Positions 1-64,000 of a DNA stretch of 64,000 nucleotides are shown here, one piece after another (the first letter of the stretch is position 1; every line of letters begins with the position of its first letter). The notes under the pieces were generated by a model, which was not told the DNA's origin, did not search any database, and worked only from the letters and a program-made list of their open reading frames with translations. The stretch is from Candidatus Latescibacterota bacterium (GTDB lineage: Bacteria > Latescibacterota > UBA2968 > GCA-2709665). Made by a program: the position numbers and the translations under genes. The stretch spans positions 288,001-352,000 of the forward strand of contig OZ241917.1 in the NCBI GenBank assembly GCA_965203805.1. The letters are read 5' to 3'.

Positions 1-816
1 GTAAATACGAGCGCCAAGCCCGTCCGGAAGGGTGCGCGGGAGGTTGTCGACGATCCCTCCGCCGGTGACGTGGGCCATCCCCCGTACGGACACGGCTTCC
101 ATGAGACCGAAGGCCGTCGACACGTAATTCCGGTGAGGCGCCAGCAGGGCTTCGCCAATAGTCGCGTCGAGTTCGGTAAGGTGGGTGTCCACGGTCCATC
201 CCGCGGTTTCGAAGAACAGCCTGCGCGCCAGGGAATACCCGTTTGTGTGAAGGCCGTACGACGGCAGACCGATGAGTTTGTCGCCCGCTTGAACCCTGGA
301 GCCGTCCAGAATGTCTTTCCTGTTGACAATGCCGATGATCGTCCCCGCCAGGTCGTATTCGCCTTCCGCGTAAAAATCGGGCATTTCCGCCATTTCGCCG
401 CCCAGCAGGGCGCATCCGCAGGCCTTGCATCCGTTTGCGATTCCCTCGATGACGGCCTCGGCGACGGAGGAATCGTGTTTCCCCATGGCGAGGTAGTCCA
501 GGAAGAAGAGCGGGCGCGCGCCCTGTACGAGAATGTCGTTGGCGCAGTGCGCCACGAGGTCGGCTCCAACCGTATTGTGGACACCGGTCATGAAAGCGAT
601 TTTGAGCTTCGTGCCCACGCCGTCCGTTCCGGCAACCAGGACCGGATCCCGGTACGCCTCCCACTGAGGAGCAAAAAGGCCGCCGAATCCACCGATGTCG
701 GTGAGGACTTCAGGGCCGAATGTCGATCGTACCAGGCTGCCAATGCCTTTTTTCGTTCGACTGGCGCGCTCGATGTCCACGCCGGCGGCGGCGTATGCGC
801 CCGGTTCTTCCGTCAT
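1..816 (-). CDS. purM: Phosphoribosylformylglycinamidine cyclo-ligase (AIR synthetase), 3' end truncated by window edge
   Basis: Manual minus-strand translation from ATG at 816: MTEEPGAYAAAGVDIE...DIGGFGGLFA, and near position 1 MAHVTGGGIVDNLPRTLP; these are PurM motifs. Absent from the ORF track because it runs off the edge. Confidence 0.93.
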   Translation of the reverse strand, partial: MTEEPGAYAAAGVDIERASRTKKGIGSLVRSTFGPEVLTDIGGFGGLFAPQWEAYRDPVLVAGTDGVGTKLKIAFMTGVHNTVGADLVAHCANDILVQGARPLFFLDYLAMGKHDSSVAEAVIEGIANGCKACGCALLGGEMAEMPDFYAEGEYDLAGTIIGIVNRKDILDGSRVQAGDKLIGLPSYGLHTNGYSLARRLFFETAGWTVDTHLTELDATIGEALLAPHRNYVSTAFGLMEAVSVRGMAHVTGGGIVDNLPRTLPDGLGARIY

Positions 817-915
817 CGGGTTTCCGTCCGTCGTTTGCTGATACTCAAGGGAGGTGTGACAGATTCGAATTTCGCATTCTCAGTCGGGCTTGCGATCCTA
901 TTCGGTTACACGGCG

Positions 916-1872
916 TTATTCCACGGCGCCGCACGCCTGCTGCGTTAAATGTCCGCGTGCCGCCGGGAGGCCGGGATTCCCACCGGGCGTCGCGCTGTCT
1001 GCGCCGGCGGCCGCAACGATCTGTTCCGCGACTCGCACTGCGCGAACGGCTGCGGCAACGTCGTGCACGCGCAACATGTGAGCCCCGGCGGCCACAGAGA
1101 GACCCACCGCGGCCAGCGTGCCTTCCAGCCGTTCTCCCGGCGGAAGTTCCAGCGCGGCGCCGAGGAATTTTTTGCGTGACGGGCCCACCAGCAGTGGGCA
1201 GCCGAGGCCGTGGAATTCGTCCAGACGGGCGAGGATTTCAAAGTTATGGGAATTTCGTTTTCCGAATCCCAGGCCCGGGTCGATCAGTATGCGGTCGGGA
1301 GCTATCCCGGCGTCCAGGGCTGCGGACCGGCGAGTGTCGAGAAAGTCGATCACCTCACGCAGCATGTTACCGTACGTCGGCTTGATCTGCATGGTTCGGG
1401 GCGTACCTTTCATGTGCATAAGCACAACCGCCGCGCCCGATTGTGCGACGGTTTCGGGCATCAGGGAGTCGAATCGCATCGCGCTTATGTCATTGACGAT
1501 GCGCGCGCCCGACGCTATCGCTTTTCGCGCGACTGCCGCTTTGGTGGTGTCTACGGAGATGATGAGATCGTTTCTGGACGCGATTGCTTCGATCACGGGC
1601 GCGGTACGCCGGATTTCCTCTTCAGTCGAAACGGGATGGGCTCCCGCGCCGTATGTGCCGGCTGGACGGCTGGATTCACCGCCTACGTCGATGATGTCCG
1701 CCCCTTCTTCGACCATCCTGAGCGCGCGTTCAACGGCCGGCTGCGGCTCGAAATAACGTCCGCCGTCGGCGAAAGAGTCGGGCGTGACGTTGAGAACACC
1801 CATGATCAGGGTTCGTGAACCCAGGTGCAGGACATTATCCCGGCAAACGAGCCGACGAGAGGGGGATTTCAT
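916..1872 (-). CDS. folP: Dihydropteroate synthase
   Basis: MGVLNVTPDSFADGG, DVGGESSRP, IDPGLGFGK, SRKKF and LRVHDV motifs. Start uncertain (ORF is open to 1926). Confidence 0.95.
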   Translation of the reverse strand: MKSPSRRLVCRDNVLHLGSRTLIMGVLNVTPDSFADGGRYFEPQPAVERALRMVEEGADIIDVGGESSRPAGTYGAGAHPVSTEEEIRRTAPVIEAIASRNDLIISVDTTKAAVARKAIASGARIVNDISAMRFDSLMPETVAQSGAAVVLMHMKGTPRTMQIKPTYGNMLREVIDFLDTRRSAALDAGIAPDRILIDPGLGFGKRNSHNFEILARLDEFHGLGCPLLVGPSRKKFLGAALELPPGERLEGTLAAVGLSVAAGAHMLRVHDVAAAVRAVRVAEQIVAAAGADSATPGGNPGLPAARGHLTQQACGAVE

Positions 1873-2153
1873 GTAACGCATGGAAAAGCCGGACATGCGA
1901 AAGGGATGGCAAAGTGACACGACCATTTACCATCCCCCGGTGAGAATCGAGATCCGCGTTTGACGTTGAATCGTCAGTCTTCGGGGACGTTGACTTGAAT
2001 ATATACTGACGGATAAAGGCGATTTGACATCGGATTTCCAGGATGCTTGAGGTCAATGACGTGTAGGGAAAAAGTGTCCGTCCGGTTGACCCTTCCGGCC
2101 CGTTTCGGAAGGTTTCGTCGCAATGCCGCGTTGCTGTATTTTTCGAATTATCG

Positions 2154-4301
2154 CTAATCGTCGTTATCGGAAGCTTCCCGAGATTCGGCGGTCCCTTCCT
2201 CCGCGGCGGGTGCGTCCGAATCCTCCGCGTCGGCAGTTGCGTCCTGTTTGGGCCGTCCGTTGTGAGATTCCGACGGTTCAGGCGGCTTTTGCAACTTCTC
2301 TCCAGCGAGAATGCGGTCGAGCTGGGAGTCGTCGAGCACTTCGAACTCCAGCAGCGCGTCGGCCAGCACGTGGACCTGGGCGATATTCTCCCGCAGCAGG
2401 GATTCCGCCCGTTCCTCCGCGGTCAGGACGAAGCTGCGGATTTCGTCGTCGATGACTTGCGCGACTTTTTCGCTGAAATCCCGGCGCTGGGCCATTTCCC
2501 GGCCCAGGAAGACCTCGTCCTGTCTGTTGCCGTAGGAAATAGGACCGAGCTTGTCGCTCATGCCCCAGTCGCAGACCATCCTGCGGGCCAGGTCCGTGGC
2601 CATCTTGTAGTCCTGCTGCCCGCCGCTGGATACTTCTCCAAACACGATTTTCTCCGCTACCCGCCCACCCAACGCGTAGGTGAGAACAGCGTCGCTGTAG
2701 CTCCTGGAATAGTTGTGGCGTTCGTCGATCGGCAGATACGTGGTCAGGCCGAGGGATTGGCCGCGGGGAATAATCGTGACTTTATGCACCGGATCGGACT
2801 CGGGAACGAGCTTGGCCACCAGCGCGTGACCGATCTCGTGATATGCCGTGCGCTTCTTTTCCGAGTCGGAGATGACCAGGCTGCGCCTTTCCACGCCCAT
2901 AATGACCTTGTCTTTCGCATTCTCGAAGTCTTCCATAACCACGGAGGTCCGGTCGTACCTGGAGGCGAGCAGGGCCGCCTCGTTCACCAGATTCTCCAGG
3001 TCGGCCTGCGTGAAGCCGGGCGTGGCGCGGGCAAGCACGGCCAGGTCCACGTCCTTGTCCAGGGGCGTATTCCGGATGTGGACCTTCAGCACGCCTTCCC
3101 TGCCCTTGACGTCGGGCCGGTCCACAACGACCTGCCGGTCGAAACGGCCCGGTCGCAGAAGCGCCGGATCGAGTACGTCCGGCCGGTTGGTCGCCGCAAT
3201 GAGAATGACGCCTTCCTTGGAGTCGAATCCGTCCATCTCAACCAGCAACTGGTTGAGCGTCTGCTCCCGCTCGTCGTGGCCTCCGCCGATGCCGGCGCCG
3301 CGGTGCCGCCCGACTGCGTCGATTTCGTCGATGAAAATGATGCACGGCGCATTGGCCTTGCCCTGTTCGAACAGGTCTCGTACGCGGGAGGCGCCGACAC
3401 CCACGAACATCTCGACGAAGTCGGAGCCGCTCATACTGTAAAACGGCACCCCGGCCTCGCCGGCCACGGCTTTCGCCATGTACGTCTTGCCGGTACCCGG
3501 CGGCCCGACGAGGAGGACGCCCTTGGGGATCCTGCCGCCGAGCCTCTGGAATTTCCGGGGATCCTTGAGATACTCGATGATTTCCTGGAGTTCCTGTTTG
3601 GCCTCGTCGGATCCGGCAACGTCTTTAAACGTGACTTTCGGGCGGTCTTCCGAAACCAGCTTCGCCCTGCTCTTGCCGAAGCTGAACGCGCCTTTCGGAC
3701 CTCCCTGCATCTGCCGGAAGATGAACAGCCAGAGGCCGACGAAGAGCAGCCACGGCAGGAAGTTGAAGAACACCTTCAACCAGTCGAAGGGTTTATCCTG
3801 GAACCGAAAGTCGATCTCGTACTTTTCCCAGTCGGCTATTGCCTCTTCGCCGATGACGCCCAGGTTGACCACAAAGGTGCGGTATGCCTGTTGCGAGCCC
3901 CGGCTGGTTGCATATTCGGGTTCGCGCAGCGTACCATAGAAATCACTGTCGATGATGACGGCGCTTTCAATCTTGCCCTGTTTCATCAGCGTTCTGTATT
4001 CCTTATAGCTCAGGACCACCTCGCCCGAGCCGGTACTGCTTCCGAAGAACCGGGTCGCGAACAGGGCGACCAGGACAAAAAAGACCCAGAACGCAAGCGT
4101 CTTTGAGCGTCGACGCCACTCGCTGCCGTTGTTCTCGGGACCGGACCCGGGCTCCCGGTTGTGGCGCGGCCGCGGCCGGTTCCGCGGCGTCTCGGGCGCG
4201 TCCCGGTCCCCGTCGGATTCAGGTTTCAGTTCCGGCGCAGGCGGCTTCATTTCCTTCGGTTCCGCGGCCGGAGTCTCTTCCTGGTCTTTGCGATCTGCCA
4301 T
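2154..4301 (-). CDS. ftsH: ATP-dependent zinc metalloprotease FtsH
   Basis: Two TM segments, Walker [29 protein letters not shown] zinc motif. Start chosen at MADRKDQ. Confidence 0.97.
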
Positions 4302-4324
4302 AAATACCGCCTCGACGAACTTGC

Positions 4325-5749
4325 TTAAGAGGAAGCGATTACGTGTCCCCAACCACCCCTGAAGGTGACGTCCAGCACAGTTTCTGCCCGATGGGTGACG
4401 GCCGTTGGACGGGCCGTACGCAAGCCGACCACCCAAAGGATGGCCTTCCCGTCCATAAGCAGCGGGATTTCGTCACGCAACGGCCTGGGAATCTTGAGGT
4501 TGATAAACAGGTCGCTGATTTTTTTCGTTCCATTCAGGCCGAACGGCGCGAAACGGTCCGCCCGGCGCCGGTTTCTCAGTGTCAGGCCGCCGGCAAGCGT
4601 ATCCCGGTCGAAACAGGCGCGAAACGGATCGCTCGTCAGATCATGCGCTCGCACCTGGCTGGCTGGACGGATCCTCGTCTCCAGGACGGCGCCGATTTCC
4701 GGAATTTCGGTGACGCCCGGAACCGCCACTTCGGTCTCGAACGCCGGCGTTGGCCGACTCACGATCAGCCATGGGCCGGCACGATGAACGGAGATACCGG
4801 AAGCTGCCTGAACCGCGCCGGCAGGTGCATGACGCAGGGAATCCATGCGCCTGACACTCTGCTCGTCCAGGTCTCGCGCACAGCCTCGAAGTCGAAAAAA
4901 GGCCGTTCTGAAAATCCTGCGTCGAAGTGCTATATGATAACCGAAAACGGCGTTTTCATCAAGAATTATTTTTCGCTTGCCCTCGTAGCGAAGAGCCTTT
5001 CGGTAGGCCGATTCCGCCTGCAGATCGAGCAGTTGATCTTCCCCCTGGATGATCTCCGCGGACCTTGCCAGGGCCGCCTCGATGTCGGGGTTGTATTCCG
5101 ACGCGAGCTTCGGCAGGAGACGATGCCGGATCCGGTTCCTGAGAAAGCGGTCATCCGCGTTGGAATCGTCGCGGCGCACGCGCAGGCTCCGGTGGTCCAC
5201 ATAGGCCTCGATCTGTTGGCGCGAAACCGTCAGGAGGGGGCGGATCCAGATGCCGTCGCGGATCGGTCTGATCGCGCCCAACCCGGTCGGACCGGCGCCG
5301 CTGAACAGGCGCATCAGTACAGTTTCGGCCTGATCGCTGCGTGTATGGCCCAATGCGATCCGCGCGGCGCCCGCGGTCCGCATTACGCGTTCTAGAAACG
5401 CGAGGCGCGCTTCGCGGGCAGCCGCTTCCGGAGAGCCCCTCATCACCACGGTGGCGCGCTCCGAATAGAACGGGAGACCCATCGAGGCGGCGAGGTCTCT
5501 TACGAATCGCTCGTCCATATCGGATGCCGCGCCCCTGAGTTGATGGTTGAGGTGGGCCACGCAGAGCCGGATATCGAGAGATTCGCGAAGCCTGAACAGC
5601 AGATCCAGAAGCGATACGGAGTCCGGCCCGCCCGATACGCCGATCACAATCCTGTCCCCGCCCCGGATCATCTCGTGCCGGTCAATGTGGGAATGCACGG
5701 ACTGGAGCAGGTCGGGAGGATCGGAGTCGGGTTTTTTTTTCGGATCCAT
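4325..5749 (-). CDS. tilS: tRNA(Ile)-lysidine synthetase
   Basis: PP-loop [28 protein letters not shown] and TilS C-terminal domain; tilS-ftsH-folP synteny. Confidence 0.95.
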
Positions 5750-6003
5750 GGTGGCATTGCGCGAAAGTGCAGGCACAGACGGCAAAGGGTGCCTTGCCGG
5801 GTGTCCGACGTGACCCCGTGCGGCGAGTGAAGTCAGATCCGGAAGCATGCGGATTGTCTGCATTTCAACTGTTAGACGCCGCAGAAATCGGTTCGGTTTC
5901 TGAAAAACCGGCGCCGGTCGGTCTATCTGTAACGAACTATAGACTTTTGCGCGCTGCAGCCGGGCCCGACATAATGGATGTTCCATGATATCGGGGAAAG
6001 AAA

Positions 6004-6037
6004 AGAAAAAACACGCTGATTTCAGCGTGTTTTTTCT
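6004..6037. terminator. Intrinsic terminator after the redoxin operon (possibly bidirectional)
   Basis: AGAAAAAACACGCTGA-TT-TCAGCGTGTTTTTTCT inverted repeat with A/T tracts on both sides, 20 nt downstream of the 6058 stop. Confidence 0.8.
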
Positions 6038-6057
6038 ACGTAATGACTACCTTCAAT

Positions 6058-7038
6058 TCAGGGCACGCGTTTGCCGAAGTTTTTCGCGAATTCCAGAAAG
6101 TCGCGAAAGTCGACCAGCCCGCTTCCGTCAAGGTCGAAGGTGGCGTTGTCGGTGTTGAAGGCCTGTGCGAATGCGATGAAGTCGCTGAATCCGATTTCGC
6201 CGTCATTGTCGAAGTCGGCCCGGGGATTGACGGGGACGATGACGGCCGTTCCGGAGAACGAGACGGTAATGCTGCGGTTTTCAGGGTCGTTGCTCAGAAT
6301 TGTGAGGGTGCCGGAGAATGGACCGCCCTCCGAGGGTGTAAAGGTGATATCGACGGTCCCGCTGTCGCCGGGCGCGACCATGAGTCTCGTGCGGCTGAAC
6401 GTGACGCCCTCGAGGTCGGACTCCATGTTCGAAATCCTGAGGGGCTCCCCTCCGGTATTCTTCACGACGAGGGTAAGGGTCCTGGCTTCTCCGGCGGGAA
6501 CGTCCTCGCCTAAGTCGAGAGATGTATTGGCGAGGCTGATTGCCGGCGGCGCGACGGCCAGCAATCCCCGGATACTCGTCGCCGCGGCGCTGAGACCGGA
6601 AGCGCCGCGGCCGATGTGCCGGACGATCCCTTCACGGTCCGCGACCAGCATCGTGTGGGTCCCGTGAGATCCCCTGACACTGCCTGCCTTAAGCAGGAGG
6701 GGAAACGTGATCGAAGTCGTTGATTGAAATCCTTGAAGTTGGGACTGACTGCCATTGTAGATGTCGAGCCCCAGGACCGCAACGCCGTCATCCTGGAACG
6801 CCTTCCAGATCTGCTGTTCAATGGACGGACCCGCCGCCCTGCAGGTGGGTCAGTTGTGGCCCAGGTAATAGAGAACCAGAATGCTGCCCTTGTAATTCGC
6901 GGTGGCGTAGGTTTTCCCGTCCAGCCCCGTCAGCGAGAAGGTGGGCGCCGCGTCTCCGACACTCTGGGCTTCGGCGGGTTCCGGCGGGTTGAGTCCGAAG
7001 AGCAGAAGAAACACAAGGCACGTCGCGATTCGACTCAT
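6058..7038 (-). CDS. Predicted exported selenoprotein (326 aa): signal peptide, thioredoxin-fold redoxin with UxxC (Sec63), Ig-like domain, dockerin/EF-hand-like tail
   Basis: ORFs 6850-7038 and 6058-6651 share a frame. The only stop between them is TGA 6852-6850, in ...VLYYLGHN-U-PTC-RAAGPSIEQQIWKAFQDDGVAVLGLDIYNG... RBS AAGGAGG; SECIS-like hairpin immediately 3'; C-terminal DFDNDGEIGFSDF / DLDGSGLVDFRDF repeats. Confidence 0.85.
6823..6839 (-). promoter_or_regulatory. Candidate bacterial SECIS element
   Basis: mRNA reads UGA-CCCACCUGCA-GGGCGG-CGGGU-CCGUCC: a 6-bp stem with one G-U pair, a 5-nt loop 16 nt after UGA, and G at loop position 2. Confidence 0.7.
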
Positions 7039-7071
7039 CGAAGGCCTCCTTTAAGAAAGTGAAGGTTTGTG

Positions 7072-8655
7072 TCAGAAATAGGTCTTAAAACGCATTTCAA
7101 GTCCATTGAACGGCAATACCTGATAGCATGTCCCCGATGTACACGCGGCGCCGCCCCGCCTCCGGCCGGCGAAGACGAGGGCTTCGTATCTGTCGAGGAA
7201 GGCGGCGTTGAGATTGACCGCCACCCAGGTCCGCGACCCGGTTTCGATCCGGTCCGTCGTGGCGCTATCATCCACTTCGAACGGGTCGTTGGTGCGATCC
7301 AGAACGAGAGCGGCCCCCACGCCCGAGGGATGCTGGAATGAAAACTGGGCATACACGTCACGGAACGTCGGCTCGTTTCGGGGAAGCCTTGCCGCGCGTC
7401 GGACCTGCAGATCGAAGCCCGTGACAGCCCCGCCGGGTGCGATGGACTCGATTCCCGCGCCGGCAATCCTGTGCATTCGGATGCCCTTCAATTCGTCTTT
7501 GCCCCAATCCACGAACAGGCTGGTCGAAATCGCGCGGCCGTGGTCTTCCGGGTGGTGGTCGATGTCCAGGCCGACGTACCGTTCATTGAAAGTCGTCGCG
7601 AATCCGGGCGCCAGTTCGTTCTTCCCCTTACTGATGTTTGCCGTCAGCGTCCCCAGCCCGAAAATCGAATACGTGGCCTCCGCCTGATAGCCCGTTTCCG
7701 TATCGGCAATCAGGGCATGGGTGGCCCGGTTGAGCAGGACGGCCGAGTGTTCGCGGACCAGGGAAGGGGGATCGTTGAAACTGAAGGCGAAATTCTCATA
7801 GTCCTTGTATTCCAGGCTGAGACCCAGGTTGGAAATCCCGGCGTTTGCCGAAAGATACAGAGCGCTGCCGTCCACGTGCACGTCGTTCAGCCCTGCGTAT
7901 TCCGCGTATACGGTCGCGTACAGGTCAGAGAATCCGGATGCTTCAAATGCCGGCGTGACGTCCAGCTCCAGGAAACCCGACCACGATCGGGTCGAATCAA
8001 GCCCGGAGGCGTGGTGACTGACGGCCGTAACACCGGCCTTAATTTGGCTGGCAGGCTGAAGCGAGACCTCGCCTCCGACCAGCCAGCTATCGCGCCGCGG
8101 CAGGTCCTGGAGCGGGTTGCCCACTCGAACCGCGGGCGGAATGTCACTTAATACGGGTCGCCCGATCAGGGCTTTGGCCCCGGCCCGCGGCCCCGTCCAG
8201 GTGGCCATGCCTCCCTCGAGGTCTCGCGAAGGCGAATAGCGTCGCCGGTATTGCCCGCTCTCCAGAATTACGCCCGGCAGATCGAATGCCCTGAGCGTGA
8301 TACCCCGACCCAGGATGGCATAGTAGTTGCCCGCAACCAGTTCGGCGGGTCCATGGGTCCACCGCAGTTGTTTCTGGGCCAGATGCACAACCTGGTATTC
8401 GACCTGTGAAAGCGGCGAGTCGCGACCGGTGTTGCGCCATGCGTTGAAAATCTCGGCCTGCAGGCCCGCCTGAAATTCACCCCGGGTGTAACTGATATCG
8501 AACTGTTCGTAAAGGTTCGAAATTGCAAGCGAATCCGAGCCCGGTACGCGTCCCCGCTGGACTTCGGTCAGGCTGGATGCAGTCACCTGCGCGACCGCGG
8601 GCTGCGCCGTCGACAGCAGTATTGGCACGATCAGGTTATTGATCAGCGCTCGCAT
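7072..8655 (-). CDS. Outer-membrane beta-barrel protein, DUF6029-like, with C-terminal CxxGxC motif
   Basis: Signal peptide, alternating amphipathic beta strands, GNYYAILGRGITLR, EYKDY, GGAACTSGTCYQVLPFNG and a terminal Phe. Family name is by recognition, not by search. Confidence 0.7.
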   Translation of the reverse strand: MRALINNLIVPILLSTAQPAVAQVTASSLTEVQRGRVPGSDSLAISNLYEQFDISYTRGEFQAGLQAEIFNAWRNTGRDSPLSQVEYQVVHLAQKQLRWTHGPAELVAGNYYAILGRGITLRAFDLPGVILESGQYRRRYSPSRDLEGGMATWTGPRAGAKALIGRPVLSDIPPAVRVGNPLQDLPRRDSWLVGGEVSLQPASQIKAGVTAVSHHASGLDSTRSWSGFLELDVTPAFEASGFSDLYATVYAEYAGLNDVHVDGSALYLSANAGISNLGLSLEYKDYENFAFSFNDPPSLVREHSAVLLNRATHALIADTETGYQAEATYSIFGLGTLTANISKGKNELAPGFATTFNERYVGLDIDHHPEDHGRAISTSLFVDWGKDELKGIRMHRIAGAGIESIAPGGAVTGFDLQVRRAARLPRNEPTFRDVYAQFSFQHPSGVGAALVLDRTNDPFEVDDSATTDRIETGSRTWVAVNLNAAFLDRYEALVFAGRRRGGAACTSGTCYQVLPFNGLEMRFKTYF

Positions 8656-9175
8656 CGGAGTCTGCCTCGTCGTCGGTGCCGGAGTCGGGGAAAAGCGCTT
8701 CGACTGCAGCCAGCAACACATCGGCGTTTTTCGAATTGTATCCGACCTGCCGCAGCGCAATTTCACCATCCGGCGTGATCAGCAGCGTCGTGGGAAGGAC
8801 GTTCACCTGCATTCGCCGCATCACCGCGCTGTCGGAGTCGAGGGCGATGGGGAAGCTGACCTTTCGCGCCCTGAGGAACGGTTTCACCCTGTTCTGTCCG
8901 CGCGGACCGTCCACGTTGACGCCAAGAACCGTGAGCCCGGATTTTCCATATTTCTCGTGGATCTTCTGGAGCTTGGGCATTGCCTTGATGCAAGGCTTGC
9001 AGTAGGTCGCCCAGAAGTCCAGGAGCACGGGACCCTTTGCCAGCAGGGTCTTGAGGTTGACCCGTTCGCCCCGCAGGTTCCGGAGATTGAAATCGGGGGC
9101 GGGGGCGGCGTTCACGGATGCGGAAATCAGCGTGATTGAGGCGGCAAGAGCCAACGATTGAACGGTCGATTTCAT
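8636..9175 (-). CDS. TlpA/ResA-family thiol-disulfide oxidoreductase, exported
   Basis: Signal peptide, APDFNL, LDFWATYCKPC, LPTTLLI. Confidence 0.9.
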   Translation of the reverse strand: MKSTVQSLALAASITLISASVNAAPAPDFNLRNLRGERVNLKTLLAKGPVLLDFWATYCKPCIKAMPKLQKIHEKYGKSGLTVLGVNVDGPRGQNRVKPFLRARKVSFPIALDSDSAVMRRMQVNVLPTTLLITPDGEIALRQVGYNSKNADVLLAAVEALFPDSGTDDEADSDASADQ

Positions 9176-9649
9176 CGGTCGAATCTTCCCCTCGCAAGAT
9201 AGCGGTGGTACGAGGATGTTGCCGTTACTCTGAAGGACCCCCCGCGCGTCTGCCCGGTTCCGGAATCCACGCTGCCGCGCACAATGCACGGTGGTCCGGA
9301 TCAACGTCGAATTGCCTAACAATAACCGAAAGATCGCGGCGCATCAAGCGCTATTTTGCTTTGTTTCATAAGTACCTTTCAGGCGGCATAGCAGTCTGGC
9401 GCCTGAAAACCCGGCGGGAGTAACGACGATCTCGATTCCAACGATCCGTTTCCGCTTGCCGCGCTTTTCCGTTCGATCTATATTGTACGAATCGACCGCA
9501 ACCGCGGGCGCCCGCGGTTGCGGAAACAACAATGCTCTGAAGTCGTCAGGATCGTGTAACGCGTTCGATTGCGGGGCGTCTCTAGCGTAACCGGACACCG
9601 GGCCGTCCGTTTTGCGGACGGTCGTTGAATTTCAGGGGAAGGGCTCGCC

Positions 9650-20519: not shown

Positions 20520-20730
20520 ACTCCAAGATGAGATATCCCGTGGGTTAACCCACCTGAAGGCTCCTTGTAGACTACAAGGTCGATAGGTCGCAGGTGTAAG
20601 CGCAGCAATGCGTTCAGCCGAGCGATACTAATCAGCCGTGCGGCTTGATCAATTAATGGCTTCTCGGCGGATCGCCTGTGCGTTCTGTATGCAGCGAGAT
20701 CCTGTTCCGTATTCGGTTGTCTCTTTTGTT

Positions 20731-20850
<120 letters not shown>

Positions 20851-20854
20851 ACTC

Positions 20855-20902
20855 CAACAGGGTCCGGGATTCGGACGAATCCCGGACCCTGTTGACGTTT
20901 TT
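20855..20902 (+). terminator. rrn intrinsic terminator
   Basis: CAACAGGGTCCGGGATTCG-GA-CGAATCCCGGACCCTGTTG (19-bp arms) followed by a T-rich tail. Confidence 0.85.
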
Positions 20903-20920
20903 GCAGGAAGAAAGTATGCC

Positions 20921-20949
20921 TTGACATGCGTGGTGATTCTATTTTAATT
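20921..20949 (+). promoter_or_regulatory. Putative sigma70 promoter for the EF-G paralog
   Basis: TTGACA followed 16-17 bp later by TTTAAT/TTAATT. Confidence 0.5.
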
Positions 20950-21064
20950 ACCGGCTTCGTGTCTGAGATGATCTGTACGGCCGGCTGTCGTTCGTGCCAG
21001 GATCGGATCACTGGCGGGCGGCGGACACGCCGCCGCTTTTCCGGGTAATCACAGGAGGAGGCGC

Positions 21065-23155
21065 GTGAATATCGAGACGCCTGACAGGATACGGAACATC
21101 GCCCTGGTGGGACACAGCAGTACGGGAAAGACCTCGTTGGCCGAAGCCTTGATTTTCGCGGCCGGCGGAAGCAATCGGCTGGGGACCATCGATGCCGGCA
21201 CCACCATGTCGGATTTCACAGAAGCGGAAATCGCCCGCAAGATCTCCATCAGCATGTCAATGCTGCACTGCGGTTGGAAGGGCAATAAAATCAACATTTT
21301 AGATGCTCCAGGCTATGCTGATTTCATTGGCGACGCCAAGGCGGCGCTTTGGGCGGCGGACAATGCGGTTCTGCTTGTCCACGCGGCCAACGGCGTGGAG
21401 ATCGGGACGGACAAGGCGTGGGGATTTGCAGAATCCTTCGGACGACCGCGTCTGTTTTTTGTCAACCACGTCGACAAGGAATTCGCCGACTTCGAAAGCG
21501 TATTGAATGCACTCCAGGAGCAGTACGGGCGACGCGTGCTTCCGTTTCAAATGCCCGTCAACCAGGGCGCGGGCTTTAACCGGATCATCGACATTCTGCA
21601 TCGGAGGCTGCTGACCTATCCGGCCGACGGCAGCGGAAAGCCCGAAGTTGGCGAAGTGCCTGCCGAACATCGCGATGATGTCGAGTCCCTGAGAGAGCAG
21701 ATCGTCGAAGCGGCGGCTGAAAGCGACGATGAATTGACGGAGAAATACCTGGAGGATCTGGACCTTTCGGAAGAGGACCTCCTGCGCGGGCTGAAGGTCG
21801 CCATTATGAACGGAACGACGGTCCCGGTCCTTTGCGGCGATGCCTCCTCGAACATCGGAACGGATCGATTGCTCGATTTTCTCGTTGACAACATGATGGC
21901 TCCGTCTGAAATGCCCGCCACCTGTGGACGGTTGCTCGCCAAGGACGAATCGACCGACCTTCTGCCGTCGGCGGATGCGCCGCTCGCCGCCGTGGTATTC
22001 AAGACCGTGTCCGAAACCGTCGGCGACCTCTCCTTCGTGCGCGTATTCTCCGGGACGTTGCCGGCATCCTCCGAGGTATACAATTCGAGCGCAAAAACAG
22101 TCGAACGGGCCGGGCAAATCTACACCCTGAACGGTCAGAATCGCGAGGAGATCGAATCCATTTCCGCCGGCGATATGGGGGCGCTGGTCAAGCTGAAGGA
22201 TACGCACAGCGGCAATACGCTGTGCAGTCGCCGGGACGCCGTCGAGGTTTTGCCTCTGGAGTTCCCTCATCCGCTGATCCGTATCGCTCTCGAGCCGAAG
22301 TCACGAGGTGACGAAGAAAAGATCAGTATGGGATTGCAGCGTATTCACGAAGAGGATCCCAGTTTCATCGCCGGGTACGATCCCGAACTGAAACAGATCA
22401 TCGTTCAGGGCCAGGGAGAATTGCACCTGGATGTCGTTCTCGACAAACTGAAGCAGAAATTCGGCGTTGAGGTCAATACGGTTCAGCCGAGGATCCCGTA
22501 CCGGGAGACAATTACCGCACATGCCGAGGGGCACCACCGGCACAAGAAACAGACCGGCGGGCGCGGTCAGTTCGGCGAGGCCTACCTGCGAATCGAGCCC
22601 TCGAACCGTGGCGACGGATATGAGTTTCAGGACGAGGTGGTTGGCGGCGCCATTCCACGCAACTATATTCCCGCGGTCGAAAAAGGGGTGGTCGAAGCCA
22701 TCCAGCGTGGTGTGCTTGCCGGCTACAACGTTGTGGATACGCGGGTCACGGTCTACGACGGATCGTATCACCCGGTAGATTCCTCCGAAATGGCTTTCCA
22801 CATGGCGGGTTCCCAGGCCTTCCAGAAGGCGTTCATGAACGCCAGGCCGATTCTTCTTGAGCCCATTTATCGTGTTACGGTAATGGTGCCTGATAGATAC
22901 ATGGGGGACGTGATGGGCGACCTGAACAGCCGTCGGGGGCGGATCCAGGGCATGGACCCCGAAGGCAGCTTTCAGGTTATCCACGCGGAGGTACCGCTGG
23001 CGGAGCTGTACAAATACTCCACGTCGCTTCGTTCGATGACGCAGGGCACCGGTGATTATACGATGGAGTTCGACCATTACGAACCCGTACCCGCCGATCT
23101 GACCCGCAAGATCGTAGAAGCCTCGAAGAAGGAGGGCGAAGCCGTAGAGGCGTAA
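21065..23155 (+). CDS. fusA: Elongation factor G paralog (EF-G2/FusA2 type)
   Basis: RNIALVGHSSTGKT, DAPGYADF, GQGELHL, KKQTGGRGQFG, DGSYHPVDSS; not in an str operon; RBS AGGAGGAGG. Confidence 0.93.
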   Translation: MNIETPDRIRNIALVGHSSTGKTSLAEALIFAAGGSNRLGTIDAGTTMSDFTEAEIARKISISMSMLHCGWKGNKINILDAPGYADFIGDAKAALWAADNAVLLVHAANGVEIGTDKAWGFAESFGRPRLFFVNHVDKEFADFESVLNALQEQYGRRVLPFQMPVNQGAGFNRIIDILHRRLLTYPADGSGKPEVGEVPAEHRDDVESLREQIVEAAAESDDELTEKYLEDLDLSEEDLLRGLKVAIMNGTTVPVLCGDASSNIGTDRLLDFLVDNMMAPSEMPATCGRLLAKDESTDLLPSADAPLAAVVFKTVSETVGDLSFVRVFSGTLPASSEVYNSSAKTVERAGQIYTLNGQNREEIESISAGDMGALVKLKDTHSGNTLCSRRDAVEVLPLEFPHPLIRIALEPKSRGDEEKISMGLQRIHEEDPSFIAGYDPELKQIIVQGQGELHLDVVLDKLKQKFGVEVNTVQPRIPYRETITAHAEGHHRHKKQTGGRGQFGEAYLRIEPSNRGDGYEFQDEVVGGAIPRNYIPAVEKGVVEAIQRGVLAGYNVVDTRVTVYDGSYHPVDSSEMAFHMAGSQAFQKAFMNARPILLEPIYRVTVMVPDRYMGDVMGDLNSRRGRIQGMDPEGSFQVIHAEVPLAELYKYSTSLRSMTQGTGDYTMEFDHYEPVPADLTRKIVEASKKEGEAVEA

Positions 23156-23179
23156 GTCGGAACGATGAACCGACGGCCT

Positions 23180-23218
23180 CAGGGCGATGTCCTCCTGGAC
23201 ATCGCCCTGCGTTTTTTT
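23180..23218 (+). terminator. Intrinsic terminator after fusA paralog
   Basis: CAGGGCGATGTCC-TCCT-GGACATCGCCCTG then CGTTTTTTT. Confidence 0.85.
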
Positions 23219-23669
23219 CCGGCAGACCGTACTGCGTAACGGGTTGACCTCGGAATCATGCAGAGATTCGGCGGGGGCAACGCGTTGGTGCAACCGGTAC
23301 CGGACGACGGACGGTCGCATCGCCCGGAATTCATCTCGCGGCCCGGTGCTTCAATGCGGTGTGGAGCCCGAATCGTCGAAGGCGAATATGCATCTGAAAT
23401 CGCTCCTTTTAGTATTGCCTAAATATCTATTTGTTTCTATATTATCAAATAGTTACGGCGATTTTTCGTGAAGGGTTCCTTACCAGACCGTTGAGAGAGT
23501 TGCTCTGCAGGCGAGGCCGAGCCATTGTGGTCGAAGACACGGCGCATGACCGATCGAATCCTGGGATTCGTGGCGGGAGTGCAACGCAGTAATTCGGTCA
23601 GACGGGCCGGCCGCAACCCGGTTGGACTTTTCCAACGGGTGTTAGCCAACGGAAGGAGGTGGGCGGTCT

Positions 23670-24422
23670 ATGGCCGGTCATTCGAAATGGGCGAATATCA
23701 AGCACAGGAAAGGACGCGCGGATGCCGCCCGCGGCAAGCTGTTCACCAGGCTGATCAGGGAAATCACGGTAACCGCAAGGGAGGGGGGCGGGGACGAGGC
23801 GAATAACCCGCGGCTGAGGGCCGCCATTTTGAACGCCAAGTCGGAGAATATGCCGGCCGCCAACATCGAGCGCGCCGTAAAGAAGGGAACCGGCGACCTG
23901 CCGGGCGAATCCTACGAGTCGGCGGTCTACGAAGGATACGGCCCAGGAGGTGTCGCCATTTTCATCGAGGTGTTGACGGACAACAAGAACCGCGCGGTAT
24001 CCCAGGTGCGGCACCTGCTCAACAAGTACAATGCCAGCATGGCCGAAAGTGGTTCGGTAGCCTGGGTTTTCGATCAGAAGGGGCTGGTTGTCGTGTCGCG
24101 AGACAGTGTCGATGAAGACACGTTGATGACGGCCGCCCTCGAAGCCGGCGCTGAAGACATCGTTGAAGACGACGCCGTGTACGAGATTTACACGCCGGCG
24201 CAGGGCTTCGACGCGGCGCAAAAGGCGCTTGCGGCGCAGCAGATTCCCGTTGAACGCGCAGAGTTGACGCGGGTGCCGCAGAATACGGTTCCCATTGAGG
24301 GAACGACAGCGGCCCAGGTGATTCGGCTCCTGGAGATGCTGGAATCCCAGGACGACGTACAGCGGGTCTATGCGAATTTCGAAATGGATGATGAGCAACT
24401 CGCCGCATTGATTTCGCCATAG
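23670..24422 (+). CDS. yebC: YebC/PmpR family protein
   Basis: MAGHSKWANIKHRK, YEGYGPGG, TDNKNR, DDVQRVYAN. Confidence 0.96.
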   Translation: MAGHSKWANIKHRKGRADAARGKLFTRLIREITVTAREGGGDEANNPRLRAAILNAKSENMPAANIERAVKKGTGDLPGESYESAVYEGYGPGGVAIFIEVLTDNKNRAVSQVRHLLNKYNASMAESGSVAWVFDQKGLVVVSRDSVDEDTLMTAALEAGAEDIVEDDAVYEIYTPAQGFDAAQKALAAQQIPVERAELTRVPQNTVPIEGTTAAQVIRLLEMLESQDDVQRVYANFEMDDEQLAALISP

Positions 24423-24523
24423 ACGGCCCGTCCCGCTTGCGGGATTGAGCACGGATTCCTCGCGCGGCCCCCGATATCCTGAACGCTCATCGATTACAGA
24501 CTGCACCCGGAAAGGCGGATCCA

Positions 24524-25156
24524 TTGCGTGTCATAGGTATCGACCCGGGCAGCGTCGTCACCGGTTACGGTGTTGTGGAAGCCCGGCGCCGGGAGAGCCG
24601 GCTGGTCGCGTGCGGGGGCCTGCGCCCCGACGCAAGCCTTTCTTTTGCCCGGCGGCTGCTGGAGATTCACGATGGCGTGCTGCGGCTGGTTGAAGAATAC
24701 GCGCCTGACGAGGTTGCCGTCGAACACGCCTTTTATCAGGCCAACGTAAAAACCCTGATGAAGATGTGCGAAGCCCGCGGGGCAATCATGGTGGCGCTCG
24801 CCCGGTCCGACCGTCCCGTCTTCGAATACGCGCCCCGGGAGGTAAAGCAGGCCGTCGTGGGTCGCGGGGGCGCATCCAAGGAACAGGTTCAGTTCATGAT
24901 GCGAAATCTGTTCGGCGAGAAGCGTGTGACGGGTACGTACGACGTCACCGACGCGCTGGCTGTTGCGGTGTGCCACGTGAACCGGCTTCGATCACCGGGA
25001 AATCACGGCCGGAGTGAAGGCTCCGCCCGCGAAAAGGGGACGGCGATCGTCGCGGGTCGCGCGCCAGAAGGCCGGATGGACCGCTTGAATGAGAAGCTCT
25101 CGCAACTGGGCGTCGACAGGGTCCGGGCAACCGGGACGAAACGAAGGGGTCGGTAG
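24524..25156 (+). CDS. ruvC: Holliday junction resolvase RuvC with C-terminal extension
   Basis: IGIDPG, VAVE, EARG, EYAPREVKQAVVG, DVTDALAVA; TTG start. Confidence 0.95.
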   Translation: MRVIGIDPGSVVTGYGVVEARRRESRLVACGGLRPDASLSFARRLLEIHDGVLRLVEEYAPDEVAVEHAFYQANVKTLMKMCEARGAIMVALARSDRPVFEYAPREVKQAVVGRGGASKEQVQFMMRNLFGEKRVTGTYDVTDALAVAVCHVNRLRSPGNHGRSEGSAREKGTAIVAGRAPEGRMDRLNEKLSQLGVDRVRATGTKRRGR

Positions 25157-25160
25157 TTGA

Positions 25161-25754
25161 ATGTTCGCCTATCTCGAAGGCAAGCTGGCCGAGAACAGCC
25201 CAACGCATCTGGTTATCGACGTTGCAGGTGTAGGTTATTACGTTCACATTCCGTCATCAAGCTATAACGCCAGCCGGGCGCCGGGCGAAAACCTCAGAAT
25301 ATTGACCCATCTGCACGTCCGCGAGGATGCACTGACGGTCTATGGGTTCGCAACGGAGGCCGAGCGGGACCTGTTCGAGTTGTTGATCTCGGTTTCGGGC
25401 ATCGGGCCCCCGCTGGCCCAGAAGGTTCTTTCCGGCGTTCAAATCCGGGTTTTTCGCAGGCTGGTGGCGTCTGAAGATGCCCGCGGACTCACGCAGATCA
25501 AGGGGATCGGCCGGAAACTGGCGGAGCGGCTGGTGCTGGAATTGAAGGACCGGATCGGCGATGTTCCCGATGATGACATCCGGGGCCGGGTCTCACCCGA
25601 GGTTGCGGAAAGGGCTGAGGAAGCGGCAACGGCGCTTACGGGTCTGGGCGTCCCCCGGATTCAGGCGCACAGCGTGGTGAACCGAGTGATTGCCGACCAG
25701 GGTAACGAGGCGCCCGTAGAAGAGATTATTCGAGAGGCGCTCCGGCGACTGTAG
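25161..25754 (+). CDS. ruvA: Holliday junction branch migration protein RuvA
   Basis: [35 protein letters not shown]. Confidence 0.96.
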
Positions 25755-25806
25755 CGACGGTCGGGAGCATGTACGGATCCCGTTCGATAACGAAAGACAG
25801 ACCGGC

Positions 25807-26829
25807 ATGGATCAACGGATAAGCGATCCCGATATGCAGGACCGGGACCGAATTGAAGGCGAAGACCAGTTACGCCCGGGGCGATTCGCCGACATGACCG
25901 GACAGGAGAAGGTCAAGGAAAAACTGCGGATTGCGGTGGATGCGGCAATGCACCGGGGAGACGCCATGGACCACGCGCTTCTGTACGGTCCACCGGGGCT
26001 GGGTAAGACGACACTGGCATACGTGGTCGCCAACGAACTCGGGGCCGAAATTGCACCGACTTCCGGGCCCGTGCTCGAACGCGCCGCGGATCTTGCCGGC
26101 CTGCTGACCAATCTGGGCGAAAAAGACGTCCTCTTCATTGACGAGATTCATCGGATGAACCGGGTTGTGGAGGAAACGCTGTATCCCGCGATGGAGGACT
26201 TCGTGCTGGACATTATGCTCGACAGCGGACCCGGGGCGCGTTCTTACCGGGTGCCCCTCGACCGGTTTACGCTCATCGGCGCCACCACGCGCTACGGCCT
26301 CCTGACCGGTCCGATGCGGGACCGGTTCGGGATCGTCGAACGGCTGGACTTTTATACCGAACCGGAATTGCAGACCATCGTCGAGCGCGCTTCACGAATA
26401 CTGAAAATCGACATTCAGCCGGAGGGGGCCTTCGAAATTGCGCGCCGGTCTCGGGGTACCGCGCGAATCGCGACCCGGTTGTTGCGTCGATCGCGGGATT
26501 ACGCGCAGGCGCGCGCGCAGGGAACGATTACGCTCGACGTTGCGGGTCGCGCATTGGAACTGGCCGACATAGATAACGAAGGGCTGGACGAGATGGACCG
26601 CCGGCTTCTTGCCCTGCTGGTCGAGAAGTACGGCGGCGGTCCGGTTGGCCTGAACAACCTGGCCGCGGCCCTGGGCGAAGAATCCGATACCATTGAGGAC
26701 GTCTACGAGCCGTACCTTATTCAGGAAGGTTATCTGCTGCGTACCCACAGGGGGCGCCAGGCCACGGCGCTGGCCTATCGTCACCTTGGACTAACCCCGC
26801 CGGAGGGAAATCAGGGGCGCCTGTTGTGA
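25807..26829 (+). CDS. ruvB: Holliday junction branch migration ATPase RuvB
   Basis: [35 protein letters not shown]. Confidence 0.97.
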
Positions 26830-26938
26830 GAAGCTGTCTCAAAATCCCCAGCGGTCTTCGCGCCTGCCTGCTGCCGCAGGCAAGGCAGGCGGCTGCAAGA
26901 GCGCCGGTCGGGACTCACCGGGAATTTCAAACAGTTTC
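26830..26938. mobile_element. Candidate degenerate MITE (109 bp) with imperfect terminal inverted repeats and TGA direct repeat
   Basis: TGA|GAAGCTGTCTCAAAATCCC...GGGAATTTCAAACAGTTTC|TGA; internal hairpin GCCTGCC...GGCAGGC. Confidence 0.45.
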
Positions 26939-26985
26939 TGAGCCGACGGAGCGTCTGCTGTCGTGACCCGGCGCCAGGCGGCGCG

Positions 26986-27669
26986 ATGTACGTATTGGGC
27001 ATTGAAACCTCGACACCTGTTTGCAGTGTCGGGCTGGTGGACGACGATCGGGTGCTCATGTCCTTTTCGCAGAATACCGGGCTGCGGCACTCGGAACGGA
27101 CCATGGCGATGGCTGAACGGGCCATGGCGGACGCGGGGGTCGAATTCGCGGACCTGGACGGCGTGGCCGTGGGGTCGGGGCCGGGTTCGTTTACTGGGCT
27201 GCGTATCGGCATGGCCGCGGCGAAGGGCCTGTGTTTCGCGTTGAACCTGCCGCTTCTTGCCGTGCCGACTCTGAAGGGCCTGGCGGCGCAGGTTGTCATT
27301 GAAGGGATGCCGGTTTGTGCAATGCTCGATGCCCGTCGCGGAAACGTCTATGCGGGCGTTTACAGCCTCGACGGCGGCTGTCTGGTCGCGCGCCATCCTG
27401 ACACGGCGGCGCCTCTCGACGAATTGATGCCGAGGCTGCCAGGACCGGTGCTGATTGTCGGCGAGGGCGGCGTGACATACCGGAACCGGATAAAGGAGTA
27501 TATGGGCAAGGACGCCCGGTTCGCTCCGGCGTTCACCCATCCCTGCGGTGCGTCCATCGCGCTATTGGGGGTCGAAAGCCTGCGGGCCGAAAACGCGGTC
27601 GACGCGACCACGGCGGAACCCGAATACCATCGCCTGAGTCAGGCGGAGCGTGCCGGAATTGCGCAATAG
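26986..27669 (+). CDS. tsaB: tRNA threonylcarbamoyladenosine biosynthesis protein TsaB
   Basis: LGIETS, HSE, GPGSFTGLRIG, DARRGNVY. Confidence 0.95.
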   Translation: MYVLGIETSTPVCSVGLVDDDRVLMSFSQNTGLRHSERTMAMAERAMADAGVEFADLDGVAVGSGPGSFTGLRIGMAAAKGLCFALNLPLLAVPTLKGLAAQVVIEGMPVCAMLDARRGNVYAGVYSLDGGCLVARHPDTAAPLDELMPRLPGPVLIVGEGGVTYRNRIKEYMGKDARFAPAFTHPCGASIALLGVESLRAENAVDATTAEPEYHRLSQAERAGIAQ

Positions 27670-27703
27670 CGCGGCGGTGCCCGCCACCGGGAGACCGAAT
27701 TCG

Positions 27704-28210
27704 ATGCGAGACAAGGCGACCTCCGATTGTACGCTCTGCGAAATGGACCCAGGGCATCTCAACGCTGTATTGGAAATCGAACGCGAGGGTTTCGCTGACC
27801 CTTGGGACAGAAGGGACTTTGAAGACGCGCTGAACCGGGACAACAGGTATTGCCCCATTTACCTGTGCGGCGAACGGGTCGTCGTATACGCGGTTGGCTT
27901 TGTTGTCGCCAGTGAATATCATCTGGCCAATCTTGCGGTACATCCCGGTCTCCGGCGCCGCGGACTCGGGCAGCGGTTTCTGGAGGCCGTGATGGAACGG
28001 TTGCCGGGTCGAAATGTGCAGATCGTAACCCTTGAGGTGCGCGTCTCCAATCGGTCCGCGATCGGGCTCTACGGAAAGCTGGGATTTCGCACGGTTGCGA
28101 TTCGTCGCGGATATTACCGCGCGACAGGGGAAGATGCGCTTGTGATGTTGAAAGCGCTGCATGGACGTCTTTCGGATCGCGTGAACGCCGCAGACGCGGC
28201 TTTACATTAA
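27704..28210 (+). CDS. rimI: Ribosomal protein S18 alanine N-acetyltransferase
   Basis: NLAVHP, RRRGLG, LEVRVSN, LYGKLGF, RRGYY, EDALVM; follows tsaB. Confidence 0.9.
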   Translation: MRDKATSDCTLCEMDPGHLNAVLEIEREGFADPWDRRDFEDALNRDNRYCPIYLCGERVVVYAVGFVVASEYHLANLAVHPGLRRRGLGQRFLEAVMERLPGRNVQIVTLEVRVSNRSAIGLYGKLGFRTVAIRRGYYRATGEDALVMLKALHGRLSDRVNAADAALH

Positions 28211-28234
28211 TCTCAGTTTACAGGCGATCGGCGC

Positions 28235-29332
28235 ATGTTCAGCCACGCAGTCACGGGGCAGAAACGCCTGACAGAGCGGCTCGAACGGATGGCTCGCGGC
28301 CCGAATCTGCCGCACGCGCTCCTGTTTACCGGACCTGAGGGTGCGGGCAAGACTGCAGCGGCCCTCGAAATGGCGCGAAGCCTTTACTGCGACCAGGGGA
28401 GGGCAGGGTGCTGCGAGAATTGCCGGGGATGCAGAAAGACTGCGGGTTTGAACCACCCGGATCTTTCTCTTCTGTTTCCGTTTTCGGCGCGAACGCAGCC
28501 CGAAACGGAACGAGAGACGTTGCGGCAGGTCGCAAGCGATCCTTACGGCTATCCGTTGCCGGCCGACCACGCCACGCTTTCCATCGAGCAGATTCGAACG
28601 CTGCAGAAGCAGTTTGCGTACGGTGCGTTCGAGGGTGGGTGGCGGGTGGCGGTCATCCTGCACGCGGACCGGATGCGCGCGGAGGCAGCCAATGCGCTGC
28701 TGAAAACGCTGGAAGAACCGCCCTCACGGTCTCTGTTGATTCTAACCTCATCCACGCAGGAGACCCTGCTGCCGACCATCGTCTCCCGTTGCCAGTGGGT
28801 GGCGTTTCCGGCTGTGGCGGTTGACGATACGGCCCGAATGTTGATGGACGGGTCAGGTGTCGATGCCGATACGGCGATGTCCGTCGCACGTTCCTGCGGC
28901 GGAAACCTGAGGCGTGCACGGGACATGATCGAGAATGAAGTCGATGACCTGCAAGACAGGGCGTACCGGTTCCTGGCGGCGCTCCTGTGGGACGACGAGG
29001 GCAGAACCCATGCGGCGCTTGAAAAACTGGCTTCAGACCGGGATGAAGCCTTGCAGCTGCTCGGCGGCGCGGAAGCGTGGCTGCGGGACGCTCTGGTACT
29101 TCTTTATGGCGATTCCGGCAGCGTGACGCACAGTCGAAGGGTTGACGATATACGACGGCTGTCCCGCGCTTTCGGTCTTGAGGACTTGCAGCGTACGGCT
29201 GCAAAGATCGAGTCGCTGCGCGAGATGAATCGCCGCAACGTCAATCTCTACGTTGGCCTCGTTTCGCTCTGGCGTGAGATCAGGAGCGTAGGTAATCAGG
29301 TTGCGCACGGTCAGAACGCCAACTCAGTATGA
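28235..29332 (+). CDS. holB: DNA polymerase III subunit delta'
   Basis: HALLFTGPEGAGK, Cys cluster CENCRGC, HPD, ANALLKTLEEPP, LLPTIVSRC. Confidence 0.9.
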   Translation: MFSHAVTGQKRLTERLERMARGPNLPHALLFTGPEGAGKTAAALEMARSLYCDQGRAGCCENCRGCRKTAGLNHPDLSLLFPFSARTQPETERETLRQVASDPYGYPLPADHATLSIEQIRTLQKQFAYGAFEGGWRVAVILHADRMRAEAANALLKTLEEPPSRSLLILTSSTQETLLPTIVSRCQWVAFPAVAVDDTARMLMDGSGVDADTAMSVARSCGGNLRRARDMIENEVDDLQDRAYRFLAALLWDDEGRTHAALEKLASDRDEALQLLGGAEAWLRDALVLLYGDSGSVTHSRRVDDIRRLSRAFGLEDLQRTAAKIESLREMNRRNVNLYVGLVSLWREIRSVGNQVAHGQNANSV

Positions 29333-29496
29333 ACGATGAGGTGCCGGGCGTAATGCGGACGAAGGCCGGATCCGCCACCAGTGGTCTCTCGCGCTCTGAC
29401 GCTTCCGTCGTCTCGCGTCTGCCCTCTTACGGCGGGTTGGCTTCGACCGGCGGCGCGATCGCGGGCCGCCGGTCAGATACGGGGAAGGTTGGTTGA

Positions 29497-31401
29497 ATGG
29501 GGCGGTTCTACATAACAACCCCGATATACTATGTGAACGACGAGCCGCATCTGGGACACGCGTATACGACCATCATTGCGGATGTGTTTGCCAGATATCA
29601 TCGGTTTGCGGGCGACGACGTGCTGTTTCTGACCGGGACGGACGAGCACGGTCAGAAAGTGGCGCAGGCGGCCAAAGCCCGCGGCGTGGATCCGCAGGAT
29701 CATTGCGACGAAATGGTCGAACGCTTCCGCAGCCTCTGGTCGTTATTGAATGTCTCATACGATGACTTCATTCGCACAACCGAATCCAGGCACCGGCGCG
29801 TGGTACAGCGTATTCTCCAGCGCCTCTACGACGCCGGAGAAATCTACGCCGACGACTACGAGGGATGGTATTGCGTGCCGGACGAACGGTTCTGGACGGA
29901 GAAGGATCTGGTCGATGGGAAATGCCCGGAGTGCGGGCGGGAGGTGACGAGGATATCGGAGAAGAATTATTTCTTTCGAATGGGGAAATACCAGGCGTGG
30001 TTGACCGACCGCATCCGGAACGACTCGCGGCTTGTGCTTCCCGCCACACGCAGAAACGAGATGCTCGGCTTTTTGCGCCGGCCGCTGAACGACCTGTGCA
30101 TATCCCGCCCGAAGGCCCGGTTGTCATGGGGCATTCCGTTGCCATTCGACGAATCATACGTGTGTTACGTGTGGTTCGACGCGCTCATCAACTACATTAC
30201 GGCTGCGGGTTATCTTCAGAATACCGAAGCCTTCGCGCGGTGGTGGCCGGCTTCCTGCCATCTGATCGGCAAAGATATTCTGACGACCCATTGTATTTAC
30301 TGGCCGACGATGTTGAAGGCGATGGGCGTCGATACTCCCGAAACGGTGATGGCCCACGGGTGGTGGCTTGTCGACGAGGAGAAGATGAGCAAGTCACTGG
30401 GCAACGTGATACGTCCCCTGGATCTGGCGGAGAAATACGGCGTGGACGCTTTTCGGTATTTCCTCGTTCGCGAGATGGTGCTGGGTACGGACAGCACCTT
30501 CAGCGAAACGGGATTTATCCACCGGTACAATTCTGAGCTGGCGAACGATCTGGGCAACCTGCTGAATCGCACCGTGGTCATGGCATGCCGGTACCTGGAC
30601 GGACAGGTCCCCGAATCGGATGTGAATCACGCCGTACTTACCACGTTGAAGGAGCAGGCGCACCGCACGCTGGACGGCGTGATGGATGCGCTGGGTGACA
30701 TGAACCCCACTGGAATTCTGGATGCGATCTGGGACCTTGTTCGGCAGGCCAACCGGTTCGCGGAAGCGCAGGCGCCCTGGAACCTGGCCAGGGATCCGGA
30801 GAACCGGGTTATGCTGAAGGCGACGATCTACGGCCTTCTCGAAACCATGCGCTATCTGGCGGTGCTGCTCTTTCCGGTGCTGCCGGATAAGTCGGAAGAG
30901 ATGTGGGAGCAGATCGGTGCGGATGGCGATGTGAAAACGCAGACGATACAGGACCTTCGCCTCTGGGGCGGACTTCGCGCCGGAGCGCAGGTGAGTGCGG
31001 GCGGTCCGATTTTTCCCAGGATCGAATCTATAGAACAGGATTTCTCGGAGACATTTGAAATGGCTGAAAGCAACGAGGATCTGGTACCGTTCAAGGAGTT
31101 TCAGAAGCTCGAGTTTCGCGTGGCCAGGGTGGAGTCCGCCGAACGGGTCCCCGGCGCCGACCGGTTGCTGAAGCTGAGGGTCAGTCTGGGTGAAGAGCGT
31201 CGGCAGATCGTCGCCGGAGTCGCGAAACACTACCGCCCCGAATCGCTGATTGGCCGTCAGATTGTGGTGGTTGCGAATCTGGAGCCGGCGACAATCCGCG
31301 GGGTGGCGTCGGAAGGGATGCTGCTGGCGGCGTCGGCGGACGGGCGTGTCGCTCTGCTGCAGCCCGATGCCGATGTTCCCGACGGAGCGGAGGTGGGTTG
31401 A
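29497..31401 (+). CDS. metG: Methionyl-tRNA synthetase with C-terminal tRNA-binding domain
   Basis: YITTPIYYVN, HLGH, GTDEHG, YVWFDAL, KMSKS; C-terminal OB-fold. Confidence 0.97.
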   Translation: MGRFYITTPIYYVNDEPHLGHAYTTIIADVFARYHRFAGDDVLFLTGTDEHGQKVAQAAKARGVDPQDHCDEMVERFRSLWSLLNVSYDDFIRTTESRHRRVVQRILQRLYDAGEIYADDYEGWYCVPDERFWTEKDLVDGKCPECGREVTRISEKNYFFRMGKYQAWLTDRIRNDSRLVLPATRRNEMLGFLRRPLNDLCISRPKARLSWGIPLPFDESYVCYVWFDALINYITAAGYLQNTEAFARWWPASCHLIGKDILTTHCIYWPTMLKAMGVDTPETVMAHGWWLVDEEKMSKSLGNVIRPLDLAEKYGVDAFRYFLVREMVLGTDSTFSETGFIHRYNSELANDLGNLLNRTVVMACRYLDGQVPESDVNHAVLTTLKEQAHRTLDGVMDALGDMNPTGILDAIWDLVRQANRFAEAQAPWNLARDPENRVMLKATIYGLLETMRYLAVLLFPVLPDKSEEMWEQIGADGDVKTQTIQDLRLWGGLRAGAQVSAGGPIFPRIESIEQDFSETFEMAESNEDLVPFKEFQKLEFRVARVESAERVPGADRLLKLRVSLGEERRQIVAGVAKHYRPESLIGRQIVVVANLEPATIRGVASEGMLLAASADGRVALLQPDADVPDGAEVG

Positions 31402-32171
31402 GGACAATGCTTGTCGATACCCATGCCCATCTGAATTTTCCACAGTTTCTCGGGGAGGAGGAGGCGACGATCCGGCGGGCCCGGGCGGCAGGAGTGGCAC
31501 GCATCGTGAACGTCGGCACAAACCTGGACGTGAGCCGGCGTGCGCTGGACCTGGCTTGCCGGCACGAGGGAGTCTTCGCAACCGTGGGATTCCATCCGCA
31601 CGACGTCGAACTGGCCGACCCGGACGGCTTGGCGGCGCTGGGCCGCCTTGCCGCAAATGAAAACGTCGTGGCGGTGGGTGAGACGGGTCTGGATTTTTTT
31701 CGGGACTATGCGCCTCGACCTCTCCAGGAGCGGATTTTTCGCTTCCACATCAACCTGGCGCTTCAGGCGGGACTTCCGCTCATTATTCATAGTCGCGGCG
31801 CAGAGGACCGGGTGATGGACATCCTTGAGGACGAGGGCGGTCAGGCGGCCGGCGGGGCATTACACTGTTTCGGCGGATGTGAGGGCCAGGCCGGGCGGGC
31901 CGTGGATCTTGGCTTCCATCTGGGATTCGGCGGAACGGTGACCTATAGACGTTCCACGTCGTTGCCTGTGGCGATGGGCACTCCGCCCGATCGGGTGCTT
32001 CTGGAGACCGATTGCCCGTTTCTTGCGCCGGTGCCGTATCGGGGACGGCGGAATGAACCGGCCCACGTCAGGCAGATCGCCGAATTTATCGCGGGTTGCG
32101 CGGACGAGCCGTTGGAAAGCCTCGCCACCCGAACCACTGCAAACGCACTTCGGCTATTCGGGTTGACGTGA
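31398..32171 (+). CDS. tatD: TatD family hydrolase
   Basis: DTHAHL, GFHPH, GETGLD, IHSR, LHCF, LETDCPFL. Start 31398 (TTG) or 31407 (ATG). Confidence 0.92.
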   Translation: MRTMLVDTHAHLNFPQFLGEEEATIRRARAAGVARIVNVGTNLDVSRRALDLACRHEGVFATVGFHPHDVELADPDGLAALGRLAANENVVAVGETGLDFFRDYAPRPLQERIFRFHINLALQAGLPLIIHSRGAEDRVMDILEDEGGQAAGGALHCFGGCEGQAGRAVDLGFHLGFGGTVTYRRSTSLPVAMGTPPDRVLLETDCPFLAPVPYRGRRNEPAHVRQIAEFIAGCADEPLESLATRTTANALRLFGLT

Positions 32172-32983
32172 TGAACAGGCCCAAAAAGGGACTGGCACAG
32201 CACTTCCTGACCGACACGGGAGCTGTCCACAGGATCGTGAAGGCGGCGTGCGCAGGCGCCGACGATCTGGTCGTCGAAATCGGCCCGGGCCGCGGCGCGC
32301 TGACCGGCCGGCTGCTTGCGGAATCGGCCAGGGTGATTGGCATCGAGCGGGACGAGGCGCTGTGCGGATTCCTGCGGTCCCGATTCGGTAGCGAATTGCA
32401 CCTGCGCAACCAGGACGTACTGACTGTCGATTTTCATGAACTGATTCGTGCGGAAGGATTTGAAAGGGCGGTTCTGGTGGGCAACCTGCCGTACAACATC
32501 ACGGGCGCGGTTGTCCATCGGATCCTGGAATCCCGTTGCCGGTTAAAGAGAGCCGTCCTGACCGTTCAGCGGGAGGTCGCCCGTCGAATTGTCGCCGCGC
32601 CGGGCAGCAGGGACTACGGGGTCCTCTCGATCGCCGTTCAGTTGTATTCCCGGCCAAGGAGGTTGTTCGACCTGAGTCCAGGCGTGTTTTTTCCGGCGCC
32701 TCGAGTCTTTTCCTCCGTGATGCTGCTGGATTTCCAGGGGGAAGTTCCCTACCGGATTCAGGACGAGGAGTTTTTCTTTCGCGTGGTCCGGACGGCATTC
32801 GCCCAGCGGCGAAAGATGTTGAAAAACACCCTGCGTGGAATTGCGAACGGCAGGACCGCGACGCTGGAACGTGCAGGCGCGGCGGCAGCGGTTGACTTCA
32901 GGTTGAGACCGGAAGCGATTTCCATACCCCAGTTTGAGCGCATCTGTGGCGCGCTCATGCCATCTCGCGATACCGGCAGGTAG
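32171..32983 (+). CDS. rsmA: 16S rRNA m6,6A dimethyltransferase
   Basis: PKKGLAQHFL, EIGPGRGALT, GNLPYNI, QREVA, FAQRRKML. Confidence 0.95.
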   Translation: MNRPKKGLAQHFLTDTGAVHRIVKAACAGADDLVVEIGPGRGALTGRLLAESARVIGIERDEALCGFLRSRFGSELHLRNQDVLTVDFHELIRAEGFERAVLVGNLPYNITGAVVHRILESRCRLKRAVLTVQREVARRIVAAPGSRDYGVLSIAVQLYSRPRRLFDLSPGVFFPAPRVFSSVMLLDFQGEVPYRIQDEEFFFRVVRTAFAQRRKMLKNTLRGIANGRTATLERAGAAAAVDFRLRPEAISIPQFERICGALMPSRDTGR

Positions 32984-33100
32984 ATTTGCCGCAGCCATTC
33001 GCAGTGATGTGACATTCGCCTTCGCGGATTGCCGATGCCGGCATTGCTTCCGTGCGGGCTTCCGCCGAAAAAACGTCCATCCATCCAAAAGGGATTAGCA

Positions 33101-34030
33101 ATGCCTCCGATGCCGAAGGCGGACAAGATCTGGTTCAACGGAAAGTTCGTGGATTGGGACGACGCGAGAATTCACGTGCTGTCGCACGTCGTGCACTACG
33201 GATCCAGCGTATTCGAGGGTGTTCGTTGTTACGAAACACACAGGGGGCCGGCCTGTTTCCGGTTGGCGGATCACGTGAACCGGCTGTACGATTCGGCCAA
33301 GATTTACCGGATGCCAATTCCGTACGAGCCTGAGGAATTGTCTCGGGCTATTCTGGAATCCATCCGCACAAACGGCCTTCAGGCCTGTTACGTGCGTCCC
33401 GTGATCTTTCGAGGATACGAGAGTCTGGGCGTGGATCCCTCGTCCTGTCCCGTCGAAGTCGTGATTGCCGTGTGGGAATGGGGCGCCTATCTGGGCGAGG
33501 AAGCGCTCGAAAAGGGTGCCGAGGTGCGGTTCTCCTCGTGGAACCGGCTGGCGCCGAATACGATGCCGTCGCTCGCCAAGGTCGGCGCCAATTATATGAA
33601 CTCGCAATTGATCAAGCTGGAGGCGCTCGCCGACGGATACGTGGAAGGAATCGCGCTGGACGCGCAGGGCCACGTGAGCGAAGCCAGCGGAGAAAATATC
33701 TTCATGGTGAAGAACGGAGCGATCTATACGCCCTCCACCGGATCGTCGATTCTGCCCGGCATTACCCGTCACTCGGTGATTACGCTGGCACGTGACCTGG
33801 GCTATGCGGTAACGCAGCGCGCCATTCCGCGAGAGTCACTATATATCGCCGACGAAGTCTTTTTTACCGGCAGCGCGGCCGAAGTGACGCCAATCGCGAA
33901 AATCGATCACATTCCGATCGGAGCAGGGACCCGCGGGCCCATCACGAAAGCCCTTCAGGACGCTTTCTTCGGCGTCGTTTCGGGGGAGACGGAAGACCGT
34001 CACGGCTGGTTGACCTTTGTCAATCGTTGA
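33101..34030 (+). CDS. ilvE: Branched-chain amino acid aminotransferase
   Basis: [43 protein letters not shown]. Confidence 0.95.
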
Positions 34031-34088
34031 TCCCCAGACCTCCAGGACTCCAGGGAGCCGCGCAGGCGCGGAGAATCGAAACACACAT

Positions 34089-34907
34089 ATGGATGAGATC
34101 AGCAGCAAGAGCATCGCCGTCATTGGCGCCGGAAATATGGGCGGCGCGTTGATTTCCGGTCTGGTGCAATCGGGTGCCGTGCCGCCGGAACGGGTGACGG
34201 CCGTGGATATCGATACGACGTTGCTGGAGGCGCATCGGACGGCGCTGGGGGTGAATACCAGCCGCGACGCCGCTTCCGCGGCCGCAGAACACGACGTGGT
34301 CGTGCTTGGCTTGAAACCCCAGATATGGGCTTCGGTTGTCGCACCCGCGTCACCGTCTCTTACCGACCGGCAGACGGTGCTTTCGATTATGGGCGGCGTA
34401 CGGACCGGGGCGATCGAGGAAGTCCTGGGCGGGAGGATCCCCGTCGTGCGGGCGATGCCGAATATCCTTGCGCGGATTCGCGCGTCTGTTTCTGCCATTT
34501 GCGTGGGCCGGTTCGCTCAGGAAACGCATATCGCGACCGCTGAAGCCATTCTGGTGACGGTCGGTGAGTCCGTACGCTTGAGTGAAGCTCAGATGGATGC
34601 CGTAACGGGACTCTCCGGCAGCGGCCCCGCCTTCGTGTATATGATGATCGACGCGCTTGCCGACGGGGGCGTCAGGATGGGGATTCCGAAGCCCGTCGCG
34701 CTCAAGCTGGCCGCGCAGACGGTTTTGGGCGGTGCGAAGATGGTGATCGAGAGCGGGCAGCACCCGGCGGTGCTCAAAGACCAGGTCACGTCCGCCGGTG
34801 GCACGACCATTGCCGGATTGCAGGCCCTGGAGCTGGGCGGATTTCGCGCGGCGTTGATGAAGGCGGTGGAGGCCGCGACCCGGCGGTCCGAGGAGCTTGG
34901 AAAGTAG
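34089..34907 (+). CDS. proC: Pyrroline-5-carboxylate reductase
   Basis: IGAGNMG, RAMPN, TGLSGSGPA, VTSAGGTT. Confidence 0.95.
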   Translation: MDEISSKSIAVIGAGNMGGALISGLVQSGAVPPERVTAVDIDTTLLEAHRTALGVNTSRDAASAAAEHDVVVLGLKPQIWASVVAPASPSLTDRQTVLSIMGGVRTGAIEEVLGGRIPVVRAMPNILARIRASVSAICVGRFAQETHIATAEAILVTVGESVRLSEAQMDAVTGLSGSGPAFVYMMIDALADGGVRMGIPKPVALKLAAQTVLGGAKMVIESGQHPAVLKDQVTSAGGTTIAGLQALELGGFRAALMKAVEAATRRSEELGK

Positions 34908-34943
34908 GCGGTCGGTAACGCGGGGATACGGACGGAGCATCTG

Positions 34944-35549
34944 ATGATCGTGATTGTAGACTGTGGTGCGGGCAATCTGCGCAGCGTGCAGAAGGGATTT
35001 GAGCGGGTCGGTCACGCCGCGGCGATTACGGATCGCCCGGAAGACGTAAACAGCGCCGACCGTGTGGTCTTGCCCGGGGTGGGGGCCTTTGGAGACGCGA
35101 TGGTGAATCTCAGGGCGGGAGGCCTGATCGAGCCCCTTTTGGACTCGATCGACAGTGGCCGGCCATTCCTGGGCATTTGCGTCGGTCTCCAGCTTCTTTT
35201 TTGCGAAAGCGATGAGATGGGCCGGCATCGTGGGTTCGGCGTTTTCCCGGGGAGCGTACGGCGGTTTCCCGACGGTGTGCGAGTCCCCCAGATCGGGTGG
35301 AACCAGGTTCGCATCCGGAGGCAGACGCCACTTCTCGAGGGCATTCCCGACGATGCGTTCTTCTATTTCGTCCATTCGTACTATGTTGATCCTGACCTGG
35401 AATCCGATTGTGTGGCAACCACGGATTACGCGTTGGACTATACGTCCGTCGCGGGCCGCGGGGCTGCCTACGGCATCCAGTTTCATCCCGAGAAGAGCCA
35501 GGACCTCGGACTGCTTGTCCTGAAGAATTTCGCGGAGCGGGTATGCTAG
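34944..35549 (+). CDS. hisH: Imidazole glycerol phosphate synthase, glutaminase subunit
   Basis: GNLRSV, LPGVGAF, GICVGLQ, FYFVHSY, QFHPEKS. Confidence 0.96.
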   Translation: MIVIVDCGAGNLRSVQKGFERVGHAAAITDRPEDVNSADRVVLPGVGAFGDAMVNLRAGGLIEPLLDSIDSGRPFLGICVGLQLLFCESDEMGRHRGFGVFPGSVRRFPDGVRVPQIGWNQVRIRRQTPLLEGIPDDAFFYFVHSYYVDPDLESDCVATTDYALDYTSVAGRGAAYGIQFHPEKSQDLGLLVLKNFAERVC

Positions 35550-36331
35550 CAAAGCGCATCATACCCTGTCTGGACGTCAAGAACGGGCGAAATGTCCGCG
35601 GTGTGAAATTTTCGGCGGACCGGGACGCCGGAGACCCCGTTGACCTGGCCCGCAGGTACGACGAGGAAGGGGCTGACGAACTCGTATTCTACGACATTAC
35701 GGCGTCGGCCGAGAAACGGGAGATCGTGGGCGATCTCGTGCGCCAGGTGTCGGAACAGGTGTTTATCCCGTTTACGGTGGGCGGCGGCGTCCGGACCTTT
35801 GATGATATCCGCACAATCATCGAAGGCGGCGCCGAAAAGGCATCCATTAATTCTGCCGCTGTTCATACACCGGAGTTGATTACCCGCGGCGCGGAGCGAT
35901 TCGGGACGCAGGCGATCGTAGGATCCATCGACGCGGTTCGCCGGGGCGGGAAGTCCGAATGGCCGGAGTGGGAGGTCGTGATCAACGGCGGCAGGACGCC
36001 GACGGGCAAGGATGCCCTGAAATGGGCGCAGGAACTGGTCGACAGGGGCGCGGGGGAACTCGTTCTGAACAGCATTGATGCCGACGGCACGAAGGAGGGG
36101 TACGACATCGAGCTGAACCGCGCGGTGGCTGAGCTTGTGGACGTGCCGATCGTGGCTTCCGGGGGTTCGGGCGGCCCGGAGCACATGTATCAGGTGCTTC
36201 ATCAGGGCAAAGCGAGCGCGGCTCTTGCGGCGTCGATCTTTCACTACCGGCAATATAGCATTCCCCAGGTGAAAGCATACCTGGCCAGGCGGGGCGTGTG
36301 TGTACGGCCCCGTGTCAGGGTAGACCTGTAA
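35543..36331 (+). CDS. hisF: Imidazole glycerol phosphate synthase, cyclase subunit
   Basis: MLAKRIIPCLDV, GADELVFYDITAS, PFTVGGG, SIDADGTKEGYD, ALAASIFH. Confidence 0.96.
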   Translation: MLAKRIIPCLDVKNGRNVRGVKFSADRDAGDPVDLARRYDEEGADELVFYDITASAEKREIVGDLVRQVSEQVFIPFTVGGGVRTFDDIRTIIEGGAEKASINSAAVHTPELITRGAERFGTQAIVGSIDAVRRGGKSEWPEWEVVINGGRTPTGKDALKWAQELVDRGAGELVLNSIDADGTKEGYDIELNRAVAELVDVPIVASGGSGGPEHMYQVLHQGKASAALAASIFHYRQYSIPQVKAYLARRGVCVRPRVRVDL

Positions 36332-37539
36332 TGGATTCCGGCAAGACACGAACAGAAGCAGGGCCTCGAACCGGGGATGGATCGATAGGCGATTCCGGGC
36401 CTGGCGCGGCCTGTCCGGAGCGCACAGCGCTCTTCCGGGGTATCCGGCGTGTCGTGGTGAAGCTGGGGACCCGTCTGGTGACGCTGCAGGACCGCGCGCT
36501 GAATCTGCAACTGATAGATCGTCTGGCTGCTGACGTGGCGGAATTGCGCCGAACGGGGATACAGATTGCCGTCGTCTCATCGGGCGCGGTGGGGGCCGGC
36601 ATGGGACGGCTGGGACTGGTGGAACGGCCGCGTCGCCTGGCAGCGCTGCAGGCAACGGCGGCAGTTGGACAGGGGCTGCTGATGAACGCGTACAAGCTCG
36701 CGTTCCGAGCCCATGACGTCCCGGTCGGGCAGGTGCTGCTGACGGCAGATGACCTGGACAACCGGAGACGTTACGTTAACGCGCGGAATACGCTGGATTC
36801 GTTGTTCCGATTCGGCGCCGTTCCGATTCTCAATGAGAACGACAGTGTGGCGGTTGAGGAACTCCAGCTTTCGGTAGGCGACAACGATCGCCTTTCCGCG
36901 CTCGTCACGCACCTGGTCGACGCCGACCTTCTCGTTATTCTCACCGATGTGGATGGACTCTTCTCTGAAGATCCCGATCGAAACGCACAGGCACGCCTTA
37001 TTGCGCGGGTTAGGGAGGTCGGCTCCGATATGATCGAAAGGGCCGGGGAGGCCGGCAGCCGGTTGAGCCTCGGCGGTATGCGATCAAAGCTGGAGGCGGC
37101 GCAGAGCGTGACGCGGGGGGGCAGGCTGGCCGTCATCGCAAACGGCCACAGGATCGGACTGGAACAGATCATCGCAGGTACGCCGGCGGGCACATTGTTT
37201 CTTGCCGCGCGGAAGAGACAGCCCGGCCGGAAGGCCTGGATTGCCAATTCTCGTCGAAACGGCGCCGTGGTTGTGGACGACGGCGCCGTAGAAGCAATCG
37301 TAAAGCGTGGAAAGAGCCTCCTGCCTTCGGGGGTCCTGGAGGTGGTCGGCGCCTTTGAGGCAGGAGAGTTGATTGCCGTTGAAGACCGGCGCCGACAGGA
37401 GGTGGCGCGCGGCGTGGTCAAGTACGGTTCGGTTGACGTGCAGCGTATATTGGGCAAATCAACCGGCGAGGCGGGTTCGATTCTGGACGTGGAGACGGGA
37501 GGAGAGGTGGTTCACCGGGACGACCTGGTGGTGCTTTAA
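36331..37539 (+). CDS. proB: Glutamate 5-kinase with PUA domain
   Basis: VVKLGT, VSSGAV, AAVGQ, NENDSV, GDND, GGMRSK, VVHRDDLV. Confidence 0.95.
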   Translation: MDSGKTRTEAGPRTGDGSIGDSGPGAACPERTALFRGIRRVVVKLGTRLVTLQDRALNLQLIDRLAADVAELRRTGIQIAVVSSGAVGAGMGRLGLVERPRRLAALQATAAVGQGLLMNAYKLAFRAHDVPVGQVLLTADDLDNRRRYVNARNTLDSLFRFGAVPILNENDSVAVEELQLSVGDNDRLSALVTHLVDADLLVILTDVDGLFSEDPDRNAQARLIARVREVGSDMIERAGEAGSRLSLGGMRSKLEAAQSVTRGGRLAVIANGHRIGLEQIIAGTPAGTLFLAARKRQPGRKAWIANSRRNGAVVVDDGAVEAIVKRGKSLLPSGVLEVVGAFEAGELIAVEDRRRQEVARGVVKYGSVDVQRILGKSTGEAGSILDVETGGEVVHRDDLVVL

Positions 37540-37578
37540 GGTCATCGGCGGCGCGATGCTCCACAGGAGGTTTTCGGG

Positions 37579-37926
37579 ATGAAGTTCTACAGAGGAAAAC
37601 GTGAATTTCTGGACGCCCCGCGCAGGAGGATGTACCGTTTCCTATGGGCGCTGCCGGCGCTTTGGTTCGTGTATTTGTTTTTCGCCGGAGAAAGCGGCTA
37701 TCTGCAGATACGGGAACGGGACCGGCAGATCGAGGGCATGCGCGGTGAGATTGAAACCGTTAGGGAGGAAAACAGACGGCTGGAGGCCGAAGTCGAAGAA
37801 TTGAAAAACGACCTGGCGATCATTGAGAGGATCGCGCGTGAGCGGTACGGCATGGTAAAGAAAAACGAAACGGTCTATATGGTTTATCCCGGAGCGCGAG
37901 ACCCGGCCGCGGTCACCCGGAAATGA
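37579..37926 (+). CDS. Septum formation initiator (FtsB/DivIC family)
   Basis: One TM helix, coiled coil, IERIARERYGMVKKNE. Confidence 0.85.
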   Translation: MKFYRGKREFLDAPRRRMYRFLWALPALWFVYLFFAGESGYLQIRERDRQIEGMRGEIETVREENRRLEAEVEELKNDLAIIERIARERYGMVKKNETVYMVYPGARDPAAVTRK

Positions 37927-38705
37927 TATTGAAGACCGAGGGCCTGGTGCTGCGCGGTTACCGGATGAGCGAGAGCAGCAAGGTGGCGGTCATCTACACC
38001 CGTTCCGCCGGGAAGGTACGGGTTGTCGCCAGGGGCGCCCGGCGTCCCAGGAGCAAGTTCGGCGCCAGCGTCGAGCCGCTGACCTGGGGAGCCTATGTCA
38101 TATATAGCCGCGAAAACAGAGATCTGCAGACGCTGAGCGAAGGCGATATTCTCTATGCCTTTGAAGGTCTCAAGGGAGATTACAGGCGCCTTGTCTACGC
38201 AAGCGCAGTGTGCGATCTTCTGGATCGCCTGACACCTGATGAAGATCCGAATTCCCTCCTCTGCAGCGTTACCCTGGACACGCTTCGATGGATGGAGACG
38301 ATTGAGGAAGTCGCAGTTGAATTGCCGCTCTGGTATTTTCAGCTCAAGGCGGCTTCGGCGTTGGGATATCGTCCCCATTTGAGCGGATGCGTACAGTGCG
38401 GGGTGGGAATATCCGGCGACCGGGTCTGTTTCGACGCGGGACGGGGCGGCACGGTCTGTCACCGTTGTGAGCGCGGTGGAATCGGGGTCAAGATGCCCAC
38501 CGTTCAATTCCTTGAGCAACTTCAGACAGCGCGTGCGGACCGGGTCGACGAGAAGGGGTTCGGGTCGATCGACATCAGCGAAGCGCGGCGTGTCTTGCGC
38601 AGCTTTCTATGGCGCCATATCGAGAACCGGGGCCAGGTCAAGTCACTGGATTTTCTGAATCGCATGCTGGCTGCGGAGTCGCCATCAGCGCCCTACGGAA
38701 GTTGA
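37923..38705 (+). CDS. recO: DNA repair protein RecO
   Basis: TEGLVLR, ARGARRPRS, GYRP, CxxC...CxxC zinc finger. Confidence 0.92.
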   Translation: MILKTEGLVLRGYRMSESSKVAVIYTRSAGKVRVVARGARRPRSKFGASVEPLTWGAYVIYSRENRDLQTLSEGDILYAFEGLKGDYRRLVYASAVCDLLDRLTPDEDPNSLLCSVTLDTLRWMETIEEVAVELPLWYFQLKAASALGYRPHLSGCVQCGVGISGDRVCFDAGRGGTVCHRCERGGIGVKMPTVQFLEQLQTARADRVDEKGFGSIDISEARRVLRSFLWRHIENRGQVKSLDFLNRMLAAESPSAPYGS

Positions 38706-38798
38706 AGACCGGACGGTGACAGGGCTTATACGAGGCCAATAATCTGATTCTCCGTCTTTCCTGAAGTGGAGCGGATTGGCGGTACGGGAGAACAGGCC

Positions 38799-41468
38799 GT
38801 GCTTGAGAAAAAGTACGATCCGGGGTCGGTGGAAGCGACCTGGTACGCCTTCTGGGAAGAGAAGGGCTATTTCAGGCCGGAATACCAGGCAGACGGAAAG
38901 GCCTTTGCCATCACAATTCCGCCGCCGAATGTCACGGGAGAGCTACACATGGGGCACGCGCTGCAGCATGCGATACACGATGCCGTGGTGCGTTGGAAGC
39001 GGATGCAGGGTTATCGGACGCTCTGCCTGCCCGGCACCGACCACGCCGGAATTGGCACCCAGATGAAGGTGGAACAGCAGCTTTTCGCGGAGGAAGGAAA
39101 AGGGCGCCACGATGTTGGCCGGGAAGAGATGTTAAAACGAATCGTCGCCTGGAAACAGCAATACGGGGGAACCATACTCAATCAGCTCCGGGAGATGGGT
39201 TGCAGCTACGATTGGGATCGCGAACGGTATACCATGGACCGCAGTTACGCCCGGTCGGTTTTGTCGGCTTTCGTGAGATTTTACGAACGGGGATGGGTAT
39301 ACCGCGGCAGGCGGATGGTAAACTGGTGCCCGAGTTGCGGCACGGTCATATCTGATCTGGAGGTGGAAGAGCGGGAACACGAGGGACACCTGTGGCATAT
39401 TCGCTATCCGGGTCTTGATGGGGGGCCGGACGTGGTCGTCGCCACGACGCGACCTGAGACGATGCTGGGAGACACGGGTGTGGCGGTGCATCCGGAAGAC
39501 CGGCGCTGGCAGCGGGCGATCGGCGAACGCGTCGTTCTGCCGCTCATGGACCGCCCCATCCCCATCGTGGCCGATCGGTACGCGGACCCGGAGATGGGCA
39601 GCGGTGCGGTAAAGGTGACGCCCGCGCACGACCCCAATGACTACGAAATCGGGCTGCGGCACGGGTTGCCCGAGATCCAGGTGATCGGATTCAAGGGAGA
39701 GATGACCGGTGAGGCGGGGGCGTACGGCGGCATGGACCGGTTCACCTGCCGAAACGCGGTGATTGCCGACCTGAAGGAATCGGGACTGCTTGAACGCATA
39801 GAGGATTATGAACACATGGTACCGCACCACGACAGGTGTGGCACGTCTATCGAGCCGCTGCCGATGGACCAGTGGTTTCTGGCTATGAGGTCCCTTGCGG
39901 ATCAGGCGCTGCCCGCTTTGAAGAAGCGGGAAATCAGATACGTACCGGATCGATTCCGGGAGTATTCCGTTGAGTGGCTGGAAAACATCCAGGACTGGTG
40001 CATCTCCCGTCAGATCTGGTGGGGACACCGGCTCCCCGTGTGGACCTGCGAGGGGTGCGGAAAAATGCTGGTTCGGGAGGACGCGCCCGATTTCTGCGAT
40101 GCCTGCGGGAGCCGGGATCTCACACAGGATCCGGACGTTCTGGACACCTGGTTCTCGTCGGCCCTGTGGCCCTTCGCCACGCTGGGGTGGCCCGAGCAGA
40201 CTGAGGACCTGAAGGCGTTTCATCCAACCGACCTGATGATCACGGGCAGGGATATTCTCTACCTCTGGGTCGCGAGAATGATCATGACAGCCGTCGAGTT
40301 TGTGGACGAGATTCCATTCGGGACCGTACTTGTGCATCCGACCGTCCAGACGCGTGACGGGAAACGAATGAGCAAGTCGCTGGGTACCGGAATCGATCCC
40401 AGGGAGCTGATCGACCGGTACGGTGCGGACGCCACGCGTCTTTCACTGCTTTACCAGTGCGGCAGTTCGCAGGACATCCGGTTCGACGCCGACGTCGTCG
40501 ACAACCATTTGCAGGATTCTCCGATCACGGAATCCTGCAGGAATTTCTGCAACAAGATCTGGAATGCCGCGCGGTTCGTGCAGATGAACCTGGAGGATGG
40601 CGACGTCCTGCCGGCGTCGCCGCATGTGGACCCGTTCGACTCCGCGGACCGATGGATACTCAGCCAGTACAACCGCACCGTGCGCGCGGTGACCGGATCA
40701 CTCGCGGACTACCGCTTTGACGAAGCATCCAGAACCCTGTACGAGTTCGTCTGGAACGCGTTTTGTGACTGGTACCTGGAAATCGCCAAGGTGCGGTTGA
40801 ATGCCGTCGACCCGGAAGCGGGAACGGCCGCGCGCCGTGCGCTGGTCCACGTACTGGAGGGCTCCCTGCGTCTGCTTCATCCGATGGCGCCGTTTATCTC
40901 CGAGGCGCTGTGGCAGCAACTTCCCCGTTCCGGGGAAGCGCTGATTGTCGCGAAGTGGCCGGAGGCGGACCTGGGACGTTTCGACGAGACTGCGGAACGG
41001 GAGATGGCGCTATTGCAGGAGGTGGTGGGTGCAGTCAGGAATATTCGGGGTACGATGCGCGTGCCCCCAGGCAGGCGCGCCGACGTCCATTTGAAGGTGA
41101 ATTCGGTCGAGGTTGCGAACATCCTGAGCCGGTTCGAGGTCTACCTTGGCGCGCTTGCGAGGGTAGCGGACCTTCGCATCGGCGCCGATATCGCCCGGCC
41201 GCCGGCGTCCGCCAGCGCCGTGTTGAAGGATGTCGAGATCTTCGTGCCGTTGCAGGGGCTGATCGATCTCGACCTGGAGCGTCAGCGTCTGAAGAAGGAA
41301 ATCGAAAAGCTGGAGGCGTTGCTGGGCGGGCTGGACCGGAAGCTCAGTAACGCGGGTTTTCTGAACAATGCGCCCTCCGAGGTGGTCTCGAAGGAAAAGG
41401 GACGCCACGCACAGTACCGCAGTGCACTCGGCAGGCTGAACGAGAACCTGGAAGCGGTGACGTCGTGA
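38799..41468 (+). CDS. valS: Valyl-tRNA synthetase
   Basis: PPPNVTGELHMGHA, DHAGI, ATTRPET, WCISRQIWWGH, RMSKS, C-terminal coiled coil. GTG start at 38799 (alternative 38766). Confidence 0.97.
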   Translation: MLEKKYDPGSVEATWYAFWEEKGYFRPEYQADGKAFAITIPPPNVTGELHMGHALQHAIHDAVVRWKRMQGYRTLCLPGTDHAGIGTQMKVEQQLFAEEGKGRHDVGREEMLKRIVAWKQQYGGTILNQLREMGCSYDWDRERYTMDRSYARSVLSAFVRFYERGWVYRGRRMVNWCPSCGTVISDLEVEEREHEGHLWHIRYPGLDGGPDVVVATTRPETMLGDTGVAVHPEDRRWQRAIGERVVLPLMDRPIPIVADRYADPEMGSGAVKVTPAHDPNDYEIGLRHGLPEIQVIGFKGEMTGEAGAYGGMDRFTCRNAVIADLKESGLLERIEDYEHMVPHHDRCGTSIEPLPMDQWFLAMRSLADQALPALKKREIRYVPDRFREYSVEWLENIQDWCISRQIWWGHRLPVWTCEGCGKMLVREDAPDFCDACGSRDLTQDPDVLDTWFSSALWPFATLGWPEQTEDLKAFHPTDLMITGRDILYLWVARMIMTAVEFVDEIPFGTVLVHPTVQTRDGKRMSKSLGTGIDPRELIDRYGADATRLSLLYQCGSSQDIRFDADVVDNHLQDSPITESCRNFCNKIWNAARFVQMNLEDGDVLPASPHVDPFDSADRWILSQYNRTVRAVTGSLADYRFDEASRTLYEFVWNAFCDWYLEIAKVRLNAVDPEAGTAARRALVHVLEGSLRLLHPMAPFISEALWQQLPRSGEALIVAKWPEADLGRFDETAEREMALLQEVVGAVRNIRGTMRVPPGRRADVHLKVNSVEVANILSRFEVYLGALARVADLRIGADIARPPASASAVLKDVEIFVPLQGLIDLDLERQRLKKEIEKLEALLGGLDRKLSNAGFLNNAPSEVVSKEKGRHAQYRSALGRLNENLEAVTS

Positions 41469-41591
41469 AATGCTCGTATCCGGGTACGAGCGGGCTGCAG
41501 GCAATCGCCTGTTGCGATATTCCCGGCGCCCCGTCGGAAGTACGGGATATCGGCTGAACCCTCGGCCTGATTCAGATTGGAAGTCTGCAAC

Positions 41592-43745
41592 ATGATAAAA
41601 TTCTATGTGCGACGCATCTTCCTCTACTGCGGGTTCTGCGTGCTGGTGTACGCGGGCGTGGCGGGAGGGGTGGTACTGCGATTCAAGGACGAGTTGCCGT
41701 CGTTTGCGCAACTGGAGGAGGTTGAGCCCGCGCGAACCACGAGCATCATATCCGCCGACGGAGCGGTGCTGAAGCGGTTCTGGGTCGAGAATCGGGTGCC
41801 GATCACGTACGACCGGATTCCGGATACCGCAATATGGGCGCTGACCGCGACGGAGGATCAGCTCTACTGGCGTCATTGGGGCGTGAGCCTGCCCGATATT
41901 TTTCGCGCCGTATTGCGTAACCTGACGCAGGAAGGCAGTCTGAAGGGCCACGGCGCCAGCACAATTACGCAGCAGCTCGCCCGGAACCTGTTTCTGGATC
42001 AGAAACAGACATGGACGCGGAAGGTAAAGGAGCAGTTGACGGCCGTGCTGCTCGAACGGACGTACACGAAACAGGAAATCATCGAGATATATTTCAACAA
42101 GGTCCTGTTCGGCAACGGCGCGTACGGACTTCAGTCCGCGGCGGCGCGGTTCTTCGGCAAAGACGCGTCGGAACTGTCGCTGGATGAGTCGGCGCTGCTG
42201 GTCGGACTGCTCAGGGGACCCTACTTCTATTCACCGATCAACCATCCGCAACGCGCCATAGATCGCCGCGACCTCGTACTTCGTCTGATGCGAAACACGG
42301 GCAGAATCACTCAGGACCAATACCTGTCCGCCACGCGTCTGCCCATTGCCTTGAAGGATACCGCGGATGAAGAGCTCGGCGAAGCGCCGTATTTCACGGA
42401 GTACATTCGCCGGTACCTGGAGAACAACTACGGCTGGAATCTCCTGTACAAGGACGGCGCGTCGGTGCATACGACGGTGGACAGTCGAATGCAGTCCATT
42501 GCCGAGGAGATCCTGTTGAGCCACCTTGAGACGGTGCAGAAACGGGTGGATGCGAAACGCCGGCGGAGCCCGCCGGATTCGACGATCTGGGCGGGAATCA
42601 ATACGCGGGAAGACTCGCTGAGGGCCACGGTGGTACAGGGCGCGCTGATCGCTCTGGACACCCGCACGGGCCATATTCTGGCGATGGTGGGCGGCCGCGA
42701 CTTCACCGAGACCAAGTTCAACCGGGCCGTTCAGGCGCTGCGTCAGCCGGGATCGGCATTCAAGCCGATCATCTATGCATCGGCAATCGACCGCAAGATC
42801 CCGCCCACGCGCCGGTATCCGGATACGGCCGTTACCGTGGAAATGTACGACGGCAGCTTGTGGCGGCCCCAGAACTACGATCGGAAGTTCCTGGGCTGGA
42901 TGACCATGCGGGAAGGTCTCGCCATGTCCCGGAACGTGGTGACAACGAAAATTCTGGAGGAGATCGGGCCGCGGACCGCGGTGCGGCTGGCGAGGCGGAT
43001 GGGGATTACCAGCAGGATTCGGGCGGTGAAGTCTCTGGGCATGGGCACGAGTGAAGTGAAATTGATCGACCTCGTATCGGCATACGGGACGTTGCCCAAC
43101 GGCGGCATCCTGGTGGAACCGGTCGCCATTCTGAAGATCTCGGACAAGGACGGCAATGTTGTCGAAAGCCGGGTTCAGGGTAATGAGCACGAGGCGCTCA
43201 GTGCGGAGGCGGCCGCCGTTGCGACGAGCCTGCTCCGGTCCGTCATGGATATGTACAAGCGGACGCCAAAGGGAACCTGGCGCGGCACGGGCACAGGCGC
43301 CCGATCATACTACGGGTTTCGGCGGCCGGCGGCCGGAAAGACGGGTACCACACAGAACTTCGCGGACACGTGGTTCGTGGGCTTTACGCCGCAGATCGTG
43401 GCCGGCGTGTGGATAGGCTTCGACGATTATCGGGTTTCTCTCGGAAGCCGGATGTCGGGCGCGGTCGTGGCGTTGCCGGTATGGGCGAAATTCATGAATA
43501 AAGTACATCGCGCACTCAATTTGCCCGAGGAAGATTTCGCGCTGCCGCCGGATGTCGCCCAACTTGAGGTATGCGGCGATACCTATGAGGTGGCATCCAT
43601 ATACTGTCCGACGCGATTCGAGGAAGTCTTCGTGCCGGGCGCCGAACCGAAGTCTCCCTGTCCGGACCATACAGCGGCCGTCGTCCGGCAGCCCGACCTC
43701 CAGAAACAGGATCGGGAGAACGCGAAACGGGCGTATCAGTTTTAG
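41592..43745 (+). CDS. Class A penicillin-binding protein (PBP1A family)
   Basis: Transglycosylase TED, GASTITQQLARN, RKVKE; transpeptidase SAFK, SRN, KTG. Confidence 0.95.
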   Translation: MIKFYVRRIFLYCGFCVLVYAGVAGGVVLRFKDELPSFAQLEEVEPARTTSIISADGAVLKRFWVENRVPITYDRIPDTAIWALTATEDQLYWRHWGVSLPDIFRAVLRNLTQEGSLKGHGASTITQQLARNLFLDQKQTWTRKVKEQLTAVLLERTYTKQEIIEIYFNKVLFGNGAYGLQSAAARFFGKDASELSLDESALLVGLLRGPYFYSPINHPQRAIDRRDLVLRLMRNTGRITQDQYLSATRLPIALKDTADEELGEAPYFTEYIRRYLENNYGWNLLYKDGASVHTTVDSRMQSIAEEILLSHLETVQKRVDAKRRRSPPDSTIWAGINTREDSLRATVVQGALIALDTRTGHILAMVGGRDFTETKFNRAVQALRQPGSAFKPIIYASAIDRKIPPTRRYPDTAVTVEMYDGSLWRPQNYDRKFLGWMTMREGLAMSRNVVTTKILEEIGPRTAVRLARRMGITSRIRAVKSLGMGTSEVKLIDLVSAYGTLPNGGILVEPVAILKISDKDGNVVESRVQGNEHEALSAEAAAVATSLLRSVMDMYKRTPKGTWRGTGTGARSYYGFRRPAAGKTGTTQNFADTWFVGFTPQIVAGVWIGFDDYRVSLGSRMSGAVVALPVWAKFMNKVHRALNLPEEDFALPPDVAQLEVCGDTYEVASIYCPTRFEEVFVPGAEPKSPCPDHTAAVVRQPDLQKQDRENAKRAYQF

Positions 43746-43779
43746 TACCCCTGACGGCAGTGACCACTCAAACATGTCA

Positions 43780-43836
43780 CGGAGGCATCACAAAAAGCCC
43801 GGCGATATTCTCGCCGGGCTTTTTGTGATGCCTCCG
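43780..43836. terminator. Bidirectional terminator / long perfect inverted repeat between PBP1A and secDF
   Basis: 26-bp perfect arms CGGAGGCATCACAAAAAGCCCGGCGA / TCGCCGGGCTTTTTGTGATGCCTCCG with a 5-nt loop. Confidence 0.88.
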
Positions 43837-43846
43837 GGTTGCCGTG

Positions 43847-46405
43847 TTATGCGCGCGCGCGCGCCCGGCGGGAGGTCGCGGCTGCAGCCTCCTTGCGGCG
43901 ATCCGCCGCATTCTGCCAGACCAGCACGAGAGGACTGGCCACGAACGACGAGGAGTAGGTTCCCACGATGACCCCGATCATCAGTGCAAACGCAAAATCC
44001 CGAATGACCTCTCCGCCCAGGAGGAGCAGGCCCAGGACGACGAGCAGCGTTGTGCCTGAGGTCAGAACGGTACGATTGAGGCTTTCGTTGATACTCCGGT
44101 TGATGACCTCTTTCGAACTGTCTCGCCGGTAGAGCTTTCGATTTTCGCGAATGCGGTCGTACACCACGATGGTGTCGTTCAACGAATACCCGACGATCGT
44201 GAGCAGGGCGGCCACGATGGCGAGAGAGATCTCTTTGTCCATCAGGGAAAAAACGCCCAGCGTGATCAGCACGTCGTGAAATAGCGCCACGACAGCGGCG
44301 ATGCCGAACTGAATCTGCTTGAAGCGCCACCAGATGTAGAACACAATCAGAACCAGAGAGACGAGAATCGCATTGACCGCGTTCTGCTTCAGTTCGCTGC
44401 CGATCTTGGGCCCGACGGCCTCCTGGCGCCTCAGCCATTGCGCGGGATCGGGAATACTGGACGCGAATTCCGTCTTGAGCGTGTTCTTTATGGCGTCCGC
44501 CGTGGCGGTCCCTTCCGCTTCTTCCTCGACGCGAATCAGAATATCGGAAGCAGGTCCGAAGACCTTTATTTCGCTGTGTCTCAGGTCGCGTCTTTCGCCC
44601 TTCACGTCAACGTCTTCAAGGGAATCCCGCAGGTTGGCGACTTGCACCGGAGGATCGAAGTGCAACTCCAGCAGTGTGCCCCCAGCGAAGTCGATGCCCA
44701 GGTTGTAGCCGCCCCTGGTAATCGTGGAACCCAGACCGACCAGGATAACAAACACCGATAGCACGAACGCGGGCTTGCGCAGACTGAGAAAGTCGAATGA
44801 CGGGCGGCGGAATATGGTCATTCTGCCGATACTGATGGAGCTGAGTTGCCAGCGATTGATCGCGATATTGAAAAGGGTCCGTGTGACGAACAGCGCGGTG
44901 TACATGCTGCAGAGGATACCGACCATGAGCGTCAGCGCGAAGCCCCGGATCGGACCCGTTCCGAACTGGTAAAGCACAACTGCGGTGATTACCGTGGTAA
45001 TATTGGCGTCGACGATCGTAAGCAGCGCCCGGCCGTACCCGTCTTCGACGGCGACGCGAAGGGTCTTGCCGTTGCGCAGTTCCTCGCGGATTCGCTCGAA
45101 AATGAGCACGTTGGCGTCGACGGCCATGCCGATCGTGAGGATAATCCCGGCGATTCCGGGAAGGGTGAGCGTGCCGCCGAACCCGGCCAGGATCGCCATC
45201 ACAAACACGAGATTCAGGAATAACGCAAAATTGGCCACGAGCCCGGAAAGGCCGTAGTAGAGAACCATAAATACCATGACGATGGCCAGTCCGATCAGCG
45301 CGGCCTTACGTCCCTGCTCGATGGAGTCCCTTCCCAGAGAAGGGCCGACCGTCCGGTCTTCTACAATCGGCGCGTTGGCCGGCAGGGCCCCTGCCCGCAG
45401 CACGATAGCCAGATCCTTTGCCTCCTCCAGGTCGCCGCTGCCTTCGATAATGGACCGCCCATCACGGATCTTCGCGCGAATGGTGGGCGCCGAGTAGATC
45501 TGGTCGTCGAGAATGATGGCCATGCGTTCTTCGAGGTGGGCCCCGGTCACACGGGAGAAGAGCTTGATGCCGTCGTTCGTTGTGGTAAAGTTGATAATGG
45601 GCTGACCCGCATTCTCAAAACTCTGACCCTTTGTGACCTTGGCATCCTGGACGATTTCGCCGGTCATTTCAATGCGTTTATACAGATAATAAAGCCGCCG
45701 GTACTTCTGGCCGTCTCCGAGTTCCTCCACTTCATTCCCCCACAGGAACTGGGTATCGCCGGGGATGAGTCCCACGACTTCCGGATCTTCAAACAGAAGT
45801 GCTTTTACCGTCTGTATTCTGTCGGCGGGAACGATCAGATCTTCGCCGAGCGAGAGCACGTACCGCTTGATTGAGGGTTTTTCATCGGCGGCGTCCTCTT
45901 CAAAGAGGCCGGCCGCGTCCTTTCTCGTGGTGTCTTCCCCGGCGCGTGCGGCCAGGCGCGTTTCGATTCTGTCGAGTAGGCCGAAGCGGTCGGGTACCGG
46001 CGCGAGGATCTTGAATTCGAGGCGAGCCTGCGTCTGTATGAGATTCTTGGCACGCTCCACGTCCTGTACGCCGGGCAGTTCGACCACGATACGCCACTCG
46101 CCTTCTCTATGGATAATGGGTTCGGCCACGCCGAACTGATCCACCCGGTTGGTGATGATTTCCTTCACGCGGTCCACAACGTCCGCCCGTTCATCTTCCG
46201 AGAGACCGGTGGGGTCCACTTCGAGAACCAGATGGATACCGCCCTGGAGGTCCAGCCCCAGGTTGACGGCTTCCCGTTTGACGGCTTCAAGTCTATCAGG
46301 GTCCACCGGCGGATCGAAATAATACCGGTACGTCGGAAAGAGGTAGTACAGGGCCAGCAGGATGGATGCAAGGATAATCAGGATTCGGACGTTATCTCTT
46401 TTCAT
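43847..46405 (-). CDS. secDF: Protein translocase subunit SecDF (fused)
   Basis: LGLDLQGG, GVAEP, LRAGALP, GMAVDANVLIFERIREE, GIDFAGG, GYSLNDTIVVYDRIRE. Confidence 0.96.
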   Translation of the reverse strand: MKRDNVRILIILASILLALYYLFPTYRYYFDPPVDPDRLEAVKREAVNLGLDLQGGIHLVLEVDPTGLSEDERADVVDRVKEIITNRVDQFGVAEPIIHREGEWRIVVELPGVQDVERAKNLIQTQARLEFKILAPVPDRFGLLDRIETRLAARAGEDTTRKDAAGLFEEDAADEKPSIKRYVLSLGEDLIVPADRIQTVKALLFEDPEVVGLIPGDTQFLWGNEVEELGDGQKYRRLYYLYKRIEMTGEIVQDAKVTKGQSFENAGQPIINFTTTNDGIKLFSRVTGAHLEERMAIILDDQIYSAPTIRAKIRDGRSIIEGSGDLEEAKDLAIVLRAGALPANAPIVEDRTVGPSLGRDSIEQGRKAALIGLAIVMVFMVLYYGLSGLVANFALFLNLVFVMAILAGFGGTLTLPGIAGIILTIGMAVDANVLIFERIREELRNGKTLRVAVEDGYGRALLTIVDANITTVITAVVLYQFGTGPIRGFALTLMVGILCSMYTALFVTRTLFNIAINRWQLSSISIGRMTIFRRPSFDFLSLRKPAFVLSVFVILVGLGSTITRGGYNLGIDFAGGTLLELHFDPPVQVANLRDSLEDVDVKGERRDLRHSEIKVFGPASDILIRVEEEAEGTATADAIKNTLKTEFASSIPDPAQWLRRQEAVGPKIGSELKQNAVNAILVSLVLIVFYIWWRFKQIQFGIAAVVALFHDVLITLGVFSLMDKEISLAIVAALLTIVGYSLNDTIVVYDRIRENRKLYRRDSSKEVINRSINESLNRTVLTSGTTLLVVLGLLLLGGEVIRDFAFALMIGVIVGTYSSSFVASPLVLVWQNAADRRKEAAAATSRRARARA

Positions 46406-46481
46406 TTTTGGGTCTTGACTCCTGTAAACGCGACGGATCCGGGATTGGAACGGCGCCGGTCGCCTCTGGGGTCGCGTCGAC

Positions 46482-47447
46482 CTACTTGTGTCGATCGACC
46501 ACGTGTCTTACGGCGAGTTCCAATGCATTTCGGGCGTCCGACGAATTCAGTTCGGCCAGGCTCTTCAGGCCGGAGGAGGCATACTGCCGCGCTTCCCGGC
46601 GGGCGGCTTCGAAACCGTCGTAACGCCTTACGAAGTGGAAGACTTCCTGGAGTTCGGCATCGGATTGAATGCCGTTGCGCACTTTTTTCTGAATCTGTTC
46701 GGCGTCGCCGTTGGGGCAATTGGCCAGCGCGCGAATCAGTGGCAACGTCAGTTTTTTCTCACGTACGTCCGTGCCCACCGGCTTTCCCAGAGACGCTTCG
46801 TCCCCGATAAAGTCCAGCAGATCGTCGGTAATCTGGAAGGCGATTCCCACTTCCTTGCCAAACGCGGACATCCGCGAGACCTGCTCGGGTGTGCCGCCTC
46901 CCAATATGGCGCCAACCTCGCAGGCCAATGCCATCAGCGATGCCGTCTTCTTGTCGATCATGTTGAAATAACGCGCCGCTTCAGCGTCGTTTCCGCTCTC
47001 CTCCTCCAGTATCTCACCCTCGATCATCCGGCTGACTGCGCGTGTGGCGGCTCGCATGACCTCCATGGAATCGAGACCGACCAGCAGCTGTAGTGCCCTG
47101 GCCAGCAGGAAGTCTCCCATCAGAACGGCCGCTTTATTGCCCCATCTCAGGTTGAGGACCTCCGCGCCCCGGCGTTTGTCGGCAAGGTCGATCACGTCAT
47201 CGTGGATAAGCGTCGCCGTGTGGATGATTTCAATGCCCGCGGCGGCATCCACCACCCTGTCGGAACATTGTCCGATAGCCTGTGCGGTAAGTAGAGAAAG
47301 AGCCGGACGAATGATTTTGCCCTTGGTCGTCAGTATGTGGCTGCCCATGGCCTGAACCAGATTGACATCGGAGGCCAGCGTCTCCGTGAATCGCATTTCG
47401 AAACGCCGGATCTGTGGCTGAATGGGCTTAAGAATCTGATCTAACAT
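46482..47447 (-). CDS. Polyprenyl diphosphate synthase (IspB/HepT type)
   Basis: GKIIRP, LIHDDVID, GDFL, KTA, FQITDDLLD, GKPVGTD. Confidence 0.92.
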   Translation of the reverse strand: MLDQILKPIQPQIRRFEMRFTETLASDVNLVQAMGSHILTTKGKIIRPALSLLTAQAIGQCSDRVVDAAAGIEIIHTATLIHDDVIDLADKRRGAEVLNLRWGNKAAVLMGDFLLARALQLLVGLDSMEVMRAATRAVSRMIEGEILEEESGNDAEAARYFNMIDKKTASLMALACEVGAILGGGTPEQVSRMSAFGKEVGIAFQITDDLLDFIGDEASLGKPVGTDVREKKLTLPLIRALANCPNGDAEQIQKKVRNGIQSDAELQEVFHFVRRYDGFEAARREARQYASSGLKSLAELNSSDARNALELAVRHVVDRHK

Positions 47448-47525
47448 AGGGCTTCAGGACGGCGGTTCGCGAACCGGAAATCAACCTTCGGATGCTGACG
47501 TTGAAAGATTGGGATAAGACCTTTC

Positions 47526-47554
47526 AACCTAACAAAAACGAGTGTATTTGTCAA
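47526..47554 (-). promoter_or_regulatory. Putative sigma70 promoter for polyprenyl synthase-secDF
   Basis: Minus strand TTGACA-17 bp-TAGGTT with extended TG; the -35 overlaps the upstream stop codon. Confidence 0.55.
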
Positions 47555-50286
47555 TCATTAGCTGGATGTTCGGTACTGACGCTTGATACGATTTTCCACG
47601 TCCTGGCGGGTATGGCATCGTACCCGATACCGTCCCGTTTGGTGTAGACGCGTGCCGATCGGTCGTCCGATTCGATGTGAAGGATGGGAAAGCCCGTATC
47701 ATAGGGGCCGCCCCGGACCAGCAGCGTGCCGCCGGCGAGATGCCGTTCGTCCAGCGGCCGGTCGATCCGGTACAGGCTGGTGACGTTGTCCGTGATCACG
47801 TCCGAAATCGTTCCACGCAGGACCGGATCCTGAAGTTCGAGCACGTGGTCGTTCAGCCTGGATGTCGTGCCGCCGATAAGATATGCGAACGTCAGTTTCC
47901 CGTCAGATGTCAGGGAGAATACGGTAACGCGGCCATTCGATTCGAGGGAACCTTCCGGAAAGTCGAAAACAGCGGTTCGACCCTCCCGGCAGACCGCCAC
48001 AAGATCGGTGCCCGATTCATGCGTAACCCGGACACCCACGGCATCACGGTTCCCGGAATCCACGCGCGCCACTGACGTTACGAACGAACGAATACGCGGA
48101 CTGACGTCGAAGAGGCCAAGATAGACGCTGTCGGCAGGGGCGCCGGTCCGGCGGCGGATGACGTAAGGAACGGTCTCCCCGGTCTTGACGTCGTCCCGTG
48201 AGCCGGTGCCCCGTTCGCCCCACCCCGATCCGACAAGCACCTGCTCCCTGCCGTCCGGCAGCGCGTAGGCGGTGAACCGCTGGTCATCCCGGTCGAAGTG
48301 GATGGACCAGGGCGCGTCTGCGCGAGCGGCCGTCACGTTTTCCAGATCGTGCCAGGCGGCGTCGGTCGGTTGCGGCTCCAGTTTGCGGAGTGTTCCTTCC
48401 GCCGCCGGCCCGTGGAACAGATAGTCGTGAACACGGCCGCCGTTGACATGGAAACAGTCGAGCAGATAGCTCCCCGCGGCGCCGTGGTCGATAACTGTGC
48501 ACAGGCGGCGATAGGTGTCGATATCGTAAGCCCGGGAAGAGACCTCGGCCGCCTTTACGGGACCGCCGGTGTCAAACAGGTGCAGGCTGCCGCCCCGGCC
48601 GTCACGCTTCTGTTCCTGCTCGTCGACGATCACGGTGTTGTGCGCGATGGTTCGAACGGTGTTGTACTTGTCGGGCCGGTCCCAGAGGTATCCGAGGTCG
48701 GTCAGGGCTTCGTACCCGTCCTTCCAGTAAACAAGGTTCAGACTGTCCTCGTGGTGATGCCCACCCCAATCGGAGGCGCTCAGAAGGGCGGTACTCGCGC
48801 GTCCGCGTTCGCCGGTGCGCAGGAGGCCGATGCGGAGGGCGGGAAAGAACCGGTCGGTCAGGACGAGGGGCGCCGACGGGTCGGCTTTCAAGTCCGGAGC
48901 GCGGTGGAAGAGGGCGTACTCCCCGCCGTGATTATCCAGATCGAATTCGCACAGTTCCGCGAGGAGGGCGATGTGGTTCGCGCCGCCGTATCGTGCGGCG
49001 ATGATTTCGGCAATGTCGACGGGCATCCTGCACGCGGTCACGTCGTCGGCGATGACGCCATAGCCCAGATCGGGCATGGGACTGGCGACGTATCCCTCCA
49101 GTACGGCCCTGTAACGGCTGTCGCCGTAGATGTCCAGTTCCCGCCGCCGGCGTTCCGGCAAGGCGGAGTCCTCGGGGAAGGAGTACCCATGCGCCGCATC
49201 TGCGAAATGCCGAATGCCGTTGAGCGTCATAAATCCGTAACCGGGCGATTCGGAACTCATACCGTCTTCAAGAAACCAGTCGTAGACGAAATGATCGAAC
49301 CCGTCCAGGCCAAAACGGACGAGATCCGGTTGGTCGAGACAAAGGCCGACAAGGCCCGCGGCAGAGCGGTTGGTGGCGCTCTTGTTATTGAAGTTCGGAT
49401 CCGCGAGCAGAAGGATCGTACTTTCAAGCAGGAGATCGCGTTCGATCTTTCTGCGGACGACCGGAGTGTACACGGGTCGGCCGTCGGCCTCCGCGCCGTG
49501 CGTGAGGTCGTAGGCGACGGTGACGTCGGAGACGAACGTGCCTTCCATGCCCACGCCCGTGGCGCGTCCGGCCATCCAGTATCCCACGTGCAGTTTACGG
49601 TCCGGCCGGTTTGGCGGGACCACAAGTTCCGGACTGGGCAGATCCAGGATATTTCTCGCGGCGACATCCGCCGGCGCGTCCGAGAATTCGCCGTACCCGG
49701 AGTGAACCATATAGCCGGGATAAACCTCGGCGAATCGCAGGAGGATATCCCTGGCGTTTTCGGCGTGCCGGACCTCCTGCGTCAGGACATAGGCCAGCGC
49801 GCACTGACGCGCCATTCGCGCCATATACTCGCATTTGCGGGCACGGATGTTGGCGGTCCATGAAGACACGAAGGGAAACCCGATGAGGTCCCAGTGCCTG
49901 CCTGTGTAATACGTGATTTCCTGACCCCCGCCGAATTCAGTCCTGAACACGACCTCTTCCGGGAAGTCCGAATTGGGGTAGACGGTCCTGCAGGTCGTGC
50001 AGACCAGTTGATCGGGATTCTCCGGTCTCCATTCATAGTGTCCGTGTACCGGGGCCGCTTCGCAGACGGGGCACATGGTAAAGAGTTCGCTGTTTGGCGT
50101 TTCGCGGGGAATCCATCGCTTCAGATCGTCTGCCGTCGTGTCGCGTACTGTGGCCACCGCCTCCAGGAGATTCTCCAGAAATCGCTGCGCCCAGGCGTGG
50201 CGCTGGATGTTTTCGCGGGCGATTTCCAGATCCTGTGTCTTGAACACGGTCCTGGGGTGTCGTTCTGGATTGGTATGGGTCTCCAT
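47551..50286 (-). CDS. Heparinase II/III-like polysaccharide lyase, cytoplasmic, with N-terminal CxxC...CxxC
   Basis: DGMSSESPGY, GHHHEDSLNL, DLGY, AHNTVIVD; CPVC and CTTC; no signal peptide. Confidence 0.8.
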   Translation of the reverse strand: METHTNPERHPRTVFKTQDLEIARENIQRHAWAQRFLENLLEAVATVRDTTADDLKRWIPRETPNSELFTMCPVCEAAPVHGHYEWRPENPDQLVCTTCRTVYPNSDFPEEVVFRTEFGGGQEITYYTGRHWDLIGFPFVSSWTANIRARKCEYMARMARQCALAYVLTQEVRHAENARDILLRFAEVYPGYMVHSGYGEFSDAPADVAARNILDLPSPELVVPPNRPDRKLHVGYWMAGRATGVGMEGTFVSDVTVAYDLTHGAEADGRPVYTPVVRRKIERDLLLESTILLLADPNFNNKSATNRSAAGLVGLCLDQPDLVRFGLDGFDHFVYDWFLEDGMSSESPGYGFMTLNGIRHFADAAHGYSFPEDSALPERRRRELDIYGDSRYRAVLEGYVASPMPDLGYGVIADDVTACRMPVDIAEIIAARYGGANHIALLAELCEFDLDNHGGEYALFHRAPDLKADPSAPLVLTDRFFPALRIGLLRTGERGRASTALLSASDWGGHHHEDSLNLVYWKDGYEALTDLGYLWDRPDKYNTVRTIAHNTVIVDEQEQKRDGRGGSLHLFDTGGPVKAAEVSSRAYDIDTYRRLCTVIDHGAAGSYLLDCFHVNGGRVHDYLFHGPAAEGTLRKLEPQPTDAAWHDLENVTAARADAPWSIHFDRDDQRFTAYALPDGREQVLVGSGWGERGTGSRDDVKTGETVPYVIRRRTGAPADSVYLGLFDVSPRIRSFVTSVARVDSGNRDAVGVRVTHESGTDLVAVCREGRTAVFDFPEGSLESNGRVTVFSLTSDGKLTFAYLIGGTTSRLNDHVLELQDPVLRGTISDVITDNVTSLYRIDRPLDERHLAGGTLLVRGGPYDTGFPILHIESDDRSARVYTKRDGIGYDAIPARTWKIVSSVSTEHPAND

Positions 50287-50400
50287 TTTGCTCTCGCTTC
50301 GCGTCTGACTTCGAACCTCCGGGCGTACCGTCCCGGATGGATTGATGATTTTCGGGATGCGGGTGATCCGGGTCCCGGCGCGCCGTCGCCGTGACGTCTG

Positions 50401-51147
50401 CTATCCGCGCGCCCGCCCCAGATAGTCGGCCGCCCCGGCGGCGATCCAGGGTCCGATATTGGTCAACAGAAAGCGTGCGCCAAGCCCCGTGTACTTCGCC
50501 ACGTTATCGTTTCCGGTCAGGGTGCCTGGCGTGCGTCCCGCGTCCCTGATGCGGGCGAGGGTCTCGTCGACCGTGCGTTGAACGTCGGGATGGTCGTTGT
50601 TTCCGATGTGGCCCATTGAGGCGGCCAGATCCGACGGAGCGACAAAGAAGACATCGATCTGATCTACTTCGAGGATGGGATCCAGGCTCCGAACCGCGGC
50701 GATATCCTCGATGAGCACGACGAGAAGGGTCTCGTCGTTCGCGGCGTGCAGGTAGTCGGGTACGCCATAGCCCTGGCGGCTGGTGAAGAGGCCGCGATTG
50801 CCTGCCGGCGCGAATTTTCCGCCGTCGACCACATTGCGCGCCTCCGCTTCCGTGTTGACGTGGGGAACGACGATGCCCTGTGCGCCCCGGTCCAGTGTGC
50901 GGTATATCAGGGCCTGATCGTTGCGGTTGACCCTGACGATCGAGGTCATTCCCCAGATGTCGCAAGCCCTCGTGAGGTTGCCCAGGTCGGCCGCGTTTAC
51001 GGGGCCGTGTTCTCCTTCCAGCCAGACGCCATCGAAGCCGGTATGGCCGAAGGCGTCGATGTCGTCGGGATGCGTCAGACCGCCTGCAACGCAGGCGATT
51101 CCGCCGTCGGCGAGTACTCGTTTGACTCGGTTGGGTCGGATGGTCAA
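50401..51147 (-). CDS. HpcH/HpaI aldolase family protein
   Basis: GFDGVWLEGEHG, LDRGAQGIVVPHV, GNRG, LIED, FVAPSDL; TTG start with AAGGAG RBS. Confidence 0.9.
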   Translation of the reverse strand: MTIRPNRVKRVLADGGIACVAGGLTHPDDIDAFGHTGFDGVWLEGEHGPVNAADLGNLTRACDIWGMTSIVRVNRNDQALIYRTLDRGAQGIVVPHVNTEAEARNVVDGGKFAPAGNRGLFTSRQGYGVPDYLHAANDETLLVVLIEDIAAVRSLDPILEVDQIDVFFVAPSDLAASMGHIGNNDHPDVQRTVDETLARIRDAGRTPGTLTGNDNVAKYTGLGARFLLTNIGPWIAAGAADYLGRARG

Positions 51148-51223
51148 GGGCGATTCTCCTTTTCGTGTGGACCGTCGGGCCTGCGACAGTTGTAGACCCG
51201 GGCAGGTCTTGCGCGGGGAACGG

Positions 51224-51988
51224 TTAGAGATCGATACTGACGGGGGCATGGTCCGAAACGGTCAGCCCGGACCGGCGGTGTACGGTGGCGGTACGGAAAC
51301 GTCCGGCGACCGCGGCATTGCCGAGCAGGTAGTCGATTCGCCAGCCCCGATCCAGTTCGCGGGCCCTCCCGCGATTGGACCACCACGAATAGGGCCCCTG
51401 CACGTCTCCGAAATGCTGCCGGACCAGGTCGTTCCAGCCCGCAGCCAGCAGGTCGGTCATCCACTGCCTTTCGTGGGGCAGGAATCCCGAGTTCTTTTCG
51501 TTCCCTTTAGCATAGAATATGTCTTTCTCCGTGTGAGCGATGTTGAAGTCGCCGCCAAGAATCACGGGCTCGTCCGGTTTCGTGTATTGCCTTGACCAGG
51601 GCAGAAACCTGGCCATCCAGTGTTCTTCCTTGATCTCTTGTCGGGCCTGGCTGGATGAGCCGGAGGGAAGGTAGACGTTGACCACCCGGACACCGTTTAT
51701 CCGCGCCTGAAGGATGCGTCCTTCCGGATCGGACTCGTGGATCCCCTTGCCGAGGATCTCGATCCGGTGACGGGACCAGATCGCAACTCCGGAATACCCC
51801 TTGCGTTCCGCGGGATGCCAGTGGACATGCCAGCCGCGCGGATTCATCCACCGACCGGGAAGCTGCTCGGGCATCGCACGGACTTCCTGGAGGAGGAGCA
51901 CGTCCGGCGCGATTCGGCGGACGTGTCGGGCAAAGCCCTTGCGCAGTGCGGCGCGGAGGCCGTTCACGTTCCAGGTGGTAATTCGCAT
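51224..51988 (-). CDS. xth: Exodeoxyribonuclease III / AP endonuclease
   Basis: TWNVNGLRA, LQE, KGYSGVA, GDFNIAH, YSWWS, GWRIDY, SDHAP. Confidence 0.95.
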   Translation of the reverse strand: MRITTWNVNGLRAALRKGFARHVRRIAPDVLLLQEVRAMPEQLPGRWMNPRGWHVHWHPAERKGYSGVAIWSRHRIEILGKGIHESDPEGRILQARINGVRVVNVYLPSGSSSQARQEIKEEHWMARFLPWSRQYTKPDEPVILGGDFNIAHTEKDIFYAKGNEKNSGFLPHERQWMTDLLAAGWNDLVRQHFGDVQGPYSWWSNRGRARELDRGWRIDYLLGNAAVAGRFRTATVHRRSGLTVSDHAPVSIDL

Positions 51989-52039
51989 AGGCCGGATGGG
52001 TCTGAGACCATTGTGGGTATGCCCGCGGCGGGCGCGGCT

Positions 52040-53911
52040 TTAGAACAGGGCCGAGTCGACGCTGAGTGCGTGGTTCGGGGTGGAGACGGTGATCCGGCCG
52101 TCGGCGTGTCGCAACGCCACTTCTGCCGTGTCGCAGCCAATGCCGAAGGCAACGGCGAACCTGGCGCGTCCGGGTTTCAACTCTGTCTCCATCTTGAGAT
52201 ATCCGACCTCCAGACTCTCGGCGTCGCCGTGCCCGGGTTTCAGATCCCGGTGCCTTCCTGTCGCGAATACGGCGTCCGAAGGGGTCAGCAGCCGGGCGTT
52301 CACAACAGAATCTGCTGCCGCGATCAAGGCCGAAGAACCCGAAACCTGTGCCTTCCCGGAATAGTGAATTCGGGATTCCATTCGTGTCGTGTCCGTTACT
52401 TCGATCTCGTCGACGACGATAAAAAGCGCGGGTCGCAGGAAGACGTAATGACGGACAAAGACCGGCAGTTTGTCGATTCCGTAAGCCGGGGCAATGGAAG
52501 CCTGGAGGTAATCGTGTGCGCCGGTAAATTCGACCTTCTCCACGGTTCCGACGAGGCGTCGTTCATCGGGTTGACCCTGCCCGTCGAAAAGCGGCAGATT
52601 GTGACCGTGGGTCGATTTGAAGATCCATTCGCCGGGGTCCCCGTAGCGCCCGATGCCCAGTTCGCGCACGACGGTCCTTTGACCGGCGTGGATTATATAG
52701 TTACCGACGTCGGCGTGGCCGTGCGGCTCGACCGTCGCGCCGATCTTCAGCGCCAGGACCGGGGCGTCGGGATCCTCCCATGACCCTCGCATGACGCACC
52801 AGCCGGCATCGGGAAAGTAGGCCGATGGGTGGGGAGGGGCGGGGAGTTCCGAGACGGTCCCGGACGCGTCCCAGAGAAGCTCCGCCAGTTTGATGGACGG
52901 CCGGCGATCGGTTGTGAGCCGGTCGAAGAACGCCGCGGCACGGTGGTCAAATTCCATCGCGAATTTGCGGAAGGCCATCCCCTCGGGGAAGTGTTTGCCG
53001 CAGTCCGCGAAATTGACCACACGGTCGGGCGGGAGAAAGCAGTTGATGGGAAAGTCGACCGTTTTTTCGAGTTTGGGATGATCGTAGAGGTTGACTTGCC
53101 CGCGGGTGAGCCGCCTGAGTGCGTCGGAGAAGGGAAAGGATGTACTGATGCCGTAATTCCAGTATCCCGGACCCTCTTTCCAGGAGCCGTCGTTCTGAAT
53201 GGCGTCGTAGAATTTCGTGACGCGTTCGACGCACTCCCGAACAACGCCGAGCATGGCTTCGCGAGGGTGAATTCCCGTCCGAAGATGGACGTGCTTTGCG
53301 TCGAGCAGCGCCAGGGCGCACAGGCCCATGTTGGAGACGCACACGGAACACCAGTTGCTGTCGTATCTCGACGCCCAGAAGTGGTGTTGCATGCCCCCGA
53401 TGCAATGGCCCAGTCCGCGCGCGAAGATCATGAATTCGAGCTCGCGGCGCTGATTTTCGGAAAGCGCATCGTAGAGCAGGTCGTACGCGGCCGCGAAACT
53501 GGTACAGGTATGGCTGCCGTCCAGATCCAGAAGCATGAATTCGTGGACCGGGTGGACCCACGAAGGCCAGCTCATGATTGAAGCGAGCCCTTCCCAGGCC
53601 TTTTCGAAGTAGGCCGGATTCCGGTCGACCGTATAGGCCAGTACATAGTCTTCCAGGAGGTTCCGGGCCTCGGCGGACAGCCGGCTGTATGATTCCCAGA
53701 CGCCGTTCCGGTAGCTTTCCTCTCTGGGCGGCGGCACGGGAAACGGTTGATCCAGTCGGGCGTCGAGTCGCTCGCGCGTCTGTGTGTAAACCTCTGCGTG
53801 GGAACCGTCCAGGCAGCGTTCGCGAATGCTGTCGAGGTCGGAAGGTGAGAAGAAGAGGTAGGGATGTTCCAGCGTTTCGGGAATGAGACGGTCGACGTCG
53901 GGAACGGTCAT
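52040..53911 (-). CDS. Heparinase II/III-like / oligo-alginate lyase-like protein, cytoplasmic
   Basis: HPYLFF, SNW, DGSWKEGPGYWNYG, NFAD, HGHADVG, HGHN; AGGAG RBS. Confidence 0.8.
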   Translation of the reverse strand: MTVPDVDRLIPETLEHPYLFFSPSDLDSIRERCLDGSHAEVYTQTRERLDARLDQPFPVPPPREESYRNGVWESYSRLSAEARNLLEDYVLAYTVDRNPAYFEKAWEGLASIMSWPSWVHPVHEFMLLDLDGSHTCTSFAAAYDLLYDALSENQRRELEFMIFARGLGHCIGGMQHHFWASRYDSNWCSVCVSNMGLCALALLDAKHVHLRTGIHPREAMLGVVRECVERVTKFYDAIQNDGSWKEGPGYWNYGISTSFPFSDALRRLTRGQVNLYDHPKLEKTVDFPINCFLPPDRVVNFADCGKHFPEGMAFRKFAMEFDHRAAAFFDRLTTDRRPSIKLAELLWDASGTVSELPAPPHPSAYFPDAGWCVMRGSWEDPDAPVLALKIGATVEPHGHADVGNYIIHAGQRTVVRELGIGRYGDPGEWIFKSTHGHNLPLFDGQGQPDERRLVGTVEKVEFTGAHDYLQASIAPAYGIDKLPVFVRHYVFLRPALFIVVDEIEVTDTTRMESRIHYSGKAQVSGSSALIAAADSVVNARLLTPSDAVFATGRHRDLKPGHGDAESLEVGYLKMETELKPGRARFAVAFGIGCDTAEVALRHADGRITVSTPNHALSVDSALF

Positions 53912-54001
53912 TGAAGCTCCTGAATGCCGGGAACCGGACAAGAACCCGGGGGCGCCGCCAGCTCCGGGTCCGGCGTTTCACTCTTCGCGGTTTCGTGCGC
54001 C

Positions 54002-54030
54002 AATATAGCGATCGGGCAGTTGGGGGTCAA
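54002..54030 (-). promoter_or_regulatory. Putative sigma70 promoter for the lyase-xth-aldolase-lyase cluster
   Basis: Minus strand TTGACC-17 bp-TATATT. Confidence 0.65.
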
Positions 54031-54117
54031 GGAGATGTGTTGGAGGGAAGGGTGTTCCGTCGCGGAAAAAGGTTGCCCGAACGATGAGATATTTCAGGGA
54101 CAGGGCACATTCGTCCG

Positions 54118-54993
54118 CTAGGCGAGCTTGCGGGCCAGCAGAACGCGTTCCGTTCCCGTCAGGTCGGGGACAGTCCGTTCATGGCTGAGTCCGGGGGCAT
54201 CCGCCAGCAGGTCTGCCGCGCGCGCCGCAGCCCCGCCGGCCACTTCGAGAGCCAGCCAGCCGCCCTTGCAGAGGAGCGCCGGCGCCCGCGCGATGATCGA
54301 GCGGTGGAAGGCCAGCCCGTCCGGGCCGCCGTCAAGTGCGAGCGGCGGGTCGAAGCATCGGACTTCGGGCTGAAGGGTCCGCATGTCGCGGGATGCGACG
54401 TACGGTGGGTTTGAGACAATCGCGTGGAATACGGCCCGGGTTCGGAACGCGGAAAGGAGGTCTGCACAGACGAAGGCGATCCGGCGCCCGACGGCATTGC
54501 GGCGGGCGTTTCGGACAGCAAGGCGCAGGGCTTTCGGGGAAACGTCTGCGGCCACGAGGCGGCTTCGCGGCAGTGCATGCGCGAGCGCGACGGCGATGGG
54601 ACCGGCGCCGGTGCCAATATCCAGAATGCGTGCTCCGGTGCCGGCATCCAGGCAATCGACAAGCGTTTCTATCAGAATTTCGGTTTCGGGCCGGGGAATG
54701 AGCGCGTCAGGGCCGACGTGAAACGGCAGGGAGAAGAATTCGGTCTCGCCCAGCAGGTGCTGCAGCGGCACACGCATGCGCCGTCGGCGAACATGGTCAT
54801 GAAGGCGTGTATGCTGACCCGGTGTCAGCCGGGCGCGCGCATTCGCGTAGATGCCGGATCGGCCGGTCTTCAGAACCGCGGCGAGCAGCCACTCGGCGTC
54901 CGCGCGAGGATCCGGCACACCGGCCTCCGCCAGGCTGCGCTCCACGCTGGCGAGGACGTCGGAGATGGTAGGCGGCGTGATACGTTCGGCCAT
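54118..54993 (-). CDS. prmC: Release factor glutamine methyltransferase
   Basis: PLQHLLG, LIPRPETE, LDIGTGAG, VSNPPY, ALDGG; follows prfA. Confidence 0.94.
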   Translation of the reverse strand: MAERITPPTISDVLASVERSLAEAGVPDPRADAEWLLAAVLKTGRSGIYANARARLTPGQHTRLHDHVRRRRMRVPLQHLLGETEFFSLPFHVGPDALIPRPETEILIETLVDCLDAGTGARILDIGTGAGPIAVALAHALPRSRLVAADVSPKALRLAVRNARRNAVGRRIAFVCADLLSAFRTRAVFHAIVSNPPYVASRDMRTLQPEVRCFDPPLALDGGPDGLAFHRSIIARAPALLCKGGWLALEVAGGAAARAADLLADAPGLSHERTVPDLTGTERVLLARKLA

Positions 54994-55028
54994 GTTCTTC
55001 CCGTCGAAGCCCCCGGACCGGGCCGGCA

Positions 55029-56117
55029 TCAGGAGGAAATGGCGGTATTCTGTTCGATGTCTTTGATTTTTTCGGTATGGTCGGCCAGGCGCAGGGCGTT
55101 GATGATCTCGTCCAGGTCGCCCCCGAGCGTCTCTTCGAGCTTGTGCAATGTCAGCTTGATCCGGTGGTCGGTCACCCGGCCCTGGGGAAAATTGTAGGTG
55201 CGGATCTTTGCGCTGCGGTCCCCGGTGCCCACCTGAGCCCGCCGGTTTCGTGACGTGGTGTCCCGCTGCTCCTGCACGGCGCGGTCCAGGAGCCGGGCGC
55301 GTAGGACCTTGATCGCTTTGGCCTTGTTCTTGTGCTGGGACTTCTCGTCCTGGCACTGTACGATCAGGCCGGTGGGCAGGTGCGTAATACGGACGGCGGA
55401 ATCTGTCGTATTGACGCTCTGGCCTCCCGGCCCCGAGGAACGGTAGACGTCGACGCGTATCTCTTCCGGATTGATTGCGATATCCACTTCTTCCGCCTCC
55501 GGAAGGACAGCAACCGTGGAAGTGGACGTGTGGATGCGCCCGCTGGATTCGGTCTCGGGAATCCGCTGCACCCGGTGGACGCCGCTTTCGTACTTCAGAT
55601 TGCCGTAGACGTCGTTTCCGCCAACCGAGAAGATGACCTCCTTGAACCCGCCGATGCCCGTCGGGTTGGCGCTGAGGAGTTCGGCTCGCCACCCCTTCGA
55701 TTCGGAGTAGCGGGTGTACATCCTGTACAGGTCGGCGGCAAACAGGGCCGCCTCGTCGCCCCCGGCGCCGGCGCGAATCTCCACGATCGTGTTTTTGCTG
55801 TCATTGGGGTCCCTGGGGATCAGGAGGAATTGAAGCCTCCCGGAGAGTCTGGCTTCATCCTGCTCGAGTTCGGCGTGTTCCTCCCGGGCGATTTCAACAA
55901 GCTCGGCGTCGTTCGAGTCGCGGATGATTTCTCCTGCTTCCTCCAGGTTCGCCGCGACTTGCCGGTATTCGCGATAGGTGTTGACGATTTCTTCCAGGCC
56001 GCGAAACGTCATCGTGAGTTCCCTGAATCTGTTGGGATTGGCAGCAACTTCGGGCCGCGCCATTTCCGCACGGATCTCATCGAAACGTTTTTCCACGTCA
56101 GACAGTTGACCGAACAT
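55029..56117 (-). CDS. prfA: Peptide chain release factor 1
   Basis: [34 protein letters not shown]. Confidence 0.97.
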
Positions 56118-56250
56118 GCAACTCCCTCGTCTGTTTTACATACGGCAGGGCTGCAACCTCACGACTGAAAATAAAAAAGGCGAAGCGGTACGCGCGTCCA
56201 CCGGCGGGTGGACGTTGCCGTTTCACCTGGTTCTCCAAAAACACGGATTG

Positions 56251-56508
56251 CTAATCCACGGCGGCTTCCGGCGCTTTCGTGGATTCCGGTTCCTCGCCTG
56301 CTTCCGCGTCGTTTATATTGTACCGCCGCCGGTATCGCTCCACCATACCCGCGGTGTCCACCAGTCGCTGCTTGCCCGTGTAAAACGGATGACATCTGGA
56401 GCAGATGTCCACCCGAAGGCCGGGCACGGTCGCCTGGGTCGTCAGCGTATTTCCACAGGCGCAGGTGATGGTGGTTTCGACGTAATCGGGATGAATATTC
56501 GGTTTCAC
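56251..56508 (-). CDS. rpmE: 50S ribosomal protein L31 (zinc-binding type)
   Basis: [27 protein letters not shown]. Confidence 0.96.
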
Positions 56509-56559
56509 CGGGTAAGCGTCCTCTGATTCGTAGAAGTCGAAGATGAACTCGAAAATCCA

Positions 56560-56588
56560 AATATATATAAATCAGAATCGGTACGCAA
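56560..56588 (-). promoter_or_regulatory. Putative sigma70 promoter for rpmE-prfA-prmC
   Basis: Minus strand TTGCGT-17 bp-TATATT. Confidence 0.6.
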
Positions 56589-56679
56589 GATTTTAACCCT
56601 CTAGCGGCGCCGCCGTATTGCAGGCGGCGGCCTTCCGCGGATGCGATCCGCCCGGCGGGAAGGCGCCGGACGGACGGCT

Positions 56680-57987
<1,308 letters not shown>

Positions 57988-58217
57988 TGGCGGATCCAAT
58001 TTGCTGAAGTTGCCGACTCTGGGATACGGACGGTTGATCTCTCGGGGATTCCGGCCGGATTCGGCCCGCCGGAGAGACCGGCGGAAATATGGATCGGATT
58101 TGTCTGACAAATGGAGGCGGATCGAGGAAGTCCGGGTAACCAGGGATGCCTGAAGCGAGGAGCCGTCTGGTTGTGTGCGATGAAAAAGTGGGAAGGAAGT
58201 TGAGGAATACCACCGAA

Positions 58218-58246
58218 AAAGTAAACCAAGACGTGAGCATTGTCAA
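58218..58246 (-). promoter_or_regulatory. Putative sigma70 promoter for rho
   Basis: Minus strand TTGACA-17 bp-TACTTT with an upstream A-tract. Confidence 0.65.
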
Positions 58247-58709
58247 GTTTTTTCTTTATTTTTTCTAAAGATAGAGAAAATGACACCCGATTGTCACCCG
58301 GGATCGTACCCTTGTTGGAGCGACCGAAACGGACCCGAAAACAGCCGGGCCGTACGACGCCGTTTGCGTTCTTCGCCTCCGGGGCTCCCGGATTCCACGC
58401 ATGGCCGTGTCGTACAGGGAGCGTTCGTCTTCGAGGTCGAAACCGACGAGGACCAGATTCAGACGTCCTGTGTCTGAATCGCCATACGCGTGAAAGCCAA
58501 TTCGCGTTTTAACTCGTTCCTGCCGAGCAAGTTGTGCGCATTAACCGTGGCGCCGGACCGGGCGGGCTCATTCGGTGGCGCCCGGCCGGGTCATCGGTCG
58601 GACCGGGCCGTTCTGACGGAGAATCGGTCTTGCCTTTTGGGGATGGGATTCATAGGTTACCATCCCGTTGTTAAAGTCGATCCGGGCTGCGTCCGACCGG
58701 AGAGCCGTC

Positions 58710-59783
58710 ATGTCGAAGTCTGCCGTCGATTACAGCATCGAGTTGCTGGAGGGCCTGAACGAAGGCGTCATTGCGTTCGATCGGGATCGCTGTGCCGTTT
58801 TGGCCAACGGGGCGTCGATTCTCCTGCTGGGACTGGCGGGGCGCGACGTGATCGGCCGCGGCGCCGGCGAGCTGTTTGACGGACGCCCCGAACTGCTGGA
58901 GATTCTGGAGGCCGGATTTGCAGGTCGTCTGTGCCGTGAACCGAAAGACGTTATATTGCAACGGGAAGAGGGTGGCATGCGTCGTTTGGGCGCGACCACG
59001 TCGTATCTGAAACGGGGTGCGGAACAGGGTGTGGTCCTGGTCGTGCAGGACGTTTCGGCCCTGAAGCGGATGGAGTGGGGGATGTACCAGGAGGAAAAGA
59101 TGAGCGCGCTGGGACGCCTGGCCGCATCCGTTGCCCACGAGGTCCGGAACCCGCTGGGCGCGGTGGACATTCAGCTGCAGCTTTTGGAAGACGACCTGAA
59201 GGCCGTGGAAGAGGGACTGAGGGGCCGTGTCTATCGCAGGCTGAATATTGCGCAGATGGAAATGAAGCGGCTTGACCGGATAGTACACAATTTCCTGAGA
59301 TTTACCAGAACCCCGAGGCTGGATCTGCAGCGGATAAGTCTCAACAACGTGGTGCAACACGTTTTCGACCTGGTCTCACCCGAGGCTCGCGAACGGGGCA
59401 TTCGGCTGAATCTGGATCTCCTTGACGGTCTTCCCGCGGTGGATGGAGATGAAAGCCAGCTGGGTCAGGCTGTCCTGAACATGACGGTAAATGCGTTCCA
59501 GGCCATGACCTCGGGCGGGGAACTCTCCGCGCGAACCCGGGTGGATTCCGACGGCAGCCAGGTCTGCCTCTCGATTTCGGATACCGGATGCGGGATTCCT
59601 GACGAGGAAATCGATCGGATATTCGAGTTCTATTATACAACTCGCGATGAAGGAACCGGACTGGGGCTCTCCATCGCCCAGCAGATCATCTATCAGCATC
59701 GGGGCCACGTCGAGGTGGAGAGCGAAGCGGGTAAGGGAGCCGTTTTCAGGGTTCATTTGCCCACCCCCGAACCCCGGCGTTAG
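58710..59783 (+). CDS. Cytoplasmic PAS-domain sensor histidine kinase (NtrB/AtoS-like)
   Basis: PAS-like N-terminus, no TM segment, AHEVRNPL H-box, NAFQA, DTGCGI, GTGLGL. Confidence 0.93.
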   Translation: MSKSAVDYSIELLEGLNEGVIAFDRDRCAVLANGASILLLGLAGRDVIGRGAGELFDGRPELLEILEAGFAGRLCREPKDVILQREEGGMRRLGATTSYLKRGAEQGVVLVVQDVSALKRMEWGMYQEEKMSALGRLAASVAHEVRNPLGAVDIQLQLLEDDLKAVEEGLRGRVYRRLNIAQMEMKRLDRIVHNFLRFTRTPRLDLQRISLNNVVQHVFDLVSPEARERGIRLNLDLLDGLPAVDGDESQLGQAVLNMTVNAFQAMTSGGELSARTRVDSDGSQVCLSISDTGCGIPDEEIDRIFEFYYTTRDEGTGLGLSIAQQIIYQHRGHVEVESEAGKGAVFRVHLPTPEPRR

Positions 59784-59874
59784 CGGTCCGGCGCCGGGGG
59801 GAAGTTACCGATTCGCGCCAATCCCGGGGTCGGCCGCACGCGACCCGATATAACGGGCACGTGGACGGATAGAC

Positions 59875-61236
59875 ATGGAAACGAAAGATATCAACATCTT
59901 TGTTGCCGACGACGAATACCATATATGCGAGGGGCTCAAAGAGTCCTTGACAAACGTGGGGTATTCGGTCGACGTCGCGTATGATGGCATGGAGGCGTCC
60001 GAACGTCTGAGCGCGCGGGTCTACCATGCGGCCATTCTGGATCTCAAGATGCCGGGAACAGACGGGATTGCCCTGTTAAAGCGTCTGAAGAAAACGAGCC
60101 CCGATACCGGCGTCATCATGATTACCGCCTTTGGTGAGGTCTCCACGGCCGTCGATGCCATGCGCCTGGGCGCGTACGATTACCTGGCGAAGCCGGTGGA
60201 TCTCAAACGTCTGCACCTCTCCCTGCAGCATCTCCTCGAGCATCAGGCTCTGGTCGCCGAAAACAAGGAACTTCGGGCCTGGCTGGGATCGACGGAGGCT
60301 TTCGGAGAGATCGTCAACCGGAGTCCGGTCATGCAGCAGGTCTGCGACACGCTGGCGCAGGCCGCAATAACCGATGTGCCCGTACTGGTGATGGGCGATA
60401 CCGGTACGGGCAAAGAGCTTGTGGCCCGGGCCATCCACCAGCGAAGCAACCGCCGCGAGGGTCCCCTTGTGGCCGTGAATTGCGGCGCCGTTCCGGAAAC
60501 GTTGTTCGAACGTGAGTTGTTCGGCCATATTAGGGGTGCGTTTACGGGCGCTCACGCGGACACGCCGGGCCGGTTCGCCGCTGCGGAAGGCGGCACGCTG
60601 TTCCTGGATGAGGTCGGTGAGATTCCACTGGCCAACCAGGTGGACCTCCTGCGGGTTCTGGAGGAGAAGGTGTACACCCCGGTCGGCAGCAGCGTGTCCA
60701 CAAAGGCCGATGTGCGGATCATATTCGCCACGAACAGAGATCTGGATCAGGAAGTGATGGAAGGTCGATTTCGGGAAGATCTGTATTACAGAATCAATGT
60801 CGTTCCCATTCGGCTTCCGCCGCTGAGTGACCGCAAGGAGGATATTCCGCTGCTTGTGGAGACCTTTCTGGATGAACTCTGTGCGTCACATCGCAAATCC
60901 AGGAAACGGTTTTCGCCGGAGGCGATGCGGATGATACTGGACTACGCCTGGCCGGGAAACGTCCGGGAGCTAAAGAACACCGTGGAACGGATCGTCGTGA
61001 CGTGTCCGGAGACAGAGGTCGGATCTCAGCGCCTCCCCCCGGGCGTCCGTGCGTCCGCTCCGGTTCCGAAGAATCTTGTCATTCCACTGAGTACCTCAAT
61101 AGAGGAAACGGAACGCCTTCTCATCGAAAACACGCTGGCGCACGTCACGTCCAATCGTCAGGAAGCCGCCCGTGTGCTGGGTATCAGCGTCCGGGCCCTG
61201 CATTACAAGATCAAGAAATACAGCCTCGGCTCCTGA
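59875..61236 (+). CDS. Sigma54-dependent response regulator (NtrC/AtoC family)
   Basis: REC domain (DD, LDLKMP), GDTGTGKE, ELFGH, GAFTGA, FLDEVGE, WPGNVREL, Fis-type HTH. Confidence 0.95.
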   Translation: METKDINIFVADDEYHICEGLKESLTNVGYSVDVAYDGMEASERLSARVYHAAILDLKMPGTDGIALLKRLKKTSPDTGVIMITAFGEVSTAVDAMRLGAYDYLAKPVDLKRLHLSLQHLLEHQALVAENKELRAWLGSTEAFGEIVNRSPVMQQVCDTLAQAAITDVPVLVMGDTGTGKELVARAIHQRSNRREGPLVAVNCGAVPETLFERELFGHIRGAFTGAHADTPGRFAAAEGGTLFLDEVGEIPLANQVDLLRVLEEKVYTPVGSSVSTKADVRIIFATNRDLDQEVMEGRFREDLYYRINVVPIRLPPLSDRKEDIPLLVETFLDELCASHRKSRKRFSPEAMRMILDYAWPGNVRELKNTVERIVVTCPETEVGSQRLPPGVRASAPVPKNLVIPLSTSIEETERLLIENTLAHVTSNRQEAARVLGISVRALHYKIKKYSLGS

Positions 61237-61274
61237 CTGCGCATCCGGTTTATTCGCCGTCCCGGCCGCGGCTT

Positions 61275-61322
61275 GATGCAAAATTTGCGCAATCTGTCGG
61301 ATTTTCGGATGCAAAATTTGCG
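61275..61322 (+). promoter_or_regulatory. Tandem upstream activator (enhancer) sites
   Basis: Exact 15-bp direct repeat GATGCAAAATTTGCG at 61275 and 61308 (33-bp period), each quasi-palindromic. Confidence 0.7.
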
Positions 61323-61420
61323 TTAACATGCAGAGTGAGACAAATCTGTCGCGCCCGGCGATTGGTATCGTCGGGCGCAAGTTTTTTAATATTAATCATT
61401 TGTGTTTTTTGCGGGAAAAC

Positions 61421-61436
61421 TGGCATTAAAGTTGCT
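61421..61436 (+). promoter_or_regulatory. Sigma54 (-24/-12) promoter
   Basis: TGGCAT-TAAAG-TTGCT matches TGGCAC-N5-TTGCW; an AT-rich segment lies between it and the enhancer sites. Confidence 0.8.
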
Positions 61437-61591
61437 TATATTTTTGGCGACCGTATCATTGGAATCGCTGATACGTTAGATTTTCGTCAAAACCGCGAAC
61501 TTTGCGGTGGTTATCACGGGTTCGACGTCACGAGGTGACGCACGGTTCAACCCGAACAGTCTGCAAAAATTGCACCTGCGTTCATACAAAC

Positions 61592-62140
61592 ATGGCGCTA
61601 TCGAAATTCTACTACAGCAGTGAGTGGGAAACGGACCTGAGCGGCGTGGTCGGCTTCCATCCGGCGACGATGGTCGCAAGCCTGGCGTCCCACGACCGGA
61701 TGGGTGCAATCAAGGCGCTTGTCGACCGGCTGCACGCATCGGGGTACGTGACCGACAGTCTGCGGTTCCTGCAGTCTGTTCTGGACAGAGAAGACCTCGA
61801 GAGCACCGCTGTCGGGAACGGGATTGCGTTTCCCCATGCCCGCTGCGGTTCCGCTGCGCATCTGGGTATGGCGCTGGGCATTTCTCCGGGCGGCGTGGAT
61901 TTTCACTCGGAGACGCACCCGGAGCCTGTTCGACTCATCTGCCTTGTGTCGGTACCCGGGGAGGGCGACATCAGATATCTGCCCCTTCTGGGCTATCTGT
62001 GCAGGCTGTTCCATGAAGATTTCACTGCAACGTTTCTCAAGTCCCGTTCGGCAGAGGACATGAATGGGCTGCTGATGCGGCAGATGCGCCTGCATGGTGC
62101 GATGCCGGACGCGCACAGGGCGCGCGTTTTGACGACGTGA
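61592..62140 (+). CDS. PTS EIIA domain protein (Ntr/fructose type)
   Basis: VLDREDLESTAVGNGIAFPHAR, GVDF, PVRLICL. Start uncertain. Confidence 0.85.
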   Translation: MALSKFYYSSEWETDLSGVVGFHPATMVASLASHDRMGAIKALVDRLHASGYVTDSLRFLQSVLDREDLESTAVGNGIAFPHARCGSAAHLGMALGISPGGVDFHSETHPEPVRLICLVSVPGEGDIRYLPLLGYLCRLFHEDFTATFLKSRSAEDMNGLLMRQMRLHGAMPDAHRARVLTT

Positions 62141-62178
62141 TTGCGGATTACGCACACTAATTTTCTGGAGGTCGGACC

Positions 62179-63030
62179 GTGGCTGGAATTATGATTCAGG
62201 ATAGCGAATCTCTGGACCTCTACCTCAGGGATATCGCTTCTTCGGAACCGCTGAACGCCGAGACCGAGATCGCGCTCGCGCACCGGATCCGGAAGGGAGA
62301 CCAGCGGGCCAGGGACAGGCTGGTTGCATCGAATCTCCGTTTCGTCGTCAGCGTCGCCAGGGAGTACCAGAACCATGGCGTGCCTTTGGCCGATCTCATC
62401 AGTGCGGGAAACATGGGTCTGATGACGGCCGCGGAACGGTTTGACGGGACGCGTGGGTTCAAGTTCATATCCTATGCGGTCTGGTGGATCCGCCAGGCCA
62501 TCCATCAAAGCCTAGCGCAGGATTCCCGCGTGGTGAGGTTACCCATTAACCGTATCGATCTGTTGCACAATATCGCGAAGGTGTCGCGAGAGATCCGGCA
62601 ATCTGAAGAGACCGATCCCGATCCTGAGACGATCGCCGAAAAGCTGGGCGTTTCGGTGGACATGGTTCAGGATACCCTCCTCAGGGCGCGGGACGTCTGG
62701 TCTCTTGATGCGTCGTTCAAGGACGATGACGATCACAGCCTGCTGCACATTCTGCCGGACAGCTCTCAGAAGGCGCCGGACCTGGAAGTGGTCGACGAGT
62801 CGGTCAAGGATCAGGTCAAGATGGTCCTTGAAACACTCGATGCACGTGAAGCAGAAGTGCTGCGGCTCTATTTCGGTTTGGGCGACGAGGAGGCAATGAC
62901 GCTGGAGGAGATCGGCACCAGGTTCAGCCTCACGCGGGAACGCGTCCGGCAGATAAAGGAAAAGGCCCTCCGTCGACTTCGCCATCCACGCCGGCGGCTG
63001 CAACTCGAGCCGTTGATGGAGTCGGCATAG
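62179..63030 (+). CDS. RpoD/SigA-family sigma70 factor lacking region 1.1
   Basis: SLDLYLRDI, NLRFVVSVA, DLISAGNMGL, GFKFISYAVWWIRQAI, TLEEIG, TRERVRQIKEKALRRL; GGAGG RBS. Confidence 0.93.
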   Translation: MAGIMIQDSESLDLYLRDIASSEPLNAETEIALAHRIRKGDQRARDRLVASNLRFVVSVAREYQNHGVPLADLISAGNMGLMTAAERFDGTRGFKFISYAVWWIRQAIHQSLAQDSRVVRLPINRIDLLHNIAKVSREIRQSEETDPDPETIAEKLGVSVDMVQDTLLRARDVWSLDASFKDDDDHSLLHILPDSSQKAPDLEVVDESVKDQVKMVLETLDAREAEVLRLYFGLGDEEAMTLEEIGTRFSLTRERVRQIKEKALRRLRHPRRRLQLEPLMESA

Positions 63031-63098
63031 GTTCCGGGCGTACGACGAGGCAGGTTCCCGGCCCGCGACCGGGTGGCGACAATGCCCGCGGTGGATTC

Positions 63099-63138
63099 AA
63101 CCGGGCGGAGATGAGAAACGGTCTCCGCCCGGTTTTTT
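63099..63138 (+). terminator. Intrinsic terminator after the sigma factor gene
   Basis: AACCGGGCGGAGA...TCTCCGCCCGGTT followed by TTTT. Confidence 0.8.
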
Positions 63139-63276
63139 GCGTTCTTCAACCGCTGGCGGGTACCGGTATCGATTCATGTAATCCGGGATGAACCGGCTGT
63201 TTTCCCGCACACCGTGATGATTGGACGGATGTCTCGGTGAGCGCACCGTATTCTTTTTGCCGCGGCATCGGCGCAC

Positions 63277-63306
63277 TTGACAAATTCCCACAATCGGGCC
63301 TATATT
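63277..63306 (+). promoter_or_regulatory. Putative sigma70 promoter for hup
   Basis: TTGACA-18 bp-TATATT. Confidence 0.65.
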
Positions 63307-63338
63307 CAGGGCAAAGTCCAGAAAGGGGGTGAATTGCC

Positions 63339-63614
63339 ATGTCGAACAGGGCCGATCTAGTTGATGCGATTGCAGATCAGGCCGGTCTCTCAAAAAGGAA
63401 TGCGGAATCCGCACTGCGTGTCGTTCTGAACGAAATCGCCGATTCGCTCAAAAACGGTGATCGCGTCGCCATTTCCGGGTTCGGGACGTTTTCCGTCGGA
63501 ACCAGAGCCGCACGCACCGGTCGAAATCCTCAGACGGGTGAGACGATTCAGATTTCCGCGGGAAAGACCGTTCGTTTCAAAGCTGGAAAAGCACTTAAGG
63601 ACGCCGTGAACTAA
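63339..63614 (+). CDS. hup: HU family DNA-binding protein
   Basis: GFGTF, ARTGRNPQTGETIQI, FKAGKALKDAVN. Confidence 0.95.
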   Translation: MSNRADLVDAIADQAGLSKRNAESALRVVLNEIADSLKNGDRVAISGFGTFSVGTRAARTGRNPQTGETIQISAGKTVRFKAGKALKDAVN

Positions 63615-63641
63615 CCCATGTTTCTTAAATTCTGTCCATGG

Positions 63642-63676
63642 AGCCTCGAGAGCAACACTCGATCGAGGCTTTTTTT
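63642..63676 (+). terminator. Intrinsic terminator after hup
   Basis: AGCCTCGA...TCGAGGCT followed by a T-run. Confidence 0.8.
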
Positions 63677-63677
63677 C

Positions 63678-63706
63678 TTGACAGGGCGGATTCCCCGAAA
63701 TATACT
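63678..63706 (+). promoter_or_regulatory. Putative sigma70 promoter
   Basis: TTGACA-17 bp-TATACT. Confidence 0.7.
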
Positions 63707-63776
63707 GTTCCGCGTGTTACAGGATGGCGGATCAGGCAACGCCGGTATGTTCCCGGCGGTCCTTACGGAGACAGGA

Positions 63777-64000
63777 ATGAATCGCCGATTGATGTTCGTG
63801 ATTTTAACGCTGAGTGCGGGGCTGGCTCTGGGCTGCAGCGACCGCCTGGCTCAGATGCAGGAGCAACTTGCCGGCACGTGGGAGCTGGAGTCCCGAATGC
63901 TGCCGGATGGGACGGTGCTTGGAAAGCCCGACGTTTCGGGCGTGTTCTCGTGGCAGCCGATCGATTCGCGAAAAGCCCACGTCACCCTGAACCTGCTTGT
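63777..64000 (+). CDS. Lipoprotein, possibly lipocalin-like; truncated by window edge
   Basis: Manual translation MNRRLMFVILTLSAGLALG-C-SDRLAQMQEQLAGTWELESR...; lipobox and GTW motif. Confidence 0.7.
   Translation, partial: MNRRLMFVILTLSAGLALGCSDRLAQMQEQLAGTWELESRMLPDGTVLGKPDVSGVFSWQPIDSRKAHVTLNLL

Follow-up and report, generated by a model that had tools for sequence, protein, structure and literature searches.

How could thiol redox chemistry reach the surface of a Gram-negative cell? To our knowledge, disulfide relays end at the periplasm, and we know of no redox-active protein of the outer membrane other than the porin-cytochrome complexes. The question bears on how the surface thiol enzymes of Gram-negative bacteria stay reduced or oxidised, and it is raised here by a locus of Candidatus Latescibacterota, found in a stretch of 64,000 nucleotides (the window; GCA_965203805.1, OZ241917.1:288001-352000). 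Three genes encode a TlpA-like redoxin (gene 1, 9175..8636), a DUF6029-like β-barrel (gene 2, 8652..7072) and an exported UxxC selenoprotein (gene 3, 7038..6058). Are they a single unit? All three lie on the minus strand, co-oriented and at the positions given by the initial annotation. The 33-nt gap between genes 2 and 3 was confirmed by direct reading, while the overlap of genes 1 and 2, put at 20 nt, came to 17 nt on recount. A Shine-Dalgarno sequence, AAGGAGG, can be read directly ahead of the gene 3 ATG (7045..7051, minus strand), and the one terminator proposed for the group is found as a terminator-like hairpin with a T run (6004..6037, minus strand; 15 pairs, loop of 4), 20 nt past the gene 3 stop. 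Contigs from the RNA libraries of two studies cover parts of all three genes, the uncovered parts carrying no meaning; some bridge the junction of the barrel and selenocysteine (Sec) genes and some cross the TGA site, which is not proof of transcription. An origin from a virus or mobile element was weighed and set aside, as the tilS-like and ftsH-like flanks are the same in a relative of 49% identity.

The arrangement is not due to chance. Of 13 close relatives, 12 show the same gene order, and distant lineages have the set as a module. Related loci were searched for with a 14-row alignment, and neighbourhoods repeatedly yielded TlpA and Sec or Cys redoxin partners; the co-occurrence on which the original proposal depended is thus seen in close relatives, across the phylum and in metagenome loci. 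tlpA adjoins the barrel gene in 13/13 close loci and in 30/30 loci drawn from a further 30 genomes of the phylum. The same holds for 62/62 metagenome loci whose upstream flank is at least 480 nt, where tlpA often overlaps the start of the barrel gene (6 of these 62 entered the count only once over-long ORF calls for the barrel had been allowed for). In all 68 metagenome loci with at least 450 nt of downstream flank a second redoxin gene lies next to the barrel gene, downstream in 60 and upstream in 8. Genome-wide, barrel and redoxin occur together in 96 genomes of the phylum; 6 have a barrel alone, 9 a redoxin alone and 57 neither. The third gene is missing from one locus (L035), and in family f2, which makes up 21 of the 30 phylum loci, it is not found within 1.5 kb; Sec homologues are present elsewhere in 5/5 of the f2 genomes tested, unlinked and several per genome. 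What else belongs to the set? A Pfam scan of 76 flanking proteins (18 of 25 long-flank loci) found no further conserved partner and no CcdA/DsbD gene. Genes for a PD40 propeller and for Feo and an iron repressor recur near the trio, in a few related loci only. Outside the trio the neighbouring genes differ between loci, so the module is self-contained, and the three genes form one coupled unit kept across distant lineages. The idea that every member carries a redox pair holds as well, with one kept per product: CxxC in the first, CxxGxC in the second and UxxC or CxxC in the third.

What are the three products? Gene 1 (179 aa) encodes a tlpA/resA-like periplasmic thiol:disulfide oxidoreductase, assigned by Pfam, NCBIfam and PDB profile matches. 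It had been described as an exported TlpA-like protein with the motif WATYCKPC, and this description stands: a cleavable signal peptide ending VNA/A can be read from the sequence, the motif holds C59 and C62, and the Pfam families AhpC-TSA (86.8 bits) and Redoxin (71.6 bits) both match over their cut-offs. The NCBIfam models for the ResA subfamily (103.7 bits, cut-off 170), TlpA (51.7, cut-off 230) and DsbE (42.9, cut-off 123) score below theirs, which makes the protein kin to these named groups and not a member of them. Its PDB profile matches include ResA (106 bits) and TlpA (62 bits). C59, P61 and C62 are invariant in 71/71 orthologues.

Gene 2 encodes a barrel of 526 aa and about 24 strands, with the C-terminus RFKTYF, recognised through PF19494 and an AlphaFold2 model. 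The match to PF19494 (DUF6029) reaches 54.1 bits against a cut-off of 27, with two short stretches matched, the best covering residues 51-123 only; in a six-frame search of the genome the barrel scores 27.9 bits, over model positions 60-126 only. A relative with 33% identity carries the NCBI name 'DUF6029 family protein', no NCBIfam model matches the barrel, and among PDB sequences none is related to it at E<=1. The AlphaFold2 model has a pLDDT of 94.3 and a pTM of 0.89, and its best fold matches are the usher pores FimD (Z 19.2, 359 residues aligned, rmsd 4.5) and PapC (Z 18.5, 371 aligned), with MtrB (Z 13.7, 365 aligned) and Wzi (Z 13.2) as other matches. C504 and C509 are the sole Cys residues of the protein, as the initial annotation had noted for its CTSGTC motif (codons at 7126..7143, minus strand). 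In the model this Cys hairpin consists of strands 501-505 and 508-512 and is flanked by strand 489-498 on one side and by the final strand, 515-525, on the other; strand parity has it start from the extracellular ends of the final two strands. Is the pair conserved? Across 92/92 full-length relatives, with identities as low as 22%, C504, G507 and C509 never vary.

Gene 3 encodes 326 aa when its in-frame TGA (6850..6852, minus strand) is read as Sec at residue 63, in the motif GHN-U-PTC; its own stop is also TGA. Is this TGA a real Sec codon? It is retained, with conserved coding sequence before and after it, in 16/16 copies from 12 close relatives and in 32/32 distinct sequences from three lineages, with the family motif G-[HWYF]-x-U-x-x-C, and most gene 3 matches across the phylum have exactly one TGA. 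Cys homologues exist, such as P0176 with GHNCPVC, and C/UxxC is seen in every one of the 97 distinct active sites of the third gene, 37 with Sec and 60 with Cys, so the Sec version is not unique to the window. Downstream of the codon lies a putative SECIS hairpin, 14-30 nt after the U of UGA (6823..6839, minus strand), with stem GGGCGG/CCGUCC and a loop around GGUC. A hairpin at about nt 13-32 post-UGA is found in 32/32 Sec forms, its stem sequences differing by lineage, and the fold z at this place has a median of -1.22 in the 32 Sec forms vs +0.33 in 62 Cys forms (Mann-Whitney p 4.6e-8, the sequences being related). The window's own post-TGA fold (71 nt) gives a z of 0.07, no better than shuffles, which makes the fold of a single sequence uninformative. 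An Rfam scan of 5800-9500 gave neither a SECIS nor any other family; its sole matches were sRNAs at the terminator, at the level of chance. The genome encodes the Sec machinery, with tRNA-Sec at 73.4 bits (cut-off 47), selB at 370.7, selA at 559.2 and selD at 358.7, all over cut-offs. Given the retained TGA, the Cys homologues, a putative SECIS hairpin after the TGA in Sec forms only and the presence of selA, selB, selD and tRNA-Sec, the TGA of gene 3 is a real Sec codon and its product a genuine selenoprotein.

Where does this selenoprotein go? A signal peptide, read from the sequence, is followed by a ResA/AhpC-like thioredoxin fold (AhpC-TSA 52.4 bits, Redoxin also over its cut-off), an Ig-like choice-of-anchor D/DUF1573 domain (residues ~161-264, 6247..6558, minus strand; NF012200 51 bits, cut-off 45; PF07610, DUF1573/ASH, 48.7 bits) and a tail resembling a dockerin, with a double F-hand (residues ~270-326, 6061..6231, minus strand). 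PDB matches at E<=0.001 number 17 sequences, and ResA, StoA and TlpA are among the PDB matches of genes 1 and 3. The UxxC selenoprotein with a dockerin-like tail of the initial annotation stands as regards Sec; the tail passes EF-hand_1 (26.8 bits, cut-off 25.4) and stays under the dockerin thresholds (Pfam Dockerin_1 14 of 22.9; NCBIfam GC-type dockerin 24.1 of 29). Tails of this type occur at 58 places in the genome, gene 3 included, and cohesin matches over cut-off in two frames, both also with T9SS sorting domains. As for the surface location, relatives in most lineages bear a T9SS type A domain (TIGR04183 at 55.8, 46.8, 35.8 and 35.4 bits in four of them and 23.0 in a truncated fifth; cut-off 23), whereas Pfam and NCBIfam scans find no T9SS sorting domain (TIGR04183/PF18962) in the window's own protein. 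SprA is present in the genome. By their sequence matches, then, the third products bear surface-sorting or anchoring domains.

Could the first two products form a complex? Predictions for the TlpA-barrel pair gave ipSAE values of 0.88, 0.86 and 0.88, with 0.00 for the best of three controls; the ipSAE mark is reached by 116/157 solved complexes and 2/215 mismatched pairs, counts that hold only roughly here, with our own alignments used. At least 93% of contacts agree between runs and the partner pLDDT is at least 86. As the barrel has no solved relative by sequence, recall of a known complex is unlikely. In the predicted complex TlpA enters through the periplasmic mouth and sits in the lumen of the ~24-strand barrel, contacting all 11 periplasmic turns, both termini, loops 110-127 and 294-303 and the hairpin tip 506-507. 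On the TlpA side the contacts take in residues 56-60, including C59, and the active-site helix lies within the interface. The predicted contact of TlpA with the tip of the barrel's Cys loop, inside the lumen, takes the idea further than the initial annotation did. Do the sequences of relatives carry a trace of this interface? Conservation is no higher at the contact residues than elsewhere (entropy 2.43 vs 2.43 in the barrel, 1.67 vs 1.60 in TlpA), and inter-protein mutual information, at low power (99 pairs, Neff ~41), is not enriched among the contact sets, which hold 1 of the top 25 co-varying pairs vs 1.7 expected and 17 of the top 200 vs 13.9. Conservation and co-variation neither support nor contradict the predicted interface.

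How might such a set work? The trio reads as a three-part envelope thiol/selenol module, a plug-in-barrel relay to the cell surface, and we favour this reading at a strength that falls slightly short of probable. Of the conditions that the initial annotation named as refuting its proposal, none of those open to computation did so. Reducing equivalents would come from an inner-membrane DsbD-type protein. A ResA/TlpA-type redoxin would sit as a plug inside the barrel, with the inward-folded loops and the tip of the Cys hairpin predicted to touch it, and thiol-disulfide exchange would then run from TlpA through the invariant Cys pair of the barrel to the surface Sec redoxin. The latter would be dockerin-tethered in the window's genus and T9SS-sorted elsewhere, and would act on some extracellular disulfide or oxidant. 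More tentatively still, this could be the first thiol/selenol electron conduit across a bacterial outer membrane, from a TlpA-type redoxin in a 24-strand DUF6029 barrel through a Cys hairpin to a surface Sec redoxin, a disulfide-exchange version of MtrCAB, or outer-membrane counterpart of DsbD, widespread in the FCB group. Which way would the electrons flow? Outward reduction is favoured; the CPHC of 21 of the 97 active sites, all Cys forms, has the dipeptide of the oxidase DsbA, and so the flow could be oxidative. Against the relay, a redoxin fixed in the lumen would need re-reduction by DsbD. A DsbD_TM gene is present in the genome, and VKOR (PF07884) was not found in it (99.8% completeness).

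Do TlpA and the barrel need to pass electrons at all? They may instead be a plug-and-barrel assembly pair with another job, TlpA acting as a foldase or plug that forms or checks a structural disulfide, the barrel moving a solute or polysaccharide and the third redoxin being a co-regulated exported paralogue. This is the strongest of the alternatives and still an unlikely one. The predicted position of TlpA within the lumen fits it, and a CxxGxC at the tip of a β-hairpin, as modelled here, is a typical structural staple and would also be the look of a purely structural disulfide. Family f2 has its third gene unlinked, and Wzi is among the fold matches of the barrel. HHpred has moreover tied DUF6029 to barrels of the Wzi type located close to genes for polysaccharide export, with a polysaccharide role proposed, in the available portion of one report (PMC9603273). 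However, a structural plug need not keep its CxxC, yet that of TlpA is invariant in all 71 orthologues, and a permanently filled lumen would block the channel. No polysaccharide-export (OPX-type) family occurs among the 76 flanking proteins (18 of 25 long-flank loci), where LpxB (lipid A) is the only envelope-glycan match. The adjacency of a surface-sorted redoxin in every one of the 68 metagenome loci, and the genome-wide count of 96 against 6, also speak against this reading.

Is the barrel rather a way out for the third protein? As an export pore or surface anchor of the usher or two-partner style, with TlpA keeping the active site of the cargo reduced before export, it would account for the usher translocation pores FimD and PapC being its best fold matches and for a cargo gene adjacent in most lineages; the window's protein, having no T9SS domain, needs some route out. 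But the T9SS type A domain on the third protein of most lineages implies the general export route, the Sec proteins of family f2 are unlinked and several per genome, the prediction puts TlpA and not the cargo in the lumen, and the invariant Cys pair would be left without explanation, all of which makes this reading improbable. Least credible, and very improbable, is that these are ordinary periplasmic redox genes (for cytochrome, copper-centre or peroxide chemistry) with no physical tie to the barrel and that the predicted complex is artefactual: the two redoxins match families of the ResA/TlpA/CcmG type, interface conservation and co-variation lend no support and a complex score is a confidence, not a measurement, yet adjacency is invariant with overlapping stop and start though the barrels share only ~25-35% identity, T9SS, choice-of-anchor or dockerin modules are present on the third protein, and the complex controls are at 0.00.

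How does the proposed relay compare with known systems? DsbD/CcdA is a membrane protein whose single essential Cys pair passes electrons by thiol-disulfide exchange. Genes 1 and 3 resemble the TlpA/ResA/CcmG partners of that pathway in encoding thioredoxin folds of the ResA/TlpA type with C(U)xxC; the membrane component of the trio is a β-barrel of the outer membrane, in contrast to a helical inner-membrane protein, the acceptor is sorted to the cell surface, and the 76 flanking proteins scanned from 18 loci include none for cytochrome c or copper-centre maturation. MtrB has 26 strands, against about 24 in the DUF6029-like barrel. In MtrCAB (PDB 6R2Q) a periplasmic redox protein within a large barrel meets a surface redox protein, an architecture that for the trio is a prediction; the chemistry differs, with hemes there and thiols or selenols here, and the two sets have no sequence relation. 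LptD-LptE likewise has a small soluble-type protein inside a very large barrel, as is predicted here, and the LptD barrel has functionally important disulfides, but the protein within it, LptE, is not a redox protein, and what LptDE transports is lipopolysaccharide; neither sequence nor family was found to link it with the trio. FimD and PapC, the closest folds to the barrel, are 24-strand barrels wide enough for folded domains, with the lumen shut by a plug domain. The barrel shares only 9-10% identity with them, has none of the usher N-terminal, C-terminal or plug domains and is not accompanied by chaperone or pilin genes. Curated Sec families (NCBIfam WAxxUGC NF041054, TUGYCR NF053656 and the SelL-related ones) share the Sec in place of the first Cys of a CxxC-type motif and an exported thioredoxin fold, but scores fall far below the cut-offs: 49.8 of 300 for WAxxUGC with gene 1 and ~18-22 of 100 for TUGYCR with relatives. 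HBP35 of Porphyromonas gingivalis is, in the available portion of its description, a cell-surface T9SS cargo with a thioredoxin-like motif, a C-terminal sorting domain and thioredoxin activity in vitro (PMC2907840); it differs in having no Sec and is not among the 17 PDB matches of gene 3.

A literature search found no paper describing the trio, and the available portions of two papers on PorA (PMC7712824, PMC12152298) make no mention of neighbouring redox genes. Public records mis-call the Sec gene as a 'choice-of-anchor D' fragment of 197-241 aa, and for gene 3 itself the public gene calls give only a C-terminal piece of 197 aa (P0158, 100% identical). As a result, a surface selenoprotein family of Latescibacterota and other lineages has been hidden from annotation. 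What this set may do, namely extend thiol redox chemistry across the outer membrane, is previously undescribed. If true, this would provide a concrete, testable machine for thiol redox at the cell surface, a role for DUF6029 and a reason for the existence of T9SS-sorted thioredoxin-like proteins.

All three genes are encoded on the minus strand, where the initial annotation had placed them, and their positions hold when re-read from the window. Gene 1 (9175..8636) encodes a tlpA-like protein of 179 aa that carries the motif WATYCKPC behind a cleavable signal peptide. It matches the Pfam families AhpC-TSA (86.8 bits) and Redoxin (71.6 bits) and is nearest to ResA, TlpA and DsbE in NCBIfam, yet falls under every curated cut-off there. 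Gene 2, the DUF6029-like barrel (8652..7072), overlaps it by 17 nt rather than the 20 nt first counted. The 33-nt gap between gene 2 and the start of gene 3, the Sec redoxin, is as described, with AAGGAGG ahead of that start; gene 3 ends at 6058 with TGA read-through, and the single terminator proposed for the trio is found 3' of it as a terminator-like hairpin (6037..6004, minus strand). Downstream on the same strand are a TilS-like ORF (4325-5986, recognised by eye from its PP-loop SGGPDS) and an FtsH-like ORF (2154-4100, also named by eye), and a 350-aa ORF, by eye a Gfo/Idh/MocA-type oxidoreductase, is divergent from the operon on the plus strand (9650-10702). L035, a related locus lacking the Sec gene, has the TilS-like and FtsH-like ORFs directly behind the barrel and the same divergent neighbour. 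DNA near-identical to window positions 5900-9400 occurs in metagenome runs of sponge, coral and marine origin (seven studies), and the RNA libraries of two studies contain contigs that lie over parts of each of the three genes.

Does the trio occur elsewhere? It does, in close relatives, in other loci of the phylum and in metagenomes. The order tlpA-barrel-Sec gene is kept in 12 of 13 close-relative loci, whose labels read Candidatus Latescibacterota except for three given as Gemmatimonadota and one simply as 'bacterium'; the thirteenth, with a 49% identical barrel, has tlpA and the barrel between the same flanks and no third gene. Across the phylum the barrel is present in 102 of 168 genomes, and tlpA adjoins it in all 30 of the best loci. 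The third gene is adjacent in nine of these 30 (three of locus family f1 and six of f4, in which the barrel is divergent from tlpA and the Sec gene), with TGA in every one. Family f2, with 21 loci, has no third gene within 1.5 kb; all five f2 genomes tested carry two to three Sec-containing homologues elsewhere, often with long Ig-like arrays and the same tail. Both barrel and redoxin occur in 96 phylum genomes, the barrel only in six, the redoxin only in nine and neither in 57, a tally of related and not independent genomes. A 14-row alignment of Rhodothermales/Balneolales-like barrels, used to scan metagenome contigs, yielded 80 loci. With enough flank to judge, tlpA (WATWC[KQ]PC) is directly upstream in 62/62 (six counted only after over-long barrel ORF calls were corrected) and a second redoxin is adjacent in 68/68; the full trio is present in all 55 loci having both flanks. 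The outer flanking genes vary, and the trio is thus self-contained. Three metagenome loci (L079, L119 and L123) have as second redoxin a fused double thioredoxin fold of ~330 aa with two CxxC motifs, encoded upstream of tlpA and not downstream of the barrel. One metagenome lineage (L070, L088, L132 and L143) has a PD40 beta-propeller gene ahead of tlpA, and FeoB/FeoA-iron-repressor genes with a DsbH-like thioredoxin a few kb downstream; these neighbours may reflect lineage synteny or hint at a link to iron.

Behind its signal peptide, the product of gene 3 has a thioredoxin fold of ResA/AhpC-like type whose active site is GHN-U-PTC; an Ig-like domain of the 'choice-of-anchor D' kind (51 bits, cut-off 45) and then a double F-hand tail follow. 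Its identification as a UxxC selenoprotein stands: the in-frame TGA (6852..6850, minus strand) is kept in relatives, Cys homologues exist and the genome has the Sec machinery, so that we read this codon as selenocysteine with high confidence. The TGA and the protein sequence on either side are kept in 16/16 gene copies from 12 close relatives, a count that takes in four tandem second copies, as well as in 9/9 more distant copies of the phylum. A further lineage adds 13 metagenome loci, which brings the total to 32 distinct TGA contexts. Cys forms make up 60 of the 97 distinct active sites of the family; the relative P0176 has GHNCPVC. The source genome (5.87 Mb, one contig) encodes tRNA-Sec, selA, selB and selD, all above curated cut-offs, with tRNA-Sec adjoining selB and selA. 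Its selD (2775468-2776391 of the contig, outside the window; 358.7 bits) has a single TGA in frame, which makes SelD probably a selenoprotein too. A hairpin can form ~13-32 nt past the UGA in 32/32 Sec forms, its stems being lineage-specific (GGACG/CGUCC, GGCUG/CAGCC, UCGCGG/CCGCGA, CUCUCG/CGAGAG) and its position constant. The median z is -1.22 in Sec forms, and 62 Cys forms have +0.33 at the equal position; the Mann-Whitney p of 4.6e-8 is not a true probability because the sequences are related. In the window itself the hairpin is weak, with z about 0, and an Rfam scan of the operon region gave no match to it. Public gene calls overlook the Sec codon and keep C-terminal fragments of 197-241 aa named 'choice-of-anchor D'; window 6058-6651 corresponds to one such 197-aa entry, P0158 (100% identical), whose relatives are recorded as 'choice-of-anchor D domain-containing protein'. 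The window has a single Sec gene, and four related loci (L025, L027, L031 and L034, at about 8620-9630 of each) have a second copy right after the first, 64-66% identical, with U-DLC or U-NLC.

Where does the third protein reside? Elsewhere it is typically ~260 aa long and has a signal peptide, a thioredoxin fold bearing FFGxxCPxC and a sorting domain of T9SS type A. For that domain TIGR04183 gives 55.8, 46.8, 35.8 and 35.4 bits (cut-off 23); a copy clipped by the locus end reaches 23.0. Some loci have an extra, shorter redoxin copy of ~175 aa whose N-terminus looks lipoprotein-signal-like by eye. The source genome carries a T9SS, with SprA at 488 bits and 13 sorting-domain matches. The tail of its own gene 3 product differs from the T9SS domain and is present at 58 places in the genome, for example at 1937404-1937574 and in a cluster at 3944023-3948936 of the contig. 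This double F-hand tail had been called dockerin-like; it does resemble a dockerin, with scores that stay below dockerin cut-offs. The genome has only two cohesin-domain frames (3329699-3330061 and 3837822-3838127), each also with a T9SS sorting domain. The simplest reading suggests a T9SS-anchored cohesin scaffold that would display dockerin-tailed proteins at the cell surface, the gene 3 redoxin included. Unlinked Sec redoxins of f2 genomes (L146-L151) combine an N-terminal UxxC thioredoxin fold with two to at least five Ig-like choice-of-anchor D repeats and end in the same dockerin-like tail, some frames exceeding 680 aa.

The barrel (526 aa) has the C-terminal end ...RFKTYF, typical of outer-membrane proteins, and matches DUF6029 (PF19494, 54.1 bits) over a short N-terminal stretch only. 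Its sole cysteines are indeed C504 and C509 of CTSGTC. A search of 1.84 billion representatives gave 417 relatives, and the conservation check bears the pair out: in 92 full-length relatives, down to 22% identity, C504, G507 and C509 of RRGGxxCxxGxCyxV never vary, and among the listed proteins having the C-terminal motif one, P0127, is without the cysteines. AlphaFold2 models the barrel confidently (pLDDT 94.3), with about 24 strands. Among solved structures no sequence relative was found; FimD (Z 19.2) and PapC (Z 18.5), both 24-strand usher pores, are closest in fold, followed by OprD-type, TonB-dependent, AlgE, MtrB (Z 13.7) and Wzi (Z 13.2) barrels. In the model the final two membrane strands flank a small hairpin (501-505/508-512) that bears the Cys pair and by strand parity would spring from the extracellular end.

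How could a periplasmic thiol protein reach this hairpin? A complex of barrel residues 22-526 and TlpA residues 24-165, each with a separate alignment, was predicted with ipSAE of 0.88, 0.86 and 0.88, compared with 0.00 in all three controls; this score is a model confidence and not proof of binding. In the calibration of the method, 116/157 solved complexes and 2/215 mismatched pairs reach that mark, counts that apply only roughly because the present prediction was run on our own alignments. At least 93% of the contacts are shared between runs, and the partner's pLDDT is no lower than 86. On the barrel, the 166-183 predicted contacts involve both termini, every periplasmic turn, wall strands and the long loops 110-127 and 294-303, and they reach the tip of the Cys hairpin at residues 506-507. 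Most of the TlpA surface takes part, with 56-60 (A-T-Y-C59-K, which holds the first Cys of the CxxC) included. Such a pattern would be expected of a TlpA that entered the lumen by the periplasmic mouth; the model predicts it lodged there, with the inward loops, Cys hairpin among them, resting on it. Conservation is no higher at contact positions than elsewhere, and co-variation across 99 TlpA-barrel pairs showed no enrichment; both checks are neutral towards the interface. The two proteins could also be a plug/foldase pair, the barrel having another job, which we consider unlikely.

A dedicated export or anchoring pore is more doubtful again. A role of DUF6029 in polysaccharide export, suggested in PMC9603273 from HHpred likeness to Wzi-type barrels, belongs with the plug/foldase alternative; as far as the retrieved text goes, DUF6029 appeared in our literature search only in that work (paper and preprint). 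That the proteins are unlinked, ordinary periplasmic redoxins is the least credible reading when set beside the gene order and the sorting domains.

The surveys confirm the module and its Sec forms, and the literature search, judged by the works it listed, found no published description of it. Its nearest counterpart in chemistry is the DsbD/CcdA to TlpA/ResA/CcmG pathway, and MtrCAB and LptDE come nearest in architecture. Among surface thioredoxins that have been studied, HBP35 of P. gingivalis (PMC2907840) is the closest; a PDB sequence search from gene 3 gave no match to it. The trio is conserved and coupled, has three invariant redox pairs, includes a genuine selenoprotein and bears surface-sorting modules on its third protein. 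The observation of the trio is thereby confirmed, and the relay read into it by the initial annotation is partly supported: the predicted complex recasts it as a plug-in-barrel model, while the mechanism itself is a proposal. Many Cys forms carry CPHC, so the flow could instead be oxidative. We tentatively favour, at somewhat short of an even chance, a relay of reducing power through TlpA and the barrel Cys pair to the surface Sec/Cys redoxin. An inner-membrane DsbD-type protein, whose gene is present in the genome, would pass reducing power to TlpA, the outer membrane would be crossed by thiol-disulfide exchange at the barrel Cys pair, and the surface redoxin would thereby be kept active on an extracellular substrate.

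Follow-up and report, generated by a model that had tools for sequence, protein, structure and literature searches.

The window analysed here is a stretch of 64,000 nucleotides from a Candidatus Latescibacterota bacterium (contig OZ241917.1, positions 288,001 to 352,000). On its reverse strand, to which all the features described below belong, positions 6058..7038 hold a candidate selenoprotein gene of 326 codons plus a stop codon (TGA, 6060-6058), with a single internal TGA at codon 63 (6850..6852). The gene starts with an ATG at 7038-7036, 6 nt downstream of a Shine-Dalgarno AGGAGG read from the sequence (7045..7050), and an intrinsic terminator-like hairpin with a T run (6004..6037) is placed 21 nt 3' of the stop codon, that is, after the second TGA of the gene and not after the first. 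A previous sequence-only reading had proposed that two ORFs of 62 aa (6850-7038) and 197 aa (6058-6651) are one frame split by the internal TGA, and a frame check bears this out: both ORFs share the frame, and the 66 codons lying between them are free of stops. The redoxin-like sequence that had been reported to continue past the TGA is also there, since the peptides GHN-U-PT-C, VAVLGLDIYNG, ITFPLLLK, and MLVADREG are all found in the read-through translation. Two conserved neighbours lie upstream. The first encodes a DUF6029 protein, a predicted outer-membrane beta-barrel (7072..8769, likely start at 8655) with an invariant Cys pair near its C-terminus, and ends 33 nt 5' of the ATG of the candidate selenoprotein gene; the second (8636..9322) encodes a canonical exported TlpA-like CxxC redoxin with the active site WATYCKPC and the cis-Pro in LPTT. 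The three genes are found together in 14 of 21 loci, with the gene order rearranged, and a single DsbD_TM homolog is present in the genome.

The read-through product begins with a signal peptide of predicted SPase I type (residues 1-24, 6967..7038), read from the sequence as MSR, the hydrophobic stretch IATCLVFLLLFGL, and NPPEPAEA, followed by Q25. The A-x-A-Q cleavage site is kept in orthologs, signal-peptide-like N-termini are present throughout the family, and the AF2 model has a helix at residues 2-15 and then a low-confidence linker. A lipoprotein signal at Cys7 was considered and rejected, as this residue is 6 residues from the N-terminus, ahead of the hydrophobic core, and lacks a lipobox. 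The redoxin domain (residues 25-160, 6559..6966) has a thioredoxin fold of the AhpC/TSA-Redoxin, TlpA/ResA-like kind. Its best Pfam match is PF00578 (AhpC/TSA; 52.4 bits against a cut-off of 26), which is matched by all 31 aligned family members. In the AF2 model (mean pLDDT 87.9) the redoxin fold spans the TGA position, U63 stands directly before the helix 64-81, and the top Foldseek matches are 2ls5, ResA, and DipZ-C, with TM values on the target of 0.78-0.85. The Ig-like spacer that had been suggested from the sequence proved to be a DUF1573/choice-of-anchor D domain (residues 165-264, 6247..6546) scoring above the model cut-offs (PF07610, 48.7 bits against 26.1; NF012200, 51 bits against 45); it is all-beta in AF2, and a HYDIN PapD-like domain is among its Foldseek matches. 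Within the NCBIfam profiles only choice_anch_D reaches its cut-off, and no curated selenoprotein or redoxin model does.

The C-terminal residues 269-326 (6061..6234) form a module of paired Ca-binding loops, as indicated by EF-hand_1 (33.5 bits for the tail alone) and by the AF2 model, in which two loop-helix units appear without an entering helix. The earlier description of this tail as a dockerin-like anchor holds for the paired loops; as to dockerin, it comes down to a resemblance, with Dockerin_1 (PF00404) scoring 18.8 bits, below the cut-off of 22.9. The tail is 51% identical to that of a relative (G000:C1:1937317-1937574) which does pass Dockerin_1, and the genome as a whole yields 2 cohesin matches (G000:C1:3329699-3330061 and 3837822-3838127) as well as no fewer than 13 Dockerin_1 matches above the cut-off. 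In two relatives (L098 and L099) T9SS sorting domains above the cut-off replace the dockerin-like tail, and export is therefore supported. Judging from the signal peptides, the T9SS tails of the relatives, and the family fold, the mature protein would be exported from the cytoplasm, and the Ig-like domain and the tail probably hold it on the cell envelope or surface. The placement of the selenol outside the cytoplasm, as formerly proposed, agrees with the signal-peptide-like N-terminus and with these T9SS tails, whereas the location itself is something we infer.

The active-site motif is L-G-H-N-U-P-T-C, with U63-P-T-C66 at the thioredoxin-fold active site, and the family motif is G-[HYF]-[NS]-U-x-x-C. 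In PDB sequence alignments U63 is aligned with the first Cys of the WCxxC of solved TlpA/ResA-like proteins, which, together with a column holding TGA or Cys only, confirms that the TGA occupies the first-Cys position of a redoxin CxxC. The cis-Pro column, where 3kcm, 3hdc, and the canonical Cys form L117 have Pro, is filled by His128 in the window protein and by H, D, E, or Q elsewhere in the family. The NCBIfam scores are 44.2 against a cut-off of 170 for ResA, 13.5 against 123 for DsbE, and 23.1 against 210 for StoA; for TlpA the window protein falls below reporting (E <= 0.1), and three relatives reach 27-30 bits against 230. Because the cis-Pro is absent and the scores are far below the ResA, TlpA, and DsbE cut-offs, plain disulfide-reductase chemistry is not assured for this predicted active site. 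The same selenoprotein might be a selenol peroxidase of the Prx/GPx-like type, in the periplasm or at the surface, in which U63 would form a selenenic acid, C66 would resolve it, and the TlpA neighbour would recycle the enzyme. In keeping with this proposal, AhpC/TSA is the best Pfam match, there are weak NCBIfam matches to thiol peroxidase, PrxQ, and glutathione peroxidase, the Foldseek list also includes Bcp1, Bcp4, and AhpE, and the family lacks the thioredoxin cis-Pro, as peroxiredoxins do. Section 7 of PMC1088965 describes the published Prx-like selenoproteins as distant Prx homologs with a UxxC motif. Near-identical DNA is present in sponge and coral metagenomes, a setting in which host oxidants would be plausible. 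However, neither the PxxxTxxC peroxiredoxin motif nor, in the family alignment, a conserved Arg at the Prx position (six residues before D134) is present in the family, U63 is aligned with the CxxC nucleophile of reductases and not with the peroxidatic Cys of Prx, and the nearest solved structures are disulfide oxidoreductases. We consider peroxidase activity a tentative and rather unlikely reading of the protein.

A different kind of alternative would deny the read-through altogether, and take the locus for a nonsense pseudogene or, as the public gene calls do, for two genes, one for a peptide of 62 aa and the other for a "choice-of-anchor D" protein of 197 aa. UGA does act as an ordinary stop in this genome, and the public protein sets hold only 3' fragments of the family (197-241 aa), named after the Ig domain. 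Against this alternative, all 14 congeneric genomes carry an ortholog with exactly one in-frame TGA (72-87% identity), and in 78 non-identical homologous sites the Sec column holds TGA in 72, a Cys codon (TGT/TGC) in 6, and any other codon in none, the loci having been hand-chosen to include every stop-free match seen and being kin, so that these counts overstate independence. The prediction that homologs would carry Cys or TGA at codon 63, and never Trp or another residue, is therefore upheld by this column. The values of dN/dS are 0.12 upstream of the TGA, 0.135 for codons 64-160, 0.22 for the Ig domain, and 0.11 for the tail; codons 64-129, which neither of the two ORFs translates, give 0.16. 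Purifying selection (dN/dS about 0.11-0.22), as estimated from these comparisons, is acting on both sides of the TGA, across which, as described above, the predicted redoxin fold extends.

The RNA downstream of the UGA points in the same direction. The candidate SECIS hairpin (6823..6839) has a 6-bp stem, GGGCGG (6839-6834) and CCGUCC (6828-6823), and the loop CGGGU (6833-6829); it begins 10 nt after the UGA, with the loop 16 nt after it and a G at loop position 2, exactly as had been read from the sequence. The published bSECIS criteria are a loop of 3-9 nt, a stem of 4-16 bp, a G within the first two loop positions, a spacing of 16-37 nt, and an MFE <= -7.5 (PMC13188914, Fig. 2 legend). The hairpin in the window, with its loop of 5 nt, its stem of 6 bp, a G as the second loop nucleotide, a 16-nt spacing, and an energy of -7.8 kcal/mol, agrees with every one of them, and the proposed fit to the bacterial SECIS consensus is borne out on all four published criteria; across the family, under contiguous-stem scoring, the first three hold in 72 of 72 Sec forms and all four in 35 of 72. 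Every one of the 72 Sec forms has a hairpin at the same place (from +11/+20 to +25/+34); its sequence comes in 34 different versions, and both arms of the stem vary, which answers the question of its conservation in homologs raised at the outset. The hairpins average -7.2 kcal/mol, control windows taken from the same genes average -1.46 kcal/mol, and 46 of the 72 rank in the top 5%; within the candidate gene itself, none of 172 control windows has a contiguous hairpin that reaches -7.8 kcal/mol. Covariation in the ungapped alignment is 0.266 against 0.116 in shuffled data (0/500), with 5 of 6 pairs varying on both sides of the stem, although the covariation of a -2 slide equals that of the named register. 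Synonymous change is suppressed across the hairpin, dS being 0.20 over codons +1..+9 after the TGA and 0.83 upstream. The assignment also draws on known elements: GGUC, with G23 and U24 unpaired, is placed at +22..+25 (counted from the U of UGA), identical to E. coli fdhF, and a GGUC loop also occurs in the selD of this genome, at +21..+24.

Some RNA results count against this reading. Single-sequence folding of the 71-nt stretch 6790-6860 had z = 0.07, with 95 of 200 shuffles folding as well and the MFE structure using other pairs; this stretch is GC-rich and coding, and single-sequence folding is uninformative there. Several congeners have a rival hairpin at +8..+23 whose stability (-9.4 kcal/mol) exceeds that of the SECIS hairpin. 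An Rfam scan of 6700-6950 at E <= 10 returned no match, and RNAalifold on the ungapped 72-sequence alignment gave no fixed-register consensus, because the register of the hairpin differs by 1-3 nt between subfamilies. Given the comparative data, a chance origin of the predicted hairpin is untenable.

The genome has the machinery for Sec insertion. The genes for tRNA-Sec (73.4 bits), selB (370.7 bits), and selA (559.2 bits) adjoin in one cluster, and selD (358.7 bits) itself contains an in-frame TGA; selA, selB, selC, and selD, the presence of which had been proposed as a check, are all above their respective cut-offs. With this machinery, the TGA/Cys column, the conserved hairpin, and the low dN/dS on both sides of the TGA, the sequence evidence indicates that 6058-7038 is a genuine selenoprotein gene and not a pseudogene, and the division into a dead gene or two separate ones is highly improbable. 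As selenium at position 63 is predicted from the DNA, it could also be argued that the UGA of codon 63 is decoded by a non-Sec tRNA, through near-cognate read-through or through a reassigned code (Trp or Gly). This is scarcely credible, as the column alternates between TGA and Cys alone, the genome encodes the full Sec machinery, and the hairpin has the spacing and the GGUC loop of proven SECIS elements. An alternative genetic code, in particular, was rejected: TGA terminates both the candidate gene and the neighbouring DUF6029 gene, and selA and selB have no internal stops under table 11. Finally, an assembly or sequencing error for TGC or TGT can be dismissed as next to impossible, the same codon being present in 14 independent congener genomes and, with 6850-6852 unchanged, in a metagenome contig of independent origin (another study; record 7, run X4) which spans 6136-7150 and thereby bridges the TGA under a 31-nt rule. 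Two further DNA contigs (X5, X7) cover the TGA and end 27 nt beyond it, too early to count as bridging under that rule. In one metatranscriptome library, of a kind that can hold DNA, contigs flank the TGA (6086-6233, 6307-6493, and 6882-7148) and none bridges it.

Altogether, we put a probability of about 0.85 on the locus encoding one 326-residue exported Sec redoxin, TlpA/ResA-like, decoded by SelB and a SECIS element, provided with surface modules, and recycled by TlpA. Sec insertion, export, location, substrate, and electron donor are all inferred, and the proposed sequence of events is as follows. SelB and Sec-tRNA(Sec) would decode the UGA of codon 63, guided by the short SECIS hairpin, which occupies the stretch 14-30 nt past the U of that codon, and the Sec-type signal peptide would take the product out of the cytoplasm. 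There the U63 selenolate would attack a substrate disulfide (less likely a peroxide), and C66 would resolve the intermediate through a Se-S bond, while the Ig-like domain and the Ca-binding dockerin-like tail would probably retain the protein at the cell envelope or surface. The Cys pair of DUF6029 would be the first candidate for such a substrate. Re-reduction of the redoxin would probably fall to the canonical CxxC protein of the TlpA type, whose gene lies two genes upstream; that protein would take its own electrons from the CcdA/DsbD homolog of the genome. A surface-anchored redoxin would sit out of reach of a periplasmic reductant, and this counts against the explanation as a whole. A more daring extension is that the three genes form a conserved envelope redox module, in which a canonical periplasmic TlpA fed by CcdA/DsbD would pass electrons to the selenol redoxin. 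The redoxin would reach, or be displayed at, the cell surface via or beside the large DUF6029 barrel with its invariant Cys pair, and would be held there by dockerin-like or T9SS modules. This we regard as unlikely, but if true it would mean that selenium supports a reducing or antioxidant activity beyond the outer membrane, in bacteria of sponge and coral metagenomes; to our knowledge, no selenoprotein redoxin has been described in that location.

The finding has consequences for annotation beyond this one genome. The redoxin domain is matched in 120 of 168 genomes of the phylum at E <= 1e-8, and nearly all the matches listed carry one in-frame TGA; as public protein sets hold only the 3' fragments, protein-based surveys cannot see the redox half of the family, and correcting the annotation would have wide reach. 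In addition, a selenol active site tied to surface-directing modules and to two conserved partner genes offers a testable system for extracytoplasmic selenium chemistry, and the natural Sec/Cys pairs together with the 34 hairpin variants are material for studies of SECIS tolerance and of Sec-to-Cys conversion.

Several known systems resemble parts of this protein. The hairpin is like the SECIS of E. coli fdhF in lying just 3' of the UGA and in its GGUC at +22..+25, but its stem, of 6 bp (4 bp if read in the GGUC-tetraloop register), falls well short of the fdhF stem, no bulged U could be assigned to it, and its register varies between subfamilies. The TlpA/ResA/DsbE oxidoreductases (2ls5, 1su9/1st9, 3kcm, 3hdc) share the fold, the position of the active site, and the exported location predicted here; in contrast, the window protein has Sec in place of the first Cys, lacks the Trp before the motif, and has His128 in place of the cis-Pro. 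The tail resembles the type I dockerins of cellulosomes in its approximately 58 C-terminal residues, where a helix comes after each of the two Ca-binding loops; the cellulosomal dockerin 2y3n_B is among its PDB sequence matches, and Dockerin_1 matches 7 of 31 family members at E <= 0.001, although the window tail itself is below the Dockerin_1 cut-off and EF-hand models score higher. The Ig domain is of the DUF1573 kind seen in OS_HP2, a DUF1573-type selenoprotein with a UxC motif which Table 2 of PMC2398784 enters under pfam07610, and a weak match to NF041425 is obtained (30.3 bits). Unlike OS_HP2, however, the window protein stays under the NF041425 cut-off of 100, has its Sec in the redoxin, and has no TGA in the Ig domain. 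The closest counterparts are the Prx-like selenoproteins ("Prx-like 1" of the GOS survey), which appear as UxxC Prx-like thiol:disulfide oxidoreductases under PF00578 in Table 1 of PMC13188914, section 7 and Tables 1-3 of PMC1088965, and Table 2 of PMC2398784. As far as these sections and tables describe them, they share with the window family the AhpC/TSA domain, Sec as the first residue of UxxC, a SECIS directly downstream, and a distant resemblance to Prx combined with a thioredoxin-type motif. Going by the same descriptions, the window family is set apart by its G-[HYF]-[NS]-U-x-x-C motif, the absence of a cis-Pro, the constant presence of a signal peptide, and the fusion to Ig-like, dockerin-like, or T9SS modules; other fusions of Prx-like proteins are mentioned in PMC2398784, and we found none in print that joins a Prx-like Sec redoxin to any of these three modules. 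UxxC redoxins of the Sec-containing "Prx-like" type were already known in 2004-2005, and the protein class itself is not new; what goes beyond the print found here is the fusion to surface modules, the loss of the cis-Pro, and the conserved neighbourhood of TlpA and DUF6029 genes.

The selenocysteine (Sec)-redoxin gene occupies 7038-6058 of the reverse strand, where the table-11 ORF list splits it into a 62-aa and a 197-aa ORF. The two share a frame, and no stop interrupts the 66 codons that separate them, so the proposal of the sequence-only reading, a single frame joined across TGA 6852-6850, stands. The frame opens with an ATG (7038-7036) preceded by AGGAGG (7050-7045), has that TGA (codon 63) as its sole internal stop, and ends with TGA 6060-6058, 21 nt before a hairpin and T run resembling an intrinsic terminator (6037-6004). 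The read-through product has 326 residues and the motif GHN-U-PT-C. Judged from sequence, the gene is real, has gone unannotated, and encodes a selenoprotein whose kind is known.

In a six-frame search of 40 relatives, orthologs were found in 14 of 14 same-genus genomes, each with exactly one in-frame TGA and 72-87% identical over residues 1-326 (over residues 1-268 in two genomes where the Ig domain is duplicated). When the redoxin domain was searched in 168 genomes of the phylum, 120 gave a match at E <= 1e-8; among the matches listed, nearly all carry one TGA, six are stop-free, one has TAA, and one has TGA plus TAG. Ninety loci were fetched and aligned to the query, the selection deliberately taking in every stop-free match seen. 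Opposite position 63, the 78 non-identical sites hold TGA in 72, TGT in four and TGC in two, counts that describe a pattern, not a frequency, because the sequences are related and the loci were chosen by the analyst. Nothing besides the Sec codon or Cys occurs in these 78 sites, and the Trp that had been considered for this codon is not among them. In four congeners a second Sec paralog (motif U-D/N-L-C, about 60% identity in the redoxin domain) directly follows the ortholog (loci L030, L031, L032 and L033 of genomes G004, G009, G010 and G002), whereas the window's genome has one copy. Another tandem pair, at sites 250 and 1621 of locus L076 (G079:C178), joins a Cys form (TGC) to a Sec form with the same GGACGGUCCGUCC hairpin in both, and may represent a recent Sec/Cys conversion following duplication.

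Purifying selection has acted on both sides of the TGA: a comparison of five ungapped orthologs gives dN/dS values of 0.12 (codons 25-62), 0.135 (codons 64-160), 0.22 (Ig domain) and 0.11 (tail). For codons 64-129, the stretch outside both table-11 ORFs, the value is 0.16. In a metagenome run from another study (X4, record 7), a contig covering 6136-7150 bridges the TGA and leaves it unchanged; two more DNA contigs include it, ending 27 nt beyond, and contigs of one RNA library flank it on either side, none bridging. DNA nearly identical to window 5950-7150 occurs in runs from seven studies whose labels are sponge, coral or marine metagenome, which suggests that the organism is associated with marine invertebrates. 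In a collection of 5.8 billion public proteins, close relatives are present only as 197-241-aa pieces 3' of the TGA, some named 'choice-of-anchor D domain-containing protein' in Gemmatimonadota or Latescibacteria MAGs, and no piece spans the redoxin active site.

The hairpin described after the TGA, GGGCGG (6839-6834), loop CGGGU (6833-6829) and CCGUCC (6828-6823), is present exactly as the sequence-only reading gave it. [quoted passage not shown] 2 legend); the window hairpin lies within all four, as do 35 of 72 Sec forms under contiguous-stem scoring, and the first three hold in 72 of 72. Every one of the 72 has a contiguous hairpin from +11/+20 to +25/+34 (numbered from the U of UGA), with 34 distinct sequences, for example GGGCGG-CGGGU-CCGUCC, GGACG-GGUC-CGUCC, GAGCGGC-GGC-GCCGCUC, CUCUCG-CGUGC-CGAGAG and UCGCGG-AGG-CCGCGA. 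The mean energy of the best hairpin at the site is -7.2 kcal/mol, compared with -1.46 for windows of equal size placed at other codon offsets within these genes; in 46 of 72 genes the site falls in the top 5%, and none of 172 control windows in the window gene attains its -7.8. In an ungapped 48-column alignment, 66% of cells are paired in the originally proposed register, five of six stem pairs vary on both sides, and covariation is 0.266 against 0.116 in shuffles (reached by 0 of 500). A register slid by -2 scores equally well and RNAalifold returned no fixed consensus for the Sec-form alignment; therefore, the position of the hairpin is kept across subfamilies and its exact register is not. 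Synonymous divergence drops to 0.20 over codons +1..+9, versus 0.83 upstream and 0.40 over +10..+18 (14 genus-level orthologs), which implies a nucleotide-level constraint added to the protein-level one. On the other hand, the 71-nt stretch folds no better than shuffles (z = 0.07), a rival hairpin at +8..+23 is more stable in several congeners, and an Rfam scan gave no match. GGUC of the window hairpin lies at +22..+25, identical in placement to that of E. coli fdhF, and the selD hairpin of the same genome (CAGUCC-GGUC-GGACUG) has its loop at +21..+24.

The expected Sec machinery is complete in the 5.87-Mb single-contig genome: tRNA-Sec (selC, 73.4 bits), selB (370.7 bits) and selA (559.2 bits) adjoin one another at 1.838-1.841 Mb, and selD (358.7 bits) is found at 2.775 Mb. 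TGA acts as a stop elsewhere, terminating both the Sec-redoxin gene and the upstream DUF6029 gene, and selA and selB are free of internal stops under table 11. The selD gene (G000:C1:2775468-2776391; locus L023, about 1528-1570) has one in-frame TGA followed by its hairpin, so SelD, too, is a selenoprotein in this genome. Elsewhere in the window, the 23S rRNA match (16944-20652) spans 3709 nt against a 2925-nt model and contains a 179-aa ORF (19093-19632, forward strand) with a LAGLIDADG_1 homing endonuclease match (49.6 bits); this suggests that the rDNA carries an intron or intervening sequence encoding a homing endonuclease, and no intron family appeared in the Rfam run at gathering thresholds.

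The protein begins with a predicted Sec-type signal peptide (residues 1-24: MSR, a 13-residue hydrophobic core, and AEA before Q25) whose A-x-A-Q is kept by orthologs; family-wide, hydrophobic N-termini recur with Sec at about position 60-65. A redoxin domain follows (residues 25-160; AhpC/TSA 52.4 bits, Redoxin 37.2 bits), no NCBIfam redoxin model coming near its own cut-off. The AlphaFold model (31-sequence alignment, mean pLDDT 87.9) has a thioredoxin fold running across the TGA position, with U63 directly preceding helix 64-81. The previously claimed Ig-like spacer corresponds to a DUF1573/choice-of-anchor D domain (residues 165-264, profile matches). Of the dockerin-like tail (residues 269-326), the paired Ca-binding loops survive, each modelled with a helix after it and none before; the tail alone scores 33.5 bits with EF-hand_1 and 18.8 bits with Dockerin_1, below the cut-off of 22.9. 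Another protein of the genome, which passes Dockerin_1, has a tail with 51% identity to this one; seven of 31 family members match Dockerin_1 at E <= 0.001, and genome-wide there are two matches to cohesin and at least 13 to Dockerin_1 over cut-off. Elsewhere in the family the redoxin domain is followed by one or two Ig domains plus tail, a tail alone (L076), an extra tandem-95 repeat (L070), a short tail, or a type IX secretion system type A sorting domain (L098, 38.3 bits; L099, 28 bits; cut-off 23), all modules of secreted or surface proteins. TlpA-like proteins are typically extracytoplasmic. Taken with the signal peptides, these modules and this habit make export the reasonable reading. 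Ig/dockerin-part matches with an in-frame TGA also occur in relatives (G021:C48:54186-54704, G018:C131:256-795 and G038:C1:762782-763267) and may be DUF1573 selenoproteins of the OS_HP2 type; a homolog in the window's own genome (G000:C1:5526126-5526581) has one in-frame TAG.

The Sec-redoxin gene closes a series of co-directional genes. The series is led by a canonical exported TlpA-like gene (8636-9322, reverse strand; WATYCKPC, cis-Pro LPTT, AhpC/TSA 85.9 bits), followed by a DUF6029 gene (7072-8769, reverse strand, likely start 8655) ending 33 nt ahead of the selenoprotein ATG. The DUF6029 product, predicted to be all-beta (pLDDT 72) with Foldseek matches exclusively to outer-membrane barrels (PapC and FimD pores, porins, TonB-dependent receptors), is probably a large outer-membrane barrel; the one DUF6029 paper found compares the domain with the Wzi barrel and proposes that it may act in exporting polysaccharide (PMC9603273). 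A Cys pair near the C-terminus (C505 and C510 in the window protein) is invariant in thirteen homologs; its motif, C-T-x-G-T-C, sits in the last beta-hairpin, and the final residue is Phe. In stretches of about 10 kb surrounding 20 diverse Sec-form genes, together with the window locus, the three genes lie within about 3 kb in 14 of 21 loci, which span three families of the phylum with varying order and orientation; the partners are absent in seven. DUF6029 and the DsbD_TM homolog, like the Sec-redoxin, are single in the window's genome.

Most likely, the U63 selenolate would attack the substrate, C66 would resolve, and the neighbouring TlpA-like protein would re-reduce the enzyme. For the substrate, a protein disulfide is the favoured reading (a probability of about 55-60%). 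The best Foldseek matches are 2ls5, ResA, TlpA-like proteins and DipZ C-terminal domains, and in alignments to the solved structures 2ls5, 3hdc and 3kcm the leading Cys of WCxxC stands opposite U63. A peroxide substrate is distinctly less probable; Bcp/AhpE peroxiredoxins come next among the structural matches, and the family lacks PxxxTxxC.

Sec redoxins with UxxC in PF00578 have long been described as 'Prx-like thiol:disulfide oxidoreductase', 'Prx-like protein' or 'Prx-like 1', and so has the 'thiol-disulfide isomerase-like' cd02966 family (PMC13188914 Table 1; PMC1088965 section 7, Tables 1-3; PMC2398784 Table 2). PMC2398784 notes, in its discussion and Figure S1 legend, Prx-like selenoproteins fused to further domains, and BSepDB may already hold genes of this family (PMC13326102). 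Selenium outside the cytoplasm has a precedent, since a review lists a TonB-dependent-receptor selenoprotein. Literature searches pairing selenoprotein with dockerin or type IX secretion returned nothing relevant, and selenocysteine with DUF1573 only reviews listing OS_HP2. The family departs from both related classes: unlike TlpA/ResA-like proteins, it has no Trp ahead of the motif, and their cis-Pro column is His128 here and H/D/E/Q elsewhere; unlike peroxiredoxins, it has no PxxxTxxC. By its sequence features, it is a distinct variant within the Prx-like kind, always predicted to be exported, without the cis-Pro, carrying surface-directing fusions, and linked to canonical TlpA and outer-membrane barrel genes.
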